From an uncultured Lachnoclostridium sp. (GTDB lineage: Bacteria; Bacillota; Clostridia; Lachnospirales; Lachnospiraceae), in assembly GCA_946415315.1 (NCBI GenBank), contig CAMKRZ010000006.1, positions 4,168 to 68,167 of the forward strand: a DNA stretch of 64,000 bases, written 5' to 3'. This document shows positions 1 through 64,000 of this stretch, piece after piece (the stretch's first letter is position 1; the number at the start of each line of letters is the position of its first letter). The position numbers and the translations under genes are program-made. The notes beneath the pieces are model-generated. The model ran no database searches. It was not told the origin of the DNA and saw nothing but the letters and a program-made list of their open reading frames with translations.

Positions 1-3000
1 CTCACTGCCTTCACGGGTTCTTCCGTCGCTGCAGCAGGCTTGTCTTTCTTTCTTCCGAACATTGTGGAAATCAGGAAATCGTTATAACTGCCGGTCGGCT
101 TCGTTTCCTCTTCCGTCTCTTTCTTAACCGGTTCCGGAGCAGGTGCCGTCTCTGCCGGCTTCACAGATTTCTCCGGCTCTGCGGCAGTCTTCTTGCCTCT
201 TCCGGAGAACAGTGCTGCAAGAATGTCAGCGTTGGCATTGCCCGAAGTGCTCTTCGGCTCCTCTTCCGCAGGCGTCTCGGCAACCGGCTCTTCCGCAACA
301 GCCTCAACTTCCTCGGCAACCGGCTCTTCCGCTACAGCCTCAACGGCCTCAGCAACCGGTTCTTCCGCAACGGCCTCAACTGCCTCCGCTGCAACTTCCT
401 CGACAGCCTCTGCGATCTCAGGCTCAGCCACGATCGCCGCTTCCTCTGTCGGAATCTCGATACCGGGAACCGCCATCAGCTTGATGGGCTCCTCCGCGAA
501 CTCTTCTTCCGCCGGTGCCTCTGCAACCGGCTCTTCTGCCGCGGGCTCAATCGCCTCTGCCGCGACCTCCGCGGTCACTTCCTCAGCCTCTGCCGCAACC
601 TCCCCGATCGCAGCCTCGGTCTCCGCAACAACCGCTTCCGCCTCCTCGGCGGGTGCCGTAATATCAATACCCGGAACTGCCATCAGTTTGATGGGTTCCT
701 CTGCAAATTCTTCCGTGAACGCCTCAGCAACCGGCTCCTCTGCCGCCTCAGCCGTCTCCTCGATGGCTTCCGCAACAGCCTCGGCAACCGGCTCCTCAAC
801 TGCCGTAAACTCAGGTTCCGCAAAGATTGCTTCCGGCTCCGCAACAGGTGCCGGCGTCTCAATATTCGGAACCGCCATCAGCTTGATGGGTTCCTCCGCA
901 AACTCTTCCTCTGCAACAGGCGCCTCAGCAAACGGCTCGTATCCGACCTGTGCTTCCGCAAATGCCTCCGCCTCGTCGGCAGGTGCTGCCGCTTCTGCTG
1001 CGAACGGTTCAGGCTCCGCTGCCGCGATGCCCGCCTGCTGATGCATGCTGAGCGCCTTGATGTTGTTCGTCAACTCCGCAGTGGTTTCCAGGAGCCGTCC
1101 GTACATCTCCGTCATGCGCATATAATTTTGCGCAAGAGCCGCGATGTTCTTCTCGTCCTCCTCAAGACGGTTCGCAACATATTCTTCCCAGTTGCTCTCC
1201 TCGTGAACAACCTTGCGCTCGGTTACGATCGTCTTGGTGTAGTAGTCCTTGTAAGTCAGTCTTGTACCGAAGACTAAGAACATCACCAGCCCGAGTCCTA
1301 ACATCATCAGGCAGGACTTGTCGTCCTTCAGCATGTCGATCTTCACGATGTCAAATGTTGTGAGAACACCGACCACCATCGCAGCCACCGAGAGACACAT
1401 TCCGATGACAGCGAAGACGCTCACCTTTCTGCGATACATGAGTTTCTGATCGCGATCGGTGATCACCTCCTCCTTCAGCACCTTCTGCAGGCGGCTTCCG
1501 GATACCGGTGTGACAGGCACCGTGAGGATCGGCTCATCCGTTGCAACCTTCTCGGCTGCCTCGCGAACACGGTTCTGTGTCCCCTTGCCCTTGGCGGCGA
1601 AAGCGGACGATCCGCTGTCAACCGCTTCCCCCGGTGTCTCCTCAAGTTCATCATATACGGTCTTGCGACCGGGCTTCTTGGAAAATGCCGTAGCTGCCGC
1701 TGCTGCTGCCGCTGCCTCGGTCACCGTCTTGGAAACCTTCTTCTCGGCTTCAACAGCCTTCCCGGCTGCGCTGACGGCTTTATCTGCTGCATCAGCAGCC
1801 TTATCAGCTGCATCCGCTGCGGTGTCTGTCGCGGCCTCCACTGCTGCTTCCGCAGTCTCCGTCACGGTGTCCGCTTCTGCTGCAATATCCGCAACATTTT
1901 CCGCTGTTTCTTCTATAATGTTATCGCCTGTCTCTTCCCACTCCGCTTTCGGCGCTTCCAGAGGCTTGGCCTCCTGCACCGGTTCCACGTAAGGAGCGTA
2001 GATGGCTTCATCTGCCTTGATCGCATCCGCCTGCGCGATCGGGTCCTCGGTACGGTTCAGAAGACCTCTCTCCGCAAGGAGCTGTGCCAGGGTCTTCTCC
2101 TCGGCCGGCGTATCATCCGCCACAGGTGCTTCATACTGTACAACTTCCACCCCGGGCTCTGCCGCAAATATATGGTCCTCCGCCGGTTTCTTCGCAGCGG
2201 TGCGATTCTTCGCCGCATCCGGTTTCGCTGTTTCCCGGCCTCTTCTCTCCCCGATCTCGCCGACGAGGTTCATCTCCTCCTCAAATGTCGGCCCGTTCGC
2301 AGTCATCTCGGCGATCCGGCGGTTTGCCTCATCCAGGGATTCCATCCCTTCGGTTTCTCCGCCGATTGTCTCCGCAACCGGTTCCGCCGCATCAGCGGAA
2401 ACTGCTTCCGAAGCTTTCTTCGCATTTTCCTCAGTCGGACGAATGAGTGCCCAGTTTACGGTCTTGCCATCCGACTTCGGTTCCTTAGCATCCGACCCCT
2501 GTTTGCGTCCGCCGGACTTGGCAGAACGATCATCCGCTGCGGATTTCGCGTCCTTGCCGGCCGCGCTGACTTCCGCCTGGAACGAATTGTCCAGAGATCC
2601 GGAAAACAGAACGATCGTCAGGAAGTATCCCGCCACCTGAACCAGACTGCTCAGGTCAAGGCAGTTGTCCGCCGCAAAGCAGGAATCTTTAATGACGAAC
2701 GGCGCCCGCTGCAGGAACGTCAGAACCGCTGTTCCGACCGCGGCAATAACCGCCAGAAGGATCAGCAGCTCCTTCGCAGGAATCTTCCCGGGCATCAGGT
2801 TGGTCACGGTCATAATAAACCACCACGACACAAGAATAATACCGATCAGGATGATCCACTGCTCCGTGGATATGGTGTTGTTCTGAATGCTCGGCATGTT
2901 TGTCAGAACCGCGCCGACAGCGTACAAAAGCGCGGGAATCGCCATGATTCCGACCGCCTTCTTGGCCGCGAACCACAGAAACAGTACCATCAGGACAATT

Positions 3001-3215
3001 CCGCCGAACATCAGGCACCAGCCGATCCAGGGCATGGTGTCAAGGGCGTTGCCGTCAATGTCGGCCTGCGGGTTCAGGATCCTCGGCACAAAGCGCATCT
3101 GCTCCATCGTCACACGAAGGAACACGGCAAAAGAGGCCGCAGTTGCAAGCGCTATGATCGACGCGAGCAACGGCATCCAGGAGCCGGGTGAAACGCGAAG
3201 TTTCTTCTTAATCAT
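1..3215 (-). CDS. Partial membrane protein, 3' end cut by the window edge. It has an N-terminal multi-TM region, a long acidic Glu/Ala/Val/Pro-rich low-complexity region, an internal TM segment and three ~200-bp repeats.
   Basis: Absent from the ORF track because it has no stop inside the window. Hand translation of the minus strand from ATG 3215-3213 (GGAGG about 10 nt upstream) stays open to position 1: MIKKKLRVSPGSWMPLLASIIALATAASFAVFLRV... The motif (F)AEEPIKLMAVP(N/G)I(E/D) occurs three times. The plus-strand SSATAS-type ORFs (193..1041, 1459..1992, 2002..2640) are its antisense shadows. Confidence 0.6.
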   Translation of the reverse strand, partial: MIKKKLRVSPGSWMPLLASIIALATAASFAVFLRVTMEQMRFVPRILNPQADIDGNALDTMPWIGWCLMFGGIVLMVLFLWFAAKKAVGIMAIPALLYAVGAVLTNMPSIQNNTISTEQWIILIGIILVSWWFIMTVTNLMPGKIPAKELLILLAVIAAVGTAVLTFLQRAPFVIKDSCFAADNCLDLSSLVQVAGYFLTIVLFSGSLDNSFQAEVSAAGKDAKSAADDRSAKSGGRKQGSDAKEPKSDGKTVNWALIRPTEENAKKASEAVSADAAEPVAETIGGETEGMESLDEANRRIAEMTANGPTFEEEMNLVGEIGERRGRETAKPDAAKNRTAAKKPAEDHIFAAEPGVEVVQYEAPVADDTPAEEKTLAQLLAERGLLNRTEDPIAQADAIKADEAIYAPYVEPVQEAKPLEAPKAEWEETGDNIIEETAENVADIAAEADTVTETAEAAVEAATDTAADAADKAADAADKAVSAAGKAVEAEKKVSKTVTEAAAAAAAATAFSKKPGRKTVYDELEETPGEAVDSGSSAFAAKGKGTQNRVREAAEKVATDEPILTVPVTPVSGSRLQKVLKEEVITDRDQKLMYRRKVSVFAVIGMCLSVAAMVVGVLTTFDIVKIDMLKDDKSCLMMLGLGLVMFLVFGTRLTYKDYYTKTIVTERKVVHEESNWEEYVANRLEEDEKNIAALAQNYMRMTEMYGRLLETTAELTNNIKALSMHQQAGIAAAEPEPFAAEAAAPADEAEAFAEAQVGYEPFAEAPVAEEEFAEEPIKLMAVPNIETPAPVAEPEAIFAEPEFTAVEEPVAEAVAEAIEETAEAAEEPVAEAFTEEFAEEPIKLMAVPGIDITAPAEEAEAVVAETEAAIGEVAAEAEEVTAEVAAEAIEPAAEEPVAEAPAEEEFAEEPIKLMAVPGIEIPTEEAAIVAEPEIAEAVEEVAAEAVEAVAEEPVAEAVEAVAEEPVAEEVEAVAEEPVAETPAEEEPKSTSGNANADILAALFSGRGKKTAAEPEKSVKPAETAPAPEPVKKETEEETKPTGSYNDFLISTMFGRKKDKPAAATEEPVKAV

Positions 3216-3462
3216 ATCGAAACTACCTCCTCTTCCTGCGAACAGCCACGCCTTATTCCGGCCTGCCGCGCACCATTTTGCTGCGCTTTCCGGGATTTTC
3301 AGGCGAGGGGTTTCGGTTATAGTTCGGGATTATAGGTTATTATAACACGCACGCGCGTAAAATGCACCCACTATTTGGCAAAAAGCGCAGTTTTTCCCGT
3401 GAAAACAGCGATTTTTCGTCATTCCTGACAATAAATCATTCAAAAACCGTCAAAACAAGCTG

Positions 3463-3510
3463 AAAAACAAAGCACGGCACCGTTTCCTTCGCAGAAAGCC
3501 GGCGCCGTGC
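3463..3510 (-). terminator. Intrinsic terminator downstream of the oxidoreductase operon
   Basis: Minus strand reads GCACGGCGCCG-(loop)-CGGUGCCGUGC followed by UUUGUUUUU. It lies about 130 nt after the stop at 3637. Confidence 0.7.
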
Positions 3511-3636
3511 CATTCATTTTTGCTTTGTTCGACAACACTAGAATGCTGTCTCCCGTGTTTCCGCCGAAACCGGACCAAAATCTGGTTTTTCCCTGTTTCA
3601 TGCAGAACTACTTATGTAGAAAATGTCTGTTTTCCA

Positions 3637-4176
3637 TCAATCCTGATAGTCGAAGCCCATCTGGATCGCCTTCGCGTTGAGATCCTTGAGATCCTGATGA
3701 CGGGCGCTGACGATCTTCTCGATGATCTTGCCGATATTTTCCGTGGAGATGATACCGGTCTCCTTGATCATCTTGCCGACGAGGATCATGTTCGCGAGCG
3801 TGGGCATTCCGTTGTCCGCAGCGAGCTTGGTCGCCGGAACACCGTACGCCGTAACGTCGGTTCTCTCGATGGGACGCGTGATCAGCGTCGAATCATAGAA
3901 GATCTTGCCGCCGGGCACTACTGCCGGCTCATATTTGTCGAGGGACGGAAGGTTCATGACCACGAGGATGTCGGGGTTCGTAACAATCGGGGATCCGATG
4001 ATCTCATCGCTGAACACGACGCTGCAGCTCGCGGTACCGCCACGCATCTCAGGACCGTAGGAAGGAAGCCAGCTGACCTGCTTATCGGAGATCAGTCCGT
4101 CGTAAGCGCAGAATTTGCCGGAGAACAGAATACCCTGTCCGCCGAAGCCTGCAAAAAGCATACCGGTCTGTGCCAT
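3637..4176 (-). CDS. 2-oxoacid:ferredoxin oxidoreductase, gamma subunit
   Basis: [21 protein letters not shown]... is a typical OFOR gamma N-terminus. I chose the start at ATG 4176 because the longer track ORF (to 4308) overlaps the beta gene. It is the last gene of a delta-alpha-beta-gamma set. Confidence 0.9.
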
Positions 4177-4177
4177 A

Positions 4178-4935
<758 letters not shown>

Positions 4936-4936
<1 letters not shown>

Positions 4937-6003
4937 TACTGCTCACCTCCTAACTTATTGGCCGCAAGGATCTGCTCGAGCACCTGCTCGGGAGTCGGGA
5001 TACAGCCGCCTACGCGGTTTGCCATGAGGATCGGTCTCTTGCAACGCGTTGCAAGCTCTACGTCCTCGACCATCTGACCCATGTTAAGCTCAACCGTAAC
5101 GAAGGACTTCACCTTGTCCGCAGCAGCGAGCAGCGGCTTCTTCGGGAACGGCCAGAGCGTGATCGGACGGATCATACCGACCTTGACGCCCTGCGCGCGA
5201 GCCGCCTTGATGGCGTTACGCGAAACGCGGGATGCGATACCGAATGCGACAACGCACACATCGGCGTCGTCCATCATGTACTCTTCCCACATGGGCTCAT
5301 TTTCCTCAATCGTAGCGTATCTCTTATAACGCTCGATGTTCCACTGCTCCAGCTCTTCCGGAAGCAGCGAAAGCGAGTTGATGATGTTGTGCTTTCTCTC
5401 GCAGTTCGTGCCGGTCAGCGCCCACGACTTGTCGTGATCCTCAACCGTGATGCCCTCGATGGAGACGGGCTCCATCATCTGCCCAAGAGTACCGTCGGCA
5501 AGGAGCATCGCCGGAACGCGATATTTCTCGGCTACGTTAAATGCGTGCGCCGTGAGGCTTACCATCTCCTGCACGCTCGCGGGAGCCACTACGAAGAGGT
5601 GATAGTCACCGTGTCCGCCGCCGCGCGTCGCCTGGAAATAGTCGGACTGGGACGGCTGGATACCGCCGAGGCCCGGGCCGCCGCGCTCCACGTTAACGAT
5701 GAGTGCCGGAAGGTCGCAGCCTGCCATGTAGCTGATGCCCTCTTCCTTCAGAGAGATTCCGGGGCTGCTGGAGCTCGTCATAACTCTCTTGCCGGTGGAA
5801 GCAACGCCGATGCACATGTTGATGGCAGCGATCTCGCTCTCCGCCTGAAGGAATGTTCCGCCGATTTTGGGCATGCGCTTTGCCATGTATGCCGCCACCT
5901 CGGTCTGGGGTGTGATCGGATAGCCGAAGTAGAATCTGCAGCCTGCCATAATGGCGGCTTCCGCGATCGCTTCGTTACCCTTCATCAAAACCTTGTCTGC
6001 CAT
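4936..6003 (-). CDS. 2-oxoacid:ferredoxin oxidoreductase, alpha subunit
   Basis: 355 aa starting MKGNEAIAEAAIMAGCRFYFGYPITPQTE, the conserved OFOR alpha N-terminus. There is a 1-nt overlap with the beta gene. Confidence 0.92.
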
Positions 6004-6007
6004 GTCC

Positions 6008-6217
6008 TTAACCCCTTTCTACCGTGATTACGCAATCCGGGCACATCGTCGCGCAAAATGCGCACGCGATGCATTGGGACTGGTCGACCATCTCTGCCGG
6101 ATGATGACCCTTCGCGTTGATGACCGTCTCGGACATCCGAAGAATCTTCTTCGGGCAGGCGGCAACGCAGAGTCCGCAGCCCTTGCAGAGATCCGTGTTG
6201 AATGTTACCTTGTTCAT
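6008..6217 (-). CDS. 2-oxoacid:ferredoxin oxidoreductase, delta subunit (2x[4Fe-4S] ferredoxin)
   Basis: 69 aa with two CxxCxxCxxxCP motifs (CKGCGLCVAACP and CIACAFCATMCP). Confidence 0.9.
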   Translation of the reverse strand: MNKVTFNTDLCKGCGLCVAACPKKILRMSETVINAKGHHPAEMVDQSQCIACAFCATMCPDCVITVERG

Positions 6218-6235
6218 ACAAAAACCTCCCTGTGC

Positions 6236-6910
6236 TTAGTCGTTCCAAAGCCGTTTGTCCTGCAGATGCAGCGGTACCACATCCGGCAGAACCTCCGCTA
6301 CCTCCCCGGCGATCTCCGCTTTCACGGTCGTCATCCGGATCGGCAGACCTGTCGCCGCGGCGATATCCTTCGCGTACTTATCGGAAGCGATCACATCCTC
6401 GGGCGTTGTCTCACGTCCCAGGTTTGAGTTGTTCACGATGCCCGTGAAAGGAAGCCCGCCTGCGGCCTCTATCTCACGCATGACCTCCAGGGTACTCGCG
6501 GTATCCGGAGTCAGCGGACGATACTTGTTGATGACGAGGAGCATGTCGTAATCATTCTCCTCCAAAATGAACGGGGTGTATCTCCCGAGAGCCAAAGCTC
6601 CGCGGTCGTCCCCGCCGATGTCCACGATCGCATGGCGCGATTTGACATCCACGATGGAATACAGTTCCTGCGGCAGCGCGGGCACATCCACGTTCGAGTT
6701 CGCGTACTCCGAGCTGATCAGCGGGATCCCCGCAGCCTTGAGTTCTTCCTCGCTGTCCTTCGTGCGGTAGTACGGATTGACAATGTCGAGGTCGGCGATC
6801 ACAACATCCTCGCCGCTCTTCTTGAGCATCATCGCGAGATTCACGGCGATGTTCGTCTTGCCGCTGCCGTAGTGCCCGGCCATAAGCGTTAAGCGTTTAA
6901 ACTTCATCAT
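6236..6910 (-). CDS. P-loop NTPase (MinD/ParA/CooC-like SIMIBI class), function unknown
   Basis: 224 aa with Walker A GHYGSGKT near the N-terminus and a DIGGDD Walker-B-like motif. It sits between the acyl-CoA synthetase fusion and the OFOR delta gene. Confidence 0.75.
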   Translation of the reverse strand: MMKFKRLTLMAGHYGSGKTNIAVNLAMMLKKSGEDVVIADLDIVNPYYRTKDSEEELKAAGIPLISSEYANSNVDVPALPQELYSIVDVKSRHAIVDIGGDDRGALALGRYTPFILEENDYDMLLVINKYRPLTPDTASTLEVMREIEAAGGLPFTGIVNNSNLGRETTPEDVIASDKYAKDIAAATGLPIRMTTVKAEIAGEVAEVLPDVVPLHLQDKRLWND

Positions 6911-6986
6911 GCCACCTTAACCTACTAAATATACTCTTTCCCTACGGAAAATGCAAGTGACAAAAGAACCGTTCACCGACGTTCCA

Positions 6987-9254
6987 TCAGAGCTTATTAC
7001 GTTGAATCTTACCACTAATGGTCTTCGGCAGCTCATCCATGAAGACGACGATACGAGGATACTTGTAAGGCGCGGTGTGCGTCTTGACGTAGTCCTGGAT
7101 CTCCTTCTTGAGCTCTTCGGTGCCGACCGTGCCCTTCGTGAGCACGATGCTGGCCTTGACGACCTGTCCGCGGACAGGATCCGGAGCAGCGCTTACGCCG
7201 CACTCGAGGACATACGGAAGCTCCATGATGACGCTCTCGATCTCGAACGGTCCGATGCGGTAGCCGGAGGATTTGATGACGTCGTCCTTGCGGCCGACAT
7301 ACCAGTAGAAACCGTCCTCATCCTTCCACGCAACGTCACCGGTGTGGTAGATACCGTCGTGCCATGCTTCCTTCGTGAGATCCTCACCGCGGTAGTAACC
7401 GAGGTAGAGACCGCACGGAACGTTGGGCTCGGTGTAGATGCAGATCTCGCCGTTCTCACCGATCGGCACGGGCTTGTCGTCATCGCCGAGGATGTCGACA
7501 TGGTACTGCGGTGTGGGCTTGCCCATGGAACCGAGCTTGTGCTCCTCGCCGTAAAGGTTACCGATGACGAGCGTCGTCTCGGTCTGCCCGAAACCTTCCA
7601 TGACGCGAAGGCCGGTATTTTCCTTGAATACTTTGTAAACTTCGGGGTTAAGCGCCTCGCCTGCGGTCGTCGCATGAACGATTGAGGAGAGGTCGTATTT
7701 GCTGATGTCCTCCTTGATCAGCATGCGGTACATGGTGGGCGGTGCGCAAAATGTCGTGATATGGTACTGCGCAAACATCGGAAGAATGTCCTCCGCATGG
7801 AAGCGGTCGAAGTCGTACACGAAGATCGGCGCCTCGCACAGCCACTGGCCGTAGAGTTTGCCCCACAGAGCCTTGCCCCAGCCGGTGTCGGAGATGGTCA
7901 GGTGCAGACCGTCGGGGTCAACCTGATGCCAGTATTTGGCGGTTACATAATGGCCGAGCGCGTAGAGGTAGCTGTGGCTTGCGATCTTCGGGTAGCCGGT
8001 CGTGCCGGACGTGAAGAACATGACCATGGGATCCTGACCCTGTGCGCTGTCCTCCGTGCGATCGAAGTGCGAGCTGTAGAGCGTGTATTCGTCGTCAAAT
8101 GTTCTCCATCCCTCGCGGGTGCCGTTGACTGCGATCTTGATCTCGACCGTCGGGCTCGTTGTTGCAGCGATGTCCGCCTGCTCCGCGGTGCTGCCTGTCA
8201 TGGTGCAAAGGATTGCCTTCACTCCTGCGGACTGGAAACGATACTCAAAGTCATGCGCGAGAAGCTGGTTCGTCGCGGGGATCGCGATCGCGCCGAGCTT
8301 GTGCAGCGCAAGCATCGAGATCCAGAACTGGTAGTGGCGGCGAAGAACGAGCATGACACGGTCGCCCTTCTTGATGCCTAAGGACTTGAAATAGTTTGCG
8401 CACTGGTTGCTCTTGCGGCGCAGGTCCTCAAACGTGAAGCGGCGCTCCACCTTGTTGACATCGAGGTGGATCATCGCAAGTTTCTCGGGGTTCTTGCGCG
8501 CGATGCCGTCAACGATATCAAACGCAAAGTTGAATTTGTCGGTGTCCACGAAATCGATGTTCTTGAGGCGGCCCTTCTCATCCTCGTCGCAGCGGACGAA
8601 TTTGTCGCTGACGAAGCTGCGCTTTGCGGTGTGGCCGGTCACAAGCGTGTCGGTCACATCCTTCTCTGCGGTGTCCGTATCCGGAAGAACCACGGCGAGG
8701 AACGTCACATCCTGCTCGTTGATGGCGATCATACCGTGAGGCGTGGAGCTCTTGTAGAAAATGCTGTCACCCTCGCGAAGGATCTCGACATGGTCACCGA
8801 CCTGCACCTTCATGCAGCCCTTGAGCACGAGGTCGAACTCCTGGCCGGAGTGCGTCGTCGTGTGGATCGGCTTCTTCTGCTGCTCAGCCGAGTACTCGTA
8901 GCGAACCCAGTAGGGCTCGGCAAGTTTGTTCTTGAACATCGGCGCGAGGTTCTTGATCAGGATGCCCTGCTCCTCCGCCGTAACCTGGCCCTTGCCGTTT
9001 CTCGTCACCGTGTAGGACGAAAGCTTGGCCGTGTGGCCCTCGGTGATTGCCGAAAGTTCTACATGAAATGCCTGCGTACACTTGTGAATAAAGGTGAAGG
9101 GAAGGTCTTCCTTGCCTTCCTCATACGAGAGGTACTGTGCCTCACTAACTTCCGTCAGAACCGCTGCCTCAGCAACGCTCATACCGGCGATCTCGCGCAG
9201 CTCGCGGATACGCGCTGCAACTTCCTTCAACTTGCTGTCGACTGTCTCGTTCAT
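6987..9254 (-). CDS. Fusion protein: XRE-type HTH + cupin domain + AMP-forming acyl-CoA synthetase (medium/short-chain ACSM-like)
   Basis: Start chosen at ATG 9254 (caGGAGGacaatcccaATG); the longer track ORF runs through the T-box leader. The N-terminus IRELREIAGMSVAEAAVLTEVSEAQYLSYEEGK is an HTH. HSGQEFDLVLKGCMKVQVGDHVEILREGDSIFY is a cupin. It is followed by FFTSGTTGYPK, YGQTE, GDVAWKDEDGFYWYVGRKDD and PKTISGKIQR AMP-binding motifs. Confidence 0.88.
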   Translation of the reverse strand: MNETVDSKLKEVAARIRELREIAGMSVAEAAVLTEVSEAQYLSYEEGKEDLPFTFIHKCTQAFHVELSAITEGHTAKLSSYTVTRNGKGQVTAEEQGILIKNLAPMFKNKLAEPYWVRYEYSAEQQKKPIHTTTHSGQEFDLVLKGCMKVQVGDHVEILREGDSIFYKSSTPHGMIAINEQDVTFLAVVLPDTDTAEKDVTDTLVTGHTAKRSFVSDKFVRCDEDEKGRLKNIDFVDTDKFNFAFDIVDGIARKNPEKLAMIHLDVNKVERRFTFEDLRRKSNQCANYFKSLGIKKGDRVMLVLRRHYQFWISMLALHKLGAIAIPATNQLLAHDFEYRFQSAGVKAILCTMTGSTAEQADIAATTSPTVEIKIAVNGTREGWRTFDDEYTLYSSHFDRTEDSAQGQDPMVMFFTSGTTGYPKIASHSYLYALGHYVTAKYWHQVDPDGLHLTISDTGWGKALWGKLYGQWLCEAPIFVYDFDRFHAEDILPMFAQYHITTFCAPPTMYRMLIKEDISKYDLSSIVHATTAGEALNPEVYKVFKENTGLRVMEGFGQTETTLVIGNLYGEEHKLGSMGKPTPQYHVDILGDDDKPVPIGENGEICIYTEPNVPCGLYLGYYRGEDLTKEAWHDGIYHTGDVAWKDEDGFYWYVGRKDDVIKSSGYRIGPFEIESVIMELPYVLECGVSAAPDPVRGQVVKASIVLTKGTVGTEELKKEIQDYVKTHTAPYKYPRIVVFMDELPKTISGKIQRNKL

Positions 9255-9330
9255 TGGGATTGTCCTCCTGTCATTAGTGAATGATGCAACACGGATTGCT
9301 TCGTTGCTACGCAACTCCCGCAATCCTGTG

Positions 9331-9385
9331 AACACTCGCAATCCGCTCAATTTGCCTGCGGCAAATTGAGCGGATTGCGAGTGTT
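9331..9385. repeat. Perfect 25-bp inverted repeat (hairpin) in the 5' UTR between the T-box terminator and the fusion gene
   Basis: AACACTCGCAATCCGCTCAATTTGC (9331..9355), ctgcg, then GCAAATTGAGCGGATTGCGAGTGTT (9361..9385). There is no U-tract on either strand. Confidence 0.85.
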
Positions 9386-9457
9386 CTTGCGCTCGGCGAT
9401 GTGTGCAGGCGAATCGTGCAAGCACGTTCGCCTGCGCATATCGCCTCACTGTTGCAT

Positions 9458-9725
9458 CAGAAAAGCTCGCCTCAAAGTTGCCTTTGAGACGAGCCATTAT
9501 AACCCGCGGTACCACTCAAATTGCGCTTTCGCGCCACTCAGGGACTCCATCAAGTCCGTTGCTCTCACGCGGCGTCACGGAATTCCTTACTGGCTGCGGC
9601 GCTCTAGCACCGAGGTTTCAGGTCTTCAGCTCGGAAGGGATGTGTCACTTGATGTTCTGCTGCCGGTTCACACCAACCACCGGCTCTCTGAAAGCTTCGA
9701 CATCGGACGGTCTTCGTCATCGCTT
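9458..9725 (-). promoter_or_regulatory. T-box leader (tRNA-sensing riboswitch) with intrinsic terminator
   Basis: Read on the minus strand. Elements: K-turn/GA motif GCGAUGACGAAG (9723..9712) with partner CUUCCGAGC; AG bulge AGAGAG (9689..9684); distal loop UGGUUGGUGUGAA (9679..9667); AGUAAGG (9591..9585) and CCGUGA (9580..9575), which are Stem II/F-box-like; T-box sequence GAGUGGUACCGCGG (9517..9504). The terminator is GCUCGUCUCAAAG-gcaa-CUUUGAGGCGAGC plus CUUUUCU (9494..9458). Confidence 0.85.
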
Positions 9726-9753
9726 TTACGCTTTATTCTGTTGAATTGTCCGC

Positions 9754-9782
9754 ATTGTAACGCTTTTCGAACGCATTGTCAA
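9754..9782 (-). promoter_or_regulatory. Sigma-70/SigA-type promoter feeding the T-box leader
   Basis: Minus strand TTGACA (9782..9777), 17-nt spacer, TACAAT (9759..9754). It lies about 25 nt upstream of the first T-box helix. Confidence 0.75.
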
Positions 9783-9836
9783 CAACTTTTTTTGCAAAGC
9801 TGCTTTTTCTCATTTTCGGAGCATTTTCCGCGGTGC

Positions 9837-10934
9837 TTATCGAAGTCCCTGACTGTTGTTCATCAGCGTCTCACTGTACAGAAACAGGACATCCCGATCC
9901 GCAAACTTTAAAAACCGCCCGAGCGCATCCGGATGGATATAGCGGATGTCCGCCAGATAAACGCTCCGGTAGGCCGACGCCAGCAGCGGCGCGATCGCCG
10001 CCCCGAAGGAATCTCGGAAAATGATCAGTTCCCCCTCGGGCGCATTCGGATTATCGATCCGCAGCAGGCTCTTGCTCCCGCCCACAAACAGCGTATACAG
10101 GTCGCGCGCATCACACCCTTCGGGGTCGTACATCGGGATCACCGACATCGTCTCATAGTCAAAAAGCCTGCAATCATCCAGATACCCGCCGGTCAGATAA
10201 TACAGCGTCTCCGGCTCCGGGTTCATCGCCGATTGTCCGGCATACACGCCGAGAAAATGTTCCACGGGCACCTTGTCGAATTCCGTCGCCCGCAGGACGG
10301 ACGTATCTCTTCCCATCGTCTGCAGCAGGATCTCCGCCGTATTGATCAACCGCTCCTGTCGCCAGTGGCTGTCGGAGCGGTAATAGTCCGTCAGCTCAAG
10401 GCTCTCCCGGATCGGCACCGCCGTCGCAAACGGAAGGATCCCGCCGTACAGCTCCTCCATCCGCGCGCCGTCCGCCACGGGATAGCCCGCATCCCGCAGA
10501 AAGCTGCTCTTGTCCGGGACAAGCGCCCGGTACACACTGCACTTCGACCGCTCCAGATACTTCTTTCGCACGCGCTCAAACCGCTCCCCGGCATACGCGA
10601 ACGACGCCTCATTTGCCTGCTTCTGCAGACGGATGATGCTTCCCTCATGCCTGACAAAGCCGTTGTACTCATGCTCCCGGAGAATGTCGATCTGAAATGC
10701 GGCGCGTGCCTGCCGAAACAGCTCTCTCTTCGGAAAATGGTCCGCCGTCCAGAGGTCGAGCCGCTCAAAATACCTCCCGCTCAGGACATTTTCCGAAGTG
10801 AGTTCCGGGACCTCCGCGAGGAGCCGGCGCTCCGTCTCGGACCGGGTTTCCTTCGGCGATGCGAACAATGTGATACTTCCGGCCAGCAGCGCTCCGAAGA
10901 ACGCGACCGCGGGAAGCAATCGTATTTTCTTCAT
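9837..10934 (-). CDS. DHHW-family (AlgX/AlgJ/SGNH-like) extracytoplasmic protein, partner of the MBOAT acyltransferase
   Basis: 365 aa with an N-terminal signal/TM (MKKIRLLPAVAFFGALLAGSITLFA) and a YYRSDSHW motif (a DHHW variant). It starts 9 nt downstream of the MBOAT gene. Confidence 0.75.
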   Translation of the reverse strand: MKKIRLLPAVAFFGALLAGSITLFASPKETRSETERRLLAEVPELTSENVLSGRYFERLDLWTADHFPKRELFRQARAAFQIDILREHEYNGFVRHEGSIIRLQKQANEASFAYAGERFERVRKKYLERSKCSVYRALVPDKSSFLRDAGYPVADGARMEELYGGILPFATAVPIRESLELTDYYRSDSHWRQERLINTAEILLQTMGRDTSVLRATEFDKVPVEHFLGVYAGQSAMNPEPETLYYLTGGYLDDCRLFDYETMSVIPMYDPEGCDARDLYTLFVGGSKSLLRIDNPNAPEGELIIFRDSFGAAIAPLLASAYRSVYLADIRYIHPDALGRFLKFADRDVLFLYSETLMNNSQGLR

Positions 10935-10943
10935 GATGCCCTC

Positions 10944-12467
10944 CTAAAACCGGAAATACAAAAACGGTGAGAAACTTCCGTCGACCAGATAGGCGGTCGC
11001 GAGCAACAGGATTCCGAGGATCCACAAAGTCTCCAGGATCGGGAGCCACACATCGGCCCCCCGTTTCTTCATCAACGCCGTCATTGCCCGCTTCGGCAAC
11101 GGCGTCGCGCCGAGAAGCGCCGCCGCAAGAAGAACCGCACTGCCGCTCAGCAGATACGCGGTGTCACGGCTCCACAGGGAAACCGTTCCGAACATCCGCC
11201 CGAGCTGCGTGACCGCGCCGTGAAATTCGGTAAACCGGAACCAGACGAAAACCGTGACAGTTACCGCGAGGACCGCAGCGGTCCGCACAACCCACAAAGC
11301 GGCACGTCTGCGCGTCACCGCACGCGCCTCCGCGCCCGCCGAAACCGACGCATCGCCGGAAGCCGCCGCATTACCGGAGGCCGATTTTCCAACCGAAGCC
11401 GGCGCATTACCGGAGGCCGCTGCATTCCTTGAAAGAAGCACCTCAAGGATCAACAGCACGCCGAAACATGCGCCCCAGATCACAAAATTCCAGGAGGCAC
11501 CGTGCCACAGGCCGGTGAGTCCCCAGACGATCAGCAGATTGAGCAGGTGCCGCGCCCGTCCTTTGCGGTTGCCGCCGAGCGGGATGTAGAGATAGTCGCG
11601 GAACCATGTGCCGAGGGAAATATGCCACCTCCGCCAGAATTCGCGGAAGCTGTCGCTGATCAGCGGATAGCGGAAGTTCTCGGGAATGTCAAAGCCGAAG
11701 CAGCCGGCCAGACCGATCGCCATATCGCTGTACCCTGAAAAATCATAGTAAACATACAAAAGAAACGCCAGTCCCTCCGTCCAAGCCAGCACCGCGGACG
11801 GCGCCGTCGACGCCGCTGCCGCCTCGCACAGGGCAAACAGCCGGTCGGCGATCAGGAGTTTCTTTCCGAGGCCCGTGCAAAAGCGCACGATCCCGCGCTC
11901 CAGGCGCTCGACGCTGATCCGTCGCTCGGCGGCAAGACTCTCGCGGATCGCGTCATAGCGTACGATCGGTCCCGCGATCAACTGCGGGAAGAACGAGATA
12001 TACAGCGCAAGCCGCACCGGATTTTTCTCCGCCGGATAACGCCCGCGGTACACGTCGATCCCGTAGCTGACGCCCTGAAAAATGTAAAAGCTGATCCCGA
12101 TCGGGAGCGGCAGCCGGAGCAGCCCGAGCACCTCCCGCCCGGCGATCGCGTTGACGGTCTCCGGCAGAAGGTCCGCATATTTGAACAGCGTAAGAAGTCC
12201 GAAGCTCAGCACGAGGAAAATGACAAGCACTGCTTTCCTTCCGCGCCCACTCTTCTCTCCGCTGCGAGGCTCCGCCAGTCTGCCCGCGGCGTACGCAAGC
12301 ACGATCTCACCAAGCATGAGCAGCAGATACAGCTGTTCCCCGCAGAAATAGAAAGTCATGCTCGCAAGCAACAGCACCGCGTTTCTCGCCTTCGCCGGGA
12401 CGATGCAGTATACGAGCATGACCGCCGGGAGGAACAGATATAAAAATGTCAGGCTTGAAAAAACCAT
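10944..12467 (-). CDS. MBOAT-family membrane O-acyltransferase (AlgI/DltB/PatA-like)
   Basis: 507 aa and polytopic. FREFWRRWHISLGTWFRDYLYIPLGGNRKG contains the invariant MBOAT His. It carries an Ala/Ser/Gly-rich insertion encoded by a 36-bp direct repeat. Confidence 0.9.
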   Translation of the reverse strand: MVFSSLTFLYLFLPAVMLVYCIVPAKARNAVLLLASMTFYFCGEQLYLLLMLGEIVLAYAAGRLAEPRSGEKSGRGRKAVLVIFLVLSFGLLTLFKYADLLPETVNAIAGREVLGLLRLPLPIGISFYIFQGVSYGIDVYRGRYPAEKNPVRLALYISFFPQLIAGPIVRYDAIRESLAAERRISVERLERGIVRFCTGLGKKLLIADRLFALCEAAAASTAPSAVLAWTEGLAFLLYVYYDFSGYSDMAIGLAGCFGFDIPENFRYPLISDSFREFWRRWHISLGTWFRDYLYIPLGGNRKGRARHLLNLLIVWGLTGLWHGASWNFVIWGACFGVLLILEVLLSRNAAASGNAPASVGKSASGNAAASGDASVSAGAEARAVTRRRAALWVVRTAAVLAVTVTVFVWFRFTEFHGAVTQLGRMFGTVSLWSRDTAYLLSGSAVLLAAALLGATPLPKRAMTALMKKRGADVWLPILETLWILGILLLATAYLVDGSFSPFLYFRF

Positions 12468-12485
12468 GCTTCCTCCCGTGAAAGA

Positions 12486-13484
12486 TCAACTATCATTTTC
12501 CGAACACATGATGAACAGGACCGCGTTACCGTCCGTCTCCGTGATGATCGTGTCGGCGGTCATGCAGACATTCCAGTTCAAGTTGGCTTTGTCGCGGAGC
12601 ATCCCGGCGAAACCGTCCGCCGCCTTCGCGTCGCTCACACGGAAAATGTAGCAGATAAACAGGTTCGGAGAGATCATCGGCAGGATCGCAGCGCCGTCGG
12701 TGAACCCGGTGATCGACACCGCATTTTCCATATCGCCGAATCCGGTGAGCGTCCCTTCGCTCACGGCAGCGGTATGCACCTCGTTAAACTTCTGATGTCC
12801 GACAAGGTACTCCGCGATCGAAATGCACGAAGCGTTCGCGTCATCAGCCAGATACTCGTGGAAGATGCCCACCAGATCGCGGGCCTTCCCCGCCACGGTT
12901 CCGGTGACCGGCTTCATCTTTGTGTTGTACATTGCAAAATAAACTTTTCCGTCGATCACCAGGCACGTCTGACCGTCGAGTTTGCCTTTCTCCTCATCGT
13001 CCATCCACAACGGATTGGCGTTGGCCTTCAGTGCGTCGGCGATGCCCTGCGCGTCCTCCGGCTTCTGCGGGGCAAACACATAGACGAGCGCACCGGTCCC
13101 CCCGGCGAGATCGCAGACGCAGGCGTCCTTCCCTTTTCCGAGGAACGCTCGATCGTCCGTCATCCCCGGATAGTGATTGCCCCAATCATGGTGGAGCTGC
13201 TCAGCCACAAACAGCGCAAAATACGGGCTTTTCAGGATTTCCGCGGTGATTGCATCGGGATCCGCATCCGGATTGGCCTTGGCGATCCCAGAGAGGAACG
13301 CCTCCATATCGATCGGCTCGCCGCCAGCAACGTCACCGTTCTGCCCGCTGTCCGCCGCCTCTCCTGTCGGCTTCGGCGTCGGCGTATTCTTCCCGTCTCC
13401 GCTTTCATTGTCCGACTTCCCGCAGCCGGCAAAAAGCGCCGCCGGCAACATGATCAACAACAGTAAAATGATGATCCTTCTCAT
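12486..13484 (-). CDS. Lipoprotein, function unknown
   Basis: Start chosen at ATG 13484 (AAAGGAGAA upstream). MRRIIILLLLIMLPAALFAGCGK is a signal peptide with lipobox LFAGC. No family recognised. Confidence 0.7.
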   Translation of the reverse strand: MRRIIILLLLIMLPAALFAGCGKSDNESGDGKNTPTPKPTGEAADSGQNGDVAGGEPIDMEAFLSGIAKANPDADPDAITAEILKSPYFALFVAEQLHHDWGNHYPGMTDDRAFLGKGKDACVCDLAGGTGALVYVFAPQKPEDAQGIADALKANANPLWMDDEEKGKLDGQTCLVIDGKVYFAMYNTKMKPVTGTVAGKARDLVGIFHEYLADDANASCISIAEYLVGHQKFNEVHTAAVSEGTLTGFGDMENAVSITGFTDGAAILPMISPNLFICYIFRVSDAKAADGFAGMLRDKANLNWNVCMTADTIITETDGNAVLFIMCSENDS

Positions 13485-13559
13485 CCGTTTTTCTCCTTTC
13501 GTTTCACACAAGCTCTGTCGTGCATTCACTCGCGCCGCTGCCCTTTCACGGGCGTTCTC

Positions 13560-14612
13560 TCAGGATCCCTCCGAGGTCTCAACGTACATGCGGATCAGCT
13601 CCTCCGAACAGTCGACGACATCGTCCCCGAGAGCCATCTTTTTGTAAAGTTCCTCACGCGGAAGCAGGACTCGTTTGCCGCTGCCAAGCTGCACGGTCCC
13701 CCACACCAGCGGACCGTAATCTCCCGAGATCACGCGGCTCTGCCCGTCGATTGGGATCGTATGTGCCGCCACCCGGTACCGCGCGCCGTCACCGGATTTC
13801 GTGACCGTCACGATATACTGCGCGCCGACCTCCGTCACCGGAACATCCTCCTGCGGATGATGCAGCGAATACCCGGTCTCTGCGGCAAACCAGACCGAAC
13901 TGTCCTGCGTCACGATACTGGCATTTTCCACGAGATCAAACCCCGATGTACTGTGAAAAATACGATCGATCCGGATCGTGATCGGGACATGCGTTCCCTG
14001 TCCGGCATTGACCTGCGAAAAATCGATATTCTGCACCGTGACAAGGCACAGCGCCTGTGCTTCGCCGTCCCATTCCGCTGTTTGGTACGGTCTGAGGATC
14101 CACGGCACGGTCATCGAGACCCGATCCATGGACATATCCTGCACACTGTCAAACGTAAACCCCGACATCAGCATCGAATCTTTTTTCTCATCCGGGCGCA
14201 TTATCTCCGGAGCCGTCTTGCCTTCCGCGTCATCAATGACGACCGTGGTAAACTGTTCCTCAATCGCGGTATCGACGTTTTTCACCGTGGCATTGTCGGG
14301 CTCCGGCGGCCTCTTCAGGGTCCGCCCGACCGCGAAGAGCAACAGTCCGCACACGGCGATCGCCGCTGCCGCAATTGCGGCTCTTTTGCACAATGCTGAC
14401 ATCATCAGGATCTGCGACTTCGCTTCTGCCGACTCAGCGGACTTCTCCGCCTGAGGCACCGCATCGGCCGGCCCGGAGAGCAACTCCTCCCGCGCCTTCT
14501 CGTACGCCGCAAAGATCTCCTGCTTCTTCTGCCCGGAGACTCCGCGTTCTGCCGATTTAGCCGTCTCCAGGATCTTATTTGTTCCGTATCGTTTCTTCCC
14601 GTTCATGCTCAT
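13560..14612 (-). CDS. Putative anti-sigma factor (single-pass membrane protein)
   Basis: It starts 19 nt downstream of the ECF sigma gene. It has one TM (AAIAAAAIAVCGLLLFAVG) between a charged cytoplasmic N-terminus and a ~240-aa outside domain. The assignment rests on position only. Confidence 0.55.
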   Translation of the reverse strand: MSMNGKKRYGTNKILETAKSAERGVSGQKKQEIFAAYEKAREELLSGPADAVPQAEKSAESAEAKSQILMMSALCKRAAIAAAAIAVCGLLLFAVGRTLKRPPEPDNATVKNVDTAIEEQFTTVVIDDAEGKTAPEIMRPDEKKDSMLMSGFTFDSVQDMSMDRVSMTVPWILRPYQTAEWDGEAQALCLVTVQNIDFSQVNAGQGTHVPITIRIDRIFHSTSGFDLVENASIVTQDSSVWFAAETGYSLHHPQEDVPVTEVGAQYIVTVTKSGDGARYRVAAHTIPIDGQSRVISGDYGPLVWGTVQLGSGKRVLLPREELYKKMALGDDVVDCSEELIRMYVETSEGS

Positions 14613-14631
14613 ACGCCGGATCTCCTTTCCG

Positions 14632-15159
14632 TCAAAAACTGCTCCTGAGCTTTCGGATCGCGCTGCGGTAGCGGCGAAAGACCGACGCCGCGGAGAGTCC
14701 GGTCATCTTCGCGATCTCGCGGAATCCGAGTTCCGCATCGACGTGCAATGTGAAGATCTCCCGCTCCTCATCGTCCAGCTCCTCCATCAACTCCTCAAAC
14801 TGCTCCGCCACGCTGTCCGATCCGCCGTCTTCCGCCTCATCGTTTCGCAGGAGCGGGAGCAGTTCCTCCGGGTCGGTCGAAGTCTCGAAGTTGCGGCGCC
14901 GCAACCGACTGATCGCCGTATTTCGTACCGTTTGGAAAATGTACGCTCTGGCGTTCGCAACCGCCGTCGGCTCATTTTTGAGTAACTTTAAAAAAGCGTC
15001 CTGAACCGCGTCCTCCGCATCTGCCCGATTGCGCAAGATACGGAACGCCACCATGTACATGGGAACGTTCATCTCATTGAACAAACGCGTAAACGAGTCC
15101 GGATTTCCGACGATATCGCTGAGTAATCGGTTGACGGTATTGTTGTCGATCGGCCGCAT
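14632..15159 (-). CDS. ECF-type RNA polymerase sigma-70 family factor
   Basis: Start chosen at ATG 15159 (GGAGG upstream). Region 2 is DAEDAVQDAFLKLL. Region 4 HTH is EREIFTLHVDAELGFREIAKMTGLSAASVFRRYRSAIRKL. Confidence 0.88.
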   Translation of the reverse strand: MRPIDNNTVNRLLSDIVGNPDSFTRLFNEMNVPMYMVAFRILRNRADAEDAVQDAFLKLLKNEPTAVANARAYIFQTVRNTAISRLRRRNFETSTDPEELLPLLRNDEAEDGGSDSVAEQFEELMEELDDEEREIFTLHVDAELGFREIAKMTGLSAASVFRRYRSAIRKLRSSF

Positions 15160-15180
15160 ATCAACCTCCACACTGACTAT

Positions 15181-15206
15181 GACGCACGAGATCGGCGTTT
15201 GTTTCA
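15181..15206 (-). promoter_or_regulatory. ECF-type (autoregulatory) promoter candidate
   Basis: Minus strand TGAAAC, 16 nt, CGTC. This matches the classical ECF -35 GAAC / -10 CGT pattern (compare B. subtilis SigW TGAAAC-N16-CGTA). It lies about 20 nt upstream of the sigma gene start. Confidence 0.5.
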
Positions 15207-15255
15207 TTTATTTTCCGATTTATACAAAATATTTATGCAAATTTTTTGTAAGAAA

Positions 15256-15900
15256 TCACTCAAACAAATCCACCACGTCACAGCCGAGGACCAGCGAAAG
15301 GCTCACCAGTGTCTGCGCTTCCGCCCTGCGGATATCCTGTTGCTTCTGTTCATAAAGCTGAACCATGCGCAGCGATGTTCCGGAACGCTCCGCCAGTTCC
15401 CGCTGCGTCATCCCGCTGTTCTTCCGCATTTGCTGAAGTCGGCTGGGCTCCTCGCGACGACTCTCTTCAATCATCCGGTCCGCAACAGAGACAAACTTCG
15501 TGACATCCGCCTCGTGAAGCGTCGGATAAAGACTTCTCACTTTGGAAAATGACACTCCTCTCTTTCGCATGTACGAAAAGCCATGCCCGGAAAACCATTG
15601 ATAATACGCGAGAATCCACCCCGACCAGTATTCCGGGCTTCTCTCATACGCAACGGAAGGCATTGTCTCGGGCCGTTCACCTTCCGTCGCACGGAGAACT
15701 TCCATCGCAAGCTCAGGCCCCGAGAGCCCCGCCACGTACTTTGGATTGCCCGCGCCGAATTTCTCCGCGACCCCGGACACCAGAAACTGCGAATAAAACT
15801 CTTCCGCGTCACAGCCGAGATCGCAGAGCGCGTAATCAAACATATCGCCGAGGTTGTTCATAGCGTCATTCAGATAGGTTTCTTCGTAAGCGTGCATCAT
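15256..15900 (-). CDS. Protein with C-terminal XRE-type HTH, partner of the DUF3990-like gene
   Basis: Start chosen at MMHAYEE (15900); the longer track ORF overlaps the upstream gene by 200 nt. The C-terminus LQQMRKNSGMTQRELAERSGTSLRMVQLYEQKQQDIRRAEAQTL is an HTH_3-like domain. Confidence 0.7.
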   Translation of the reverse strand: MMHAYEETYLNDAMNNLGDMFDYALCDLGCDAEEFYSQFLVSGVAEKFGAGNPKYVAGLSGPELAMEVLRATEGERPETMPSVAYERSPEYWSGWILAYYQWFSGHGFSYMRKRGVSFSKVRSLYPTLHEADVTKFVSVADRMIEESRREEPSRLQQMRKNSGMTQRELAERSGTSLRMVQLYEQKQQDIRRAEAQTLVSLSLVLGCDVVDLFE

Positions 15901-16564
15901 GGTTGTCCCACTCCTCTCGCAAAATGTCCACCAGATAAATTTCATCCGCCGCACTTCTGTTCCCGCGTTCCTCTCGATAAGCGTCACGGGCTTTCGCATC
16001 GCGGCTGTGTTTCTTCGGATAATTAATCTCCTTCTCCGCCACGATCTCCTCGCGGAACGATATTCTTTCAAATGCTTTCCGGCTCCTCAGAACGACCTGC
16101 TCACCGAGTTTTCCGAGCATCATTGCCTTCTCTAACTGCCGCAGCGACAGAGTATTATTCAGGAACGCATTGGCGAACGAAAAATATGAGTCATCCGCAC
16201 GGTAACCGATCATCACATCAAAAGAACGATACTTCGGAAGGAACCTGCGTAAAAGGAACTCGCGACCTTCTTCGGCAATTCCCGCCGATATCCGGAACAC
16301 ACGATTTTCCAAAAGAACCGCAAGCCAGTTCAGAATATTGTACTCTCCATTCTGAAGATTAAGTACCGACAGTCCATCCGCATCAAAATCATAAGCATTG
16401 GCATAACCACTGTTTGTCTCAGTACACGCCCACTCCTTCGCAAGTTCCGGGCTTTCCGTACAATAAAAACCGAGCCCGTAATCATTATGCGGGTTACCCT
16501 GCCCGTAAACCGGCACACGAATGATATTCTGCGATCCGTGATAAAGAATCCATTTCCTCTCCAT
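15866..16564 (-). CDS. DUF3990-like protein
   Basis: 232 aa. The N-terminus WILYHGSQNIIRVPVYGQGNPHNDYGLGFYCTESPELAKEWA matches my recollection of the DUF3990 signature (LYHGS ... GFY ... A..WA). No database check was possible. Confidence 0.65.
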   Translation of the reverse strand: MERKWILYHGSQNIIRVPVYGQGNPHNDYGLGFYCTESPELAKEWACTETNSGYANAYDFDADGLSVLNLQNGEYNILNWLAVLLENRVFRISAGIAEEGREFLLRRFLPKYRSFDVMIGYRADDSYFSFANAFLNNTLSLRQLEKAMMLGKLGEQVVLRSRKAFERISFREEIVAEKEINYPKKHSRDAKARDAYREERGNRSAADEIYLVDILREEWDNHDARLRRNLSE

Positions 16565-16597
16565 GCCATTTTCTCCTTCTCTTTGTTATTAAGATTA

Positions 16598-16658
16598 TAT
16601 CGTTATAACGATACTTCTGTCAAGAACCAATCCGATTTTCGATATCGTTACAGCGATA
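16598..16658. promoter_or_regulatory. Two related palindromic operator candidates upstream of the DUF3990/HTH pair
   Basis: TATCGTTATAACGATA (16598..16613, a perfect 16-bp palindrome) and TATCGTTACAGCGATA (16643..16658). Both fit TATCG-N6-CGATA and are 45 bp apart, in the intergenic region upstream of 16564. Confidence 0.5.
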
Positions 16659-16816
16659 CTTTATCTTTTTGCAAACCTTACCGAAGTCTAACTCCCCCTT
16701 GACATTCCCCTCAGCTTCCCCGAAAATAGTCTTGTCATTTTTCGAAAAATGTGAGTGATTTCCGCAACTGCGCAAGTGTAGTGTTGTGAATGACCACTTC
16801 GGAAGGGAGAACGCCG

Positions 16817-17398
16817 ATGGAAGATCAGACTTTACTCAATCTGCTGCAGACCGATGCCGAGAACGGCATGCGGCAAGTCATTCGCATCTACGGCCCCGCC
16901 GTGCACAAAATCTGCGTCTCGATCCTCGCAGGGCGCCCTCGCGAGGAGTTGGAGGAAGCGGAAGCTGATGTCTTTGTGAGAATATGGAAATATCGGGAGA
17001 GAATACGGCTGAGCGAGACTTACCCTCTGAGAAGCTATCTCTTCGCAATCGCACGAAACGTCTCAAAAGACAGACTGCACCGCACGCGACCGGACATGCT
17101 CTCCTTAGACGCTGCGCTTGAGGACGGCATCGAGCCGGAAGCTCCGGACAACACGGAGGCGACGGCAACCGAGAGCTGGCTGAAGGACGCTGTCGCGGCA
17201 GCGGTAGCAAAGCTTGACGAACCGGCGCGCAGCATTTTCCGTGAACGCTACTACGGGAGATGCAGCGTGAAGGAAATCGCGGCGCACCTGGGGCTCCCCG
17301 AAAAAAAAGTGGAAAACATTCTTCACCGCGACCGCGCAAAGCTGTACGCATTTCTCGCGGAGAAAGGAGTAACCTCATATGAAGAATTCGAAAAATGA
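16817..17398 (+). CDS. ECF-type sigma-70 family factor (second copy)
   Basis: Start chosen at ATG 16817 (GGAAGGGAGAA upstream). Region 2 is EAEADVFVRIW. Region 4 is RSIFRERYYGRCSVKEIAAHLGLPEKKVENILHRDRAKL. Confidence 0.85.
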   Translation: MEDQTLLNLLQTDAENGMRQVIRIYGPAVHKICVSILAGRPREELEEAEADVFVRIWKYRERIRLSETYPLRSYLFAIARNVSKDRLHRTRPDMLSLDAALEDGIEPEAPDNTEATATESWLKDAVAAAVAKLDEPARSIFRERYYGRCSVKEIAAHLGLPEKKVENILHRDRAKLYAFLAEKGVTSYEEFEK

Positions 17399-18791
17399 CA
17401 ACCTTACGTTCATAGACAATATCGAAGCCGTATTGGACAATCCGCCGACCGCGGAGGAGGCTGACCTTATTCTGGCCGACGCCGAGGCTGAGATTGCAAC
17501 CGTTTTCGCAGAGCCTGATGCGCCGGATTACAACGAATTTGATGCGACGACCGTGACGGAACTGGCGCTTGGAAGGATGAGAACTGCTGAAGCGGGTGCA
17601 TCTGCCGATATGACTACGACCGCTGATGCGGACAAGGCTGAATCGGTTGTGACTGCTGAGAAAGATGTTGCTGAGATGGCTGCTTCCGCCGAGACAGACA
17701 AGGCTGCTTCCGGATCGAACGCCGGCAAAACCGTCGTGACCCTCAGGCCCGCTGCCCGCAGACGCCGGAAACTTTTCCGCGTCGCTCTTATCGCAGCCTG
17801 CATCGCCGTGCTTCTGTTCGGCACATTTGTCGCCGCTGCGAATGTCATCTACGATGTCCGTTTCACGCAGTTGATCGGCGTTGAAGGAACCATGACCAAG
17901 TTGGAAAACGGATATTTTCAGATTGGACTTTCCAAGACGATCGACGACCTGACCGTGACCGTGGTGGATGCCATCGGCGACGCCCGCATCCAGTGGGTTG
18001 AGATTCAGACAAACCGCAAGCTCGCGGACGGCACACCCGACGGCTGGCTGGAGAAAGCTTTCACGGACGACGGACTCTACATCAATACTCCGGCTTTGCC
18101 TGATGAGTATGCCTCCACCGGCTATCGAGTCGACTACTACAAGGGGTCCCGTCTCGCAACGATTTTTTCCGACATTGACTGTACAGAATACTATCAGAAA
18201 AATTACTCGCATGCATTTACGCTCAATACAGGAGGAAGCCTTATCCCCTTCTGTCGCGACGGCTATCTCTGGTACCTGATGCAGGCCAGCTGCAATAAGG
18301 ATATCAACCACAGTTTTACGCATCTGGCGATCAACTTTAACACCTCCGTTCAGGATGATGTGATGTTTGAATTTAACTGGTGCAACAATTATAAATCCGA
18401 TAAGGAAACGTTCCGCGTGAACAAGTCTGTCGGAAAAGCGAAGATCAAAAAGGTTGTTCTGTGCGGTGCAAGCATGTTTTTGTATATTGACGGAGGGTAC
18501 GATGATATCTGTCTGAATTACATTACACTGAAGGACGGCACGATCCTGTACACCGATCAAGGGGAAGCAGAAATCGCTCAGGACAAAACCGGCGTATACA
18601 GTTTCATGGATGACGGCAGACAGTCCTGCGGCGGCAGCGCCAACGATGAAGGCATCTTCACCTCCTCCGATGTGGAGTACTCTCTTCTTCCGGGCGTCAC
18701 GTTCCGGACACCGCAGTCCTGCACCTCGCTCATTCCCATGGACGATATTGTCTCGATCACGATCAACGGTGTGGAGATCAGCTTGAAGTAA
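17379..18791 (+). CDS. Putative anti-sigma factor with a large extracytoplasmic domain
   Basis: It overlaps the sigma gene by 20 nt. It has a single TM (LFRVALIAACIAVLLFGTFVAAA) after an acidic cytoplasmic N-terminus, followed by a ~300-aa outside domain of no recognised family. Confidence 0.6.
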   Translation: MKNSKNDNLTFIDNIEAVLDNPPTAEEADLILADAEAEIATVFAEPDAPDYNEFDATTVTELALGRMRTAEAGASADMTTTADADKAESVVTAEKDVAEMAASAETDKAASGSNAGKTVVTLRPAARRRRKLFRVALIAACIAVLLFGTFVAAANVIYDVRFTQLIGVEGTMTKLENGYFQIGLSKTIDDLTVTVVDAIGDARIQWVEIQTNRKLADGTPDGWLEKAFTDDGLYINTPALPDEYASTGYRVDYYKGSRLATIFSDIDCTEYYQKNYSHAFTLNTGGSLIPFCRDGYLWYLMQASCNKDINHSFTHLAINFNTSVQDDVMFEFNWCNNYKSDKETFRVNKSVGKAKIKKVVLCGASMFLYIDGGYDDICLNYITLKDGTILYTDQGEAEIAQDKTGVYSFMDDGRQSCGGSANDEGIFTSSDVEYSLLPGVTFRTPQSCTSLIPMDDIVSITINGVEISLK

Positions 18792-18834
18792 TACCGCAGA
18801 CACTGCGCAAGACAATAAAACCGCATAAAACAGT

Positions 18835-18873
18835 AATAACCCGAGTGAGCATCAACAGCGCACTCGGGTTATT
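18835..18873 (+). terminator. Hairpin downstream of the anti-sigma gene (weak U-tract)
   Basis: AATAACCCGAGTG, 13-nt loop, CACTCGGGTTATT: a perfect 13-bp stem. It is followed by gccatttc. Confidence 0.5.
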
Positions 18874-19036
18874 GCCATTTCATGTAGTCCTTTTCAGAAA
18901 AGCAGGGGAAGTTGAGTCCGAAGACGACTCTTTCGCGTCACCCTATATGGATTAAGCATAAATCAGATTGTGTTTAACGCCTCATTTACTCGAATTGCGA
19001 GCTTCTGCTGTTTCAGTTATTCGTAACTCTGATAAA

Positions 19037-19591
19037 TTACTGATCAAGCCTCTTATCGAAATCAGGCGAGAAAGAGGTAAAGAAATCACCTTCCTTGTCG
19101 GTCTTACCCTTTGCGAAGAGTCCGGTACCAGCCCAAGTGATGTTGCCGTCTTTGCCAACAGTACCAACTACAGCAGAGCTGTTTGCGTTAGCCTTGAAAG
19201 CCTTCGAAGTAAGGGTAAAATTCGATGTGTAAGCCGTCGCTTTCCAAGCTTCCTCAACTCTGGAATCAGTCTGCGCAAGGTTTGCAACTGCAAGAGTGAT
19301 AGCGCCGCTGGTGCTAGTAGTGATCATAAACGTTGTGCCGTTCTGGATGTACCTGTCGTACTGAACCTCAGAAGCAACCTTCTCCGCTGCGCTCATGAGC
19401 TCGATAACGGTCTCAACGTCCGCGGATTTGTGGGACTTCTCAGAAGACTCAGAAGAAAGCGTCGGAGTTATTGATGCTCCGGCTGTTTTTTCATCTACCG
19501 GCTCTTTATCCTTAAACAGCACAAAGCCAATGAAAACTCCGACTGCTACAAGCAGGATTACGCCTATTGCAAGAAATAGTTTTTTATTCAT
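19037..19591 (-). CDS. Membrane-anchored hypothetical protein
   Basis: Start chosen at ATG 19591 (GGAGAGGAGAA upstream). MNKKLFLAIGVILLVAVGVFIGFVLF is a signal anchor. No family recognised. The region is AT-richer than its surroundings. Confidence 0.6.
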   Translation of the reverse strand: MNKKLFLAIGVILLVAVGVFIGFVLFKDKEPVDEKTAGASITPTLSSESSEKSHKSADVETVIELMSAAEKVASEVQYDRYIQNGTTFMITTSTSGAITLAVANLAQTDSRVEEAWKATAYTSNFTLTSKAFKANANSSAVVGTVGKDGNITWAGTGLFAKGKTDKEGDFFTSFSPDFDKRLDQ

Positions 19592-19663
19592 TTTCTGTTT
19601 TCTCCTCTCCGTTTCTTTTTCTGCATTATACCATATCAATCCGCCGCGGGTTCTGTCATATCA

Positions 19664-20947
19664 TCAATACCTGTACATCCGGGATAACGCGGGGCAGGTT
19701 TCTTCCGATCTCAGGTCCAGTACCTCGGAATTCGTCAACGCCCATATGGAAACCCGATACGAAACATAGGATCTCTCAAGGCGGAAGATCAGTTCGCCTT
19801 TATCCGTGAAGCTTTCCTCCAGGACAACGTTGCCGTTCTTATCTCTGTCTACACGATGAACCAGCGCTTTCTTCGTGTTGTAAGATTCCTTCTTGACGCT
19901 TCCGTCCTTATCATATGTATAAACAACTCTTGAAGTTCCTCTTTCAGTCCCTTTGGATGAATATTGTGTGGTAGTTACCTCCATCAGCAGGCCGTTTTCG
20001 TAGCGGTATTCGATCACGGAATCCACATAGCTCTGATCCCCCTGCCAGTTAACCATCCACGTATACCTTGTTTGTTTGATGATGTTTCCATCCTCGTCAT
20101 ACTCCCGGAGAGGAATGCCGCCCGGACCGAATTCCTGGGTAAGTTTGTGGCCGTTCTTGTATTCCCACTCACCCATAATGTCTCCGACGCCGAGGTTTTC
20201 CGATATCTGCCTCGTCGCGTACTCCACTTCTTTCTGAAGATTTCCCTTATTGTCATACGTATATTCCGATTCAGTGTTTTTCCCTATCCTGGTTCGTGTC
20301 AACTGACCGTTCTCATTATATTCGAAAAAATGATACTGATCAGCGATGTATGGTCCTTCCTTCACAAGCCGGTTATTCTCGTCATATTCATAATGCCTTT
20401 CGGACCACATAAATTCCGTTTTTTCTTCTTCCGTTGCATAGAGTTTTGATTCGATGCGGTTTCCACGGTCATCGTAGAGAAACTCGTGCCTTTGAGCATA
20501 CGTCTGGCGGCCGTCCTCATACGTTTTGGACAGAACCTGCTGCCATCGGCCCTCGGAATCGCATTTGTACTCCGTCTCGATACGCCGCGTTTCTTTGCCC
20601 GACTCGTCACAAGTGATCTCTTTAATCGGATTTCCCGCCTTGTCATAGGTGTATACCGTGGTTCCGCTCGTATTCAGAACCCGGCTACTGAAATCCGTGA
20701 TTGTCTTGGAATCGGTGCGCTCCGGGTGAAGCTCGATCTTCTCCTCCTTCACACGCCATACCGTAATCTTCGAGGGATCATCCTTGGCCTCATCATCGGC
20801 AGGTTTCTTCTTTCCGTTAAGCACGAACACAAGGAAAATGATGTACCCGACCGCCACGGCCGCGACCGCTGCGACAATGATCCACGGCAGCATTTTCCTC
20901 TTATTGTTCGTTCCTTCCGCAAATATCGTGTTGTTCTCCGTCTCCAT
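19664..20947 (-). CDS. Membrane-anchored YD/RHS-repeat-containing protein (short, no obvious toxin tip)
   Basis: 427 aa with an N-terminal TM (LPWIIVAAVAAVAVGYIIFLVFVL). It has repeated YD motifs: YTYDKAGN, FLYDDRGN, YEYDENNRL, YTYDNKGNL, REYDEDGNI and YTYDKDGS. Confidence 0.7.
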   Translation of the reverse strand: METENNTIFAEGTNNKRKMLPWIIVAAVAAVAVGYIIFLVFVLNGKKKPADDEAKDDPSKITVWRVKEEKIELHPERTDSKTITDFSSRVLNTSGTTVYTYDKAGNPIKEITCDESGKETRRIETEYKCDSEGRWQQVLSKTYEDGRQTYAQRHEFLYDDRGNRIESKLYATEEEKTEFMWSERHYEYDENNRLVKEGPYIADQYHFFEYNENGQLTRTRIGKNTESEYTYDNKGNLQKEVEYATRQISENLGVGDIMGEWEYKNGHKLTQEFGPGGIPLREYDEDGNIIKQTRYTWMVNWQGDQSYVDSVIEYRYENGLLMEVTTTQYSSKGTERGTSRVVYTYDKDGSVKKESYNTKKALVHRVDRDKNGNVVLEESFTDKGELIFRLERSYVSYRVSIWALTNSEVLDLRSEETCPALSRMYRY

Positions 20948-20984
20948 GTGTCCTTCCCCCTGCTTCGATAGATTCTATTCAGTT

Positions 20985-21803
20985 CTACAGTTGTAGAACC
21001 TTCTCGGGATTACGCGTCAGGATCATCTCCTTCTCCTCCTCGGAGATGTCCAGCGCGCGGAATCGTGCAAGCTCATCCTTCGGGCTCCACATCGGATAGT
21101 CCGATCCGAACAGGAAGCGCTCCGCCCCGTATTCGCGGATCAGCTCCGCCGAACGCTTCTGCCCCAGATACATCATCGAACTGCTGCAATCGAAGTAGCA
21201 ATGCGAATCCTTGAGATACTCCAAAGCCAGATCCGCCAGGCTCCATCCGCCGAAATGCGCCGCGATAAATGTGAGCCTCGGGAACATGTCAAGCACTCTC
21301 CGCACGCGATCCGGATTGTCATAATCGTAGCGGTAATCGCCGCAGTGCACCAGGATCGGATAACGTCCCTGCAGCGCGTCGTAAAGTTCAAACATGCGTG
21401 GGTCATCCACCGTGTAATGCTGCGAATCCGGGTGAATTTTCACACCGCGCAGCCCCATTCCGATCATGCGCTCCAGCTCCTCGGCCTTGCCCTCATAATC
21501 CGCGTGCATCGTGCCGAAGCCGATGAATCGCGGCTCCTTTGCAACCGTTGCCGCCAGAAAATCATTGATCCTCTCCACCTGGCGGGCCTCCGTAGCCACG
21601 GAGTGCACCAGAAACCGGTCAATCCCGGCCTCGTCCCCGATGGCGAGCAGCGCCTCCGCCGTACCTGCGGGACAATCCATCGGAATCCCGTAAAAATTCC
21701 CAACCCCCTCGACGGCCTTGGCCGCGATCTTCTCCGGGTAAATGTGTGCATGGCAATCGTATATCACTTTTGTTCTGTCCTTTCCTGCGCGGGTTTCCAT
21801 CAT
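20985..21803 (-). CDS. Amidohydrolase-family metal-dependent hydrolase (TIM barrel)
   Basis: 272 aa. It has an N-terminal DCHAHIYP (HxH metal motif) and later HCGD, AAHFGG and FGSDYP motifs typical of amidohydrolase_2-like proteins. Confidence 0.65.
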   Translation of the reverse strand: MMETRAGKDRTKVIYDCHAHIYPEKIAAKAVEGVGNFYGIPMDCPAGTAEALLAIGDEAGIDRFLVHSVATEARQVERINDFLAATVAKEPRFIGFGTMHADYEGKAEELERMIGMGLRGVKIHPDSQHYTVDDPRMFELYDALQGRYPILVHCGDYRYDYDNPDRVRRVLDMFPRLTFIAAHFGGWSLADLALEYLKDSHCYFDCSSSMMYLGQKRSAELIREYGAERFLFGSDYPMWSPKDELARFRALDISEEEKEMILTRNPEKVLQL

Positions 21804-21880
21804 TTTTCACGGATCCCCGCAAACTGTGGTCAAGTGTATCATATCGTGTCGGCGTTGTATAGTTTTTTCTCATTTTCCTC

Positions 21881-21909
21881 TTGAAATCGAACAAATGTTC
21901 GTTTATAAT
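21881..21909 (+). promoter_or_regulatory. dinB promoter with an embedded LexA (Cheo/DinR) box
   Basis: TTGAAA (21881..21886), 17 nt, TATAAT (21904..21909). The spacer contains CGAACAAATGTTCG (21888..21901), a perfect match to the Gram-positive SOS box CGAAC-N4-GTTCG. Confidence 0.85.
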
Positions 21910-21932
21910 GCAGGTATGAAAGGAGATTTCCC

Positions 21933-23183
21933 ATGGCCGCTCCCGCGAATGACAATCCAATCACACGCCTGATCTTCCACTGCGACGTGAACAGCGCCTT
22001 CCTCAGCTGGGAAGCGACGTACCGGCTTCACCACCTCGGCGAGACCGTCGATCTGCGCGAAATCCCGGCCATCGTCGGCGGCAACCAGGCCTCGCGGCAC
22101 GGAATTGTGCTCGCCTCCTCGATCCCGGCCAAGCGCTGCGGGGTCAAGACTGCCATGCCCGTCGTGGAGGCCAGGCGTCTCTGTCCGGAGCTCACGGTCG
22201 TCGCGCCGCACTACGGGCTCTACGTCGAGTGCTCGAACGCGCTCCTCGCGATCCTCCACGATGTCTGCCCACTCGTGGAGCAATACTCGATCGACGAGGC
22301 ATTTTGCGATATGACGGGCGTTGCAGCGGCTATGGAGGATCCGGTGGGATTTGCGAACGCGCTGCGCGAGAGGATTTACCGTGAGCTCGGCTTCACCGTC
22401 AACATCGGTGTCTCCGTCAACAAGCTGCTCGCGAAGATGGCCTCGGATTTTAAGAAACCGAACCTCGTCCACACACTGTGGCCGGATGAGATCGCGGCGA
22501 AGATGTGGCCGCTGCCGGTGCGCGACCTCTTCTTCATCGGGCGTGCCACGGAGAGGCACCTGAAGAATATGGGAATCCACACGATCGGGGAGGTAGCGCG
22601 AACGCCGGAACCCCTGCTGCGCGGAGCACTGAAGCAGCACGGCACGACTGTGTGGAATTTTGCCAACGGCATCGATCCGTCGCCGGTGATCGACACCCCG
22701 CCGCCGAACAAGGGCTACGGCAACTCCACGACGATCAACCACGATGTCACCGACGCCGCGGAGGCCAAGCAGGTGCTGCTCCGGCTCTGCGACACCGTCG
22801 CGACAAGGCTTCGCGCCGACCGTGTGCAGGCAGGCGTCGTAGCCGTCGGCATCCGCACTTACGACCTGCGCTACTACAGCCACCAGGCGGTTCTGGACAC
22901 GCCGACCAACATCACTTCGGAGCTGCATGTGCATGTCTGCAAGCTCTTCGACGCGGCCTGGGACGGTACCCCGATCCGAAGTCTCGGCGTGCACACCTCG
23001 CGCGTCTCCGATGATGCTCCCACCCGGCAGCTCTCGATGTTTGACACTACCGATTACGAGAAGCTCGGCAGGATGGACCGCACCATCGACGCAATCCGCA
23101 AGCGTTTCGGTGATTCCTCCGTGACGAGGGCTTCCCTGATCCCGCGCCCCGAAGCTTCCGATAACACACCGTTCGATGATTGA
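21933..23183 (+). CDS. dinB: DNA polymerase IV (Y-family translesion polymerase)
   Basis: 416 aa. FHCDVNSAFLSWEA is the catalytic DxD-type N-terminal motif, followed by SIDEAF and further Y-family palm/finger motifs. An SOS box lies upstream. Confidence 0.93.
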   Translation: MAAPANDNPITRLIFHCDVNSAFLSWEATYRLHHLGETVDLREIPAIVGGNQASRHGIVLASSIPAKRCGVKTAMPVVEARRLCPELTVVAPHYGLYVECSNALLAILHDVCPLVEQYSIDEAFCDMTGVAAAMEDPVGFANALRERIYRELGFTVNIGVSVNKLLAKMASDFKKPNLVHTLWPDEIAAKMWPLPVRDLFFIGRATERHLKNMGIHTIGEVARTPEPLLRGALKQHGTTVWNFANGIDPSPVIDTPPPNKGYGNSTTINHDVTDAAEAKQVLLRLCDTVATRLRADRVQAGVVAVGIRTYDLRYYSHQAVLDTPTNITSELHVHVCKLFDAAWDGTPIRSLGVHTSRVSDDAPTRQLSMFDTTDYEKLGRMDRTIDAIRKRFGDSSVTRASLIPRPEASDNTPFDD

Positions 23184-23271
23184 TATCGCATTGTTTTTCA
23201 CTGACTGATATCGCGGCAGCGACAGTCCGCTGCCGACCCGCCGTCCGACTGACGGCAGAAAGGAGAACCCT

Positions 23272-23607
23272 ATGCCCATGATGGGATTTTACGGCCGTCC
23301 GCCCATGGACTCCGGCGAACTGCGCAGACGCCGTGTGCCGATCGCCTGCGGTGTATGGTTCACCAGCACCGGCCGGCTCATCCCGCTCTCCGTCAAATGG
23401 AAGGACGATGAGGGCTTCCTTCGCATGCTCACGGGCATCCGCGTCATCACCGTGGAGGACAAGAACTACTGCGGCGTTCCGTCCACCGAGTACGAGTGTG
23501 AGGCGGAGTACTGCGGCGCGCGGGTTCATTTTCATCTTCTGTACTACGCCACCCGTAAGGAGTGGAAGCTGTTGTGGAACGATCCCACGAATGGCAAGCC
23601 GGGCTGA
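23272..23607 (+). CDS. Small hypothetical protein downstream of dinB
   Basis: 111 aa with a good RBS (gaaAGGAGaaccctATG). It starts 88 nt after the dinB stop with no terminator between. No family recognised. Confidence 0.55.
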   Translation: MPMMGFYGRPPMDSGELRRRRVPIACGVWFTSTGRLIPLSVKWKDDEGFLRMLTGIRVITVEDKNYCGVPSTEYECEAEYCGARVHFHLLYYATRKEWKLLWNDPTNGKPG

Positions 23608-23752
23608 GACGGCACGCCTGACTAAACGCACCACACGTGTAAGTGCATCATCGGCAACACCTGCACAATCACACCACCGCATAAACACATAAAAGGCGGC
23701 TCCCGAACAGGGAACCGCCCTCACTGTCAATCCAGCCTTCACTTTTCTGTTG

Positions 23753-24316
23753 TCACATTCCGCCGGAGTTCATCATCTCCTGGTACATTCTGTTATACTC
23801 TTCCATGATCTCCGGGTGAGCGGTCAGGTACGCGCTGACGAGCACGAGGATCACGATCGCCGCCGCGAAGAACATCAGCATGCCGTGCGCAATCTCCTTC
23901 TGCGAATCGGACGAACGGCTGCTCACCACATTGATGATCGCCCATCCGATCAGGAACAACCATCCGTAGACCGGGAGAAGAAGCAGCAACATCAGCCCGA
24001 GCATCTTCCAGCGTGAGATAACCGGAGCTCCGCCCCGGGTCATACGACCGTCGCTGTTCTCATCGCCGTATGCGGCCGCGTTCCGATTGCCGTACCGTGC
24101 CTCCGGGTTCACATCCCCGTTATCCGAGGTGTTTCCCCATCGCGCATATTTTGACATCCGGTCATCGCTGTCGTCCGTTCCATATTCCTGCCTCCCGACA
24201 GACGCGGCAAGCAGGTTGTCATCCTCTCCGTTGTCACGCAGGGACGCTCCGCAGTAGAAGCAGAAATTTGCCCCTTCCACGGGGTTTTTGCGTCCGCAAA
24301 CCTTACATTCGTCCAT
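23753..24316 (-). CDS. Zinc-ribbon domain membrane protein
   Basis: 187 aa. The N-terminus CKVCGRKNPVEGANFCFYCG is a zinc ribbon. The C-terminal half has two TM helices. Confidence 0.7.
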   Translation of the reverse strand: MDECKVCGRKNPVEGANFCFYCGASLRDNGEDDNLLAASVGRQEYGTDDSDDRMSKYARWGNTSDNGDVNPEARYGNRNAAAYGDENSDGRMTRGGAPVISRWKMLGLMLLLLLPVYGWLFLIGWAIINVVSSRSSDSQKEIAHGMLMFFAAAIVILVLVSAYLTAHPEIMEEYNRMYQEMMNSGGM

Positions 24317-24339
24317 TCGTTACCTCTCTGAAAGAAATT

Positions 24340-25026
24340 TCAGTCAACCCCATTCTGCAGGATCTGAATGATCAGATTATAAGTCGCATCGCGGAACTCC
24401 GCAAACTGCGCCTCAATCTGCGTGCGGATCTTCTCCGCGTCTTTCCCGGTAATGCCGGTGGACGCCATGATCGTGTCCGCCAGCGTCAACAGTTGTTGCT
24501 GTTCGTTACCGAAGCCGTAACCGCTTCTCTCACCGACGATGATGCTCCGCAGGATATTGAAGTTCATTGCCGATTTCGCAAGCAGGACGCCGTCGGCTTC
24601 CTTCTTTCCGTAGGACTCCTCAAGCAAACGTCCGAGCTCATCCTTCATCTGCTCCGCAACGGCGCGCACACCGTCGGAATCCTCATAAGCGTAATAGAAC
24701 AACTCGCAAAGCTTGTCATTTACGTGACAGATCTCATACTCCAGCAGGAAGAAATAGATCATCTGCATCATCGGCACGTCATCCGGCACCATAAGCTTGG
24801 CTGCTTCCTTGTAGTTCATGCGCACAAGCTTGCCGATCAGGATGCGAAGGATTTCCGGCTTTCCCGTAAAATTGCTGTAGAATTTGCCGGTCGTACATCC
24901 GGCCGCTTCCGAGAGGGATTTCATCGTCACATTGGAATACCCGTCACGAAGAAACATTTTTGCACAGACCGCGATCAAAGAATCCCTTACGGCCTGCTCC
25001 TCCTCCGGTGTTCTCGCAATTGCCAT
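24340..25026 (-). CDS. TetR/AcrR-family transcriptional regulator
   Basis: 228 aa. The N-terminal HTH GYSNVTMKSLSEAAGCTTGKFYSNF is typical of TetR_N. Confidence 0.85.
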   Translation of the reverse strand: MAIARTPEEEQAVRDSLIAVCAKMFLRDGYSNVTMKSLSEAAGCTTGKFYSNFTGKPEILRILIGKLVRMNYKEAAKLMVPDDVPMMQMIYFFLLEYEICHVNDKLCELFYYAYEDSDGVRAVAEQMKDELGRLLEESYGKKEADGVLLAKSAMNFNILRSIIVGERSGYGFGNEQQQLLTLADTIMASTGITGKDAEKIRTQIEAQFAEFRDATYNLIIQILQNGVD

Positions 25027-25254
25027 GTCACACTGCCTCCTTTTTCTTTCTCTTTATTTTTTTCGCGCAAGGAAAATGCCGCCCGCGGCGGCATCTCAAT
25101 AGTATATTGGATTATCGCTGCAACTTCATAGTATCGTCACAACGTGGGAATGTCAATCGATTAACAGACTTTTAACACTTTCGTCTTGATTCTTTCGCAA
25201 TCTTTGCATAATTCGTTTCGGAAAATGACGGAAAATTTTACTCTCGGCATCATT

Positions 25255-25929
25255 CTACGCTTTCAGACGGTATCCGATGCCCCATACGGTCTCGATATAT
25301 TCCTCATCACTGACCTGTTTCAGTTTCTTCCGAAGGTTACTGATGTGCACATCAAGTGTCTTCGTCTCCCCGATATACGGCTCCTGCCATGCATACTCAA
25401 AGATGGCATCCTTGGAGAAAACCCGCGTGGGATGCTGCATCAGCAGTTCCAGAATGCGGAATTCCTGCCTCGTCAGCTTCGGCACTTCGCGCCCTGCCGC
25501 CGTCACCGCGAAATGCTCCCGGTCGATCGTAAGCCCGCCGCACGTCAGCTGATTCTGCGGCTGAACACCGCCGCTCTTGCGCAGCTGTACGCGGATCCGC
25601 GCCACAACCTCTTTGATCTCGAACGGTTTGGTCACATAATCATCCGCACCGATGCTGAGCACGTCAACCTTGGAATCAAGGTCGTCTTTCGCGCTCACCA
25701 CGATAACCGGAAGGCCGCCTTTCTCGCGGATGACCCGCAGGACATCCTCCCCGTTCATGCCCGGCAGCGCCAGGTCCAGGAGTACCAGATCATAGTGTTC
25801 CATCGACAACCGAAGAACCGCCTCCGAACCGGAGTAGGCCTGTCCACACGAAAAGCCCTCACGCTCAAGCGCTTCCTTCAGCATGGTGTTAATCGTATTA
25901 TCATCGTCAACGATCAGAATCCGTTCCAT
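25255..25929 (-). CDS. OmpR-family response regulator (no cognate kinase adjacent)
   Basis: 224 aa. The receiver domain reads ILIVDDD...DLVLLDLALPGMNG...VIVVSAK. The winged-helix domain reads LTRQEFRILELL...VHISNLRKKL...VWGIGYRL. Confidence 0.92.
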   Translation of the reverse strand: MERILIVDDDNTINTMLKEALEREGFSCGQAYSGSEAVLRLSMEHYDLVLLDLALPGMNGEDVLRVIREKGGLPVIVVSAKDDLDSKVDVLSIGADDYVTKPFEIKEVVARIRVQLRKSGGVQPQNQLTCGGLTIDREHFAVTAAGREVPKLTRQEFRILELLMQHPTRVFSKDAIFEYAWQEPYIGETKTLDVHISNLRKKLKQVSDEEYIETVWGIGYRLKA

Positions 25930-25935
25930 AATATC

Positions 25936-26394
25936 CTAGTTCTCCGTAAGCCGTTCCACATTTTCGCCGTAACGAATTACAAAATCTGCCATATCCGAGA
26001 GGCTCTGCTCATCCGGCATATCGAACGAACGCTTCGCGTGCTGGATCACCGGCCGTCTGGATGGCGTGTAGTATTTGCCGCCGAGAATCTTGCGGTTCCG
26101 TCCGAGGATGCGGAATGCATAATACTGGGTGTTCTTCTCCTCGCCCGTCCGCAGCAGGATGTACCCGACATCCTTCAGCTGCCACACCTTATAGCCGATC
26201 TCGCGTCCGGAATGGACCTCCCAGATGAGTTCATCATTTTTCGAGACATGCATCCCCATGAAAGAAGCCCGGTATGGATGCTCCATCTCGAACTTATCGT
26301 TAAACTTACTGCTGTTGTTCCGGTCGGCGATCACGCACAGGATGAACAACACGGTAAATACGGCAATCAGGATCAGTGAAGCGGTCGGCGGCAT
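25936..26394 (-). CDS. Small membrane-anchored hypothetical protein upstream of the response regulator
   Basis: Start chosen at ATG 26394 (GGAGG 5 nt upstream). MPPTASLILIAVFTVLFILCVIA is a TM anchor. The stop is 6 nt before the regulator start. Confidence 0.55.
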   Translation of the reverse strand: MPPTASLILIAVFTVLFILCVIADRNNSSKFNDKFEMEHPYRASFMGMHVSKNDELIWEVHSGREIGYKVWQLKDVGYILLRTGEEKNTQYYAFRILGRNRKILGGKYYTPSRRPVIQHAKRSFDMPDEQSLSDMADFVIRYGENVERLTEN

Positions 26395-26611
26395 ACAATC
26401 CTCCATGGCGCCGGCATTTCCCGGCAATCGTAAAATAAGGCGGTACACTTGTCAGCGCCCGCAACGGCATTATACCACAACTCCGCCCGGATTGCCACAC
26501 GGAAAGAGTCCTTTCCTCCGGACGGCAGCATCGCATCCAAGCAGGCGCTTTTTCCCCGGGCGGCAGCATCACATCAAGGCAGAAGCCTTTCCTCCTTGTC
26601 GCGGAGCTCTG

Positions 26612-27382
26612 TCACGACGGCAGGATCACATCCACACGAACTGCCTTCCCGGTCAGGGAGTAGGACGGCTTCACACCGGCGAGGTACTCTCCCTTCACCG
26701 GCCGCTTTATGATGATCCGGCGCGGATGCGCCGCTATCGCAGCCGCGAGAAGCTCTTCCCCGTCGGCACACGGCTCCTCCAGATGATGCAGCAGCTGGAA
26801 TTTCTTGCGCACCGCCGCGCTCTTCGTGCGCTCCGGGAACATCGGATCGAGCAGGATCACATCCGGTGCGGACTCCATTCCCGCCAGTGCAGGAATACTG
26901 TCGCCGCGCACGAGTTCCATCCGCGCAACGATCGCCGCGAGCATCGACTCCCGTGCTTCCCCCGAGCCGTTCATCGCGCGCCGCATCGCATCCGCAAGCA
27001 ACTCTGCGATGTAGGGATTGCGCTCATACATGCGCACGCGAAAGCCCGCCGCTGCCAGCAGAAGCGCATCCTCGCCGAAGCCGGCTGTCGCATCCACCGC
27101 GAGCATCTGCGTGCGGTCCCCCTTTACCTTCGCGGCCTTCACCAGAAGCTCCGAGGCAAGATTTCGCTGCGTGAGCCGGGGCATCATATGGGACAGATCA
27201 ACCCGCAGTTCCCCCTCCGGCCCGCACAGTGCAAGTCCGTCCGCTCCGAGGCGCAGCACAACGCTGCCCTGCACATCCTCGTCAGCGCCGACAACGCACG
27301 GCACACAGAGTCTTAACGCAAGCGCTTTCGCGTCCTCCGCATACTCCTCACCCTGTGCGATCACAATCGGTTTTTCGCTCAT
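26612..27382 (-). CDS. rsmJ: 16S rRNA (guanine1516-N2)-methyltransferase-like SAM-dependent methyltransferase
   Basis: Start chosen at ATG 27382 (GAAAGGAA upstream). AVDATAGFGEDALLLAAAGFRVRMYERNPYIAELL and LLDPMFPERTKSAAVRKKFQLLHHL closely follow the RsmJ signature regions. Confidence 0.8.
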   Translation of the reverse strand: MSEKPIVIAQGEEYAEDAKALALRLCVPCVVGADEDVQGSVVLRLGADGLALCGPEGELRVDLSHMMPRLTQRNLASELLVKAAKVKGDRTQMLAVDATAGFGEDALLLAAAGFRVRMYERNPYIAELLADAMRRAMNGSGEARESMLAAIVARMELVRGDSIPALAGMESAPDVILLDPMFPERTKSAAVRKKFQLLHHLEEPCADGEELLAAAIAAHPRRIIIKRPVKGEYLAGVKPSYSLTGKAVRVDVILPS

Positions 27383-27524
27383 TTTCCGGTTCCTTTCAAC
27401 CACTGATTCTTTCCGTACAATCATACATCATACGTGTTTGGCGCGTAAAGTGGATTTTTCGCATGGATTGTGTTACAATTTTTCCATGGACATTTTGCCC
27501 CATGTCCGGTTTCGGAGGTCGGTT

Positions 27525-30047
27525 ATGCGGTTGATTCGAAAACGGCTCTGTTCCCTCCTGCTCTGCGCGGTTCTCGCTGCAGGGCTGTTACCGATGTCCG
27601 GAATCCATACGGCTCAGGCCGGGGGCCTTTCACTTGACACTCCCGATCTTTATTACGGGAATCTTTCTTCTGACACTCCTGTACTGTACTCCAAAGGCAA
27701 TTCTTACGATACTCCCGAGGCGCGCGCCGCGGCGGTGAACAAGCTTCGTTACCGCTTCCTCGGGGAAATGCTTTCTCATATCGGCTGCGCCTACGAAAAG
27801 GGCAAGGGACACTTCTCCTCGGCGAAGAGTTTCGACTGCTCCGGCCTGATCGCGCACGCTTTCATCTCCATCGGATACAGCCGTTATTTTTCGATCAGCG
27901 ACAAAAAATGGGATCCCGGTAAGTTTCAGGCGTACGACGGCCAGGGGATTCCTTCCTCCGAATGGAAGGATTTTTCGTGGCGCGGGTCAAGCGGTCTCTG
28001 GGAAAATGTCCGCGACGGCCAGACAATCTACCTTCTTCCGGACAGTTCGAAAAATCCCGTACTGGCATTTACCGTGCGCAAGTCCGACAAGAAAGCGGAT
28101 TTTGTGAGCGACATCTCGAACCCCGCCAAATGGCCGGACTCCTTCCGTGAGGCCGTCCAACAGCGCGGCACCATAATCGTCAAGAACCACACGGATCAGA
28201 CCAAATGGCACACCACGGTCGCCGTCGGGTATTACGACGCGGACTGGTTCCACGCGAACGGACATGATACGAACCCCGCCAAGTCCTCGATCTCCGGTGT
28301 CAAGAAAACCATCGCCAAGGATCTTGTCAAAGAATTTTCCTCCTACGGACTCTCCTCTTCCGTGCTCACCAAGGTTCACCGCGGCCTCGCGGACGGAACG
28401 TTTGACGGTGACAAAACGGGAGGCAAAACCTACAACTCCGGCTTCAACGATCTGGACCGCGAGGACGACGTGTATCCCGCGATGTGGGACCTTCGGCAGC
28501 GGCGGATCACCGACGACCGCGCCTACTCTCCGCTCTGGCAGATCGATGCCCTGAACCCCCGCGTCGGCGTGTCCGTCAACAATTCCACGCTGGCGCTCAG
28601 CCACGACAACTCCGTGGCGATGGTTCTGGAGTGGGAGGAATACGGCAGCTGCAGCCTGACCAATTACGACAATCTCTCCTCGTTCGGCGGCGAGGATCAG
28701 CCCATCGCCGGCGCGGTTTACGCAATTTATGATAAGGACGGCTCCTACGAAGATCTCGCGAAGCGCAAACAACTGACCACGGTAACCGCTGACGAAACCG
28801 GTCTGGTTCGATTTTCCGGACTGCCGGTGAGCGGAACAAAACACAGCGCCGACTACTATGTCATCGAGCTCTCCCCTCCGCCGGATTGTCAACCAAACGC
28901 CAGCGTGTACAAAGTCGGCGTGACGCGGGACGGCGATACCGAGATTGTCGAAGGCGGCCGGGTCACAAGCCGATTCAACACGGAAATGCTCTCCGTACAG
29001 CTCAATAAGGCGGACTGCCTCTCCGATGCGGTATCCTGGCTGCCGGGCAGCAATGCGGACAGCATCGCTGACTCCCTGCCGGAAGACTGCCCCGTCGGTT
29101 TCTGTATCCTTCGCACGAAAAATGTCATCACTGCCGACATCACCGACGCAAACAGCCCTCTGTACAACAGCAGCGCGGTGTACACCATTGCGGCGAACGG
29201 CGACATTGTCCGAAACGGTCATATCCTCTACGAAAACGGCACAGTGATACAGACTGTCTTCGGCAGCTCCAACGGAACGGTCACGTTCACCGATCTTCCG
29301 CCCGGCAAGTACATCATCGACCTGCAGGCGGCGCCCAACGGTTTTTCGTCCGATTTTCCGCGCAGCGGCACCCGCATTTTCGTCACGCTGACCGGGGAAG
29401 CTCCGGTGGAGACACAGACCCTTTCCTGCCATAAACTGAAACTGCAGCCGGTCATTCGGGTGACAGATCTCTCCGGGCAACCCGTTTCCGGCGGCCGTTT
29501 TGCCCTGTGCTGCGAGAGCGACATATACGATTACACCGGCACGCGGCTGCTGATCGCGAAAGATTCACCGATCGCCGTCGGAACAGCGGACGCGGAAGGC
29601 CTCCTGCGGTTCGGCGACACGGCGACGGCATCCACCTTCGCTCAGCTTCTGCCGGTCGGATCGGTGTACTATATCACGATGCTTGCTCCTCCGGACGACT
29701 GTCTTCCTGCTAGTGTCGAACCCACGAAAAGAACTCCCTCCACCGCTGACAGAGTCGTGGAATTCACCTACACTGCCGATGAGTGGGCGAACAAAGAGAT
29801 CGCGGAATACCATTTTACGATCCAACTGGAAAAAATTACGGGCGCGTCCGAGGATCCCGTTCCCGAACGGGTCCTTCCCAATGAGCCGGTTCCGACTGCC
29901 ACGCCGAAACCCGCTGAGGCAGGAATTCCGGTCAATCCGGTCCATGGTTCCGTCGTCAACGCCCTGCCGCTCTTCACCGTGATCCTGCTGCTCGGCGCGG
30001 CAACCGCGATCCTTCAGCTGATCCGGAGAAAAGAAGACGGTCGCTGA
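27525..30047 (+). CDS. Large secreted NlpC/P60 cell-wall hydrolase with Cna-B/SpaA-like fold repeats and a C-terminal TM anchor
   Basis: Start chosen at ATG 27525 (GGAGG 6 nt upstream); the track ORF start at 27018 overlaps rsmJ. The signal peptide is MRLIRKRLCSLLLCAVLAAGLLPMSGIHTAQA. The NlpC/P60 Cys motif is SFDCSGLIAHAF. Prealbumin-like repeats include AGAVYAIYDKDG...TADETGLVRFSGLPV...YYVIELSPP and GTVTFTDLPPGKYIIDLQAAPNGF. The C-terminus is LPLFTVILLLGAATAILQLIRRKEDGR. Confidence 0.85.
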   Translation: MRLIRKRLCSLLLCAVLAAGLLPMSGIHTAQAGGLSLDTPDLYYGNLSSDTPVLYSKGNSYDTPEARAAAVNKLRYRFLGEMLSHIGCAYEKGKGHFSSAKSFDCSGLIAHAFISIGYSRYFSISDKKWDPGKFQAYDGQGIPSSEWKDFSWRGSSGLWENVRDGQTIYLLPDSSKNPVLAFTVRKSDKKADFVSDISNPAKWPDSFREAVQQRGTIIVKNHTDQTKWHTTVAVGYYDADWFHANGHDTNPAKSSISGVKKTIAKDLVKEFSSYGLSSSVLTKVHRGLADGTFDGDKTGGKTYNSGFNDLDREDDVYPAMWDLRQRRITDDRAYSPLWQIDALNPRVGVSVNNSTLALSHDNSVAMVLEWEEYGSCSLTNYDNLSSFGGEDQPIAGAVYAIYDKDGSYEDLAKRKQLTTVTADETGLVRFSGLPVSGTKHSADYYVIELSPPPDCQPNASVYKVGVTRDGDTEIVEGGRVTSRFNTEMLSVQLNKADCLSDAVSWLPGSNADSIADSLPEDCPVGFCILRTKNVITADITDANSPLYNSSAVYTIAANGDIVRNGHILYENGTVIQTVFGSSNGTVTFTDLPPGKYIIDLQAAPNGFSSDFPRSGTRIFVTLTGEAPVETQTLSCHKLKLQPVIRVTDLSGQPVSGGRFALCCESDIYDYTGTRLLIAKDSPIAVGTADAEGLLRFGDTATASTFAQLLPVGSVYYITMLAPPDDCLPASVEPTKRTPSTADRVVEFTYTADEWANKEIAEYHFTIQLEKITGASEDPVPERVLPNEPVPTATPKPAEAGIPVNPVHGSVVNALPLFTVILLLGAATAILQLIRRKEDGR

Positions 30048-30180
30048 CGATCCCGCAAAATGCAAAATGATCGGTGACAATTATCAAAACAGCGGTTGCG
30101 TACATTTTCCGTCTATTGTATAATGATACACAAATACAAATGTCCCATGAATTACTACTTATACAGGAGGATATATAACA

Positions 30181-31182
30181 ATGGCAAAGATCAAGCTGGA
30201 GCGCGCCAACGAGCGCACCCCTCTCGTAAAGACCATCTACACTGCTGACCCGTCCGCGCATGTGTTTGACGGCAAGATCTACATCTACCCGTCGCACGAT
30301 TTCGAGCATGACTGCCCGGACGACGACAACGGCGATCAGTATATCATGCAGGACTATCATGTTCTGTCCATGGACAGCCTCGATTCGGAGTGTGTGGACA
30401 ACGGTCTCGCACTTTCGCAGGACGATATCCCGTGGGTAAAGAACCAGTTGTGGGCGCCGGACTGCATCTGCAGAAACGGCAAATACTACCTCGTATTCCC
30501 GGCGAAGGATTACGAAGGCCAGTTCCACATCGGCGTTGCCGTTTCGGATTCCCCGGTCGGCCCGTTCACACCGCAGGAGAACTGCATTGAAGGCAGCTAC
30601 AGCATCGACCCCGCCGTTTTAGTGGACGATGACGACCGCGTCTACTGCTACTACGGTGGTCTCTGGGGCGGACAGCTTGAGATGTGGCAGTCCGGTTCCT
30701 TCGATCCGGATGCTCATCGTCCGGAGGGCGACGAGCCCGCGCTCGGACCGATGTTTGCCGAGTTCAACGATGATCTGACCGCATTTATCACCGAGCCGAA
30801 GCACCTTGTGATCCTCGACGAGAACGGCGAGCCGATCAAGGCCGGTGACGAGGACCGCAGATATTTCGAGGGTCCCTGGATGCACAAGTTCAACGGCAAG
30901 TACTATCTCTCCTACTCGACCGGCACCACGCACTATCTCTGCTACGCAGAGGGCGAGAAGCCGGACGGCCCGTTCACTTACAAAGGACGCATCATGGAGC
31001 CCGTACTCGGCTGGACGACGCACCACTCCGTTGTGAAGATCGGCGATGACTGGTATCTCTTCTACCATGACTGTGAGCTCTCCGGCGGCGTTACGCACGA
31101 GCGTTGCGTGAAGTACACGAAGCTCAACATCCACGAGGACGGCACGATCGATACGATCTATCCTTACGACTTTGAGCGCTAA
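30181..31182 (+). CDS. Glycoside hydrolase family 43 (beta-xylosidase/alpha-L-arabinofuranosidase type)
   Basis: 333 aa. ADPSAHVFDGKIYIYPSHD, WAPD, YYLVFP and FEGPWMHKFNGKYYLSYS are GH43 five-bladed propeller signatures. A TTGCGT-17-TATAAT promoter lies upstream. Confidence 0.88.
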   Translation: MAKIKLERANERTPLVKTIYTADPSAHVFDGKIYIYPSHDFEHDCPDDDNGDQYIMQDYHVLSMDSLDSECVDNGLALSQDDIPWVKNQLWAPDCICRNGKYYLVFPAKDYEGQFHIGVAVSDSPVGPFTPQENCIEGSYSIDPAVLVDDDDRVYCYYGGLWGGQLEMWQSGSFDPDAHRPEGDEPALGPMFAEFNDDLTAFITEPKHLVILDENGEPIKAGDEDRRYFEGPWMHKFNGKYYLSYSTGTTHYLCYAEGEKPDGPFTYKGRIMEPVLGWTTHHSVVKIGDDWYLFYHDCELSGGVTHERCVKYTKLNIHEDGTIDTIYPYDFER

Positions 31183-31207
31183 ACGAGAGAACACGAAACA
31201 ACCCCTT

Positions 31208-31332
31208 ACTCAGCATTCATTCCCGCGATAGCGGGTAATCAAAGAGCGGGCTGCACCATGGAAACGACAGTTTCCATGGTCAGCCCGCTCCTTTGATTAA
31301 AAGCAGACGAAGTCTGCGTATGAATGCTGAGT
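31208..31332. repeat. 125-nt nested inverted-repeat element: three hairpins closed by a 13-bp outer stem, between convergent genes
   Basis: Outer stem: ACTCAGCATTCAT (31208..31220) pairs with ATGAATGCTGAGT (31320..31332). Inner hairpins: CCCGC-gata-GCGGG (31222..31235); a ~28-bp stem at 31237..31298 (AATCAAAGAGCGGGCTGCACCATGGAAAC-gaca-GTTTCCATGGTCAGCCCGCTCCTTTGATT); and GCAGAC-gaa-GTCTGC (31303..31317). Confidence 0.8.
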
Positions 31333-31416
31333 GTTGCCCACCGCTCGTGTTCCGAGTGCACGTACAGTGAGCGAGCTTTGCTCGCGAACCGAGCGCCGGC
31401 GATTACAACCAACCGA

Positions 31417-32001
31417 TTACTGCTCTCTCTCCGTCTCCCTGTTGAAGATTGTGAACAGTTTGAACCGGTAGCACAGAAGCAGCGAGATCACCACACCGAG
31501 AAGCGCCTGCGCGATCTCGTACGGCAGTTTCATCATCGCATACTCATATGTGCTGTACACGTAAATCTTGCCGAGCGTGTAACCGACAACCATGATCACC
31601 GCTCCGATCAGCACCGCGATCAGGGAGCGTACGAAATGCGGCTTCACACCCTTACCGCCGCGCACGATCAGCGAGATGACAACCGCCTGAAGTCCGTGTA
31701 CGGCAAGCGAGACAAACATCGGTGCCGGGTAGAAAATGAAATCTCCCAGGAACGAACCGATACCGCCTACGGCAAATGCAGCCAGCGGATCCAGCAGCAA
31801 CGCCGCCGTGCAAATGATCGCATCGCAGAGATACAGATGCCCGCCGGGAACCGGGATTCCCAGGGTTGCCAGTACGATGTTGATCGCCATGAACATCGCC
31901 GTGATCGTAATCCAGAGAACTTTATGATTTTCCCGCAGCGAAACCGCCGCGCGATTGATATTAATTCCGGCTTTCGCCTTCACTTTTGCCATAATCTTCA
32001 T
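31417..32001 (-). CDS. Small polytopic membrane protein, ECF-transporter S-component-like
   Basis: 194 aa with about 5-6 TM helices and the size and hydrophobicity pattern of ECF S components. It overlaps the 3' end of nifU by 41 nt. Substrate unknown. Confidence 0.55.
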   Translation of the reverse strand: MKIMAKVKAKAGININRAAVSLRENHKVLWITITAMFMAINIVLATLGIPVPGGHLYLCDAIICTAALLLDPLAAFAVGGIGSFLGDFIFYPAPMFVSLAVHGLQAVVISLIVRGGKGVKPHFVRSLIAVLIGAVIMVVGYTLGKIYVYSTYEYAMMKLPYEIAQALLGVVISLLLCYRFKLFTIFNRETEREQ

Positions 32002-32395
32002 TCACCTGTGGGGAGCCCTCCGCTCCCTTCTTTCTTTCATAGTCATCCAACGCATTGCGGATAGCTTCCTCCGCCAGAACCGAGCAATGCATCTTGTAAT
32101 CCGGCAGCCCGTCAAGAGCTTCGGCCACCGCCTTGTTCGTCAACGCCATCGCCTCGGAGACGGGCTTGCCCTTGATCAGCTCCGTCGCCATCGAACTGGA
32201 AGCGATGGCGCTGCCACAGCCAAACGTCTCGAATTTTACATCCGTGATGATGTCGTTGTCAATCTTTAAATACATTTTCATAATATCGCCGCATTTGGCG
32301 TTTCCGACTTCACCGACGCCGTCCGCATCCTCGATCACGCCGACGTTGCGCGGATTCCTGAAATGATCCATAACCTTATCGCTGTACAGTGCCAT
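31961..32395 (-). CDS. nifU: Fe-S cluster assembly scaffold protein NifU/IscU
   Basis: 144 aa starting MALYSDKVMDHFRNPRNVG. The three conserved Cys are in GNAKCGD, FGCGSAIASSS and HCSVLAEEA. Confidence 0.93.
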   Translation of the reverse strand: MALYSDKVMDHFRNPRNVGVIEDADGVGEVGNAKCGDIMKMYLKIDNDIITDVKFETFGCGSAIASSSMATELIKGKPVSEAMALTNKAVAEALDGLPDYKMHCSVLAEEAIRNALDDYERKKGAEGSPQVNEDYGKSEGESRN

Positions 32396-32451
32396 ATTTG
32401 ATTCCTCCTGTTATCCAATCAGTCCCGTATCTTTCGGAAAATGTTTCCTCT

Positions 32452-33636
32452 CTACAGGATAAACTGCTTCTTTCCCGCCATCAGATCCCGCCAGATCGGT
32501 GAGAAACCGCGGAGATACTCGACGACCTCGCGAACATTTTTCACGATGTAATCGACTTCCTCGTCGGTGATATCGTCGCCGATGCTCAAGCGCAGCGAAC
32601 CGTGCGCGACATCGTGCACTCTTCCGATCGCAAGGAGCACATGGCTCGGATCGAGCGACCCGGACGTACACGCGCTTCCCGACGAAGCCGCGATCCCGCG
32701 GTCATCCAGAAGAAGCAACAGCGACTCGCCCTCGATCCCTTCGAAGCAGAAGTTGACGTTGGAAGGAAGCCTCTTCGCCGCATCGCCGTTGAGCGCCGAA
32801 TGCGGGATTTCCCGAAGCCCCCGGATCAGCCGGTCGCGTTTCTCCTGCGTCACCTTCGCGCGCTCCGAAAGCGTCTCTGCCGCCTCCGTAAGAGCGGTAG
32901 CCATCGCCGCGATGCCCGGGACATTTTCCGTGCCCGCGCGCTTGCCGCGCTCCTGCGCGCCGCCTTCAATAATGTTCGTCAGGCGGATGCCCTTGCGGAA
33001 ATACAGGAACCCGCTGCCCTTCGGTCCGTGGAACTTGTGCGCCGACGCCGAGAGCATATCGATGTTGTCGCGCTCGACATCCACGGAGATGTGACCGATC
33101 GCCTGCACCGCGTCCGTGTGGAACAACACGCCTCGCTCGCGGCAGATCGCTCCGAGTTCGCGGATCGGCTGAATCGTGCCGATCTCGTTGTTCGCGTACA
33201 TGATCGTCACCAAAGCGGTGTCCTCGCGGATCGTTGCCGCAAGTTCCTCCGGCCGGACCAGGCCGTCCTCGTGCACGGGAAGGAGCGTCACCTCGAAGCC
33301 TTCCTTCTCAAGTTTCGCGAGCGTGTGCAGAACCGCATGGTGCTCGAAGGCGCTCGAAATGATGTGCTTCTTTCCCTTCGCCTTCCCAAGCTCTGCCGCC
33401 GAGCGGATCGCCTGATTGTCCGCCTCGCTTCCGCCGGAGGTGAACAGAATCTCCCGCGGCTGCGCGTTGATCACCGCTGCGACATCCTCTCTCGCTTTCT
33501 CAAGCACTTCCTTGGAGCGCTGTCCGAGGCTGTACAGACTCGACGCGTTGCCGTAATTTTCCTTCGACAGCTCGATCAGTGTATTCAGAGCCGCATCGCT
33601 CATTCGCGTTGTCGCGGCATTGTCCGCATATATCAT
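32452..33636 (-). CDS. nifS: Cysteine desulfurase (NifS/IscS class)
   Basis: 394 aa with FTSGGSEADN, SASAHKFHGPKG (PLP lysine) and SSGSACTSG (active-site Cys). Confidence 0.93.
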   Translation of the reverse strand: MIYADNAATTRMSDAALNTLIELSKENYGNASSLYSLGQRSKEVLEKAREDVAAVINAQPREILFTSGGSEADNQAIRSAAELGKAKGKKHIISSAFEHHAVLHTLAKLEKEGFEVTLLPVHEDGLVRPEELAATIREDTALVTIMYANNEIGTIQPIRELGAICRERGVLFHTDAVQAIGHISVDVERDNIDMLSASAHKFHGPKGSGFLYFRKGIRLTNIIEGGAQERGKRAGTENVPGIAAMATALTEAAETLSERAKVTQEKRDRLIRGLREIPHSALNGDAAKRLPSNVNFCFEGIEGESLLLLLDDRGIAASSGSACTSGSLDPSHVLLAIGRVHDVAHGSLRLSIGDDITDEEVDYIVKNVREVVEYLRGFSPIWRDLMAGKKQFIL

Positions 33637-33737
33637 AGGAACTCTCCTTCTTCGAAAAATGAACCTTCGGTATCCGAACGCCGGACTCGCGGGTACTTCC
33701 CATGCGGGGCAAGTCCCTGTCTCGTACCGGCAGTTGC

Positions 33738-33771
33738 ATCTTACACCTATTCGCCTACCGTGTCAATAGGT
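33738..33771 (-). promoter_or_regulatory. nifS promoter overlapped by a 27-bp palindromic operator (ACCTATT-N13-AATAGGT)
   Basis: Minus strand TTGACA (33766..33761), 17 nt, TAAGAT (33743..33738). The palindrome ACCTATT (33745..33751), N13, AATAGGT (33765..33771) covers the spacer and -35. Confidence 0.65.
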
Positions 33772-33789
33772 AATTAATTCATTTTTCAC

Positions 33790-33823
33790 TTGATTTACCT
33801 ATTCACCCTGTGGTACAATAGGT
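33790..33823 (+). promoter_or_regulatory. Rrf2-gene promoter overlapped by a second copy of the same palindrome
   Basis: TTGATT (33790..33795), 18 nt, TACAAT (33814..33819). The palindrome ACCTATT (33797..33803), N13, AATAGGT (33817..33823) spans the spacer and -10. Confidence 0.65.
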
Positions 33824-33886
33824 AAAACGTCGCGGAACGGGCATTTTTCGTGCTCCGAACCGACGGGAAGAGGGGGTATTTTCCGT

Positions 33887-34291
33887 ATGATATCAACGAA
33901 AGGCCGCTACGCGATCCGCGTATTGTTAGACATAGCCGAACACGATAACGGTTCCTACATTCCGCTCAAGGATGTTGCCGAGCGGCAGGAGGTTTCCAAA
34001 AAATACCTGGAGATCATTGTCAAGGAGATGGTCACCGCAGGTCTTCTGACCGGCGCCAGCGGCAAGGGCGGCGGCTACAAGTTGTGCCGCAAACCGGAGG
34101 ATTACATCATCGGCGAAGTCCTCGAGATCATGGAGGGTCCGCTCGCTCCGGTCAGTTGTCTCGCCGGGGGCGGTTTCGAATGTCCCAGGAAGAGTGCCTG
34201 CCAGACACTTCCGCTGTGGGAGGAGTACTACAAACTTCAGCACGATTTCTTCTACGGCAAGCGCCTGAGCGACCTGATTCCGAAGAAGTAA
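33887..34291 (+). CDS. Rrf2-family transcriptional regulator (IscR/CymR-like, with three-Cys cluster motif)
   Basis: 134 aa starting MISTKGRYAIRVLLDIA with a winged HTH. The C-terminal CLAGGGFECPRKSAC spacing resembles IscR-type Fe-S ligands. It is divergent from nifS. Confidence 0.9.
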   Translation: MISTKGRYAIRVLLDIAEHDNGSYIPLKDVAERQEVSKKYLEIIVKEMVTAGLLTGASGKGGGYKLCRKPEDYIIGEVLEIMEGPLAPVSCLAGGGFECPRKSACQTLPLWEEYYKLQHDFFYGKRLSDLIPKK

Positions 34292-34342
34292 CATGCCATC
34301 GTACGGCGCACAAGGCGCCGGGATCATTTCTGCTTAAACTAT

Positions 34343-34370
34343 GGCGGATCCGCTGGAATCCGCCTTTTTT
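34343..34370 (+). terminator. Intrinsic terminator of the Rrf2 gene
   Basis: GGCGGATCC-gctg-GAATCCGCC followed by TTTTTT. Confidence 0.8.
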
Positions 34371-34444
34371 AATACGCATGTACAATGTTTCCGATCAACA
34401 CCCGCGCGCACAACCGGGATTTCCGGTCGCGCAGATTCCCGCGA

Positions 34445-35002
34445 TCACTTCTTGATATCCGCTCTCCAGGTCGCAGGCTTGAACTCATGCAGCAGCGGCA
34501 GAAGGCGCTGATCCACATCAATCTTCAGCACGGAGTTGAAGTTGTTCGTTGCGATCATCTGACCGGCAAAACCGACGATCACGACGATCTCGCGATCTGA
34601 AAAATACCCGCGGAGCTTCTCGAAGATCTCATCGGAAACATCGGTCGGATCCTTCACGATCGACTGTGCAAGGGCGACAAGCACCTGCTCACGGTCGTCG
34701 TACACAAGGTTGTGCGGATCAAGTCCGAGACCCTTCACATCGCTGATGAAGAACAGCGAGCACAGTTGGCAGGAGTTGGTTGTGGAGATCGCGTGCGCAT
34801 AGAGGATCGCATCCTTCTCTCCCACCACTTCCACCAGACGCTTCCACGAGGTGTACCATGCCATGAACGCATCGTACGTTGCCGCGTCGTTCAGGAGTCC
34901 TTTCTTCATGTTCGTGACGGCATTTCTGCCCGCCAGCTCATCGTAGCGAACCTTCTCTTCTCCGGTTGCCTCGTTCTGTTCCACAAGATGAATTCGTGCC
35001 AT
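34445..35002 (-). CDS. Carboxymuconolactone decarboxylase/AhpD-like family protein
   Basis: Start chosen at ATG 35002 (AAAGGAGAA upstream). It has the CxxC motif SCQLCS within an AhpD-like helical context. 185 aa. Confidence 0.7.
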   Translation of the reverse strand: MARIHLVEQNEATGEEKVRYDELAGRNAVTNMKKGLLNDAATYDAFMAWYTSWKRLVEVVGEKDAILYAHAISTTNSCQLCSLFFISDVKGLGLDPHNLVYDDREQVLVALAQSIVKDPTDVSDEIFEKLRGYFSDREIVVIVGFAGQMIATNNFNSVLKIDVDQRLLPLLHEFKPATWRADIKK

Positions 35003-35087
35003 TGTTTTGTTCTCCTTTTTGTTCTTATTTCTTTCCTGTACCAAATATCTCTGTAACAATAATTAAGTAATCTTCAACGCTGTTCTG

Positions 35088-36248
35088 TCACAGTGCCAGC
35101 TGCAGGATACCCTGAATGGCTTCCGCCGTGAGCGGCTCGTAGTGTCCGACGGGCCCGTTTCTCGTTGCCCGCTTCGCCATCACCGCAAAATCCCCATCAC
35201 CGATACCGAGCTCCGTGAGCGTTGTCCGCAATGACAGTTTCCGGAAAAATTTCTCCAGTTCATCGGCCAGGATGTATGCTCTCTCCTTCTCATTGTAGAG
35301 GAAGGTGTCGGCCCCGAACACGCGTGTCGCGAGAAGTGCCGGCCTCCACGGTTTGCGCTCTGCCATGTACTTCGTCCATGCGACCAGAACGACCGCCATA
35401 CCCTCGCCGTGCGTGATATTGTACTGCGCGGACAACTCATGCTCGATCCGGTGTGAACCCCAGTCAGCCCGCCGTCCGGCGTCGAGAAAGTTGTTGTGCG
35501 CCACGCTCGCGAGCCACTGCAATTCGCCGCGGGCGTTGATGTCCGTCGGATTTGCAAGCAGTCGGTCCGCATTGACCTGCAGCGCCCGGATCGCGCCCTC
35601 GATCAGGAAATCCGTCGTGTCCGAGTGGCGCTCGTCCGAAAAATACCGCTCCAGCAGATGCGCCAGAACATCGGCGATCCCGACCGCCGTCTGGTACGCC
35701 GGCAGGTTGGCCGTGTACCGAGGGTTCATGATCGCAAACTTCGGAATGATGCGGTCGTCCTCGAACCCGAGTTTCCACTCTCCGCTTGAGAGGATCGCCG
35801 CGTTCGATGTCTCCGAACCGCTTGACGCCGTCGTCGCGATCACGCCGACCGGAAGTACGCTGTCCGGTGACACACCCTTCTCGAAGAAATCCCAGACATC
35901 GCCGTCATACGGAATCCCAAGAGCCACAGCCTTCGCCGTGTCGATGGAACTTCCGCCGCCGACCGCAAGAACGAAGTCCACCTTGTCCTTCTTGCCCTGC
36001 GCTACCAGTTTCCGGACAAGGTCGATGCCCGGATTGGGAACGACCTCCCCGTTTTCGGAAAATGCGATCCCCAGTTCACGAACGGCATCCTGCACCGCAT
36101 CGTAAATTCCGAGTGTCTTGATGAAGTCGCCGCTGTACACCAGAAGCAACGATGTCGCGCCGTGCTCCCGGAGGAGGTCGGCAAGCTTACGCTCGCTTCC
36201 CTCTCCGAACACGATCTTCGCCGGATTGTAATACGTAAAACCGATCAT
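35088..36248 (-). CDS. Iron-containing (group III) alcohol dehydrogenase
   Basis: 386 aa with GGGSSIDTAKAV, a His-rich metal site (H..E..L, HGEGMAV) and overall BdhA/YqhD-like layout. Confidence 0.88.
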   Translation of the reverse strand: MIGFTYYNPAKIVFGEGSERKLADLLREHGATSLLLVYSGDFIKTLGIYDAVQDAVRELGIAFSENGEVVPNPGIDLVRKLVAQGKKDKVDFVLAVGGGSSIDTAKAVALGIPYDGDVWDFFEKGVSPDSVLPVGVIATTASSGSETSNAAILSSGEWKLGFEDDRIIPKFAIMNPRYTANLPAYQTAVGIADVLAHLLERYFSDERHSDTTDFLIEGAIRALQVNADRLLANPTDINARGELQWLASVAHNNFLDAGRRADWGSHRIEHELSAQYNITHGEGMAVVLVAWTKYMAERKPWRPALLATRVFGADTFLYNEKERAYILADELEKFFRKLSLRTTLTELGIGDGDFAVMAKRATRNGPVGHYEPLTAEAIQGILQLAL

Positions 36249-36356
36249 GTTGTTGCCTTTCCTCCGGGCTGCATTTTCCGAAGCGCCGGATGTCTTCTTT
36301 CCTCAACCGCGACCATCATGCCGGTCGTTTTTTTGATCAACCCGGGCAGCATATTC

Positions 36357-37181
36357 TCACTTCAGCGGAACAACTGCGCCGTCGTACTTCTCCTCAATGA
36401 ATTTCTTCACGGCGTCGCTCTGCAGAACCTCCACGAGAACCTTGAGTGCCTCGTTGTCCTTCTTGCCGGGAACCGTCGCGATGATGTTGCCGTAGGTCTG
36501 TGCCGCAAGGCCGTCATTTGCCTCGACCGCCAGCGCCTGACTCACATGAAGTCCGCCCTCGATCGCGTAGTTGCCATTGATGACCGCGACGTCAACATCG
36601 GGAAGCGCTGCCACAAGCTGCTCCGGAGCAAGCTCCTTGAACTTGATATTCTTCGGATTGGAGGCGATGTCCTCAACCGTTGCGGTGATGCCCGCCCCCT
36701 CCTTCAGGGTGATGATCCCCTCCTGTGCAAGCAGGAGAAGTGCTCTTGCCTCGTTGGTCACATTGTTGGGAACAGCAATCAGTGCACCATCCGGAAGATC
36801 CTTTAAATCCTTGGTTCTACCAGCGTAGATTCCGAACGGTTCATAGTGGATCGCACCGATGGAAATGAGGTTGCTGCCATTTTCCTTGTTGAACTGCTCA
36901 AGGTAAGGAACATGCTGGAAATAGTTGGCGTCAAGGCTGCCCTCGATCACGCCCGTGTTCGGGGTGATGGAGTCTTCGAGCCGTACGATCTCAAGCGTGT
37001 AACCTTTCTCCTTGAGAATGGGCTTTACATACTCGAGGATCTCCGCGTGGGGAACAATGTTGGCGCCGACCTTGATGGTCTTGCTGTCCTTGCTGCCGTC
37101 ACCGGAGGCCTTCTTGCCGCATCCGGTGAATGCGAGAATGAAAATGAGTGTGAGTACTGTGATAATGATTTTCTTGTTCAT
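36357..37181 (-). CDS. metQ: Methionine ABC transporter substrate-binding lipoprotein (NlpA/MetQ family)
   Basis: Start chosen at ATG 37181; the track ORF extension to 37577 overlaps metI. The lipobox is LAFTGCGKK. It is the last gene after metN-metI. Confidence 0.88.
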   Translation of the reverse strand: MNKKIIITVLTLIFILAFTGCGKKASGDGSKDSKTIKVGANIVPHAEILEYVKPILKEKGYTLEIVRLEDSITPNTGVIEGSLDANYFQHVPYLEQFNKENGSNLISIGAIHYEPFGIYAGRTKDLKDLPDGALIAVPNNVTNEARALLLLAQEGIITLKEGAGITATVEDIASNPKNIKFKELAPEQLVAALPDVDVAVINGNYAIEGGLHVSQALAVEANDGLAAQTYGNIIATVPGKKDNEALKVLVEVLQSDAVKKFIEEKYDGAVVPLK

Positions 37182-37258
37182 GATGGTAATCTCCTTTATT
37201 CTTTGATTAGTTTTTCGTTGTTCCACGGTCGTTTTCTCCGACCTGTAATCCCGCCAGA

Positions 37259-37912
37259 TCAGGTCTTGCGCCGGATCTTTGCGAGTAGTCCTCCTGCTCC
37301 CTGGATCACCATGACCATGATGACCAGAAGGATCACCGTCGTCCAAAGGACGTCTTTCTGATATCGGTAGTAGCCGTACTGCAGCGCGATCGCGCCGAGA
37401 CCGCCGCCTCCGATCACACCTGCCATCGCGGAATAGCCGAGGACTGTGGCCACATTGATCGCCGCTCCCTGAAGAAGGGAAGGCGCCGCTTCCGGCAGGA
37501 TAAAGTGTAAAATGATGTGCAGCGGCGAGGCGCCCATCGACGTCGCCGCCTCTATGATCCCGGGCTGGACCTCGCACAGCGAAGCCTCCGCCATCCGCGC
37601 CACGATCGGGATTGCCCCGACTGTGAGCGGCACGATCGCTGCCGTCGTTCCGATGGACGAACCGGTCACAAAACGTGTGAATGGGATCAGTAACACGAGC
37701 AAAATGAGAAACGGCAGGGACCGCATGATGTCCGTGATCACGCCGATCACAATGTTGACCGGCCGGTTCTGCAGAAGTCTTCCCTTCGCCGTCGCATACA
37801 GGATCACGCCGAGCGGCAGTCCCACGATGTACGCGTACAGGGATGCGTATGCCGTCATTCGCAGCGTCTCCCAGACACCGTTTTTGATGGCTTCGATGAT
37901 GTAATCACTCAT
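37259..37912 (-). CDS. metI: Methionine ABC transporter permease
   Basis: 217 aa with five TM helices, MetI-like. There is an 8-nt overlap with metN. Confidence 0.88.
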   Translation of the reverse strand: MSDYIIEAIKNGVWETLRMTAYASLYAYIVGLPLGVILYATAKGRLLQNRPVNIVIGVITDIMRSLPFLILLVLLIPFTRFVTGSSIGTTAAIVPLTVGAIPIVARMAEASLCEVQPGIIEAATSMGASPLHIILHFILPEAAPSLLQGAAINVATVLGYSAMAGVIGGGGLGAIALQYGYYRYQKDVLWTTVILLVIMVMVIQGAGGLLAKIRRKT

Positions 37913-38957
37913 TGGCGTCCACCTCCGAAATCGACAATCCCTTGCTTTTGAAATACTCCGTCACAACTCTTCGGTCTTCCTCCGACTGCGGCAGTTCCAG
38001 AACCATCTGTCCGTATCCGACGCCGCCCACGCTCTTGGTGTTTGCGCTCAGGATGTTGACCTTCCTTCCTGTCGTAGCCACGAGGTCCGCGATGAACGGT
38101 TCCTTCGCCGATAATCCGTCAAATGCGATCCGGATCAGCCTGCTGTTCTCGTCCGACGGATCGTACGGGTTGCTCGGAAACACCAGTTTCTTCGCCGCCC
38201 GTGACTTTGGTGCCCGGAACACCTCCTTCACGTCACCGACCTCGGCGAGATCGCCGTCGTCGATGATCGCCACACGGTCGCATATGCGTTCCACCACGGA
38301 CATCTCGTGCGTGATGATCACGATGGTCAGCTTCTGTTCCCGATTGATCTTCTGGAGAAGTTCCAGAATCTCGCCCGTGATCTTCGGGTCAAGCGCGCTT
38401 GTCGCCTCGTCGCAGAGCAGAACCTTCGGGTTAGCCGCGAGCGCTCTCGCGATCGCCACTCTCTGCCGCTGTCCGCCGGACAATCTTGCCGGGTACTCCC
38501 TCTCCTTCTCGGAGAGCCCAACGACCTCCAGCATTTTCCGCGCGATCTCCTTTCGCTCCCTGCGCCCTACGCCGGCGATGCGGAGCGGTTGCTCCACGTT
38601 TTTGATCACCGTGCGCTGCTGCAGGAGGTTGAAACCCTGGAATATCATCGCAATCGAGCGACGCACCTTTCGAAGTTCCCTCGCCTTCAGTTCGGCGAGG
38701 TCTCTTCCGAAATATCTGACGCTTCCCGACGTGACTTCCGTCAACCGGTTTAATGTGCGCACCAGTGTGGATTTTCCGGCGCCGCTCATTCCGATGATTC
38801 CAAAGATCTCTCCCTCGCGGATCGTGAAGCTCACATCGCGAAGTGCGGTAAAATCCTTACCTTCGTTTCGGTACGTCTTGGAGACCCGGTCCAGTTCAAA
38901 CACGGTGTCCGACCCGTCATTCGCTATGAAGTTATCCGTTTCATCCACCGTTCCCAT
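37905..38957 (-). CDS. metN: Methionine ABC transporter ATP-binding protein (with C-terminal NIL domain)
   Basis: 350 aa. Walker A is GMSGAGKST, the ABC signature is LSGGQRQRVAIARAL, and Walker B is LLCDEATSALD. A C-terminal ~90-aa regulatory domain is present. Confidence 0.92.
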   Translation of the reverse strand: MGTVDETDNFIANDGSDTVFELDRVSKTYRNEGKDFTALRDVSFTIREGEIFGIIGMSGAGKSTLVRTLNRLTEVTSGSVRYFGRDLAELKARELRKVRRSIAMIFQGFNLLQQRTVIKNVEQPLRIAGVGRRERKEIARKMLEVVGLSEKEREYPARLSGGQRQRVAIARALAANPKVLLCDEATSALDPKITGEILELLQKINREQKLTIVIITHEMSVVERICDRVAIIDDGDLAEVGDVKEVFRAPKSRAAKKLVFPSNPYDPSDENSRLIRIAFDGLSAKEPFIADLVATTGRKVNILSANTKSVGGVGYGQMVLELPQSEEDRRVVTEYFKSKGLSISEVDANE

Positions 38958-38972
38958 TATGTTCCGTGCCTC

Positions 38973-39884
38973 TCAATCGTATAATCCTTTGCTGATATAT
39001 CGGTCGCCGCGGTCCGGGAAGACAGTGACGATGCTGCCGTGATCGATCCGCGCGGCCAGCTTTAGTGCTGCCGTGAGCGCCGCTCCCGACGAGGAACCGG
39101 CCAGGACGCCTTCCCTGCGCGCCAGTTCCTTCACGGTGGCAAATGCCTCCGCGTCCGTCACTTTGATCACCTCGTCGACCAGTGACATGTCCATTGTTTT
39201 GGCAATGAAGTCGTTGCCGATACCTTCGATGTCGTAGTCCGCGTGTTCGCCTCCGCCGATCGTCGAACCGACCGGATCGGCAAGCACTCCCCTTACGGAA
39301 GGTTTCTGTTCTTTCAGGTAGCGGGTGATCCCGCTGAATGTTCCGCCGCTGCCGGCGCCTGCCACAAAGTAATCGACATCACCTTCGAGCTGTCTCCAGA
39401 TCTCCGGCCCCGTGGTCTCGTAGTGCGCCTGCGGGTTAGCCGGGTTGTCGAACTGCTTTAAGGAGATCGCTCCGGGAATGGTTGCGAGAATTTTCTCCGC
39501 TTCCCGCTCCGCCCCGAGCATTCCGAACTCTCGCGGGGTGTTGACGATCTCCGCGCCGAGCGCGCGGAGAACCTTCTGCTTCTCCTGGGAGAATTTGTCG
39601 GGAACCGTGAAGATCACCCGATATCCCTGGTTGAGCGCTGCGATCGCAATGCCGATGCCGGTGTTGCCCGCCGTTGCATCCACGATCGTGCTCCCCTCCT
39701 TAAGAAGCCCTCGCCGCTTCGCGTCATCGATCATATACATGCCTACGCGGTCCTTGACGCTTCCGGCCGGGTTGGCAAGCTCCAGTTTTGCGTACAACCG
39801 AACATCTTTCTTCGTTTCAAACCGCTGCAGTCGAAGGAGCGGAGTGTTTCCGATCATACTGCGGATGTCCATATAAACATCCAT
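38973..39884 (-). CDS. Cysteine synthase-family PLP enzyme (CysK / MccA-type O-acetylserine-dependent cystathionine beta-synthase)
   Basis: It has NPAGSVKDR (PLP lysine) and TAGNTGIGIA. The ATG at 39884 shares one base with the TGA of the upstream gene. Confidence 0.88.
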   Translation of the reverse strand: MDVYMDIRSMIGNTPLLRLQRFETKKDVRLYAKLELANPAGSVKDRVGMYMIDDAKRRGLLKEGSTIVDATAGNTGIGIAIAALNQGYRVIFTVPDKFSQEKQKVLRALGAEIVNTPREFGMLGAEREAEKILATIPGAISLKQFDNPANPQAHYETTGPEIWRQLEGDVDYFVAGAGSGGTFSGITRYLKEQKPSVRGVLADPVGSTIGGGEHADYDIEGIGNDFIAKTMDMSLVDEVIKVTDAEAFATVKELARREGVLAGSSSGAALTAALKLAARIDHGSIVTVFPDRGDRYISKGLYD

Positions 39885-41053
39885 CACCGATCACCCCCTT
39901 TTTCGATCCTTGCAGCCTCGATTGCCTGCTGCAGGTCTTCGATCAGATCGTTCACATCCTCGATACCGACGGAGAAGCGAATGAGCTCATCCACGATACC
40001 GGTCTTCTGCCGAATGTCAGCAGGGATGGAAGCATGCGTCATACTTGCCGGATGGCACACGAGCGACTCAACGCCGCCGAGGCTCTCCGCAAGGGTGATC
40101 AGTTTGAGGTTCCGGAAGAACGCCCGGTAATCGAACTCCTCCTTAAGCACGAAGGAGATCATCGCGCCCGGCCCGTCCGCCTGTTTCTTCTGTACGGCGT
40201 AACCCGGATCCGAAACAAGTCCCGGAAAATAAACCTTCTTCACGTAACCGCTCTCCGTGAGCCACTCCGCGATGCGCTGCGCGTTCGCCACATGACGATC
40301 CATGCGGACGCCGAGCGTCTTGATACCGCGGATGACCAGGAAACTGTCGAACGGGGAGAGAACTCCGCCGATCGCATTTTGCAGAAAATACAATCGCTCC
40401 GCCAGCTTCGGATCGTTGAGGGCCACAAGCCCCGAGATCGTATCGCTGTGTCCTCCGAGGTACTTCGTACCGCTGTGAAGGACGATGTCCGCTCCGAGCA
40501 ATAACGGTCGTTGCAGGTAAGGCGTAAGGAATGTATTATCAACGATCAGGAGGACGTTGGCCTTCCTTGCGATCTCTGCGACCGCCGCAATGTCCGTCAC
40601 GCTCAGGAGCGGATTTGCAGGAGTCTCAATGTAGATAGCCTTCGTATTTTCATCGACCGCCGCCGCGACTTTTGCGGCATCGGCCGTATCCACGATCTCA
40701 TACCGGAGCCCGAGCGGTTTGAACACCTTGTCGAGGATCCGGAACGTGCCGCCGTAAATGTTGTCAGACACGATCAGCTTGTCACCTGCCGTGAACAGCG
40801 AGAGCACCGTATGGATCGCCGCAAGACCCGAGGCAAATGCGAGTCCGTACGCGCCGCCCTCCAGGTCTGCGATCAGTTTCTCGAGCGCCGCTCTCGTCGG
40901 GTTGCCGGTGCGGGAGTATTCCCAGCCGGTGTTGACGCCGAGCTCGCTCTGCTTGTAAGTTGATGTTTGATAGATCGGAACGTTGACCGCTCCGGTTGTT
41001 TTGTCTCCGTCGATCCCGCCGTGGATCAGCAGGGAATTCAATGCGTAACTCAT
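39884..41053 (-). CDS. Cys/Met-metabolism PLP-dependent lyase (cystathionine gamma-lyase/beta-lyase, MccB/MetC-like)
   Basis: 389 aa with the HSGTKYLGGHSD PLP-lysine motif. It is the first gene after the leader. Confidence 0.9.
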   Translation of the reverse strand: MSYALNSLLIHGGIDGDKTTGAVNVPIYQTSTYKQSELGVNTGWEYSRTGNPTRAALEKLIADLEGGAYGLAFASGLAAIHTVLSLFTAGDKLIVSDNIYGGTFRILDKVFKPLGLRYEIVDTADAAKVAAAVDENTKAIYIETPANPLLSVTDIAAVAEIARKANVLLIVDNTFLTPYLQRPLLLGADIVLHSGTKYLGGHSDTISGLVALNDPKLAERLYFLQNAIGGVLSPFDSFLVIRGIKTLGVRMDRHVANAQRIAEWLTESGYVKKVYFPGLVSDPGYAVQKKQADGPGAMISFVLKEEFDYRAFFRNLKLITLAESLGGVESLVCHPASMTHASIPADIRQKTGIVDELIRFSVGIEDVNDLIEDLQQAIEAARIEKGGDR

Positions 41054-41107
41054 TGTTTGATAACCTCGTTTTCTGATGTGTTGTCGGCAACCTCGCGAGC
41101 TAAGCGC

Positions 41108-41139
41108 AAATTAAAAGGAGCCTTCAAACTGAAAGCTCC
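41108..41139 (-). terminator. Intrinsic terminator inside the mccB-operon leader (attenuator)
   Basis: Minus strand GGAGCUUUC-aguuu-GAAGGCUCC followed by UUUUAAUUU. It lies 55 nt upstream of the mccB-like ATG. Confidence 0.75.
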
Positions 41140-41170
41140 CGAGCATACGGCATTATCGCATTATCGTCCC

Positions 41171-41311
41171 TTATCTACAACATCGACGGTGATCACGATC
41201 GAGGCGCAACGAAAAGCAGTCGAACGCCCCAGCCATAGGTAATGCCCGGGATAGTTTCAGCATTCGACAACAACACATTACTGTAAGATTGTAGTTAGCA
41301 ACGCTCTTCAT
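41171..41311 (-). CDS. Putative Cys-rich leader peptide (46 aa)
   Basis: GAAAGGAG, 9 nt, ATG 41311. Hand translation gives MKSVANYNLTVMCCCRMLKLSRALPMAGAFDCFSLRLDRDHRRCCR, stop TAA 41173..41171. It is below the ORF-track size cutoff. Confidence 0.5.
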   Translation of the reverse strand: MKSVANYNLTVMCCCRMLKLSRALPMAGAFDCFSLRLDRDHRRCCR

Positions 41312-41341
41312 CTTGGTGCGCTCCTTTCGTGTGATGGCGCT

Positions 41342-41370
41342 ATGTTAACACCATCAACCTACTATGTCAA
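41342..41370 (-). promoter_or_regulatory. Promoter of the leader/mccB-mccA-metNIQ operon
   Basis: Minus strand TTGACA (41370..41365), 17 nt, TAACAT (41347..41342). The -35 is embedded in CCTATTGACATAGTAGG, which contains the AATAGG half-site of the Rrf2-associated palindrome. Confidence 0.7.
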
Positions 41371-41421
41371 TAGGCAATTTGAAAATTTATTTATCTTTTT
41401 CGTCCCCCTGTCCCTCCGGTA

Positions 41422-42486
41422 TCACAGCAGCCCGCACTCAGGGAACAACCGGTGCGGGTCAACCTTCGCGTATTCCTGCCCGCTCCGCGGGAATGTGATC
41501 TCATACAATACCGTGTCAAAATGGATGTTCTTGGATTCCTCCAGCAACGCCGCGGCGCAGTGCTCCTTCGGCAGTCCGATCACGAAGATCCCGTAACGCT
41601 CGCAGATCTTCTTTGTGATCTCCTGCAGGAAGACGCGGTAATACTCCTCGCGGTCATCCCTGCACAGGAAGAAGGAAAGCATCGGAAAATCAAGCGGCGC
41701 ATCCTCCTTCGGCAGCCGGATGTAACGAAGCGCCGACAGAAGAGGATTGGCGATGCGCGCAAGCCGCATGAGACCGCGGTACCGTTTTACGACATACTGT
41801 TTGTACGGCGTCTGGTTCCAGAGCGCTGCGGTCGCAACGATCTCCTCCCCGTCGAGCAACAACCAGAAGTCACGGCAGTTCAGGTTGTAAAACTGCTCAA
41901 GCGAGCGCACCACCGGAAACAGGTCCTTCCTGCTTCCCTCCCGGTTCAGAAAACCGATCAGCGCGGGCACATCTGCCTCCTCCGCCGGCCGAAACGTCAG
42001 GGAGTGTTTCGGCGCCCTGATCTTCACCTTCGGATTGAAAATGTATGTCCGGTATTCGGCCATCGGCTTCATCGAGATGCTACGCCGCTCTCTCCCGAAC
42101 AGCTTCTTCGCCTCCTCGTTGTCCGTCACGACCGAACAATAGTAGTAATCGATATCATCCCTCTGCAGGCCGTGCATAAACGTGGCGAAATACCCCATGC
42201 CGCCCTCGAGCGCGGCATCCTTCTTCAGCCCGCACAGGTATGCGGCGCGGCGCGCCTCCCCACCGATGTACACCTCGCGGATCAGCTCCGCGCATGTCCC
42301 GATGACGCGGCCTCCGCTGCGCGTCACGAACACGCGGGATTCACCCGGCTCGCGCATATACGACTCGTAGGCATCGGGGCGCCTCGTGTACAGAAGCTCC
42401 ATGCTCCCCTTGGCGGCCGAACTCTCCAGTATGCGCAATATCTCCCGCCCGTCCTCCGGCGTTGCCAGATAGTTTGCTTCCCTCAT
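41422..42486 (-). CDS. Two-lobed GNAT-like (acyl-CoA N-acyltransferase fold?) protein, function unknown
   Basis: 354 aa. The ATGA start/stop overlap with the preceding radical SAM gene suggests translational coupling. Two ~150-aa halves each have GNAT-like beta-alpha patterns (VIGTCAELI...; EIVATAALWNQ...). The assignment is tentative. Confidence 0.5.
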   Translation of the reverse strand: MREANYLATPEDGREILRILESSAAKGSMELLYTRRPDAYESYMREPGESRVFVTRSGGRVIGTCAELIREVYIGGEARRAAYLCGLKKDAALEGGMGYFATFMHGLQRDDIDYYYCSVVTDNEEAKKLFGRERRSISMKPMAEYRTYIFNPKVKIRAPKHSLTFRPAEEADVPALIGFLNREGSRKDLFPVVRSLEQFYNLNCRDFWLLLDGEEIVATAALWNQTPYKQYVVKRYRGLMRLARIANPLLSALRYIRLPKEDAPLDFPMLSFFLCRDDREEYYRVFLQEITKKICERYGIFVIGLPKEHCAAALLEESKNIHFDTVLYEITFPRSGQEYAKVDPHRLFPECGLL

Positions 42487-43823
42487 TTCTTCGATTCCTC
42501 AAGATTTTCCCCGATCGGGATCCCGGAGCGCTTGTCCACCTCAAAATGGAACAGGATATTGATGAACCAGTACGCGAAGTTGATCCGCAGCCCGCGGGCG
42601 CGGCGAAGCATGGTCCATCCTCTTCGGAAAATGGATCCGAACCGGAAGAATTCCTTCTTGTATTTCTTGCATAAATCCCGGAGCTGCTCGGGCGTCAGCT
42701 GCTTCGGCGTGAACGTGATCGTGCCGAACGTGTAGCCGCTCTGCAGCCACCACTGCTCGGAGATCAGGCGATTTTCCGCTTTGAACGACTCGTACGTTTT
42801 GGTGTTCGGGAAGATCAGCAGGTGGTTGAACGCGATGACGAAGAAACGGTGGCGCTTGCAGAACGCGAGCGTCTCCTTGAAGGTATCCTCGTTGTCCTGG
42901 TCAAAGCCGAACACGAAGCTCGCATAGATGCTGATGCCGGCCTTGTGGATGCGCTCGATCAGCTCGTCACGCTCGCCGAGGCGTTCCGTCCAGCCCTTGT
43001 TCATCTGCTTGAGGTTGTCGCTCTTGATGGACTCAAAGCCGATCAGCACCATCTCGCAGCCGCTCTTCTTCATCAGCCGGAGCATCTCCTCGTCGCGCGC
43101 GATGTCAAGCGTGATCTGTGTCGTCCAGATGATCTTGATTTTCCGAAGTTCCTCGAACAGCTCCTTCGCAAACACCTTGTTGGAAAAGATACTGTCATCC
43201 ACGAAGAAGAACAGCTTGTGTTTGCATGTCTTGATCTCCGCGATAATGTCGGCGACTTCCCGGTGAATGTAGTGGGAATGGTAGTATCCGGCGATGGAGC
43301 AGAACTCGCAGTTGTGGTAGCAGCCGCGCCCCGTCTCCACCAGAGACACCGGAAGATACTTCTTCCGCTTATCCTCGTAAATGCTTCTGTCCGGCATCCG
43401 GTAAGCGATGCAGGCACCGCCGTCGTACCTCGGTTTCAACTCGCCGTTCTCGATGTCTGAAAGAACGTCGGACAGGATGCGGTCGGCATTTCCGACCATC
43501 ACGGCGTCCGCATACTGCATCGCCTCATTGGGACACAGCGTGACGTGATACCCTCCCAGCACGACTTTCTTCCCGCGCTTGCGGAACTCGCCCGCGATGA
43601 AGTACGCCCGCTTGGCAGTGTACGTCTCCACGGTGATCATGACGATGTCCGTCTCGGTGTCGTAGTTGATATTTTCGATCCGGTCATCGAAAAATTCTCT
43701 CTCGTAATCGGCGGGAACCATGGAATTCAGAACCGCGATCGTCAACGGCTCCATCAGCCAGCTCTTGAGATATTTCTCGCCCGGTTTCTTTCCGATGGCA
43801 GGCAGTATAAACGTGATCTTCAT
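42483..43823 (-). CDS. B12-binding-domain radical SAM protein (paralogue 3)
   Basis: Start chosen at ATG 43823 (AAAGGAG upstream), giving MKITFILPAIG... It has a Rossmann/B12-like N-domain (DIVMITVETYTAKRAY, GGYHVTL) and the cluster motif GRGCYHNCEFCSI. Confidence 0.88.
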   Translation of the reverse strand: MKITFILPAIGKKPGEKYLKSWLMEPLTIAVLNSMVPADYEREFFDDRIENINYDTETDIVMITVETYTAKRAYFIAGEFRKRGKKVVLGGYHVTLCPNEAMQYADAVMVGNADRILSDVLSDIENGELKPRYDGGACIAYRMPDRSIYEDKRKKYLPVSLVETGRGCYHNCEFCSIAGYYHSHYIHREVADIIAEIKTCKHKLFFFVDDSIFSNKVFAKELFEELRKIKIIWTTQITLDIARDEEMLRLMKKSGCEMVLIGFESIKSDNLKQMNKGWTERLGERDELIERIHKAGISIYASFVFGFDQDNEDTFKETLAFCKRHRFFVIAFNHLLIFPNTKTYESFKAENRLISEQWWLQSGYTFGTITFTPKQLTPEQLRDLCKKYKKEFFRFGSIFRRGWTMLRRARGLRINFAYWFINILFHFEVDKRSGIPIGENLEESKK

Positions 43824-43891
43824 CGCTGCTCCTTTCGTGTCCCGTACAGTTTGTATAAAGCGTATCCCTGCGACAACGCGAGGTTCCGCGG

Positions 43892-45196
43892 TCAATGCTT
43901 TGCAAGTGTCTTCGCAACTTTTTTGTTGTACATGCGGAAGCCGATATTGACGGCAAATTTGATCAGCCCGCCGTATTTATTCCGAAGAGCTCTCCTTCGG
44001 ATCCTCTTGAAGGTGTAGCATTCGTTGGAGACCTCCACCAGCATCTCCTCCAGCTCCTGCGCCGTACAATTCTTCGGCTGAAAAGTCGCGTGGATGCTGT
44101 CATAGTCGTTCCAGTCGCGGGAGAGGATGCGTCCCTCCGCGTCCAGCCGCTCGAACGTCGGCGTGTTCGGGTACGGCGTGAGGATCGCGAAGCGAGGGAT
44201 ATCCACACCGATCTCCTCGATGTAGTCGGGCATTTTCCGAATGGACTCCCTCGTGTCCCCGTCAAACCCGATCATGAAGGTCCCGAGGATCGTGACGCCG
44301 CTTTGGTGGAACTTCTCCACCACAGCCTTGTACTGCTCGACCTTGTTGCGCTTGTTGCTCTCCTTAAGGCTCTCCTCGCTGAACGTCTCAAAGCCCATCA
44401 GGATGCCGATACAGCCGCTTCGGATCATCAGGTCAAACAGTTCCTCGTCCCGGTAAATGTCCGTCGTGCACAGCCCTGCCCACTTGATCTTAAGCGGGAT
44501 CAGCGCCTCGTAAAATGCTTTCGCGTACACGCGGTTGGAGGTCGGTGAGGGATCGAGGAACAGGATCCTCTTCTTGCCGAGCGAGCGGATCTCGTCGATG
44601 ACATCCTCCACCTTCCGCGCCGTGTGGCGTCCGCCCCAGAACGAGTTGATCACGCAGAACTCGCATTTGTTCGTGCAGCCGAAATTCGCGATGACCGTCG
44701 GCACGCCGATGTACTTGCGCTTCGCCATCAAGTCCCGCCTGGGGATCACATTCACCGTGCCGATATCGCACGGCTGTCCGTCGTACCGTTTCTTCGGCGC
44801 CCCGCTCGCAAAGTCCGCGATAAACTCGCGCCAGACCCGGTCTGCCGGGCCGGTCAGCACCGTGTCGGCGTGCTGCGCCGCCTCGTCCGGCAGCAGCGTC
44901 ACGTGGTGCCCGCCCATGACGATGTAACTGCCCTTGCGCCGGAACAGTTCCGCGAGCTCGTACCCACGCTTCACCGAAGACGTCACTGCCGTGATCGCCA
45001 CGATATCGTAGGCATCCATTTTCTCATAGTTGACCTTCTGAACGCCCTCATCGACCGCGCGGAACTCCGCGTGGTACTCCTCCGGCGTCAGAGCCGCGAG
45101 GTACGGCATCGTGAGCGGCATGTAACTGAGCGATTTCGAGAAGGCGCTCCGATACCGGTAGTTGTTATCGTACGGCGTCAGAAACAGAATTTTCAT
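43892..45196 (-). CDS. B12-binding-domain radical SAM protein (paralogue 2)
   Basis: 434 aa starting MKILFLTPYD..., with DIVAITAVTSSVKRGY, GGHHVTL and the cluster motif NFGCTNKCEFCVI. GGAGG lies upstream. The start overlaps paralogue 1 by 32 nt. Confidence 0.9.
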   Translation of the reverse strand: MKILFLTPYDNNYRYRSAFSKSLSYMPLTMPYLAALTPEEYHAEFRAVDEGVQKVNYEKMDAYDIVAITAVTSSVKRGYELAELFRRKGSYIVMGGHHVTLLPDEAAQHADTVLTGPADRVWREFIADFASGAPKKRYDGQPCDIGTVNVIPRRDLMAKRKYIGVPTVIANFGCTNKCEFCVINSFWGGRHTARKVEDVIDEIRSLGKKRILFLDPSPTSNRVYAKAFYEALIPLKIKWAGLCTTDIYRDEELFDLMIRSGCIGILMGFETFSEESLKESNKRNKVEQYKAVVEKFHQSGVTILGTFMIGFDGDTRESIRKMPDYIEEIGVDIPRFAILTPYPNTPTFERLDAEGRILSRDWNDYDSIHATFQPKNCTAQELEEMLVEVSNECYTFKRIRRRALRNKYGGLIKFAVNIGFRMYNKKVAKTLAKH

Positions 45197-46538
45197 CCCT
45201 CTTCACCTCCGGGATATCCGAGTTGTCCGCCATGACATCGGCGCCGAAGATCTCAAACTCCTTCGCGTACTTCCGGTATCCGATGTTCACGAGCATGTAA
45301 ATGCTCTTGATGGTCCGGATCTTGGTCAGATCCAGCCGCTTCCATATATTTTTCCAGGAGTACGCCTCCTTCCACGCCCACGCGATCCCGGCCTCCAGCT
45401 CGTCCTTCGTCATCTGCTTCGGCTGATAGACACAGTGCTCCACGTCGTACATGGCGAAATCCCGCTCGATGATGCGCCCCTGGCTCTCGAGTTCGCGGTA
45501 GAACTCCGTCCCGGGGAACGGCGTGATGATGGAAAATCTCGGCAGATCGATCTTCGCTTCAACACACAGCTCGACGGTGCGCCGGAACACATCCGGGCCG
45601 TCCTCGTCCGCGCCGAACGCGAAGCATCCCATCACCATGATGCCCTTGCGGTGGAGCTTCTTCATGAGTTCCTTGTACTCGCCGACGCGGTTGACACCCT
45701 TGTGGATACTCTTCTGCGTCTCCTGGTTGACCGACTCAAAACCGATGAGCAGGCCCTTGCAGCCGCTCTTTTTGAACAGGTTGAGCATCTCGTCGCTGTG
45801 TCCGATGGCCGTGGTCGTCAGACCGAACCACCACTTCCTTAACGGGATCATCGCCGTGAACAGCTCCTTCGCGTACTTCATGTCCGCGATCAGGTTCACG
45901 TCCGGGAAAATGACCGGCTTCCCCTTGAACGTCTTGATCTCCGCGATGACATCCTCCACGGGGCGTGTGATCACGCGCCGTCCGAACGCCGCGGGATACG
46001 CGCAGAAGGTGCACGCGTGGTTGCAGCCGCGCACGGCTTCCACCGTGTTAAGCGTGATGTATTTTTCTTTCTTCAGAAGATCCTTCCGAGGCAGCGGACG
46101 GTTCGAGATATCCACGCAGCCGTCCCCGCGGTAGACCGGTTTCAGACAGCCGTCGCGGATGTCCAGAAGCGCCTGCGGGAACGTCTTCTCACCGAGGCCG
46201 ATCATAATGGCGTCCGCATGCTCCGCCGCCTCCTCAGGCGCAAGCGACGGATGCACACCGCCGAGAAGCACCTTCTTGCCGAGGCTTCGGAAGTAATCGG
46301 CGTACCGGTAGCAGCGGGAGGAAGTTCCCGTGATGCAGGTGATCGCGATGACATCGGCGTCGGTGTCGAGCGGGATCGCCTCCGCGGTCTCGTCGTAGAT
46401 CACGACCTCCGCGTTCAACTCCGCAGGAACAAGGGCCGCCAGAAGCGCCAGCGTGATCGGCGCGTAGTGCAGTCCCTTGTGAAACATTCCGTTGTACCGG
46501 TGCATCGCCCCTGCGGGCGAGAGAAGTGCTATTTTCAT
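45165..46538 (-). CDS. B12-binding-domain radical SAM protein (paralogue 1)
   Basis: 457 aa starting MKIALLSPAG..., with DVIAITCITGTSSRCY, GGVHPSL and the cluster motif VRGCNHACTFCAY. It starts 12 nt after the permease stop. Confidence 0.9.
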   Translation of the reverse strand: MKIALLSPAGAMHRYNGMFHKGLHYAPITLALLAALVPAELNAEVVIYDETAEAIPLDTDADVIAITCITGTSSRCYRYADYFRSLGKKVLLGGVHPSLAPEEAAEHADAIMIGLGEKTFPQALLDIRDGCLKPVYRGDGCVDISNRPLPRKDLLKKEKYITLNTVEAVRGCNHACTFCAYPAAFGRRVITRPVEDVIAEIKTFKGKPVIFPDVNLIADMKYAKELFTAMIPLRKWWFGLTTTAIGHSDEMLNLFKKSGCKGLLIGFESVNQETQKSIHKGVNRVGEYKELMKKLHRKGIMVMGCFAFGADEDGPDVFRRTVELCVEAKIDLPRFSIITPFPGTEFYRELESQGRIIERDFAMYDVEHCVYQPKQMTKDELEAGIAWAWKEAYSWKNIWKRLDLTKIRTIKSIYMLVNIGYRKYAKEFEIFGADVMADNSDIPEVKRDENSVSDAVR

Positions 46539-46550
46539 AGGTTTCCTACC

Positions 46551-47699
46551 TCAGCGAATCGGGATAAACGAGGAGATCGCCATCAGGATGACGGCGGCCG
46601 CGACGAAAGCGATCAGAACCTTGCTGCCGGAATGTTTACCGAGCAGCAACGGGCTTAACGGATCCCTCATCGCCTGCTTGTACGCGGGCAGCACGACAAG
46701 CACGAGGATGATCGACAGCGCCCCCGCTCCGATCTGCACAACATCGAGGACACTCAGCGGGATCACGATCGCGATCAGCGCGGCAGGCAACGTGGCGATG
46801 AGCCAGGATTTCCTCGGCGATGTCTCAAACTCTCCGCCGACGACATCCGCGAAGGCGATGCCGCTGGACCAGAAGGAGCTGATCATCGCGAACACCACCA
46901 AAAGTGAGCACAATACTTTGACGACCGGCATGCCGATCCCGTCGGAAAGACCGATCGTCGCAACCTCGGTAACCTCCTTCGACCCGAGGATGACCGCGAA
47001 CGCGAACAGCACCGTGAGCAGCGCGTTGAGCGTCAGTCCGCCGAGGAGCGCCCTGCGGGTCAGCTCCGGCTTCTCAATGTGCTCGCACACCTGCAGGACG
47101 GCAAATATCGCGGAAAATGCAAACATGAACAGCCCGTACACCGCCATCACAACGCTGCCCTTTCCGAGCGTCACATTGAGAGTCCCTTTGACATGCGTCA
47201 GTGACAGCGCTGTGAGAACGAGAACGACGCATCCGATCAGGAACACCGACACTTTCTCGCCCCAGCCCATGCCTTTGACTCCGAACATGATAACCGCAGT
47301 GGCGATCCCGTAGAACAGAAACACCGCCGGCTTGCTGTCCATACCGGTCAGATCCGACAGGACGTCGCCCGCGCACATGAGATACACGACAAGGTTTTCC
47401 AGCAGAAGAAGCACGAGCAGCACCAGGAACAGAAGCGATAACCGTTTTCTTCTCCCCTCGCTGAACAGATGCTCCGAAAGGATCGCCAGAAAATCGCCCG
47501 GATAGCTCGAATTGCGTGCCAGGTCGGCGATGATCAGATACAGCGCGGCGCTTGCGGCATAGGCGACTAACAGCGCGACAAACGTTCCGATCACGCCGAT
47601 CTTATCGACCGCGTAAGGGATCGTAAGGATGCCGGTCCCCACTCCCGCTCCTGTCACGAGCATCAGCGATTCCGTAAATGTGAGTTTCTTTTCCTGCAC
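46551..47699 (-). CDS. Amino-acid permease, hydroxy/aromatic amino acid permease (HAAAP; Trp/Tyr/Ser-type)-like
   Basis: 382 aa with about 11 TM helices. The N-terminus SLMLVTGAGVGTGILTIPYA resembles the Trp_Tyr_perm signature. The start is GTG, with GGGAGG 5 nt upstream. Confidence 0.75.
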   Translation of the reverse strand: MQEKKLTFTESLMLVTGAGVGTGILTIPYAVDKIGVIGTFVALLVAYAASAALYLIIADLARNSSYPGDFLAILSEHLFSEGRRKRLSLLFLVLLVLLLLENLVVYLMCAGDVLSDLTGMDSKPAVFLFYGIATAVIMFGVKGMGWGEKVSVFLIGCVVLVLTALSLTHVKGTLNVTLGKGSVVMAVYGLFMFAFSAIFAVLQVCEHIEKPELTRRALLGGLTLNALLTVLFAFAVILGSKEVTEVATIGLSDGIGMPVVKVLCSLLVVFAMISSFWSSGIAFADVVGGEFETSPRKSWLIATLPAALIAIVIPLSVLDVVQIGAGALSIILVLVVLPAYKQAMRDPLSPLLLGKHSGSKVLIAFVAAAVILMAISSFIPIR

Positions 47700-47737
47700 G
47701 TTTGCCTCCCGATCAACAGCGATTGATTATTTTATTT

Positions 47738-47766
47738 ATTGTACCATCGATTAAATGCGGTTTCAA
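47738..47766 (-). promoter_or_regulatory. Promoter of the permease/radical-SAM operon
   Basis: Minus strand TTGAAA (47766..47761), 17 nt, TACAAT (47743..47738). It lies directly after the dapL terminator. Confidence 0.7.
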
Positions 47767-47791
47767 GAGCGAGCCCCTGAAACGCTGCGAC

Positions 47792-47827
47792 ACAAAATCA
47801 GGCGGGACCGTCTTCGGGTCCCGCCTG
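47792..47827 (-). terminator. Intrinsic terminator after dapL
   Basis: Minus strand CAGGCGGGACCC-gaaga-CGGUCCCGCCUG followed by AUUUUGU. Confidence 0.8.
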
Positions 47828-47867
47828 AAACAATTCCTGTTTTTTCTGTTTATCGGCGTTCCGCAGT

Positions 47868-49049
47868 CTATTGCAACAGCTCCACGAGCCGTCTTGCAGC
47901 CTCCTCCGTGTCCTCCCTGCTTCCGAACGTCGAGAAGCGGAAGAAGCCTTCGCCGCAGGAGCCGAAGCCCTCACCGGGCGTACCGACCACCTGGATCTTC
48001 GTGAGAAGCAGGTCGAAGAACTCCCAGCTGCCCATGCCGTTCGGGCACTTCATCCAGATGTACGGCGCGTTCTTGCCGCCGCAGTACCAGATGCCGAGCT
48101 TGTCGAGAGCTCGCATCAGGATCGCCGCATTTTCCTTGTAGAAGCGGATGTTCTCATGGATCTGACGCTGGCCTTCCTCCGTGAACACCGCGGAGCCGCC
48201 GCGCTGCAGAATGTACGAGACGCCGTTGGTCTTCGTCGTGCGGTTGCGAACCCACATCGCGTTTAAGTTCATGCCCGCGCGCTCCAGCGTCTTCGGGATC
48301 ACGGTATATCCGAGACGCGTCCCGGTGAAGCCCGCCGTCTTCGACAGGGAGCAGATCTCGATCGCGCATGTCCGCGCGCCCGGGATTTCGAAAATGCTGT
48401 GCGGAAGCTCGGGATCCTCGATAAATGCCTCATACGCCGCGTCGAAGAGGATCACCGCACCGGTCCTGTTCGCGTACTCCACCCATTTTTCGAGGGCATC
48501 GCGGCCGAACACCGCGCCCGTCGGGTTGTTCGGCGAGCAAATGTACAGCACATCCGCCCTCGTGTTCTCATCGGGAAGCGGCAGGAAGCCGTTGTCAATG
48601 CCAGACGAGAGATGCACTACCTTGCGGCCGTCCATCACGTTCGCATCCACGTACGCGGGATACGCGGGCTCGATCACGAGCGAGCTGTTGCTCTGGTCAA
48701 ACAGGGCGAGAATATCGCCGAGCTCGTCGCTTGCTCCGCTCGAGACGAACACCTCGTCGGAATCCAGCTGCACGCCGCGTTTTCCGTAGTACTCCGCGAT
48801 GCACTCCCGCAGAAACGGCGCGCCGCACTCCGGCATGTAGCCGTGGAAGCTCTCCTTCACCGCCTGGTCGTCAACGGCCGCGTGAAGCTCGCGGATCACC
48901 GCGTCGCAGAGCGGCAGCGACACATCACCGATGCCCATGCGGTACAGGTGCATGCCCGGATTTTCCTCGAGATATTTCTTCGTCTTCTGCGCGATATGAT
49001 AAAAGAGATAGGACTCCTTCAGATCCGCGTAATGCATGTTAGGTTTCAT
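47868..49049 (-). CDS. dapL: LL-diaminopimelate aminotransferase
   Basis: 393 aa. It has an N-terminal YADLKESYLFYHIAQK (DapL-type N..L...YLF motif), SLSKTAGFTGTRLGY (PLP lysine) and a class I aminotransferase layout. Confidence 0.8.
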   Translation of the reverse strand: MKPNMHYADLKESYLFYHIAQKTKKYLEENPGMHLYRMGIGDVSLPLCDAVIRELHAAVDDQAVKESFHGYMPECGAPFLRECIAEYYGKRGVQLDSDEVFVSSGASDELGDILALFDQSNSSLVIEPAYPAYVDANVMDGRKVVHLSSGIDNGFLPLPDENTRADVLYICSPNNPTGAVFGRDALEKWVEYANRTGAVILFDAAYEAFIEDPELPHSIFEIPGARTCAIEICSLSKTAGFTGTRLGYTVIPKTLERAGMNLNAMWVRNRTTKTNGVSYILQRGGSAVFTEEGQRQIHENIRFYKENAAILMRALDKLGIWYCGGKNAPYIWMKCPNGMGSWEFFDLLLTKIQVVGTPGEGFGSCGEGFFRFSTFGSREDTEEAARRLVELLQ

Positions 49050-49082
49050 GGTTTGAATCGTTCCTTTCGTTCGTTTCGTGTG

Positions 49083-52000
49083 TCACTCCGCGTCGATCGT
49101 CGAGACGCGCATCGTGCCTTCCTCGAGCACCTGCAGCACAAGCCGCACGGTGTCGAGCGAAGTGAGAAGCGGTACGTTGTTCTGCGCCGCGACACGGCGG
49201 ATGGCCACGCCGTCCCCGTAGTGCACGCCGGAGATGATGGCTCTCGTGTTGATCACGTAGCTCACGTAGCCGGCCTTGATCGACTCCAGAACTTCCTCGC
49301 TGCCCTCGCTCGGCTTGTGGCGGATCCTCGTGCGGATTCCGTGCTCCTTGAGCACTTCGCCCGTGAGCGAGGTCGCCTCAATGTTGAAGCCCATATCGTA
49401 GAACCGCTTGATGAGCGGCAGCGTCTCCTCCTTGTCCTCGTCCGCGACGCTGACTAAAACCGTGCCGTAGCTCTTGAGCGTAAGGCCCGATGCGATGAGC
49501 GCCTTGTACGCCGCGCGGTGCAGCAGCTTGTCGTAGCCGATGGCCTCGCCGGTCGATTTCATCTCAGGCGAGAGATACGCGTCCATGCCGAACAGTTTCG
49601 AGAAGGAAAATGCGGGCACCTTCACGTAGTAGCGCTCTTTCTCCTTCGGATAGATCTCCGTGATGCCCTGCTCCTTTAAGGAGACGCCGAGCGACACGAG
49701 CGTTCCGATGTCAGCGAGCGGGTAGCCGGTCGCCTTCGAGAGGAACGGCACCGTTCTCGAGGAACGGGGGTTCACCTCGATGATGTAGACCGTGTCGGTC
49801 GGATCCACGATGAACTGAATGTTGTACAGTCCTCGGATCCCGATGCCGATGCCGAGCCGCTTTGTATAGTCAAGAATGGTCTGCTTCACCTTGTCCGAGA
49901 GGCTGTAGGAAGGATACACACTGATGGAGTCGCCGGAATGCACGCCGGTGCGCTCCACAAGCTCCATGATGCCCGGAACAAACACGTCCGTCCCGTCGCA
50001 CACGGCATCCACCTCGACCTCCTTGCCGCGGATGTAGCGGTCCACCAGGACCGGCTTGTCCTCGTCGATCTGCACGGCCGTGCGCATGTACTCCCACAGC
50101 GACTCTTCCTTCGCCACGATCTGCATCGCGCGTCCGCCGAGCACGAAGCTCGGACGTACCAGAACCGGATAGCCGATCTCCTTCGCGGCCTCGATACCCG
50201 CCTCGATGCTCGTGACCGCGCGGCCTGTCGGCTGCGGGATATTGAGCTCCAGGAGCAGGTGCTCGAACGAGTCGCGGTTTTCCGCCTTGTCAATGGCGTC
50301 ACAGTCCGTACCGAGGATCTTCACGCCGCGTCTCGCCAGAGGCTCCGCGAGGTTGACGGCCGTCTGACCGCCGAGTGTCACGATGACACCCTCGGGGTTC
50401 TCGAGCCGGATGATGTTCATCACGTCCTCGACGCAGAGCGGCTCAAAATACAGTTTATCCGAGCAGGTGTAGTCCGTCGAAACCGTCTCGGGATTGTTGT
50501 TGATGACAATGGCCTCGTAGCCCGCCTTCTGGATCGTCTGCACCGCATGCACGGTGGAGTAATCGAACTCCACGCCCTGTCCGATGCGGATCGGGCCGGA
50601 ACCGAGCACGATGACTTTCTTCTTGTCCGAGACGCGGGACTCATTTTCCTCCTCGTAGGTCGAGTAGAAATACGGGATGTAGCTCTCGAACTCCGAGGCG
50701 CACGTGTCGATCATCTTGTAGACCGGCATGATCCCGTTCTCTTCCCTCATTCGGAAAATGTCGACCTCGCCCATGCCCCACAGACCCGCGATCTCGCGGT
50801 CGGACATACCGATCCTCTTGGCCCTGTACAACGCATCGATGTCGCCGGGTGCCTTGCGGACAGCCTCCTCAGCCTCGATGATGTTGCGGATCTTCCGAAG
50901 GAAGAACAGGTCGATCGCCGTCACGTGAGCGATGGTCTTGATCGTGCATCCCTTGCGAATGAGTTCCGCGATCGCGTACAGACGGTCGTCGGTGCCGATG
51001 CGGATGTACGCGAGCAGCTCGTCCACGGACTGCTCCTCAAACTTCGCCATGCGAAGCTGCGTGACGCCGTTCTCCAGCGAGCGAATGCCCTTTAAGAGGC
51101 TCTCCTCGAACGTGCGGCCGACGCTCATGACCTCGCCGGTTGCTTTCATCTGCGTCGAGAGCGTGTTGTTCGCGTCAGCGAATTTGTCGAACGGAAAACG
51201 AGGCAGTTTCGTGACCACATAGTCGAGCGCCGGCTCGAACGATGCGGGCGTGTTGGCGATGTGGATCTCGTCGAGCGTCATGCCGATGCCGATCTTCGCG
51301 GATACGCGCGCGATCGGGTAGCCGCTCGCCTTCGACGCAAGCGCCGAGGAGCGGGACACTCTGGGGTTGACCTCGATCAGATAGTACTGGAACGACTTCG
51401 GGTCGAGCGCAAACTGCACGTTGCAGCCGCCCTCGATCTGCAGCGCCCGGATGATCTTAAGAGCGCTGTCGCGAAGCATGTGATACTCTTTGTTTGTCAA
51501 AGTCTGCGAAGGGCAGACAACAACGGAATCGCCCGTGTGGATACCCACCGGGTCGAGATTTTCCATGTTACAGATGGTGATCGCGGTATCGTTCTTATCA
51601 CGCATCACCTCATACTCGATCTCCTTGTAGCCGCGCACGCTGCGCTCCACAAGAACCTGGCTGACCGGGGACAGCTCAAGCGCGTGCTTGAGCATCGGAA
51701 GGAAATCCTCCTCCTTCTCGACAAATCCGCCGCCCGTGCCGCCCAGGGTAAAGGCGGGGCGAAGCACAACCGGGAAGCCGATCCGCGAAACCGCCTCAAG
51801 ACCTTCCTCCACCGTGCTCACGGTCTCCGAAGGCAGCACCGGCTCTCCGAGGCTCTCGCACAGCTCCTTGAAGAGCTCGCGGTCCTCCGCCTGCTCGATA
51901 CTGCGGCTTCTCGTGCCGAGGAGTTCCACACGGCACTCCTTCAGGATTCCCTTGCGCTCCAGCTGGATCGCAAGGTTCAAGCCGGTCTGTCCGCCGATGC

Positions 52001-52265
52001 CGGGCAGGATCGCGTCCGGCCGCTCGTAGCGGATGATCTTCGCGAGATACTCAAGCGTCAACGGCTCCATATAGACTTTGTCGGCAATTCTCGTGTCTGT
52101 CATGATGGTTGCGGGGTTCGAGTTGCACAGCACAACCTCGTAACCTTCCTCGCGAAGGGCAAGGCAGGCCTGCGTTCCCGCATAGTCAAACTCCGCCGCC
52201 TGGCCGATGACGATCGGGCCGGAGCCGATGACCAGCACTTTTCTGATGTCCGTACGCTTCGGCAT
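49083..52265 (-). CDS. carB: Carbamoyl-phosphate synthase large subunit
   Basis: 1060 aa starting MPKRTDIRKVLVIGSGPIVIGQAAEFDYAGTQA, with duplicated ATP-grasp halves and an MGS-like C-terminus. Confidence 0.97.
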   Translation of the reverse strand: MPKRTDIRKVLVIGSGPIVIGQAAEFDYAGTQACLALREEGYEVVLCNSNPATIMTDTRIADKVYMEPLTLEYLAKIIRYERPDAILPGIGGQTGLNLAIQLERKGILKECRVELLGTRSRSIEQAEDRELFKELCESLGEPVLPSETVSTVEEGLEAVSRIGFPVVLRPAFTLGGTGGGFVEKEEDFLPMLKHALELSPVSQVLVERSVRGYKEIEYEVMRDKNDTAITICNMENLDPVGIHTGDSVVVCPSQTLTNKEYHMLRDSALKIIRALQIEGGCNVQFALDPKSFQYYLIEVNPRVSRSSALASKASGYPIARVSAKIGIGMTLDEIHIANTPASFEPALDYVVTKLPRFPFDKFADANNTLSTQMKATGEVMSVGRTFEESLLKGIRSLENGVTQLRMAKFEEQSVDELLAYIRIGTDDRLYAIAELIRKGCTIKTIAHVTAIDLFFLRKIRNIIEAEEAVRKAPGDIDALYRAKRIGMSDREIAGLWGMGEVDIFRMREENGIMPVYKMIDTCASEFESYIPYFYSTYEEENESRVSDKKKVIVLGSGPIRIGQGVEFDYSTVHAVQTIQKAGYEAIVINNNPETVSTDYTCSDKLYFEPLCVEDVMNIIRLENPEGVIVTLGGQTAVNLAEPLARRGVKILGTDCDAIDKAENRDSFEHLLLELNIPQPTGRAVTSIEAGIEAAKEIGYPVLVRPSFVLGGRAMQIVAKEESLWEYMRTAVQIDEDKPVLVDRYIRGKEVEVDAVCDGTDVFVPGIMELVERTGVHSGDSISVYPSYSLSDKVKQTILDYTKRLGIGIGIRGLYNIQFIVDPTDTVYIIEVNPRSSRTVPFLSKATGYPLADIGTLVSLGVSLKEQGITEIYPKEKERYYVKVPAFSFSKLFGMDAYLSPEMKSTGEAIGYDKLLHRAAYKALIASGLTLKSYGTVLVSVADEDKEETLPLIKRFYDMGFNIEATSLTGEVLKEHGIRTRIRHKPSEGSEEVLESIKAGYVSYVINTRAIISGVHYGDGVAIRRVAAQNNVPLLTSLDTVRLVLQVLEEGTMRVSTIDAE

Positions 52266-52268
52266 GGC

Positions 52269-53489
52269 TCACTCCCCCTTCCCACGCAGTTCGCCGGCAG
52301 CGTCTGCTGACACACTGCTGTCGACGGTCCCTGCGACCTGATTTTCCGACGAACCCGCCGTTTTCTCCGGCCGGTCACTCAGATTCAGCTTGCCGGTTTT
52401 CATCATGCTGACGAACCGGTCAAAAAGGTAGCTGCTGTCCTGCGGTCCGGGCGCGCTCTCCGGGTGGTACTGCACGCTGAACGCAAGCTTCTCGGGGCAC
52501 GCAACGCCCTCGATCGTGTTGTCCAGAAGATTGATATGAGTGGGCACCAGCGGCGTTCCGATAAGGCTCGCCGCATCCACCGCGTAGGAATGGTTCTGCG
52601 ACGTGATCTCAATCCTGCCGGTGGAGAGTTCCTTCACGGGATGGTTTCCGCCGCGGTGACCGAATTTGAGTTTGTATGTCTCCGCGCCGAACGCAAGCGA
52701 AAGGATCTGATGTCCGAGACAAATGCCGAAGATCGGCTTCTTGCCGATCAGCTTCCGAACGGTCTCAATGGTCGCGGACACATCCTTCGGATCTCCGGGG
52801 CCGTTCGAGATAAAGACGCCGTCCGGGTGCAGCGCAAGGATCGTCTCCGCAGGTGTGTTCCAGGGAACCACCGTTACCTTGCACCCCCGCCTGTTCAGCG
52901 AACGCACAATGTTCTGTTTCATGCCGCAGTCGATCGCGACAACATCGACGGGATCGATGGCGTATGCCAGCGCGTATTTGGCCTTCGACACCCACGTCTC
53001 TGCGCAGCTCACGCGCGAGACCGCGTCCGTGGGCACGACATACTCCCGCAGTTTTGCGAGACACTCCTCGACCGGCGTATCCGCATCGGTGATGATCGCG
53101 AGGCGGCTTCCGTAATCACGCACGGAACGCGCGATCTTCCGCGTGTCCACACCGCTCAGACCGACGATGTCATATTCCTTCATCACATCCCCGAGCGTCC
53201 GCGTGCTCCGGAAGTTCGACGGTTCGTCGTTGTACTCCCGCACGACCAGCGCGCCGATCGTCGGCCTTAGCGACTCGTAATCGTCGTCCGCCATGCCGTA
53301 GTTGCCGATCAGCGGATAGGTCATCACTACCGCCTGGTCCGTGTACGACGGATCCGAGAGGATCTCCTGGTAACCGACCATCGAAGTGTTGAACACCAGC
53401 TCGAGTATTTTCTCACCGTCCGCGCCGAACGGATCGCCGATGTACTGCTGCCCGTCCTCGAGGACTATTTTCCGTTTTGCAGAATTCAT
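52269..53489 (-). CDS. carA: Carbamoyl-phosphate synthase small (glutaminase) subunit, with a ~40-aa low-complexity C-terminal tail
   Basis: 406 aa. It has GICLGHQ (catalytic Cys) and the HRGGNHPV and YHPE triad elements. The stop is 3 nt before carB. Confidence 0.95.
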   Translation of the reverse strand: MNSAKRKIVLEDGQQYIGDPFGADGEKILELVFNTSMVGYQEILSDPSYTDQAVVMTYPLIGNYGMADDDYESLRPTIGALVVREYNDEPSNFRSTRTLGDVMKEYDIVGLSGVDTRKIARSVRDYGSRLAIITDADTPVEECLAKLREYVVPTDAVSRVSCAETWVSKAKYALAYAIDPVDVVAIDCGMKQNIVRSLNRRGCKVTVVPWNTPAETILALHPDGVFISNGPGDPKDVSATIETVRKLIGKKPIFGICLGHQILSLAFGAETYKLKFGHRGGNHPVKELSTGRIEITSQNHSYAVDAASLIGTPLVPTHINLLDNTIEGVACPEKLAFSVQYHPESAPGPQDSSYLFDRFVSMMKTGKLNLSDRPEKTAGSSENQVAGTVDSSVSADAAGELRGKGE

Positions 53490-53572
53490 ATTCCGCTTCC
53501 TTTCGCACCTGAAGTGCCGTTGATTTTATCCTGCACACCAACATCCATTATACTCACTTCGTCAAGTCCCCT

Positions 53573-54988
53573 CTACTCGCTGTCGGACAATCTCCGCTCA
53601 AACCGGTTCTTGCCCTCACCGCGAGGCACCGACGTCGGATAGTTCCCGTCGAAGCAGGCGCTGCAGAAGCCCTGACCGCCGGCGAGTTCCGACAGCCGAT
53701 CGGTCGGAAAATACCCGAGCGTGTCCGCTCCGATCATCTCCGCGATCTGCGCCGTCGTGTGCTCCGTCGCGATCAGCGATGAAGTCGAATCGACGTCCGT
53801 TCCGTAGTAGCACGGAAAACGGAACGGCGGCGCCGTGATCCGCATGTGGATCTCCGTAGCGCCGGCATCGCGCAGAAGCCGCACGATCTGCGCGCTCGTC
53901 GTGCCGCGCACGATCGAGTCGTCCACCAGCACCACTCTCTTGCCGCTCACGACGCTCTCGATCGGGGAAAGCTTGATCTTCACCTGCGTCGAGCGGTCGG
54001 TCGGCGCGATGAACGTCCGCCCGATGTACTTATTTTTCACAAGGCCGACACCGTACGGAATGCCCGATCTCCGGCTGTAGCCGAGCGCCGCGTCGATGCC
54101 CGAATCCGGAACGCCGATGACGATGTCCGCCTCCGCCGGGTGCGTCTCTGCGAGGATCTCGCCCGCGAGCACGCGCGAATCATGCACCGAAACCCCGTCG
54201 ATCACGGAGTCCGGTCTCGCAAAATAAATATACTCAAACACACAGAGCCGCTTGCCGGCCGTGCCGCAGTGTTCGCGCCGCGACGTCACGCCGTCCTTCG
54301 AGAACACGAGTATCTCGCCGGGCTCCACATCACGCAGAAAATGCGCCCCGACCGCGCGAAGCGCGCAGCTCTCGGACGCAATCACATATCCGCCGCCGGG
54401 CAGACTTCCGTAGCAAAGCGGGCGGAAGCCTTGCGGGTCACGCACGCAGATCAGTTTCTGCGGCGACATCAAAATCAGGGAATACGCCCCGCGAAAATGC
54501 CCCATCGCGCGGCTTACCGCCTCCTCGATGGAGGGGGCCGAGAGTCTCTCCCGCGTCACGATGTACGCGATCGTCTCCGTGTCGCTCGTCGAGTGAAAGA
54601 TCGCTCCCGCGAGTTCGAGTTCCGTGCGCAGGGCGGACGCGTTGGCGAGATTGCCGTTGTGCGCGATCGCCATGCGGCCCTTCTGGTGGTTCACCTCGAT
54701 CGGCTGACAGTTGCTCCGATTGTTCCCGCCGGTCGTGCCGTAACGCGCGTGCGCAACCGCCATCGTCCCCTGCGGAAGATGCGAAAGGGTCTCCCCCGCA
54801 AACACCTCGCTGACAAGTCCGATGTCCTTGTGCGATGCAAACACACCGTCGTCGTTGACGACGATGCCGCAGCTCTCCTGTCCGCGGTGCTGCAGCGCAT
54901 ACAGTCCGTAGTAGCACGTCGCCGCAACATCGGTCACCTCCGGCGTGATCACACCGAACACGCCGCATTCCTCGTGGATACTGCTCAT
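53573..54988 (-). CDS. purF: Amidophosphoribosyltransferase
   Basis: Start chosen at ATG 54988. MSSIHEECGVFGV is a propeptide plus the Ntn catalytic Cys. A PRTase motif VVLVDDSIVRGTT and C-terminal Cys ligands are present. Confidence 0.95.
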   Translation of the reverse strand: MSSIHEECGVFGVITPEVTDVAATCYYGLYALQHRGQESCGIVVNDDGVFASHKDIGLVSEVFAGETLSHLPQGTMAVAHARYGTTGGNNRSNCQPIEVNHQKGRMAIAHNGNLANASALRTELELAGAIFHSTSDTETIAYIVTRERLSAPSIEEAVSRAMGHFRGAYSLILMSPQKLICVRDPQGFRPLCYGSLPGGGYVIASESCALRAVGAHFLRDVEPGEILVFSKDGVTSRREHCGTAGKRLCVFEYIYFARPDSVIDGVSVHDSRVLAGEILAETHPAEADIVIGVPDSGIDAALGYSRRSGIPYGVGLVKNKYIGRTFIAPTDRSTQVKIKLSPIESVVSGKRVVLVDDSIVRGTTSAQIVRLLRDAGATEIHMRITAPPFRFPCYYGTDVDSTSSLIATEHTTAQIAEMIGADTLGYFPTDRLSELAGGQGFCSACFDGNYPTSVPRGEGKNRFERRLSDSE

Positions 54989-55077
54989 ACTCTCTCCGAC
55001 CTTTCCCGCCGCTTCACGACGAAGATTCACGGATACTGTGTCAATCTCTCAGCCCGTGCTTGTTCCGCTCCCGCGGC

Positions 55078-58289
<3,212 letters not shown>

Positions 58290-58459
58290 ACGCCTGTTTC
58301 CTCCGAAATCTTGTTTGTCTTTTATACCATTGTTGGGGAAGCGCCCTGTTTGCAAGCGCTTCCCCTCGATGTTTTTATGTTTTCTTTCTGTCTCTGACCG
58401 GGCACAATGCTTTGGAAAATGTTCCGCTGCTCTTATGTGTGCCGGTCCCGGAGATTGTC

Positions 58460-60241
58460 TTACTCGACATCCTGCAATGCGTCGTAGCCTTCCTCACCGG
58501 TACGAACCTTGACGACATTTTCCACATCGTACACGAAGATCTTGCCGTCGCCGATATGGCCGGTGTAAAGAACCTTCTTCGCCGTCTCGATGACGCTTCG
58601 TACAGGAACCTTGCTGACGACGATGTCAACCTGGATCTTCGGAAGCAGGGTCGCCTCAACCGGAACGCCACGGTAGTACTCCGGGGTACCCTTCTGAGCA
58701 CCGCAGCCGAGTACGTGCGATACCGTCATACCTGTGATACCGAGATCCATCATTGCGTTCTTCAGGCTCTCCAGGCGGGTCTCCTTGCACACGATCTCGA
58801 TCTTCGTGAACTTCGGCGAACCGTCGTCGAACGTCGGAACTTTGTGTACCGGGATTGCCTCGGCAACCGGAGTGTCACCCGCGACAACCACGGGAGCCTC
58901 TGCCGCTGCCGCATCACCTGCGAAGGCGAGCAAACCGTAATCGATGCTGCCGACTGCCGGCATGAAATCCGCATATGCGGCGGGCAGGCCGTGCTCGGTG
59001 CTGTCCAGGCCGCGGATCTCCTCCTCCGCCGAAACACGGAGGCCGATGGTCTTCTTGATGATCATGAAGGTGATCAGCATCATCACGGTCGTCCATGCAA
59101 GGATACATACGATACCAAGCGTCTGAATGCCTAACAGCTTGGGACTACCGGTGTAGAACAGGCCCTTCAGTCCGGCAGGAGCATCCGGGTTTGCCAGCAG
59201 ACCGACTGCGATCGTGCCCCAGACACCGTTTGCAAAATGAACACCTACGGCACCGACCGGATCGTCGATGTGAAGCTTCAGGTCCAGGAACTCAACAATA
59301 ACAACTACCAGAATACCGGATACGATACCGACGATGACCGACCCGAGAGCATCCAGCGCGTCACAGCCTGCGGTGATACCGACAAGACCTGCCAGCGAGC
59401 CGTTCAGACACATCGAAACATCGGGTTTGCCGTTCTTGATCCAGGTGTACAGCATTGTCACAACCGTGGCAACCGCCGGAGCGATCGTCGTGGTGACGAA
59501 GATGGAGGCCAGGGAGTTCTGATCCCATGCAGCTGCACCGTTAAAGCCGTACCAGCCGAACCACAGGATAAAGCAACCGAGAGCACCGAGTGTGATCGCA
59601 TGGCCGGGAATAGCGTTAACTTTCTTGACCTTGCCCTTTTCGTCGCGAACGTATTTTCCGAGACGAGGGCCGACCAGGATGGCACCGATCAAAGCGGTGA
59701 TACCGCCGACGGAGTGGATCGCTGCGGAACCTGCGAAATCATGGAAGCCCATTTTCACAAGCCAGCCCTGCGAGTTCCAGACCCAGCCGGCCTCGACCGG
59801 ATAGACAAACAAGGAAATCACACCGGAGTAAATGCAATACGAGACAAACTTCGTGCGCTCTGCCATGGCGCCCGACACGATCGTCGCCGCCGTCGCGCAG
59901 AACACAAGGTTGAATACGAACGTCGGAGCATTGCCGGCCTTCAGAAAGCCGCCGAAATCCGTAAGGATCTTCAGATTCGGAACTCCGATTACACCACCCA
60001 CATAGTCTTCCGCACACATCAGGCTGAAACCGAGGAGAACAAACACAACGGTGCCGATGCAGAAGTCCATGAGGTTCTTCATGATGATATTGCCCGCATT
60101 TTTCGCGCGGGTGAAACCGGTCTCCACCATGGCAAATCCGGCTTGCATAAAGAATACGAGTGCGGCGCCGATCAAAAACCAGACGGCAAACACCTCGCCG
60201 TCCACGGTCTCTTCCAAAATCTTGGTCAATTCTTCTGACAT
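58460..60241 (-). CDS. amt: Ammonium transporter (Amt) fused to a C-terminal PII (GlnK/GlnB) domain
   Basis: Start chosen at ATG 60241. Amt motifs FMQAGFAMVETGFTRAKN and AIHSVGG are present. After an Ala/Pro linker the last ~112 aa read KIEIVCKETRLESLKNAMMDLGITGMTVSHVLGCGAQKGTPEYYRG...DGKIFVYDVENVVKVRTGE, a complete PII fold with a T-loop Tyr. Confidence 0.9.
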   Translation of the reverse strand: MSEELTKILEETVDGEVFAVWFLIGAALVFFMQAGFAMVETGFTRAKNAGNIIMKNLMDFCIGTVVFVLLGFSLMCAEDYVGGVIGVPNLKILTDFGGFLKAGNAPTFVFNLVFCATAATIVSGAMAERTKFVSYCIYSGVISLFVYPVEAGWVWNSQGWLVKMGFHDFAGSAAIHSVGGITALIGAILVGPRLGKYVRDEKGKVKKVNAIPGHAITLGALGCFILWFGWYGFNGAAAWDQNSLASIFVTTTIAPAVATVVTMLYTWIKNGKPDVSMCLNGSLAGLVGITAGCDALDALGSVIVGIVSGILVVVIVEFLDLKLHIDDPVGAVGVHFANGVWGTIAVGLLANPDAPAGLKGLFYTGSPKLLGIQTLGIVCILAWTTVMMLITFMIIKKTIGLRVSAEEEIRGLDSTEHGLPAAYADFMPAVGSIDYGLLAFAGDAAAAEAPVVVAGDTPVAEAIPVHKVPTFDDGSPKFTKIEIVCKETRLESLKNAMMDLGITGMTVSHVLGCGAQKGTPEYYRGVPVEATLLPKIQVDIVVSKVPVRSVIETAKKVLYTGHIGDGKIFVYDVENVVKVRTGEEGYDALQDVE

Positions 60242-60389
60242 ACTGTCCACTTCCTTTGCATTTTTTCCCCTAATACATATAGCTTCCTGAATTTGTCCCT
60301 GCACGCCGGCGCGAGTCACGCTCGCAAGACACTATCAGCGTTCATCGCGCCGACCTGCGCAGGTGTTGGATAATGAAAGTAATTGTCGG

Positions 60390-62486
60390 TTATTTTACGC
60401 CGAAGAGCAGCTCTCCGTAGGTCGGGAACGGCCAGTAGCTGCGGGCCGTGATCACTTCCGCCTGGTCGCACGGGATACGGAGCTCGGTCATCTTCGGAAG
60501 CAGAAGGTCTCTGACCTTCGCGGACTCCTCGAAAATATCCTTCGCCTCGCCGACAGCCAGGATGGCCTCCGACAGAGCGTCCGTCCGGATGCTGATCGCA
60601 TCCGTCAGGGACGAAAGCTTCTTCACGAGATCGCTCTCATAGCAGCAGCACAGATCCGGCACAACCGCCTTCTTCGCAGCAGCTGCCTTGGCCACATGGC
60701 AGGCGTACGACTCGATCGCCGGTGCGATCATCGTGCGGGCCATATCGACCATCGTGTTCGCCTCGATGATCACGCTCTTGCAGTAGTTCTCAAGCATGAT
60801 GTCCGTTCTGGAGCGAAGCTCCTCCTCGGAAAATACGCCCAAACCGGTGAGCATCGTCACGTTCTTCTCATCCAGCAGGTGCGGCATGCAGTCCGCCGTT
60901 GTGCGGTAGTTGAGAAGGCCTCTCTTCTCGGTCGCTTCCTTGATCCACGCATCGTCGTAGCCGTTGCCGTTGAAAATGATGCGCTTGTGATCACGGATCG
61001 TCTTGCGGATCATCTCATGCAGCGCCGTCTCGAAGTCCTCTGCCTTCTCCAAACGGTCTGCGTAGATGCGAAGGCTCTCAGCCACAGCCGCGTTGAGCAT
61101 GATGTTCGCGCAGGCGATGCTGTTCGAGGAACCGAGCATACGGAACTCGAACTTGTTGCCGGTAAATGCGAACGGCGACGTACGGTTGCGGTCCGTCGTA
61201 TCGCGGTTGAACTTCGGAAGGACATCCACGCCGAGGCGCATCTCCTTCTTCTCCGTACCTGCGTAAGGAGTGTCGTTCTCGATCGCTTCCATGACGGCAT
61301 TGAGCTCGTCGCCGAGGAAGATTGAGATAACTGCGGGCGGTGCCTCGTTCGCGCCGAGACGGTGATCGTTGCCCGCGGTAGCTACCGAGAGACGAAGCAG
61401 ATCCTGGTAATCGTCGACTGCCTTGATGACAGCGCACAGGAACAGCAGGAACTGAGCATTTTCATAAGGCGTCTCGCCCGGGGAAAGAAGGTTCTGTCCG
61501 CGGTCAGTTGCGATCGACCAGTTGTTGTGCTTGCCGGAGCCGTTGACACCTGCGAACGGCTTCTCATGAAGCAGACATACAAGGCCGTGCTTGGCGGCTA
61601 CCTTCTGCATGATCTCCATCGTCAACTGGTTGTGATCGGTTGCGATGTTGGTCGTCGAGTAGATCGGTGCAAGCTCATGCTGCGCCGGAGCAACCTCGTT
61701 GTGCTCCGTCTTGGCAAGGATGCCGAGCTTCCAGAGCTCATCGTTGAGATCTTCCATGAAAGCTGCAACTCTGGGCTTGATCACACCGAAGTAATGATCG
61801 TCCATCTCCTGTCCCTTCGGAGGCTTTGCACCGAAGAGCGTGCGGCCGGTGAAGCACAGGTCGGGACGCTTGTCAAACATTTCCTTTGTAACAAGGAAGT
61901 ACTCCTGCTCCGGGCCGACCGAGGAGACAACACGCTTCGCGGTCTTGTTGCCGAAGAGCTTCAGAATGCGGAGTGCCTGCTTGCTCAGCACTTCCATCGA
62001 ACGCAGCAGAGGCGTCTTCTTGTCGAGCGCCGGGCCGCCGTACGAACAGAACGCGGTCGGGATGCAGAGCGTCTTTCCTTTGATAAATGCGTAAGAGGTA
62101 GGATCCCACGCGGTGTAACCTCTCGCCTCGAACGTTGCGCGAAGACCGCCACTCGGGAACGAGGATGCGTCCGGCTCACCCTTGATGAGTTCCCTGCCGG
62201 AGAACTCCATGATCACGCTTCCGTCCGGAGCCGGGCTGATGAAGCTGTCATGCTTCTCTGCAGTGATACCGGTGAGCGGCTGGAACCAGTGCGTAAAATG
62301 TGTCGCACCTTTCTCCACTGCCCAATTCTTCATCGCCTCCGCTACCGCGTTGGCCACGCTGATGTCGAGTTCCTTGCCCTCGTCGATCGTCTTGCGAAGA
62401 GAACGATACACATCCGCCGAAAGATTGGCGCGCATCACTCTGTCGTCAAAAACCATGCTTCCGAAGTAATCCGATACTGTTTTCAT
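60390..62486 (-). CDS. Glutamine synthetase type III
   Basis: Start chosen at ATG 62486 (AAGGAGG upstream); the track ORF extension runs through the leader. MKTVSDYFGSMVFDDRVM...ATHFTHWFQPLTGITAEKHDSF is the GSIII-specific N-terminal signature. The length of ~698 aa fits GSIII. Confidence 0.93.
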   Translation of the reverse strand: MKTVSDYFGSMVFDDRVMRANLSADVYRSLRKTIDEGKELDISVANAVAEAMKNWAVEKGATHFTHWFQPLTGITAEKHDSFISPAPDGSVIMEFSGRELIKGEPDASSFPSGGLRATFEARGYTAWDPTSYAFIKGKTLCIPTAFCSYGGPALDKKTPLLRSMEVLSKQALRILKLFGNKTAKRVVSSVGPEQEYFLVTKEMFDKRPDLCFTGRTLFGAKPPKGQEMDDHYFGVIKPRVAAFMEDLNDELWKLGILAKTEHNEVAPAQHELAPIYSTTNIATDHNQLTMEIMQKVAAKHGLVCLLHEKPFAGVNGSGKHNNWSIATDRGQNLLSPGETPYENAQFLLFLCAVIKAVDDYQDLLRLSVATAGNDHRLGANEAPPAVISIFLGDELNAVMEAIENDTPYAGTEKKEMRLGVDVLPKFNRDTTDRNRTSPFAFTGNKFEFRMLGSSNSIACANIMLNAAVAESLRIYADRLEKAEDFETALHEMIRKTIRDHKRIIFNGNGYDDAWIKEATEKRGLLNYRTTADCMPHLLDEKNVTMLTGLGVFSEEELRSRTDIMLENYCKSVIIEANTMVDMARTMIAPAIESYACHVAKAAAAKKAVVPDLCCCYESDLVKKLSSLTDAISIRTDALSEAILAVGEAKDIFEESAKVRDLLLPKMTELRIPCDQAEVITARSYWPFPTYGELLFGVK

Positions 62487-62507
62487 GTTGTCCTCCTTGT
62501 TTGTAAA

Positions 62508-62557
62508 CTGAAAAGGGGCAAAGGCACTTCCGCTGTAACGGAAAGACGCCTTTGCCC
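62508..62557 (-). terminator. Leader terminator T2, immediately upstream of the glutamine synthetase RBS
   Basis: Minus strand GGGCAAAGGC-g-UCUUUCCG-uuacag-CGGAAG-u-GCCUUUGCCC followed by CUUUUCAGUUU. Confidence 0.7.
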
Positions 62558-62670
62558 TTCTCTTTTCATTTTGTGTGATGTGTGATTGTCTGTCCTTTGA
62601 CATCGTCGGATCTTCGGTACCGATCACGACAATGTACACTTCATAAGGACTGCATTCACCGTTCCCGGTG

Positions 62671-62712
62671 AAAAAGAAAAAGCGTCTCTGAGTCCGAAAA
62701 CTCAAAGACGCC
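62671..62712 (-). terminator. Leader terminator T1, about 12 nt downstream of the predicted transcription start
   Basis: Minus strand GGCGUCUUUGAGU-uuucg-GACUCAGAGACGC followed by UUUUUCUUUUU. Confidence 0.75.
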
Positions 62713-62730
62713 ATTGCCTTTATGTGCCGG

Positions 62731-62759
62731 ATTATACACCCGGGTTTTGGGGTTGTCAA
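62731..62759 (-). promoter_or_regulatory. Full-consensus promoter upstream of the glutamine synthetase leader
   Basis: Minus strand TTGACA (62759..62754), 17 nt, TATAAT (62736..62731). Confidence 0.8.
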
Positions 62760-62845
62760 CCCCCATTTTTCAAAAATTCTCCGGGAACCATTGTTTCGCG
62801 ACAGTTCGTCCGGATAAGGCCCTTGATGTTTCCTCTCCGGGGTAT

Positions 62846-64000
62846 CTATTGCTGTTCCAACCATTCCTCATAAACTTGTTTTTTCTTTATCATCAGGCTG
62901 TAAAAATACACATGATAATTATAGTTGGCACCCACCGGTATCCGCAGGCTTTCCAGCTGTTTCTTTGTCACCTCGACACAGATGTACGGGCCGTAACCGG
63001 AGAAATCTTCCTTGACTTCCACAACGGTCCATCCCTTGTCGTAAATTGTTTCGATCGATCCCTCCAGGTTTTTCCGGGTGGTCTCTTCATCCCGCTGTTG
63101 ATATACACCGATCGAATACGGCACGATCGCTACCTTTACATACTCATCGTCAGCCATCCATAAAAGAGCCACGGGCAATCGACCAACCGACAGATCAACC
63201 ACTCCTCCGTCGGGTGATTCCGGGGGCGCAAAGCCGGGATCGTTCGGAGCATCATAGACATTTTTCCCGTTGATCGCGTCAACTACGATGATCTCGTCTT
63301 CCTCCCACCAGCCGATTTCAGAGCAGCTGCGGATCCCGTAAACAAGGGAATCCCGAGTCAGCTCCAGGACCGTTGAATACGGTACATTCATGGCAAGGAC
63401 ACATCCTTTATTCATTACCTGATTCAGATATATGTATGGCTGAATATCCGGATGCTTCTGCAGGAATTGCTGCCGTTTCACCAGCCAGTCATCATACCGC
63501 GTCTCCCATGGTTCCGAATCCTCGTTCCAGTCCGGGTCAAAAACGATCCAGACTTTGATGCTTTCCTCGGAATCGCGGAACGCACGAACCTCCTCCGAAA
63601 TGATGTCCTCACGGATCTCACCCGGATGTACCTCCTTGAGATACATCGTCAGCCACTCCTCGGAGATGAACCGGTTCCATCGGTTGAACTCCGAAGTCTT
63701 GCCGTAATCCTCATAAGACACAAACGGGTTGGTATCTCCGCCGAGAGTCTCCGCGTCAAAGCGTCCCGACCGATACATCAGATCCCACGTCTCCGCATTA
63801 GTATACAAATCTTCAATGTCATCCATGGTGTATGTGTAATCATTGCGATAGAAATACACCTGCCCGTCGATCACCATCCGCCGCATCCATGAGCTTATCC
63901 CGTATGTTGCATAATACGTGCGGTACGCCGCAGGATCCACACCGGCCGGGTACGTAAACTCATCGTCTTCTTTCTTCTCGACCAGCCCTATGAGGATCTC
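62846..64000 (-). CDS. Hypothetical protein, 5'-truncated by the window edge
   Basis: The frame of track ORF 62846..63940 stays open through to position 64000 (hand check gives EILIGLVEKKEDDEFTYPAG upstream of the listed start). It is Trp/Tyr/Asp/Glu-rich and no family is recognised. The region is AT-richer than its surroundings. Confidence 0.6.
   Translation of the reverse strand, partial: EILIGLVEKKEDDEFTYPAGVDPAAYRTYYATYGISSWMRRMVIDGQVYFYRNDYTYTMDDIEDLYTNAETWDLMYRSGRFDAETLGGDTNPFVSYEDYGKTSEFNRWNRFISEEWLTMYLKEVHPGEIREDIISEEVRAFRDSEESIKVWIVFDPDWNEDSEPWETRYDDWLVKRQQFLQKHPDIQPYIYLNQVMNKGCVLAMNVPYSTVLELTRDSLVYGIRSCSEIGWWEEDEIIVVDAINGKNVYDAPNDPGFAPPESPDGGVVDLSVGRLPVALLWMADDEYVKVAIVPYSIGVYQQRDEETTRKNLEGSIETIYDKGWTVVEVKEDFSGYGPYICVEVTKKQLESLRIPVGANYNYHVYFYSLMIKKKQVYEEWLEQQ

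Follow-up and report, generated by a model that had tools for sequence, protein, structure and literature searches.

A conserved cysteine-codon leader ORF with a covarying terminator/antiterminator switch as a probable ribosome-mediated attenuator of sulfur amino-acid operons in rumen and gut Clostridia

Although leader-peptide attenuation belongs to the textbook mechanisms of transcription control, it is uncommon in Firmicutes, the phylum in which T-boxes are at home. Firmicutes genes for the conversion of methionine to cysteine and for methionine uptake are normally controlled by S-box (SAM-I) riboswitches, T-boxes or CymR: the ubiG-mccB-mccA operon of Clostridium acetobutylicum is under the control of a Cys-specific T-box and an S-box, and in Bacillus the regulator is CymR. 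In the trp leader, pairing occludes the ribosome-binding site (RBS) of the leader after folding. The classical attenuators include those of trp, his, thr, leu, pheA and ilv in E. coli and Salmonella as well as the His leader of hisZ/hisS* in bacilli (PMC2965389). In mycobacteria, leaderless short ORFs with polycysteine tracts sense Cys via ribosome stalling and constitute a ‘ribulon’; there, the stalled ribosome keeps an RNA duplex from forming in which the RBS of the downstream gene would be hidden (Canestrari et al., bioRxiv 10.1101/834739). Furthermore, uORFC-8-2, located upstream of cysS in Rhodobacterales, is a predicted ribosome-mediated attenuator with two tandem Cys codons at approximately positions 14-15, a terminator stem and a U run (Brewer et al. 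2021, PMC8632094). Our literature search, which took in few subscription-journal papers, found no Cys leader peptide described in Firmicutes. A first-pass annotation of the DNA analyzed here remarked that such an attenuator would be unusual in this setting.

Here, we explored by computational means a leader of this kind in a 64,000-nucleotide stretch of DNA from an uncultured Lachnoclostridium sp., a rumen bacterium (hereafter, the window). The leader and all the features described below are on the minus strand. The first gene after the leader is mccB-like (39884..41053) and belongs to the cystathionine gamma-lyase/homocysteine desulfhydrase family (NCBIfam PRK07671 and PRK06176 at ~548 bits, under their equivalog cut-offs); it is followed by an mccA-like gene of the cysteine synthase/cystathionine beta-synthase family (38973..39887; TIGR01136, 350 bits) and by a methionine ABC transporter (36357..38957) consisting of metN (37905..38957), metI (37259..37912) and metQ (~36357..37181), with matches to TIGR02314, PRK10782 and TIGR00363. 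Given that these genes would make or import Cys or its precursors, the gene context fits Cys as the signal. We propose, with a probability of roughly 85%, that the leader functions as a ribosome-mediated (leader-peptide) transcription attenuator reading the supply of charged tRNA-Cys, a reading that draws on sequence comparison and folding models. Attenuation of the trp/his type with Cys as the sensed residue had been suggested in the first-pass annotation, and this suggestion is now supported by the conservation of the ORF, the Cys run and the terminator, together with a covarying antiterminator. The physiological logic would be the same as that of the C. acetobutylicum T-box, namely, premature termination answering tRNA-Cys charging ahead of the same kind of operon. 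However, the T-box reads uncharged tRNA by RNA-tRNA pairing, whereas the ribosome is the proposed reader here, and the Rfam search detected neither a T-box nor a SAM aptamer in the Clostridia leader.

Transcription of the leader would start from a sigma-70-type promoter, TTGACA-17-TAACAT with a TG extension (41342..41370; 10/12 matches in a consensus scan), whose -35 region is almost unchanged in distant loci among the related ones compared. The predicted start, ~41335, lies ~24 nt upstream of the leader ATG, and between the two stands a strong Shine-Dalgarno (SD) sequence, GAAAGGAG (41321..41328), with a 9-nt spacer to the ATG; together with the next bases (GCGCA), the SD makes up the 5′ strand of an SD-sequestering helix, P0. 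The leader peptide ORF, which does not figure among the gene calls of the source assemblies, consists of 46 codons and a stop (MKSVANYNLTVMCCCRMLKLSRALPMAGAFDCFSLRLDRDHRRCCR; 41171..41311). It contains six Cys codons, including the presumed regulatory run TGT TGT TGT (codons 13-15; 41267..41275), which is directly preceded by ATG and followed by CGA ATG, the second Met being one codon off. A second TGT TGT pair is located one Arg codon before the stop, within the segment CGA UGU UGU AGA UAA (41171..41185) that represents a conserved Arg-Cys(-x)-stop end of the ORF. Downstream, the predicted intrinsic terminator comprises the stem-loop GGGAGCUUUCA-GUU-UGAAGGCUCCU (41116..41140; 11 pairs counting G-U) and a U-rich tract (UUUAAUUUG; 41107..41115). 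All the elements listed in the first-pass annotation, i.e., the promoter, the SD with its 9-nt spacer and 46-codon ORF, the six Cys codons with the Met-flanked run and the second pair near the stop, and the hairpin with its T-rich tail reaching ~41107, were recovered at the same minus-strand positions. The leader, too, is present, but its length, given there as ~250 nt, is ~280 nt from the start at ~41335 to the mccB ATG at 41053, and ~230 nt to the end of the terminator.

The combined signal of the ORF and the Cys run is, by sequence counts, far above chance. An ORF with an SD, an ATG and at least 2 consecutive Cys codons is found in 57 of the 79 distinct regions upstream of mccB relatives, whereas none of the 79 has one on the reverse strand and dinucleotide shuffles average 0.8; when at least 3 consecutive Cys codons are required, the respective values are 27/79, 0 and 0.1, although, with the leaders being homologous, these counts are not independent events and the shuffle controls ignore relatedness. 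The run is 2 to 6 codons long in the relatives, changes by whole codons, and is written in both Cys codons (124 TGT and 32 TGC); in a structure-free alignment, Cys codon positions 1 and 2 are invariant and position 3 varies. Cys accounts for 14.6% of the leader residues and is the sole residue that forms a run in all groups. The peptides range in length from 17 to 60 residues, their N-terminal part is unconserved in both sequence and length, and nearly all relatives have an SD-like motif ahead of the leader ATG. Conservation of the ORF and its Cys codons in related leaders had been proposed as a check on the attenuation reading, and both are kept in leaders that have diverged beyond BLAST detection. 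Where an mccB relative has no small ORF upstream, mccB mostly sits within a longer operon or the contig is truncated; no T-box or SAM riboswitch was found at these loci. The terminator is conserved, following the ORF stop in 58 of 60 leaders, in most of them 12-44 nt past the stop, and in 90 of 95 metagenome leaders, at a median distance of 27 nt, with a conserved GCCCGGGAG-type 5′ arm in the equivalent terminators of the relatives. Cys is present among the last 3 residues in 41 of 50 leaders from genomes and in 59 of 100 from metagenomes; the downstream spacer and S1 (see below) were searched for a covarying partner of the Arg-Cys-stop block, with none detected, and this block, possibly a second Cys checkpoint, falls outside what the attenuation model accounts for.

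The switch would depend on the antiterminator helix. Its 5′ strand, S2 (UCCCGGGCAU, the ‘SRA’ codons; 41242..41251), is the switch strand, with S3a as the partner in the off state and S6 as the partner in the antiterminator; the 3′ strand is S6 (GCCGU AUGCUCGGGA; 41137..41151), whose 3′ end forms the beginning of the terminator 5′ arm. In the window, the antiterminator helix is CCCGGGCAU:AUGCUCGGG, with UCCCGGGCAU:AUGCUCGGGA as the conserved, covarying core. Across the leaders, S2 and S6 are paired in 72% of the cells, as opposed to 20-44% with slid partners; the covariation score of 0.171 compares with at most 0.111 for slid partners and was reached by 0 of 500 shuffles; and the strands pair better with their own partners than with swapped ones (-18.9 vs -15.0 kcal/mol, p=6e-10). 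One of the pairs appears as AU in 16 leaders, UA in 8, GU in 4, GC in 2, and CG and UG in 1 each, and compensatory changes are found in the leaders L003, L004, L005, L024 and L031 and in group B. The complementarity between 41260..41242 and 41146..41129 noticed in the first-pass annotation is real, and the competing helix is seen in the constrained minimum-free-energy fold with a ribosome footprint on the Cys codons; by contrast, the CUGAAA:UUUCAG extension of that helix occurs in this genome only. An alternative pairing of AUGGC in S3 with GCCGU (41151..41147) would lengthen the antiterminator.

Two further helices would keep the antiterminator in check. In the anti-antiterminator, P1, the outer helix has as its 5′ strand S1 (GUCGAAUGC, spanning the last Cys codon, Arg and Met; 41260..41268), and the 3′ strand of P1 is S3 (AUGGCUGGG and GCGUUCGAC, the ‘MAGAFD’ codons; 41219..41236). 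In the unconstrained window fold, S1 pairs with 41227..41219, a helix that is 79% paired among 43 leaders; P1 as such is 75.6% paired, compared with 30-46% in slid controls, a value attained by 0 of 500 shuffles. The swap test revealed no own-partner advantage for P1 (p=0.18 and 0.41), probably because the segments are too conserved. We regard the support for P1, which comes from its pairing relative to slid and shuffled controls, as moderate; S3 is absent from the short leaders of group C. The 3′ strand of P0 is S4 (UUGCGCCUC, the ‘LRL’/‘MRL’ codons; 41201..41209). Because MAFFT lost the register of the SD block, P0 was judged by an alignment-free comparison of own and swapped strands, which gave -14.3 vs -10.1 kcal/mol (p=6e-8) with flat negative controls; like the antiterminator, P0 covaries, and it is present in the window fold as well. 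The partner of S4 is the SD region, not S3: a candidate helix P2 between S3 and S4 (GGGGCG:CGCCUC) was rejected, given that pairing is just as good after a slide of -2 and that its score was attained by 98 of 500 shuffles. Likewise, the 9-bp pairing that the window shows between the Cys run and a CA-rich segment ahead of the mccB RBS is not enriched across leaders (p=0.38) and is therefore taken as chance. Because the codons concerned lie in the switch helices (P0, P1 and the antiterminator), most of what looks like conserved peptide (CRM, SRA, MAGAFD and MRL) is, on the aligned sequences, an RNA-pairing constraint.

From this arrangement, we infer the following course of ORF translation, stalling, folding and physiological response. 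A ribosome would load on the nascent leader RNA and, when Cys-tRNA is scarce, stall with one of the three UGU codons in the A site. The stalled ribosome would cover S1 and thereby block P1 (S1/S2 with S3), leaving free S2, which begins ~16 nt past the last Cys codon and would pair with S6 once the latter is made. Given that S2:S6 uses up the 5′ arm of the terminator, RNA polymerase would read through into mccB-mccA-metNIQ, so that methionine and homocysteine would be converted to cysteine and methionine would be imported. When Cys-tRNA is plentiful, the ribosome would cross S2 and reach the stop codon; behind it, P1 would re-form and S4 would pair with the leader's own SD region, P1 and P0 together locking S2 away and blocking the loading of new ribosomes. 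The terminator would then fold, ending transcription at ~41107, and the same off-state fold is expected without any translation.

Modeling of the ribosome position is consistent with this order of events. In the window, the off-state fold and the terminator are obtained with no ribosome or with the ribosome at the stop, whereas with the A site on Cys13, Cys14 or Cys15 the antiterminator forms and the terminator is lost; the equilibrium terminator probability, 0.62, falls to ~0.2-0.4 with a ribosome on the run. A footprint on the Cys run frees S2, whereas two to three codons further on it masks S2. Across 54 distinct leaders, a thermodynamic scan of truncated transcripts, which leaves out kinetics and sterics and ignores the bulk of the ribosome, found the terminator 5′ arm to be sequestered by a median of 6.9 kcal/mol when the A site is on the Cys run and of 2.4 at +3 to +8 codons (p=7e-10 for run vs after-run positions); the medians are 4.7 without a ribosome and 4.6 for a ribosome at the stop. 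In 61% of the leaders, the largest decrease comes 1-4 codons past the last Cys, against 15% for a uniform distribution. Truncated transcripts were used because the full-length equilibrium is flat for GC-rich terminators: in leaders with very GC-rich terminators, the terminator is kept at every ribosome position, so that the full-length terminator probability is informative for the window-like group only. For the leaders with GC-rich terminators, the argument rests on a kinetic picture in which the antiterminator forms first; furthermore, with the no-ribosome median at 4.7 kcal/mol, the off state is less cleanly predicted in many leaders than it is in the window.

The leader described here shares with the classical attenuators a short ORF (presumably translated here), a run of cognate codons, an intrinsic terminator and an overlapping antiterminator, as well as an upstream segment that ties up the antiterminator strand unless the ribosome stalls; its multi-helix chain resembles that of the his leader. 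It differs from the classical cases in sensing, as proposed, Cys, in governing genes for reverse transsulfuration and Met uptake, and in its occurrence in Clostridia. Moreover, the stop codon lies ~70 nt beyond the antiterminator strand rather than next to it, and the ORF ends in the conserved Arg-Cys-stop, with no similarity to any Rfam leader family. With the mycobacterial ORFs it has in common the Cys-codon runs in an upstream small ORF and, as proposed, the sensing of Cys supply via stalling and the parallel control of several Cys operons. However, they share neither sequence nor phylum: the ORFs of mycobacteria are leaderless, whereas the Clostridia ORF has an SD and a 5′ UTR, with the start predicted ~24 nt before the ATG, and control is translational in mycobacteria, as opposed to the conserved intrinsic terminator and covarying antiterminator found here. 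Similarly, uORFC-8-2 has a uORF with Cys codons and, downstream of it, a terminator stem with a U run, but it is found only upstream of cysS in alpha-proteobacteria and has two stems, with the Cys codons, mostly UGC, in the first. By contrast, the Clostridia leaders precede mccB, metY-like, metQ, cysK and cystine-transport genes, and their helix set of P0, P1, antiterminator and terminator, with the CCCGGG core, sets them apart from uORFC-8-2 as described. Cys-codon leaders are thus known in mycobacteria, where they act on translation, and predicted for one gene in Rhodobacterales, and the Clostridia family would be an addition of the classical attenuation kind.

The terminator/antiterminator pair is common to many mechanisms, so the same switch might, in principle, be driven by a ligand-, tRNA- or protein-binding RNA, such as an unrecognized riboswitch, a degenerate T-box or a TRAP/PyrR-like target, with the ORF being incidental. 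The S-box, the T-box and CymR are, after all, the usual means of control of such genes in Firmicutes, and a large part of the ‘peptide’ conservation resides in paired segments of the RNA. An incidental ORF, however, would not keep its SD, ATG, frame and whole-codon variation of the Cys run, with synonymous TGT/TGC, in 57 of 79 regions, and besides the switch helices there is no conserved structured domain that could accommodate a ligand pocket. Nor did Rfam searches yield a known class: no family scored at the gathering threshold in the window or at E≤10 in 40950..41500, none reached the gathering score in 20 related leaders, the T-box model (RF00230; stem I, specifier loop and T-box sequence) had no match at the gathering score in 40 related loci, and SAM riboswitches (S-box/SAM-I and the other Rfam classes) were matched neither in the window nor in related loci. 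These results agree with, and extend to other families, the statement of the first-pass annotation that the leader contains no S-box or T-box, and we consider a binding RNA very improbable. A different challenge to attenuation by a Cys-reading ribosome concerns the signal and the output: the translated ORF might control the operon in response to something other than Cys-tRNA specifically (Met as well, translation speed or nascent-peptide arrest), or act in part through translation or Rho. Met may be a second sensed residue, as had been suggested for this leader, given that AUG codons are present before the Cys run and at +2 after it in most leaders and that the operon also imports methionine. 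But both flanking AUGs are located in stretches of RNA that are conserved or paired, and neither is invariant: in several leaders, GUG, UUG, ACU or AAG takes the place of the one before the run, the one after it sits within the paired segment S1, and only Cys is present as a run in all groups. The precedent of mycobacterial polycysteine ORFs, which work on translation (bioRxiv 10.1101/834739), and the Arg-Cys-stop block, left unaccounted for by Cys attenuation, lend such a scheme some appeal. Against a translational or Rho-dependent output stands the conserved canonical intrinsic terminator with its U tract, 24-220 nt upstream of the RBS of the structural gene (mccB), and the lack of peptide conservation outside the paired segments argues against a specific arrest peptide; altogether, we deem a signal or output of this other sort improbable.

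The ORF, with 46 residues and six Cys, could also encode a functional Cys-rich micropeptide, either a SCIFF/ranthipeptide-type RiPP precursor or a metal- or redox-active peptide, in which case the hairpin would be its own terminator. What brings this to mind in the window is the presence, directly upstream and on the same strand, of two B12-binding radical-SAM genes and a gene for a 354-aa protein. However, neither the radical-SAM genes nor the 354-aa gene has a homologue within 3 kb in any of the 58 other leader-bearing loci, whereas mccA is located downstream on the same strand in 56 of the 58, and a promoter separates the leader ORF from these upstream neighbors. The leader family does not display the placement of a precursor beside a radical-SAM maturase by which SCIFF/ranthipeptides are recognized, and seven leader peptides searched against NCBIfam, which includes the RiPP-precursor and leader-peptide models used by NCBI for naming, and against Pfam gave no match at E≤10; the RiPP-precursor assignment was rejected on these grounds. 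Furthermore, neither the length (17-60 residues) nor the sequence is conserved except where the RNA pairs, and a micropeptide leaves the covarying antiterminator unaccounted for, so that we find this explanation scarcely credible.

Attenuation by a ribosome that reads Cys codons would not be confined to mccB. A metagenome scan detected the same leader family upstream of genes for O-acetylhomoserine (OAH/OAS) sulfhydrylase, metQ, a cystine-binding protein, cysK, a cystine-type permease and others, and the carriers are related rumen and gut Clostridia, including the cultured Lachnospiraceae bacterium P6B14, AC2031 and XPB1003, Eubacterium oxidoreducens DSM 3217 and Ruminococcaceae bacterium AB4001. 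The distinct examples number well over a hundred, and the RNA/small-ORF family that they form appears not to have been described before. A palindrome, CCTA-N9-TAGG, is located 63-77 nt upstream of the leader ATG in 104 of the 159 distinct upstream regions that bear a leader, compared to 0.3 expected from shuffles; in the window, it reads CCTATTGACATAGTAGG (41358..41374) and overlaps the -35 box. This palindrome is a candidate transcription-factor operator that fits the T-N11-A box of LysR-type regulators. A more sweeping scenario, which we put forward tentatively and consider rather doubtful as a whole, is that one homologous Cys leader family replaces the T-box, S-box and CymR in rumen and gut Clostridia and runs the entire Cys/Met acquisition regulon (mccBA-metNIQ, OAH/OAS sulfhydrylase, metQ, cystine transporter and cysK) in combination with a LysR-type operator at the -35 box. 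Under this scenario, the leader would be a two-checkpoint device, with the poly-Cys run as the first sensor and Arg-Cys-stop as the second, at the place where the RNA-polymerase-coupled ribosome sits while the terminator is made, and the SD:S4 clamp would ensure a single ‘measuring’ ribosome per transcript.

The results presented here bear on a family that covers several operons for sulfur amino acids in anaerobes abundant in the rumen and gut, and attenuation of the kind proposed would provide regulatory annotation for genes that are now without any. It would also constitute a natural example of the replacement of a T-box by a leader peptide, and it is a clear case in which seeming conservation of a peptide reflects the pairing of the RNA that encodes it.

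The spacer of 368 nt between the mccB-like gene (39884..41053, minus strand) and a 354-aa gene on its 5′ side (41422..42486, minus strand) carries a single leader, the only copy in the window. On the minus strand it comprises a sigma-70-type promoter (TTGACA-17-TAACAT, 41370..41342), the Shine-Dalgarno (SD) sequence GAAAGGAG (41328..41321), an ATG-initiated ORF of 46 codons (41311..41171) with TGT TGT TGT at 41275..41267 and a second TGT TGT one codon ahead of the stop, and a predicted terminator-like stem-loop (41140..41116) followed by a T-rich tract. Genes matching the mccB, mccA, metN, metI and metQ families lie downstream. The promoter, SD, ORF, Cys codons and terminator had all been described in the first-pass annotation and are present where it placed them, every checkable detail being correct; its statement that S-box and T-box motifs are lacking agrees with Rfam, which gave no match in the leader either for the whole window at gathering score or for 40950..41500 at E<=10. 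Elsewhere in the window (9282..9459, minus strand), Rfam recognizes a full-length Clostridiales-1 RNA (RF01699; 95.7 bits, E=3e-20), an sRNA with no assigned function.

A protein scan with MccB, one genome per species, yielded 80 loci whose MccB shares 72-92% identity with the query; rumen Lachnospiraceae, Oscillospiraceae/Ruminococcaceae, Saccharofermentans and unclassified Clostridiales account for nearly all of them. The identical protein is encoded on three contigs, from whose gene calls the small ORF is absent. By BLASTN, the window leader is recognizable in only five of these loci (68-75% identity). When the 600 nt upstream of mccB were searched for small ORFs, about 60 loci proved to have one that starts with ATG behind an SD and includes a Cys-codon run. 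The small ORF and its Cys run, whose conservation the first-pass annotation had named as a check, are indeed kept: 57 of 79 distinct upstream regions have an SD-ATG ORF in which two or more Cys codons follow one another (reverse complement, 0/79; dinucleotide shuffles, mean 0.8), and 27 have one with three or more (0 and 0.1, respectively). The leaders being related by descent, the statistics here and below overstate independence. The run comprises 2, 3, 4, 5 or 6 codons in 32, 13, 4, 5 and 2 leaders, its codons are mixed (TGT 124, TGC 32), and it follows 4-36 unconserved codons in ORFs of 17-60 codons. In a MAFFT alignment made with no structural input, no column of the 5′ part is invariant except the first and second positions of two Cys codons. 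Conservation of the ORF and run, run lengths in whole codons and the TGT/TGC mixture are, at the sequence level, marks of translation, with the Cys codons themselves apparently selected.

Loci without the Cys ORF mostly have mccB close behind another gene or at a contig end, and no T-box or SAM riboswitch was found in them. In locus L008, a tRNA-Met gene (anticodon CAT, 2866..2937) directly upstream of mccB occupies the leader's place. About 150 nt upstream of mccB, locus L075 has a variant ORF, MTIEDHDVRFFRMCSMSGMLGLCNMRSEMTRC, which keeps the R-M-C...R-C-stop frame with single Cys codons rather than a run and could be a family member that has degenerated or is tuned differently. In L081, from the window's species, an insertion of ~148 nt (~2790..2945) separates the leader terminator from the mccB ribosome-binding site (RBS); it has the inverted repeat GAGTATTCAC...GTGAATACCGAG at its ends and looks like a small MITE-type element; the leader of L038 contains a long insert flanked by a similar pair, TATTCACGG...CGTGAATAG. 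Downstream of the mccB operon of Lachnospiraceae bacterium XPB1003 (L079, 5399..5565) lies a TwoAYGGAY RNA (RF01731, 94 bits).

The peptides share the pattern M-C-C-(C)-R-M ... S-R-A ... M-A-G-A-F-D ... M-R-L ... R-C-stop, most of which turned out to consist of mutually complementary RNA segments. Beyond the ORF stop, 58 of 60 leaders have an intrinsic terminator, in most cases at a distance of 12-44 nt; a GCCCGGGAG-type core is conserved in its 5′ arm. The "SRA" codons (UCC CGG GCA) supply a strand, CCCGGGC (within S2), that pairs with this arm (overlapped by S6); in the window, 41251..41242 pairs with 41146..41137, plus AUGGC:GCCGU. In a structure-free alignment of 43 distinct leaders, 72% of the cells of this antiterminator are paired versus 20-44% with the 3′ partner slid 1-3 columns, the covariation score is 0.171 (slid controls, <=0.111), and 0/500 column shuffles matched either value; one pair occurs as AU16, UA8, GU4, GC2, CG1 and UG1. 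Compensatory versions include GGGCAU:AUGCUC in the window, GGGCUG:CAGCCC in leader subgroup B, and, in individual leaders, GGGCG:CGCCC (L024), GGGCC:GGCCC (L031), CCCGAGC:GCUCGGG (L004), CCGGAC:GUCCGG (L003) and CCGAACAGAUGAU:AUCAUUUGUUCGG (L005). An alignment-free swap test, in which S2 was paired either with the S6 of its own leader or with that of other leaders, gave medians of -18.9 (own) and -15.0 kcal/mol (swapped; p=6e-10); for 20 of 50 leaders the own S6 was among the three best partners (3 expected), and three control segment pairs showed no own-partner effect. The core of the competing helix put forward in the first-pass annotation covaries in relatives, and the helix also forms in constrained folds of the window.

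Two further helices accompany this switch. P0 pairs S4, the "MRL" codons (AUGCGCCUU or equivalents), with the leader ORF's own SD/start region; among its many compensatory pairs are GGAGGCGC:GCGCCUU, GGAGACAG:CUGUCUU, GAAGCAG:CUGCUUC, GAGGCAC:GUGCCUC and AGGCGUAUAAU:AUUAUGCGCCU, and its swap test gave -14.3 (own) versus -10.1 kcal/mol (swapped; p=6e-8). P0 would close a domain containing the Cys run and S2, and in the folded RNA the leader's ribosome-binding site would be occluded. The pairing of S4 with strand S3 (P2), which we first assumed, was unsupported, S4 pairing with the SD/start region instead. P1, in which S1 (GUCGAAUGC; last Cys codon, Arg, Met) pairs with GCGUUCGAC and S2 with AUGGCUGGG, is moderately supported as an anti-antiterminator: it is 75.6% paired versus 30-46% in slid controls (shuffles, 0/500), it gained no support in the swap test, and its 3′ strand is absent from the short leaders of group C.

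To relate these helices to translation, a ribosome covering 30 nt (from -18 to +11 relative to the A site) was placed at every codon of 54 distinct leaders, reading out the free energy with which upstream RNA sequesters the terminator 5′ arm in a transcript ending after that arm. Median sequestration was 6.9 kcal/mol when the Cys run occupied the A site and 2.4 kcal/mol 3-8 codons past it (p=7e-10), 4.7 kcal/mol with no ribosome and 4.6 kcal/mol with one at the stop codon; in the window, the respective values were 6.9, 1.6, 1.7 and 2.2. The largest drop falls 1-4 codons past the last Cys in 61% of leaders (uniform expectation, 15%), so that the Cys run is the last place where a stalled ribosome would leave the antiterminator strand free. 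When the window leader was folded under ribosome constraints, the off state (P0, P1 and terminator) had the lowest energy if the ribosome was absent or at the stop; with Cys13, Cys14 or Cys15 in the A site, the terminator gives way to the S2:S6 antiterminator. For the full-length RNA at equilibrium, leaders of the window-like group are less likely to form the terminator while the ribosome is on the Cys run (probability falling from 0.72 to 0 in L003, from 0.79 to 0.1 in L004 and from 0.62 to ~0.2-0.4 in the window). Leaders with very GC-rich terminators show no such dip, so that the decision there must, on this model, be kinetic. By these computational results, on which every conclusion here rests, the leader would work in the manner of the classical leader-peptide attenuators.

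That the leader is instead a riboswitch, a T-box or a protein-binding RNA seems very improbable: such an RNA would account neither for the conservation of the SD-ATG ORF nor for a Cys run that varies by whole codons, and known riboswitch and T-box models have no match in the leader or in 20 related leaders. Two B12-binding radical-SAM genes (470 and 434 aa), which with the 354-aa gene lie directly upstream of the leader (41422..45196, minus strand), suggested that the small ORF might encode a RiPP precursor. This reading fails because those genes are absent within 3 kb from 58/58 other leader-bearing loci, with mccA downstream in 56, and seven leader peptides match no NCBIfam or Pfam model at E<=10. 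The trio, whose 354-aa protein has no NCBIfam match, is unrelated to the attenuator; of the loci examined, only those of the window's own species have it. Within attenuation itself, Met may be sensed too, or a translational component added, but the flanking AUGs vary among leaders and sit in paired or conserved RNA, and the stretch ahead of the mccB RBS, to which the Cys run is complementary over 9 bp in the window, shows no enrichment of such complementarity among relatives.

The attenuation model leaves unexplained a conserved block at the ORF end, CGAUGU(U/C)(G/A)A, encoding Arg-Cys(-x)-stop (window 41171..41185, minus strand). Cys occurs in the last three residues of 41/50 leaders and of 59/100 further leaders among the metagenome matches listed (Cys elsewhere in the peptides, 5%); no covarying partner of the block was found, and it may be a second checkpoint. 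A second element is the near-invariant palindrome CCTATTGACATAGTAGG (CCTA-N9-TAGG) over the -35 box (window 41358..41374, minus strand), 63-77 nt upstream of the leader ATG, present in 104/159 distinct leader-bearing regions, metagenome matches listed included (0.3 expected from shuffles). Among those listed matches, it precedes 24/37 metY-like, 20/23 metQ and 2/2 cysK genes and 0/6 cystine-binding-protein operons. Its sequence fits a candidate LysR-type T-N11-A box; LysR-family genes adjoin mccB in two loci (L069, L071) and lie downstream of the leader in a third (L127). The palindrome probably provides a second, DNA-level control of the leader regulon, at initiation.

Scanning metagenomes with the pattern ATGTGTTGTCGAATG-N6-22-CCGGG returned at least 120 contigs, mostly from rumen and gut, with ~100 distinct leader-like ORFs among the matches listed; a terminator with the same 5′ arm follows in 90/95 listed leaders with enough downstream sequence, at a median of 27 nt past the stop. 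The first downstream gene on listed contigs encodes an O-acetylhomoserine/O-acetylserine sulfhydrylase (~37; TIGR01326, 631 bits), a MetQ lipoprotein (23; MetQ/NlpA family), a cystine-binding protein (9; PRK11260), CysK (2; TIGR01139, 461 bits), a cystine-type permease (2), a PepT-like peptidase (1), a LysR-family regulator (1) or, on a few, MccB. A handful of high-GC matches look like chance. On three high-GC, actinobacterium-like contigs (L119, L159, L178), short ORFs ending ...MCCRMC(R/A) precede an OmpR-type response regulator and could be chance pattern matches or unrelated polycysteine small ORFs.

Cys-codon leader ORFs are known from mycobacteria, as leaderless ORFs acting on translation through RBS sequestration (bioRxiv 10.1101/834739), and have been predicted, without terminators, for actinobacterial cys operons (PMC1262725) and for cysS of Rhodobacterales (uORFC-8-2 motif; PMC8632094). 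In Firmicutes, leader-peptide attenuators are uncommon; in 2010, a His leader of bacilli was put forward as the first one beyond Proteobacteria and Actinobacteria (PMC2965389). Our literature search, in which subscription journals were thinly covered so that an earlier description is possible, found no Cys leader peptide for Firmicutes or upstream of mccB, metY or metQ. The Cys leader of Clostridia is a probable addition to the known leader-peptide attenuators, of the classical kind, and the family would amount to a Cys/Met regulon run by such attenuators in rumen and gut Clostridia.

Follow-up and report, generated by a model that had tools for sequence, protein, structure and literature searches.

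Paralogous radical SAM (rSAM) enzymes with a B12-type Rossmann domain and a CxxxCxxC motif are encoded side by side in several systems, such as ThnK/ThnL/ThnP for thienamycin, BotRMT1-3 for bottromycin, GenK/GenD1 and BchQ/BchR. In phosphinothricin biosynthesis, Pat/Bar is the N-acetyltransferase, and the B12-rSAM PhpK methylates an N-acetylated intermediate. A tandem-GNAT fold is found in N-myristoyltransferase (NMT), Eis, MshD and 5kf2; in NMT and Eis the C-terminal carboxylate serves as the catalytic base, and Eis-type enzymes are known detoxifying acetyltransferases. According to a 2026 review, non-methylating members of the rSAM class cannot be separated from methylases by sequence, not all of the ThnK/L/P paralogues need be methylases, and AprD4, which acts as a radical SAM diol dehydratase in the apramycin pathway, does not bind cobalamin (PMC12931638). 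The operon described below likewise carries B12-type rSAM paralogues side by side.

Layout and boundaries of the operon

In the window, i.e., the whole stretch of 64,000 nucleotides that was analysed, five co-directional genes on the minus strand form a genuine operon whose product is uncharacterised. The first encodes a 382-aa permease (46551-47699; GTG start with GGGAGG ahead of it), followed by rSAM-1 (45165-46538, 457 aa), rSAM-2 (43892-45196, 434 aa), rSAM-3 (42483-43823, 446 aa) and, as the last gene, a 354-aa tandem-GNAT protein, GNATL (41422-42486). The permease stop and the rSAM-1 ATG are 12 nt apart, rSAM-1 and rSAM-2 overlap by 32 nt, and rSAM-2 and rSAM-3 are separated by 68 nt with an AAAGGAG 6 nt ahead of the rSAM-3 ATG; rSAM-3 is translationally coupled to the 354-aa gene through the stop/start overlap ATGA. 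The ATG of rSAM-3 is common to relatives, while the mechanical ORF extends to a TTG at 43895. The promoter, TTGAAA-17-TACAAT with an extended -10 TG, is located on the minus strand at 47766..47738 (10 of 12 matches), and sits directly after a strong intrinsic terminator that closes the upstream aminotransferase gene (47828..47798, minus strand; a 12-bp stem with nine G-C pairs, then TTTTGTGT), which is the upstream boundary of the operon. Because the genes are tightly spaced or overlapping and have their own promoter just past this terminator, they constitute their own transcription unit. Indeed, in most of the related loci an equivalent strong promoter followed by a short leader is found 40-60 nt upstream of the permease gene.

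The first-pass annotation had described an uncharacterised operon with this promoter and these gene spacings, and both are read from the sequence as it had stated. It also holds that no terminator precedes the next operon: downstream of the 354-aa gene, no terminator-like site was found before the next promoter (41370..41342, minus strand). Likewise, neither a precursor-peptide ORF nor an NRPS or PKS gene was found; the module and the related loci have no space for such an ORF, which speaks against a RiPP cluster.

Protein families and their distribution

All three rSAM translations start with MKI(A/L/T)(L/F)(L/I) and contain, for rSAM-1, -2 and -3, respectively, the B12-module motifs DVIAIT, DIVAIT and DIVMIT, the second motifs GGVHPSL, GGHHVTL and GGYHVTL, and the CxxxCxxC regions GCNHACTFCAY, GCTNKCEFCVI and GCYHNCEFCSI, just as first quoted. 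The Pfam Radical_SAM model is matched by all of them at 68-81 bits (68.5, 80.6 and 75; cut-off 29.5). The Pfam B12-binding model (cut-off 32.1) is passed by rSAM-1 (43.3 bits), which has a B12-binding domain and a radical SAM core, and gives scores below the cut-off for rSAM-2 (26.6) and rSAM-3 (28.5); all three have an N-terminal domain of the B12 type, with cobalamin binding putative. None of the three reaches a curated NCBIfam family (~100 bits against cut-offs of 250-650), the top models being HpnJ for rSAM-1 and rSAM-3 (95 and 101 bits; cut-off 578) and BchE for rSAM-2 (100 bits; cut-off 481). The closest solved structure is AprD4 for rSAM-1 (E 8e-17) and rSAM-2 (E 3e-14), and those closest to rSAM-3 are the methyltransferases QCMT and CysS (E 1e-5). 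Thus the methylation suggested at first is not established, since the nearest solved relative of two of the enzymes is a non-cobalamin dehydratase (PMC12931638).

The rSAMs of related loci fall into six orthogroups in two clades, B-C-F and A-D-E, and rSAM-1, -2 and -3 belong to B, C and A, respectively, with mutual identities of 33-38%. For A, B, D and E, conservation extends across phyla. The paralogy noticed in the first-pass annotation therefore stands, and the trio does not come from a recent triplication: judged by sequence, the paralogues are ancient lineages. Orthogroup B is always the first rSAM behind the permease. Orthogroup C is an optional member, found in 16 of 31 loci; in others, D, E or F takes its place or accompanies it. 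All complete modules but two contain one rSAM each of the B and the A type. The A-type gene lies directly upstream of GNATL in most loci, including every rSAM-bearing one of the 36 close relatives (L001-L036), where the junction is mostly an ATGA overlap. In a diverse set of 57 metagenome loci, 43 have an rSAM gene immediately upstream of GNATL, and in protein P0267 an A/E-type rSAM is fused to a GNAT-like domain.

The permease is probably of the hydroxy/aromatic amino acid permease (HAAAP) type, by a match to Pfam PF03222 Trp_Tyr_perm over residues 8-372 that passes the cut-off of 22 but is weak (31.2 bits). It has no NCBIfam match, and no solved-structure homologue was found. In every related locus extending that far, the module starts with this gene.

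For GNATL, a GNAT-like assignment made at first glance is confirmed at the level of fold: the AlphaFold model (pLDDT 85.8, pTM 0.88) was matched by Foldseek with Eis-like acetyltransferases (2i00, 3n7z, 2ozg), NMTs and glucosamine N-acetyltransferase (5kf2) at E 1e-12 to 1e-10, with 9-13% sequence identity and TM-scores of ~0.5. GNATL is thus predicted to be a single chain with two GNAT domains, most similar to Eis-type enzymes and NMT. At 21.8 bits, Pfam GNAT misses its cut-off of 25, no other Pfam or NCBIfam model passes, and no solved structure matches at the sequence level. This unannotated family, of which GNATL is here the founding member, comprises 2,043 representative clusters, and its extreme C-terminus is conserved at a fixed position, E-x-G/A-x-L-COOH: of 129 members, 118 end in Leu and 114 have Glu at position -5. 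The pyrophosphate-binding motif typical of GNATs (Q/R-x-x-G-x-G/A) is not preserved throughout the family, so an acyl-CoA donor is not assured; acyl-ACP, acyl-adenylate or aminoacyl-tRNA are possible alternatives.

The operon is conserved in many uncultured gut Clostridia. The order permease, rSAM-B, zero to three extra rSAMs, rSAM-A and GNATL was found in 36 species-level genomes among 185,579 species representatives and in many metagenome contigs, a recurrence far beyond chance. The module order is also kept around far more divergent GNATL proteins. The flanking genes of the 36 loci are unrelated and none is conserved, so that the link of permease, rSAM and GNATL suspected at the outset is strongly conserved and its surroundings are not. 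Three rSAMs are not the defining set they had been taken for, since relatives carry 0, 2, 3, 4 or 5, and two loci, L026 and L027, consist only of permease and GNATL. Mean amino-acid identity among orthologues is 90% for rSAM-1, 82% for rSAM-2, 85% for rSAM-3, 75% for the permease and 66% for GNATL, and four-fold sites are saturated in all five genes (identity ~0.4), which points to strong purifying selection, not recent transfer. The conservation of rSAM-1 is unusually strong for a tailoring enzyme of specialised metabolism, and counts against the biosynthetic explanation proposed below.

Furthermore, this module belongs to a much wider system, of which it forms one branch. The core of rSAM-B, rSAM-A and GNATL also occurs in distant phyla, where it is accompanied by a GH3 amido synthetase and by an unknown protein of 236 aa; both are absent from the window and all 36 close loci. 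In free-living anaerobes, the GH3 acyl-acid amido synthetase and the 236-aa protein stand in place of the permease, and it seems that the gut lineage imports what others make. Among 23 large loci, six have only the permease, 11 only GH3 and none both, again suggesting a substrate imported in one branch and made in the other. Partners of GNATL relatives are carboxylate-activating, amide-forming enzymes, i.e., GH3, ATP-grasp (fused to GNATL) and, by sequence only, a putative PaaK-like ligase. With GH3 beside the same core, the chemistry shared by the branches would centre on an acyl-amino-acid amide. Literature searches turned up no description of the operon or module and no study of bacterial GH3 proteins in such a context, and we know of none of the latter. 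The enzyme families are, like the product of the operon, uncharacterised to date.

A possible pathway and its alternatives

Our best explanation, held tentatively and somewhat short of even confidence, is that the operon is a self-contained small-molecule biosynthesis making a radical-decorated N-acyl amino-acid-type metabolite. The HAAAP-type permease would import an amino acid or amino-acid-like amine; the match to a Trp/Tyr/Ser/Thr permease family favours such an input, with the transport direction assumed. The tandem-GNAT enzyme would then acylate the imported amine, drawing the acyl donor from general metabolism and probably using its strictly conserved C-terminal carboxylate as catalytic base like NMT and Eis. 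On the acylated scaffold, the three B12-domain rSAMs would each perform one radical C-H functionalisation, most likely C-methylations, or possibly an AprD4-like rearrangement or dehydration by the B and C types. The A-type rSAM-3 would act jointly with the acyltransferase, and the degree of decoration would be set by the number and type of rSAM genes. Weighing against this reading are the low permease score, the Pfam GNAT score under its cut-off, the unconserved pyrophosphate-binding motif, and AprD4, which binds no cobalamin, as the nearest solved relative of rSAM-1 and rSAM-2.

An opposite order, C-modification first and N-acylation last, had been proposed and finds no support. GNATL occurs with the permease alone in L026 and L027, a gene content suggesting that it can act without rSAMs, and is coupled or fused to one rSAM type; acylation may therefore come first, by analogy with phosphinothricin biosynthesis.

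The main rival, to which we give rather low probability, is membrane-lipid tailoring, a lipid role having been raised already in the first-pass annotation: GNATL would make or modify an amino-acid-containing lipid (e.g., an N-acylated amino acid lipid, or a lipid whose head group is aminoacylated), the rSAMs would methylate, cross-link or cyclise its alkyl chains, and the permease would supply the amino acid. Lipid genes lie beside or inside four distant modules, namely a fatty-acid desaturase and an MMPL transporter (L040), a PEMT/ICMT methyltransferase inside the rSAM array (L042), an MMPL/Patched-type transporter (L043), and UbiA, CDP-alcohol phosphatidyltransferase and CarS-like genes beside an ATP-grasp::GNATL fusion (L048). 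Such genes near several distant loci favour the lipid role over the best explanation. However, these are just four of 12 distant contexts inspected gene by gene, and no recurrent lipid cluster emerged from a survey of 80 loci. In all 36 close loci, lipid genes are absent from the surrounding 10 kb, as they are from the window operon itself. Similarly, the hopanoid enzyme HpnJ and TIGR04072 "lipid biosynthesis B12-binding/radical SAM protein" (84 bits, rSAM-3) are among the top NCBIfam models, but every family score is far under cut-off. NMTs, which bind long acyl-CoA, are among the top fold matches of GNATL, and the very strong rSAM conservation would suit a cell-envelope role; against this, a patchy module (36 of 185,579 species representatives) that adjoins plasmid genes at L045 is unusual for a core envelope function.

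Or the operon may serve to detoxify or break down an amino-acid analogue of dietary origin, which the permease would take up, the GNAT protein would N-acetylate for protection and the rSAMs would transform; we consider this improbable. The two-gene form of L026 and L027 resembles a transport-and-acetylate resistance pair, GNATL shares its fold with Eis-type enzymes, and the record titles place the named carriers in the guts of goat, roe deer and water deer. But the same rSAM and GNATL core is found in free-living sediment and environmental bacteria, and the ATP-consuming ligases of sister modules, GH3 and ATP-grasp, point to synthesis. To our knowledge, characterised B12-domain rSAMs are nearly all biosynthetic, and we know of no catabolic pathway in which two to five such enzymes act one after another. 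Modification of a peptide or cellular protein by NMT-like N-terminal acylation and rSAM side-chain methylation, as in polytheonamide, bottromycin or methyl-coenzyme M reductase, is very improbable: NMT works on peptide N-termini, the protein methylase QCMT is among the nearest solved structures and rSAM-3 has weak sub-threshold matches to RiPP families (ApyD, 56 bits; rSAM_ocin_1, 36 bits), but no conserved small ORF lies upstream, downstream or within the module, where gaps are mostly <60 nt, no protease, ABC exporter or RiPP recognition element is present in it, and the amino-acid permease and GH3/ATP-grasp partners suit small molecules better.

Comparison with described systems

As in the ThnK/L/P-type sets, each enzyme of the window trio presumably acts once on one scaffold. 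Unlike those class B sets, the window rSAMs stay under every curated family cut-off, belong to three of six orthogroups, which are conserved across phyla and combined in varying numbers, and have no beta-lactam, RiPP, aminoglycoside or tetrapyrrole gene near their operon. AprD4 has an N-terminal Rossmann-like domain in common with rSAM-1 and rSAM-2, and its model is among the best curated ones for both (71 bits each, far under the cut-off of 500), but neither an AprD3-like reductase partner nor an aminoglycoside context is found at the window operon.

The likeness to phosphinothricin biosynthesis lies in the coupling of a B12-domain rSAM step to the acylation of an amino-acid amine by a GNAT enzyme, and PhpK-family models are among the better sub-threshold matches (86 bits for rSAM-2 and 102 bits for the rSAM half of P0267, far under the cut-off of 600). 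In contrast to that pathway, general family scans and neighbourhood surveys gave no phosphonate gene (PEP mutase etc.) and no further conserved family, and the window acyltransferase, as a tandem GNAT, is not of the Pat/Bar family.

The fold predicted for GNATL resembles that of NMT, Eis, MshD and 5kf2, and its fixed C-terminus would suit the carboxylate base of NMT and Eis. GNATL differs from Eis in having no third (SCP2-like) domain, and from tandem-GNAT acyltransferases in that the CoA-binding glycine motif is not kept across its family. Finally, GH3 belongs to the JAR1/auxin-conjugating family; it is part of the environmental sister modules, and in the window and the 36 close loci its place is taken by the permease.

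Organization of the operon and identity of its products

Five co-directional open reading frames lie on the minus strand at the coordinates proposed by the first-pass annotation. They encode a permease (46551-47699, 382 aa), the radical SAM proteins rSAM-1 (45165-46538, 457 aa), rSAM-2 (43892-45196, 434 aa) and rSAM-3 (42483-43823, 446 aa, with the start set at the ATG common to its relatives; the mechanical ORF extends to a TTG at 43895), and a 354-aa protein, GNATL (41422-42486). The junctions described there, namely a 12-nt gap after the permease gene, a 32-nt overlap of rSAM-1 and rSAM-2, a 68-nt gap with AAAGGAG before rSAM-3, and an ATGA overlap of rSAM-3 with the last gene, were all confirmed, and all quoted motifs were found in the protein translations. 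The promoter read upstream of the permease gene (TTGAAA-17-TACAAT with an extended -10 TG, 47766..47738, minus strand) is directly preceded by the terminator of an upstream aminotransferase gene (47828..47798, minus strand). At gathering thresholds, Rfam gave no regulatory RNA in or before the operon, and a riboswitch in the leader was rejected because the leader is too short.

No terminator-like site was found between the GNATL gene and the next promoter (41370..41342, minus strand). This promoter opens a segment (41116-41370, minus strand) that comes immediately after the operon and ahead of metY-like and cysK-like genes; it is followed by a 46-codon ORF (MKSVANYNLTVMCCCRML...RRCCR, about 41311..41171), which has three Cys codons in a row and another two as a pair further on, and by a terminator (41140..41116). 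The segment looks like a cysteine-sensing leader-peptide attenuator, and neither a T-box nor a SAM riboswitch was found in it by Rfam. The sole Rfam match in the whole window at gathering thresholds is a Clostridiales-1 small RNA (RF01699, 9282-9459, minus strand, 95.7 bits).

The permease matches PF03222 (Trp_Tyr_perm, hydroxy/aromatic amino acid permease) over residues 8-372 of 382 with 31.2 bits (cut-off 22), and its orthologues have the same precomputed assignment. It has no NCBIfam family, and a search for solved homologues, profile search included, returned none.

The three radical SAM proteins score 68.5, 80.6 and 75 bits, respectively, against PF04055 (Radical SAM superfamily; cut-off 29.5). 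The B12-binding domain PF02310 exceeds its cut-off of 32.1 bits in rSAM-1 (43.3) and stays below it in rSAM-2 (26.6) and rSAM-3 (28.5); the GGxH(P/V)(S/T)L motif is common to all three. None of the curated NCBIfam families scores above cut-off for any of the five operon proteins. The first-pass annotation regarded the set as a candidate for an undescribed system, and indeed the radical SAM proteins join no characterised subfamily among those compared (HpnJ, BchE, PhpK, AprD4, HpnR, TsrM, QCMT, BzaD, KedN5 and the ladderane-type TIGR04072): their best NCBIfam scores reach 95-101 bits, whereas the curated thresholds are 481-578 for HpnJ and BchE, the models that score best, and span 251-775 for all models matched. 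The HpnJ, BchE, PhpK, AprD4 and ladderane-type lipid models give 60-101 bits against cut-offs of 360-600. A search for known defence systems with PADLOC returned weak radical SAM noise only, and a known defence system was therefore rejected.

Sequence search against solved structures gave distant matches only, the nearest being AprD4 for rSAM-1 (E 8e-17) and rSAM-2 (E 3e-14), and the methyltransferases QCMT (9CCB; PMC12931638) and CysS (E ~1e-5) for rSAM-3. According to a 2026 review, B12-type radical SAM enzymes comprise more than 100 sequence groups, mostly unexplored; AprD4 has a related N-terminal domain yet does not bind cobalamin, and methylases are not distinguishable by sequence from non-methylating members (PMC12931638). 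For the latter two reasons, a methyltransferase function of the trio is a likelihood rather than a finding.

An AlphaFold model of GNATL, built with 25 homologues, shows two GNAT-like domains (pLDDT 85.8, pTM 0.88). Foldseek against the PDB gave 215 matches at E <=0.001, and the best 50 of the 215 are all of GNAT fold with the full chain length aligned. The top matches are Eis-like acetyltransferases (2i00, 3n7z, 2ozg), many N-myristoyltransferases (NMT) and a clostridial glucosamine N-acetyltransferase (5kf2), with E-values of 1e-12 to 1e-10, TM-scores of ~0.5 and identities of 9-13%. GNATL is thus predicted to have the GNAT fold, and the GNAT-like label given to it earlier is borne out at the level of the modelled fold. 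At the level of sequence it does not reach the GNAT superfamily: Acetyltransf_9 scores 21.8 bits, below the cut-off of 25 (Pfam), and no significant match to solved structures was found by sequence search. The GNATL family is large: a profile search across 1.84 billion representative proteins yields 2,043 clusters at E <=1e-3 and 1,268 at E <=1e-10. Neither Pfam nor NCBIfam has a family for those distant members that were tested, and the proteins are labelled "hypothetical" in every source naming them.

Nearly all full-length members end at one and the same position, as ...E-(C)-G/A-x-L: of 129 members, 118 have a terminal Leu and 114 have Glu at position -5. Y83, N123, W223, Q230 and Y236 are near-invariant as well. 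In NMT and Eis, the C-terminal carboxylate is the catalytic base in amine acylation, and by analogy the conserved C-terminus of GNATL would fit such a mechanism. The acyl-CoA pyrophosphate-binding motif Q/R-x-x-G-x-G/A is not conserved across the superfamily, and a glycine-rich loop after strand 4 (G95, G98), invariant in the close family, is absent among superfamily positions at least 80% conserved. Because the CoA-binding glycine motif is not conserved, the acyl donor may be acyl-CoA, acyl-ACP, an acyl-adenylate or an aminoacyl-tRNA.

Conservation of the module and composition of the radical SAM array

Among 185,579 species, each represented by a single genome, a scan found 36 close loci, all in uncultured Oscillospiraceae, Eubacteriales or Clostridia genomes; carriers with a source in the title are from the gut of goat, roe deer and water deer. 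By tblastn, the gene order is fixed: a permease gene, a gene of rSAM-1 type, zero to three more radical SAM genes, one of rSAM-3 type and the GNAT-like gene. The association of permease, radical SAM and GNAT-like genes, for which a genome-neighbourhood check had been proposed, is therefore conserved. Two loci, L026 and L027, have the permease and GNAT-like genes only. Gaps inside the module are short, the ATGA overlap of the last two genes is widespread, and at most loci the permease gene has a strong promoter of its own 40-60 nt upstream, followed by a short leader. The surroundings are variable: no flanking gene is conserved across the close loci, and the met/cys and aminotransferase neighbours of the window operon are missing at all the others. 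Likewise, no small ORF is conserved within 450 nt of the module on either side. A RiPP cluster was considered and rejected, as no precursor-peptide gene was found and none would fit into the gaps between the genes of the module.

The species of the window is not among the 185,579 representatives. Its GNATL is 64% identical to the best genome match and 99% identical to a protein in an ENA metagenome assembly (P0001), and the rSAM-1 orthologues are still 86-89% identical.

Clustering resolves the radical SAM proteins into six orthogroups, A (rSAM-3), B (rSAM-1), C (rSAM-2), D, E and F, of which the last three are missing from the window; identity is 74-98% inside groups and 30-39% between groups. 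Of the five groups aligned (A-E), each has the CxxxCxxC motif in 95% or more of its members, and a further SGC cysteine is likewise conserved. The arrays seen are BA, BCA, BCDA, BDEA and BFDEA, the commonest being BCA, the type of the window; at one locus (L032), the C gene is placed after the GNAT-like gene. Groups B, C and F are mutually 37-39% identical and groups A, D and E 37-38%, with 30-35% across the two sets, and distant relatives show the same ranking. Since identity is slightly higher within each set and the distant relatives rank alike, the enzymes form two ancient clades, B-C-F and A-D-E. Every module with radical SAM genes has at least one member of both.

In 11 BCA loci, four-fold degenerate sites are saturated in all five genes (identity ~0.4), and amino-acid identity is 90% for B, 85% for A, 82% for C, 75% for the permease and 66% for the GNAT-like protein. 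High amino-acid identity combined with saturated four-fold sites points to unusually strong purifying selection on the radical SAM enzymes. Recent horizontal transfer as the source of this identity was rejected, because the four-fold sites of the radical SAM genes are just as saturated as those of the other two genes.

GH3-type sister modules and fusion proteins

The radical SAM-GNAT-like association extends far beyond the gut lineage. Distant GNAT-like proteins, 29-33% identical to GNATL, were traced to seven contigs; among the hosts are Peptoclostridium litorale DSM 5388, an Omnitrophica genome, a KSB3 genome and two genomes of 7-8 Mb. A radical SAM gene, tightly linked or overlapping, precedes the GNAT-like gene in all seven, and it is A-like (47-53% identical) in six; in the remaining one (L043), it is B-like, and an A-like gene lies upstream on the opposite strand. 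All seven have a B-like gene (42-60% identical to group B), and D- and E-like ones occur sometimes. Most also carry a GH3-family protein and a protein of 234-239 aa, for example at L039:11110-11814, L040:11110-11826, L042:11116-11823 and equivalents. The latter, called here the 236-aa protein, has the motifs SGDTI..YWG, WFL(I/L)SKG.(R/K)TY and NPGY..GD.L.C, accompanies GH3 in most of these sister modules, and has no Pfam family even at E <=10. Neither GH3 nor 236-aa homologues are found by tblastn in the whole window or the 36 close loci. The common core of the two module types is a B-type and an A-type radical SAM protein with the GNAT-like protein. The distant loci showed no further conserved neighbours apart from the permease, GH3 and the 236-aa protein.

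In a metagenome sample of 80 loci, a radical SAM gene directly precedes the GNAT-like gene in 43 of the 57 with enough upstream sequence. The permease on the one hand, and GH3 with the 236-aa protein on the other, exclude each other: among the 23 loci with long flanks, six have the permease, 11 GH3, six neither and none both. In three sampled loci without radical SAM genes, the GNAT-like gene is near a ligase, PaaK-like as judged from sequence alone. GNAT-like proteins of greater divergence (343-358 aa) are also found in permease-first modules, with two to five radical SAM genes. Furthermore, in the protein P0267 (817 aa), an A/E-type radical SAM protein is naturally fused to a GNAT-like domain.

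There are also fusions of ATP-grasp and GNAT-like domains of ~720 aa (L048:3078-12175 and the proteins P0173, P0216, P0223 and P0232), with no radical SAM genes nearby in the contexts inspected; they therefore extend the GNATL family and not the radical SAM link. One source labels a relative of these fusions Candidatus Saccharibacteria. The fusion gene at L048 adjoins UbiA, CDP-alcohol phosphatidyltransferase and CarS-like lipid genes. In L042:2498-10004, the radical SAM array of a GH3-type module is broken up by an opposite-strand gene for a PEMT/ICMT-type methyltransferase; the module also includes a 540-aa atypical radical SAM protein. One of the more divergent permease-first modules, a five-rSAM version (L045:690-14657), adjoins RepA_N and relaxase genes, and so the module can travel on a plasmid or other mobile element.

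Possible product and significance of the module

The recurring partners of GNATL, namely GH3, ATP-grasp and the putative PaaK-like ligase, all join an amine to an activated carboxylate as an amide, and GNAT enzymes do likewise starting from thioesters. Because these partners make amides and the permease family imports amino acids, the simplest reading is that the scaffold would be an amino-acid-derived amide. A needed component would be made with GH3 in the environmental lineages and imported in the gut lineage. Gene overlap and natural fusion suggest that the A-type radical SAM enzyme acts in close concert with the acyltransferase, and the B-type enzyme may add a distinct second step; the same two chemistries would be repeated at other positions by the optional C/F and D/E enzymes. 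Acylation may come before the radical steps, as it does with PhpK, which requires an N-acetylated substrate. Taken as a whole, an amino-acid-derived amide with a GH3-made or imported component and radical SAM modification is a plausible reading, put forward tentatively.

A role of the module in lipid metabolism is rather unlikely: lipid genes adjoin several distant modules, the best family matches are lipid-related and conservation is strong, yet no lipid gene lies near any of the 36 close loci, and the distribution is patchy and partly plasmid-linked. The two-gene form with permease and GNATL would match detoxification or catabolism of an imported analogue, which the ligases and multiple radical SAM genes do not fit and which is improbable. 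Modification of a peptide or protein can hardly be expected, with neither a precursor gene nor a RiPP accessory gene found.

In a more far-reaching reading, possible albeit doubtful, the operon makes N-acyl amino-acid metabolites of a class not seen before, multiply C-alkylated or rearranged, which serve uncultured gut Clostridia either as signals or as lipids of the membrane. GNATL would then represent a new and very large acyltransferase family (~2,000 clusters at 50% identity) that works by a C-terminal-carboxylate mechanism. In that case, the two ancient clades with their six orthogroups would stand for at least two new B12-type radical SAM chemistries, combined in tool-kit fashion across bacterial phyla, and a switch between GH3 synthesis and permease import would divide free-living from gut lineages. 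The carriers are uncultured Oscillospiraceae-like animal-gut bacteria, and the likely product is of the N-acyl amino-acid type, a class with known activity on host receptors; the identity of the product would therefore be of interest beyond enzymology.

B12-domain radical SAM enzymes catalyse some of the hardest reactions in biology. The module is well defined, widespread and experimentally tractable, compact and strongly conserved, with a fixed A and B pair, optional extras and an acyltransferase as dedicated partner, whose large family is named in no database; its natural variants with 0, 2, 3, 4 or 5 radical SAM genes are a ready series for assigning reactions enzyme by enzyme. Full-text literature searches found no description of the module, its GH3-type sister or the GNAT-like family. 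All components are members of known superfamilies, and the operon is rated as a putative small-molecule operon with radical SAM tailoring enzymes of predicted class B, not as a categorically new system.
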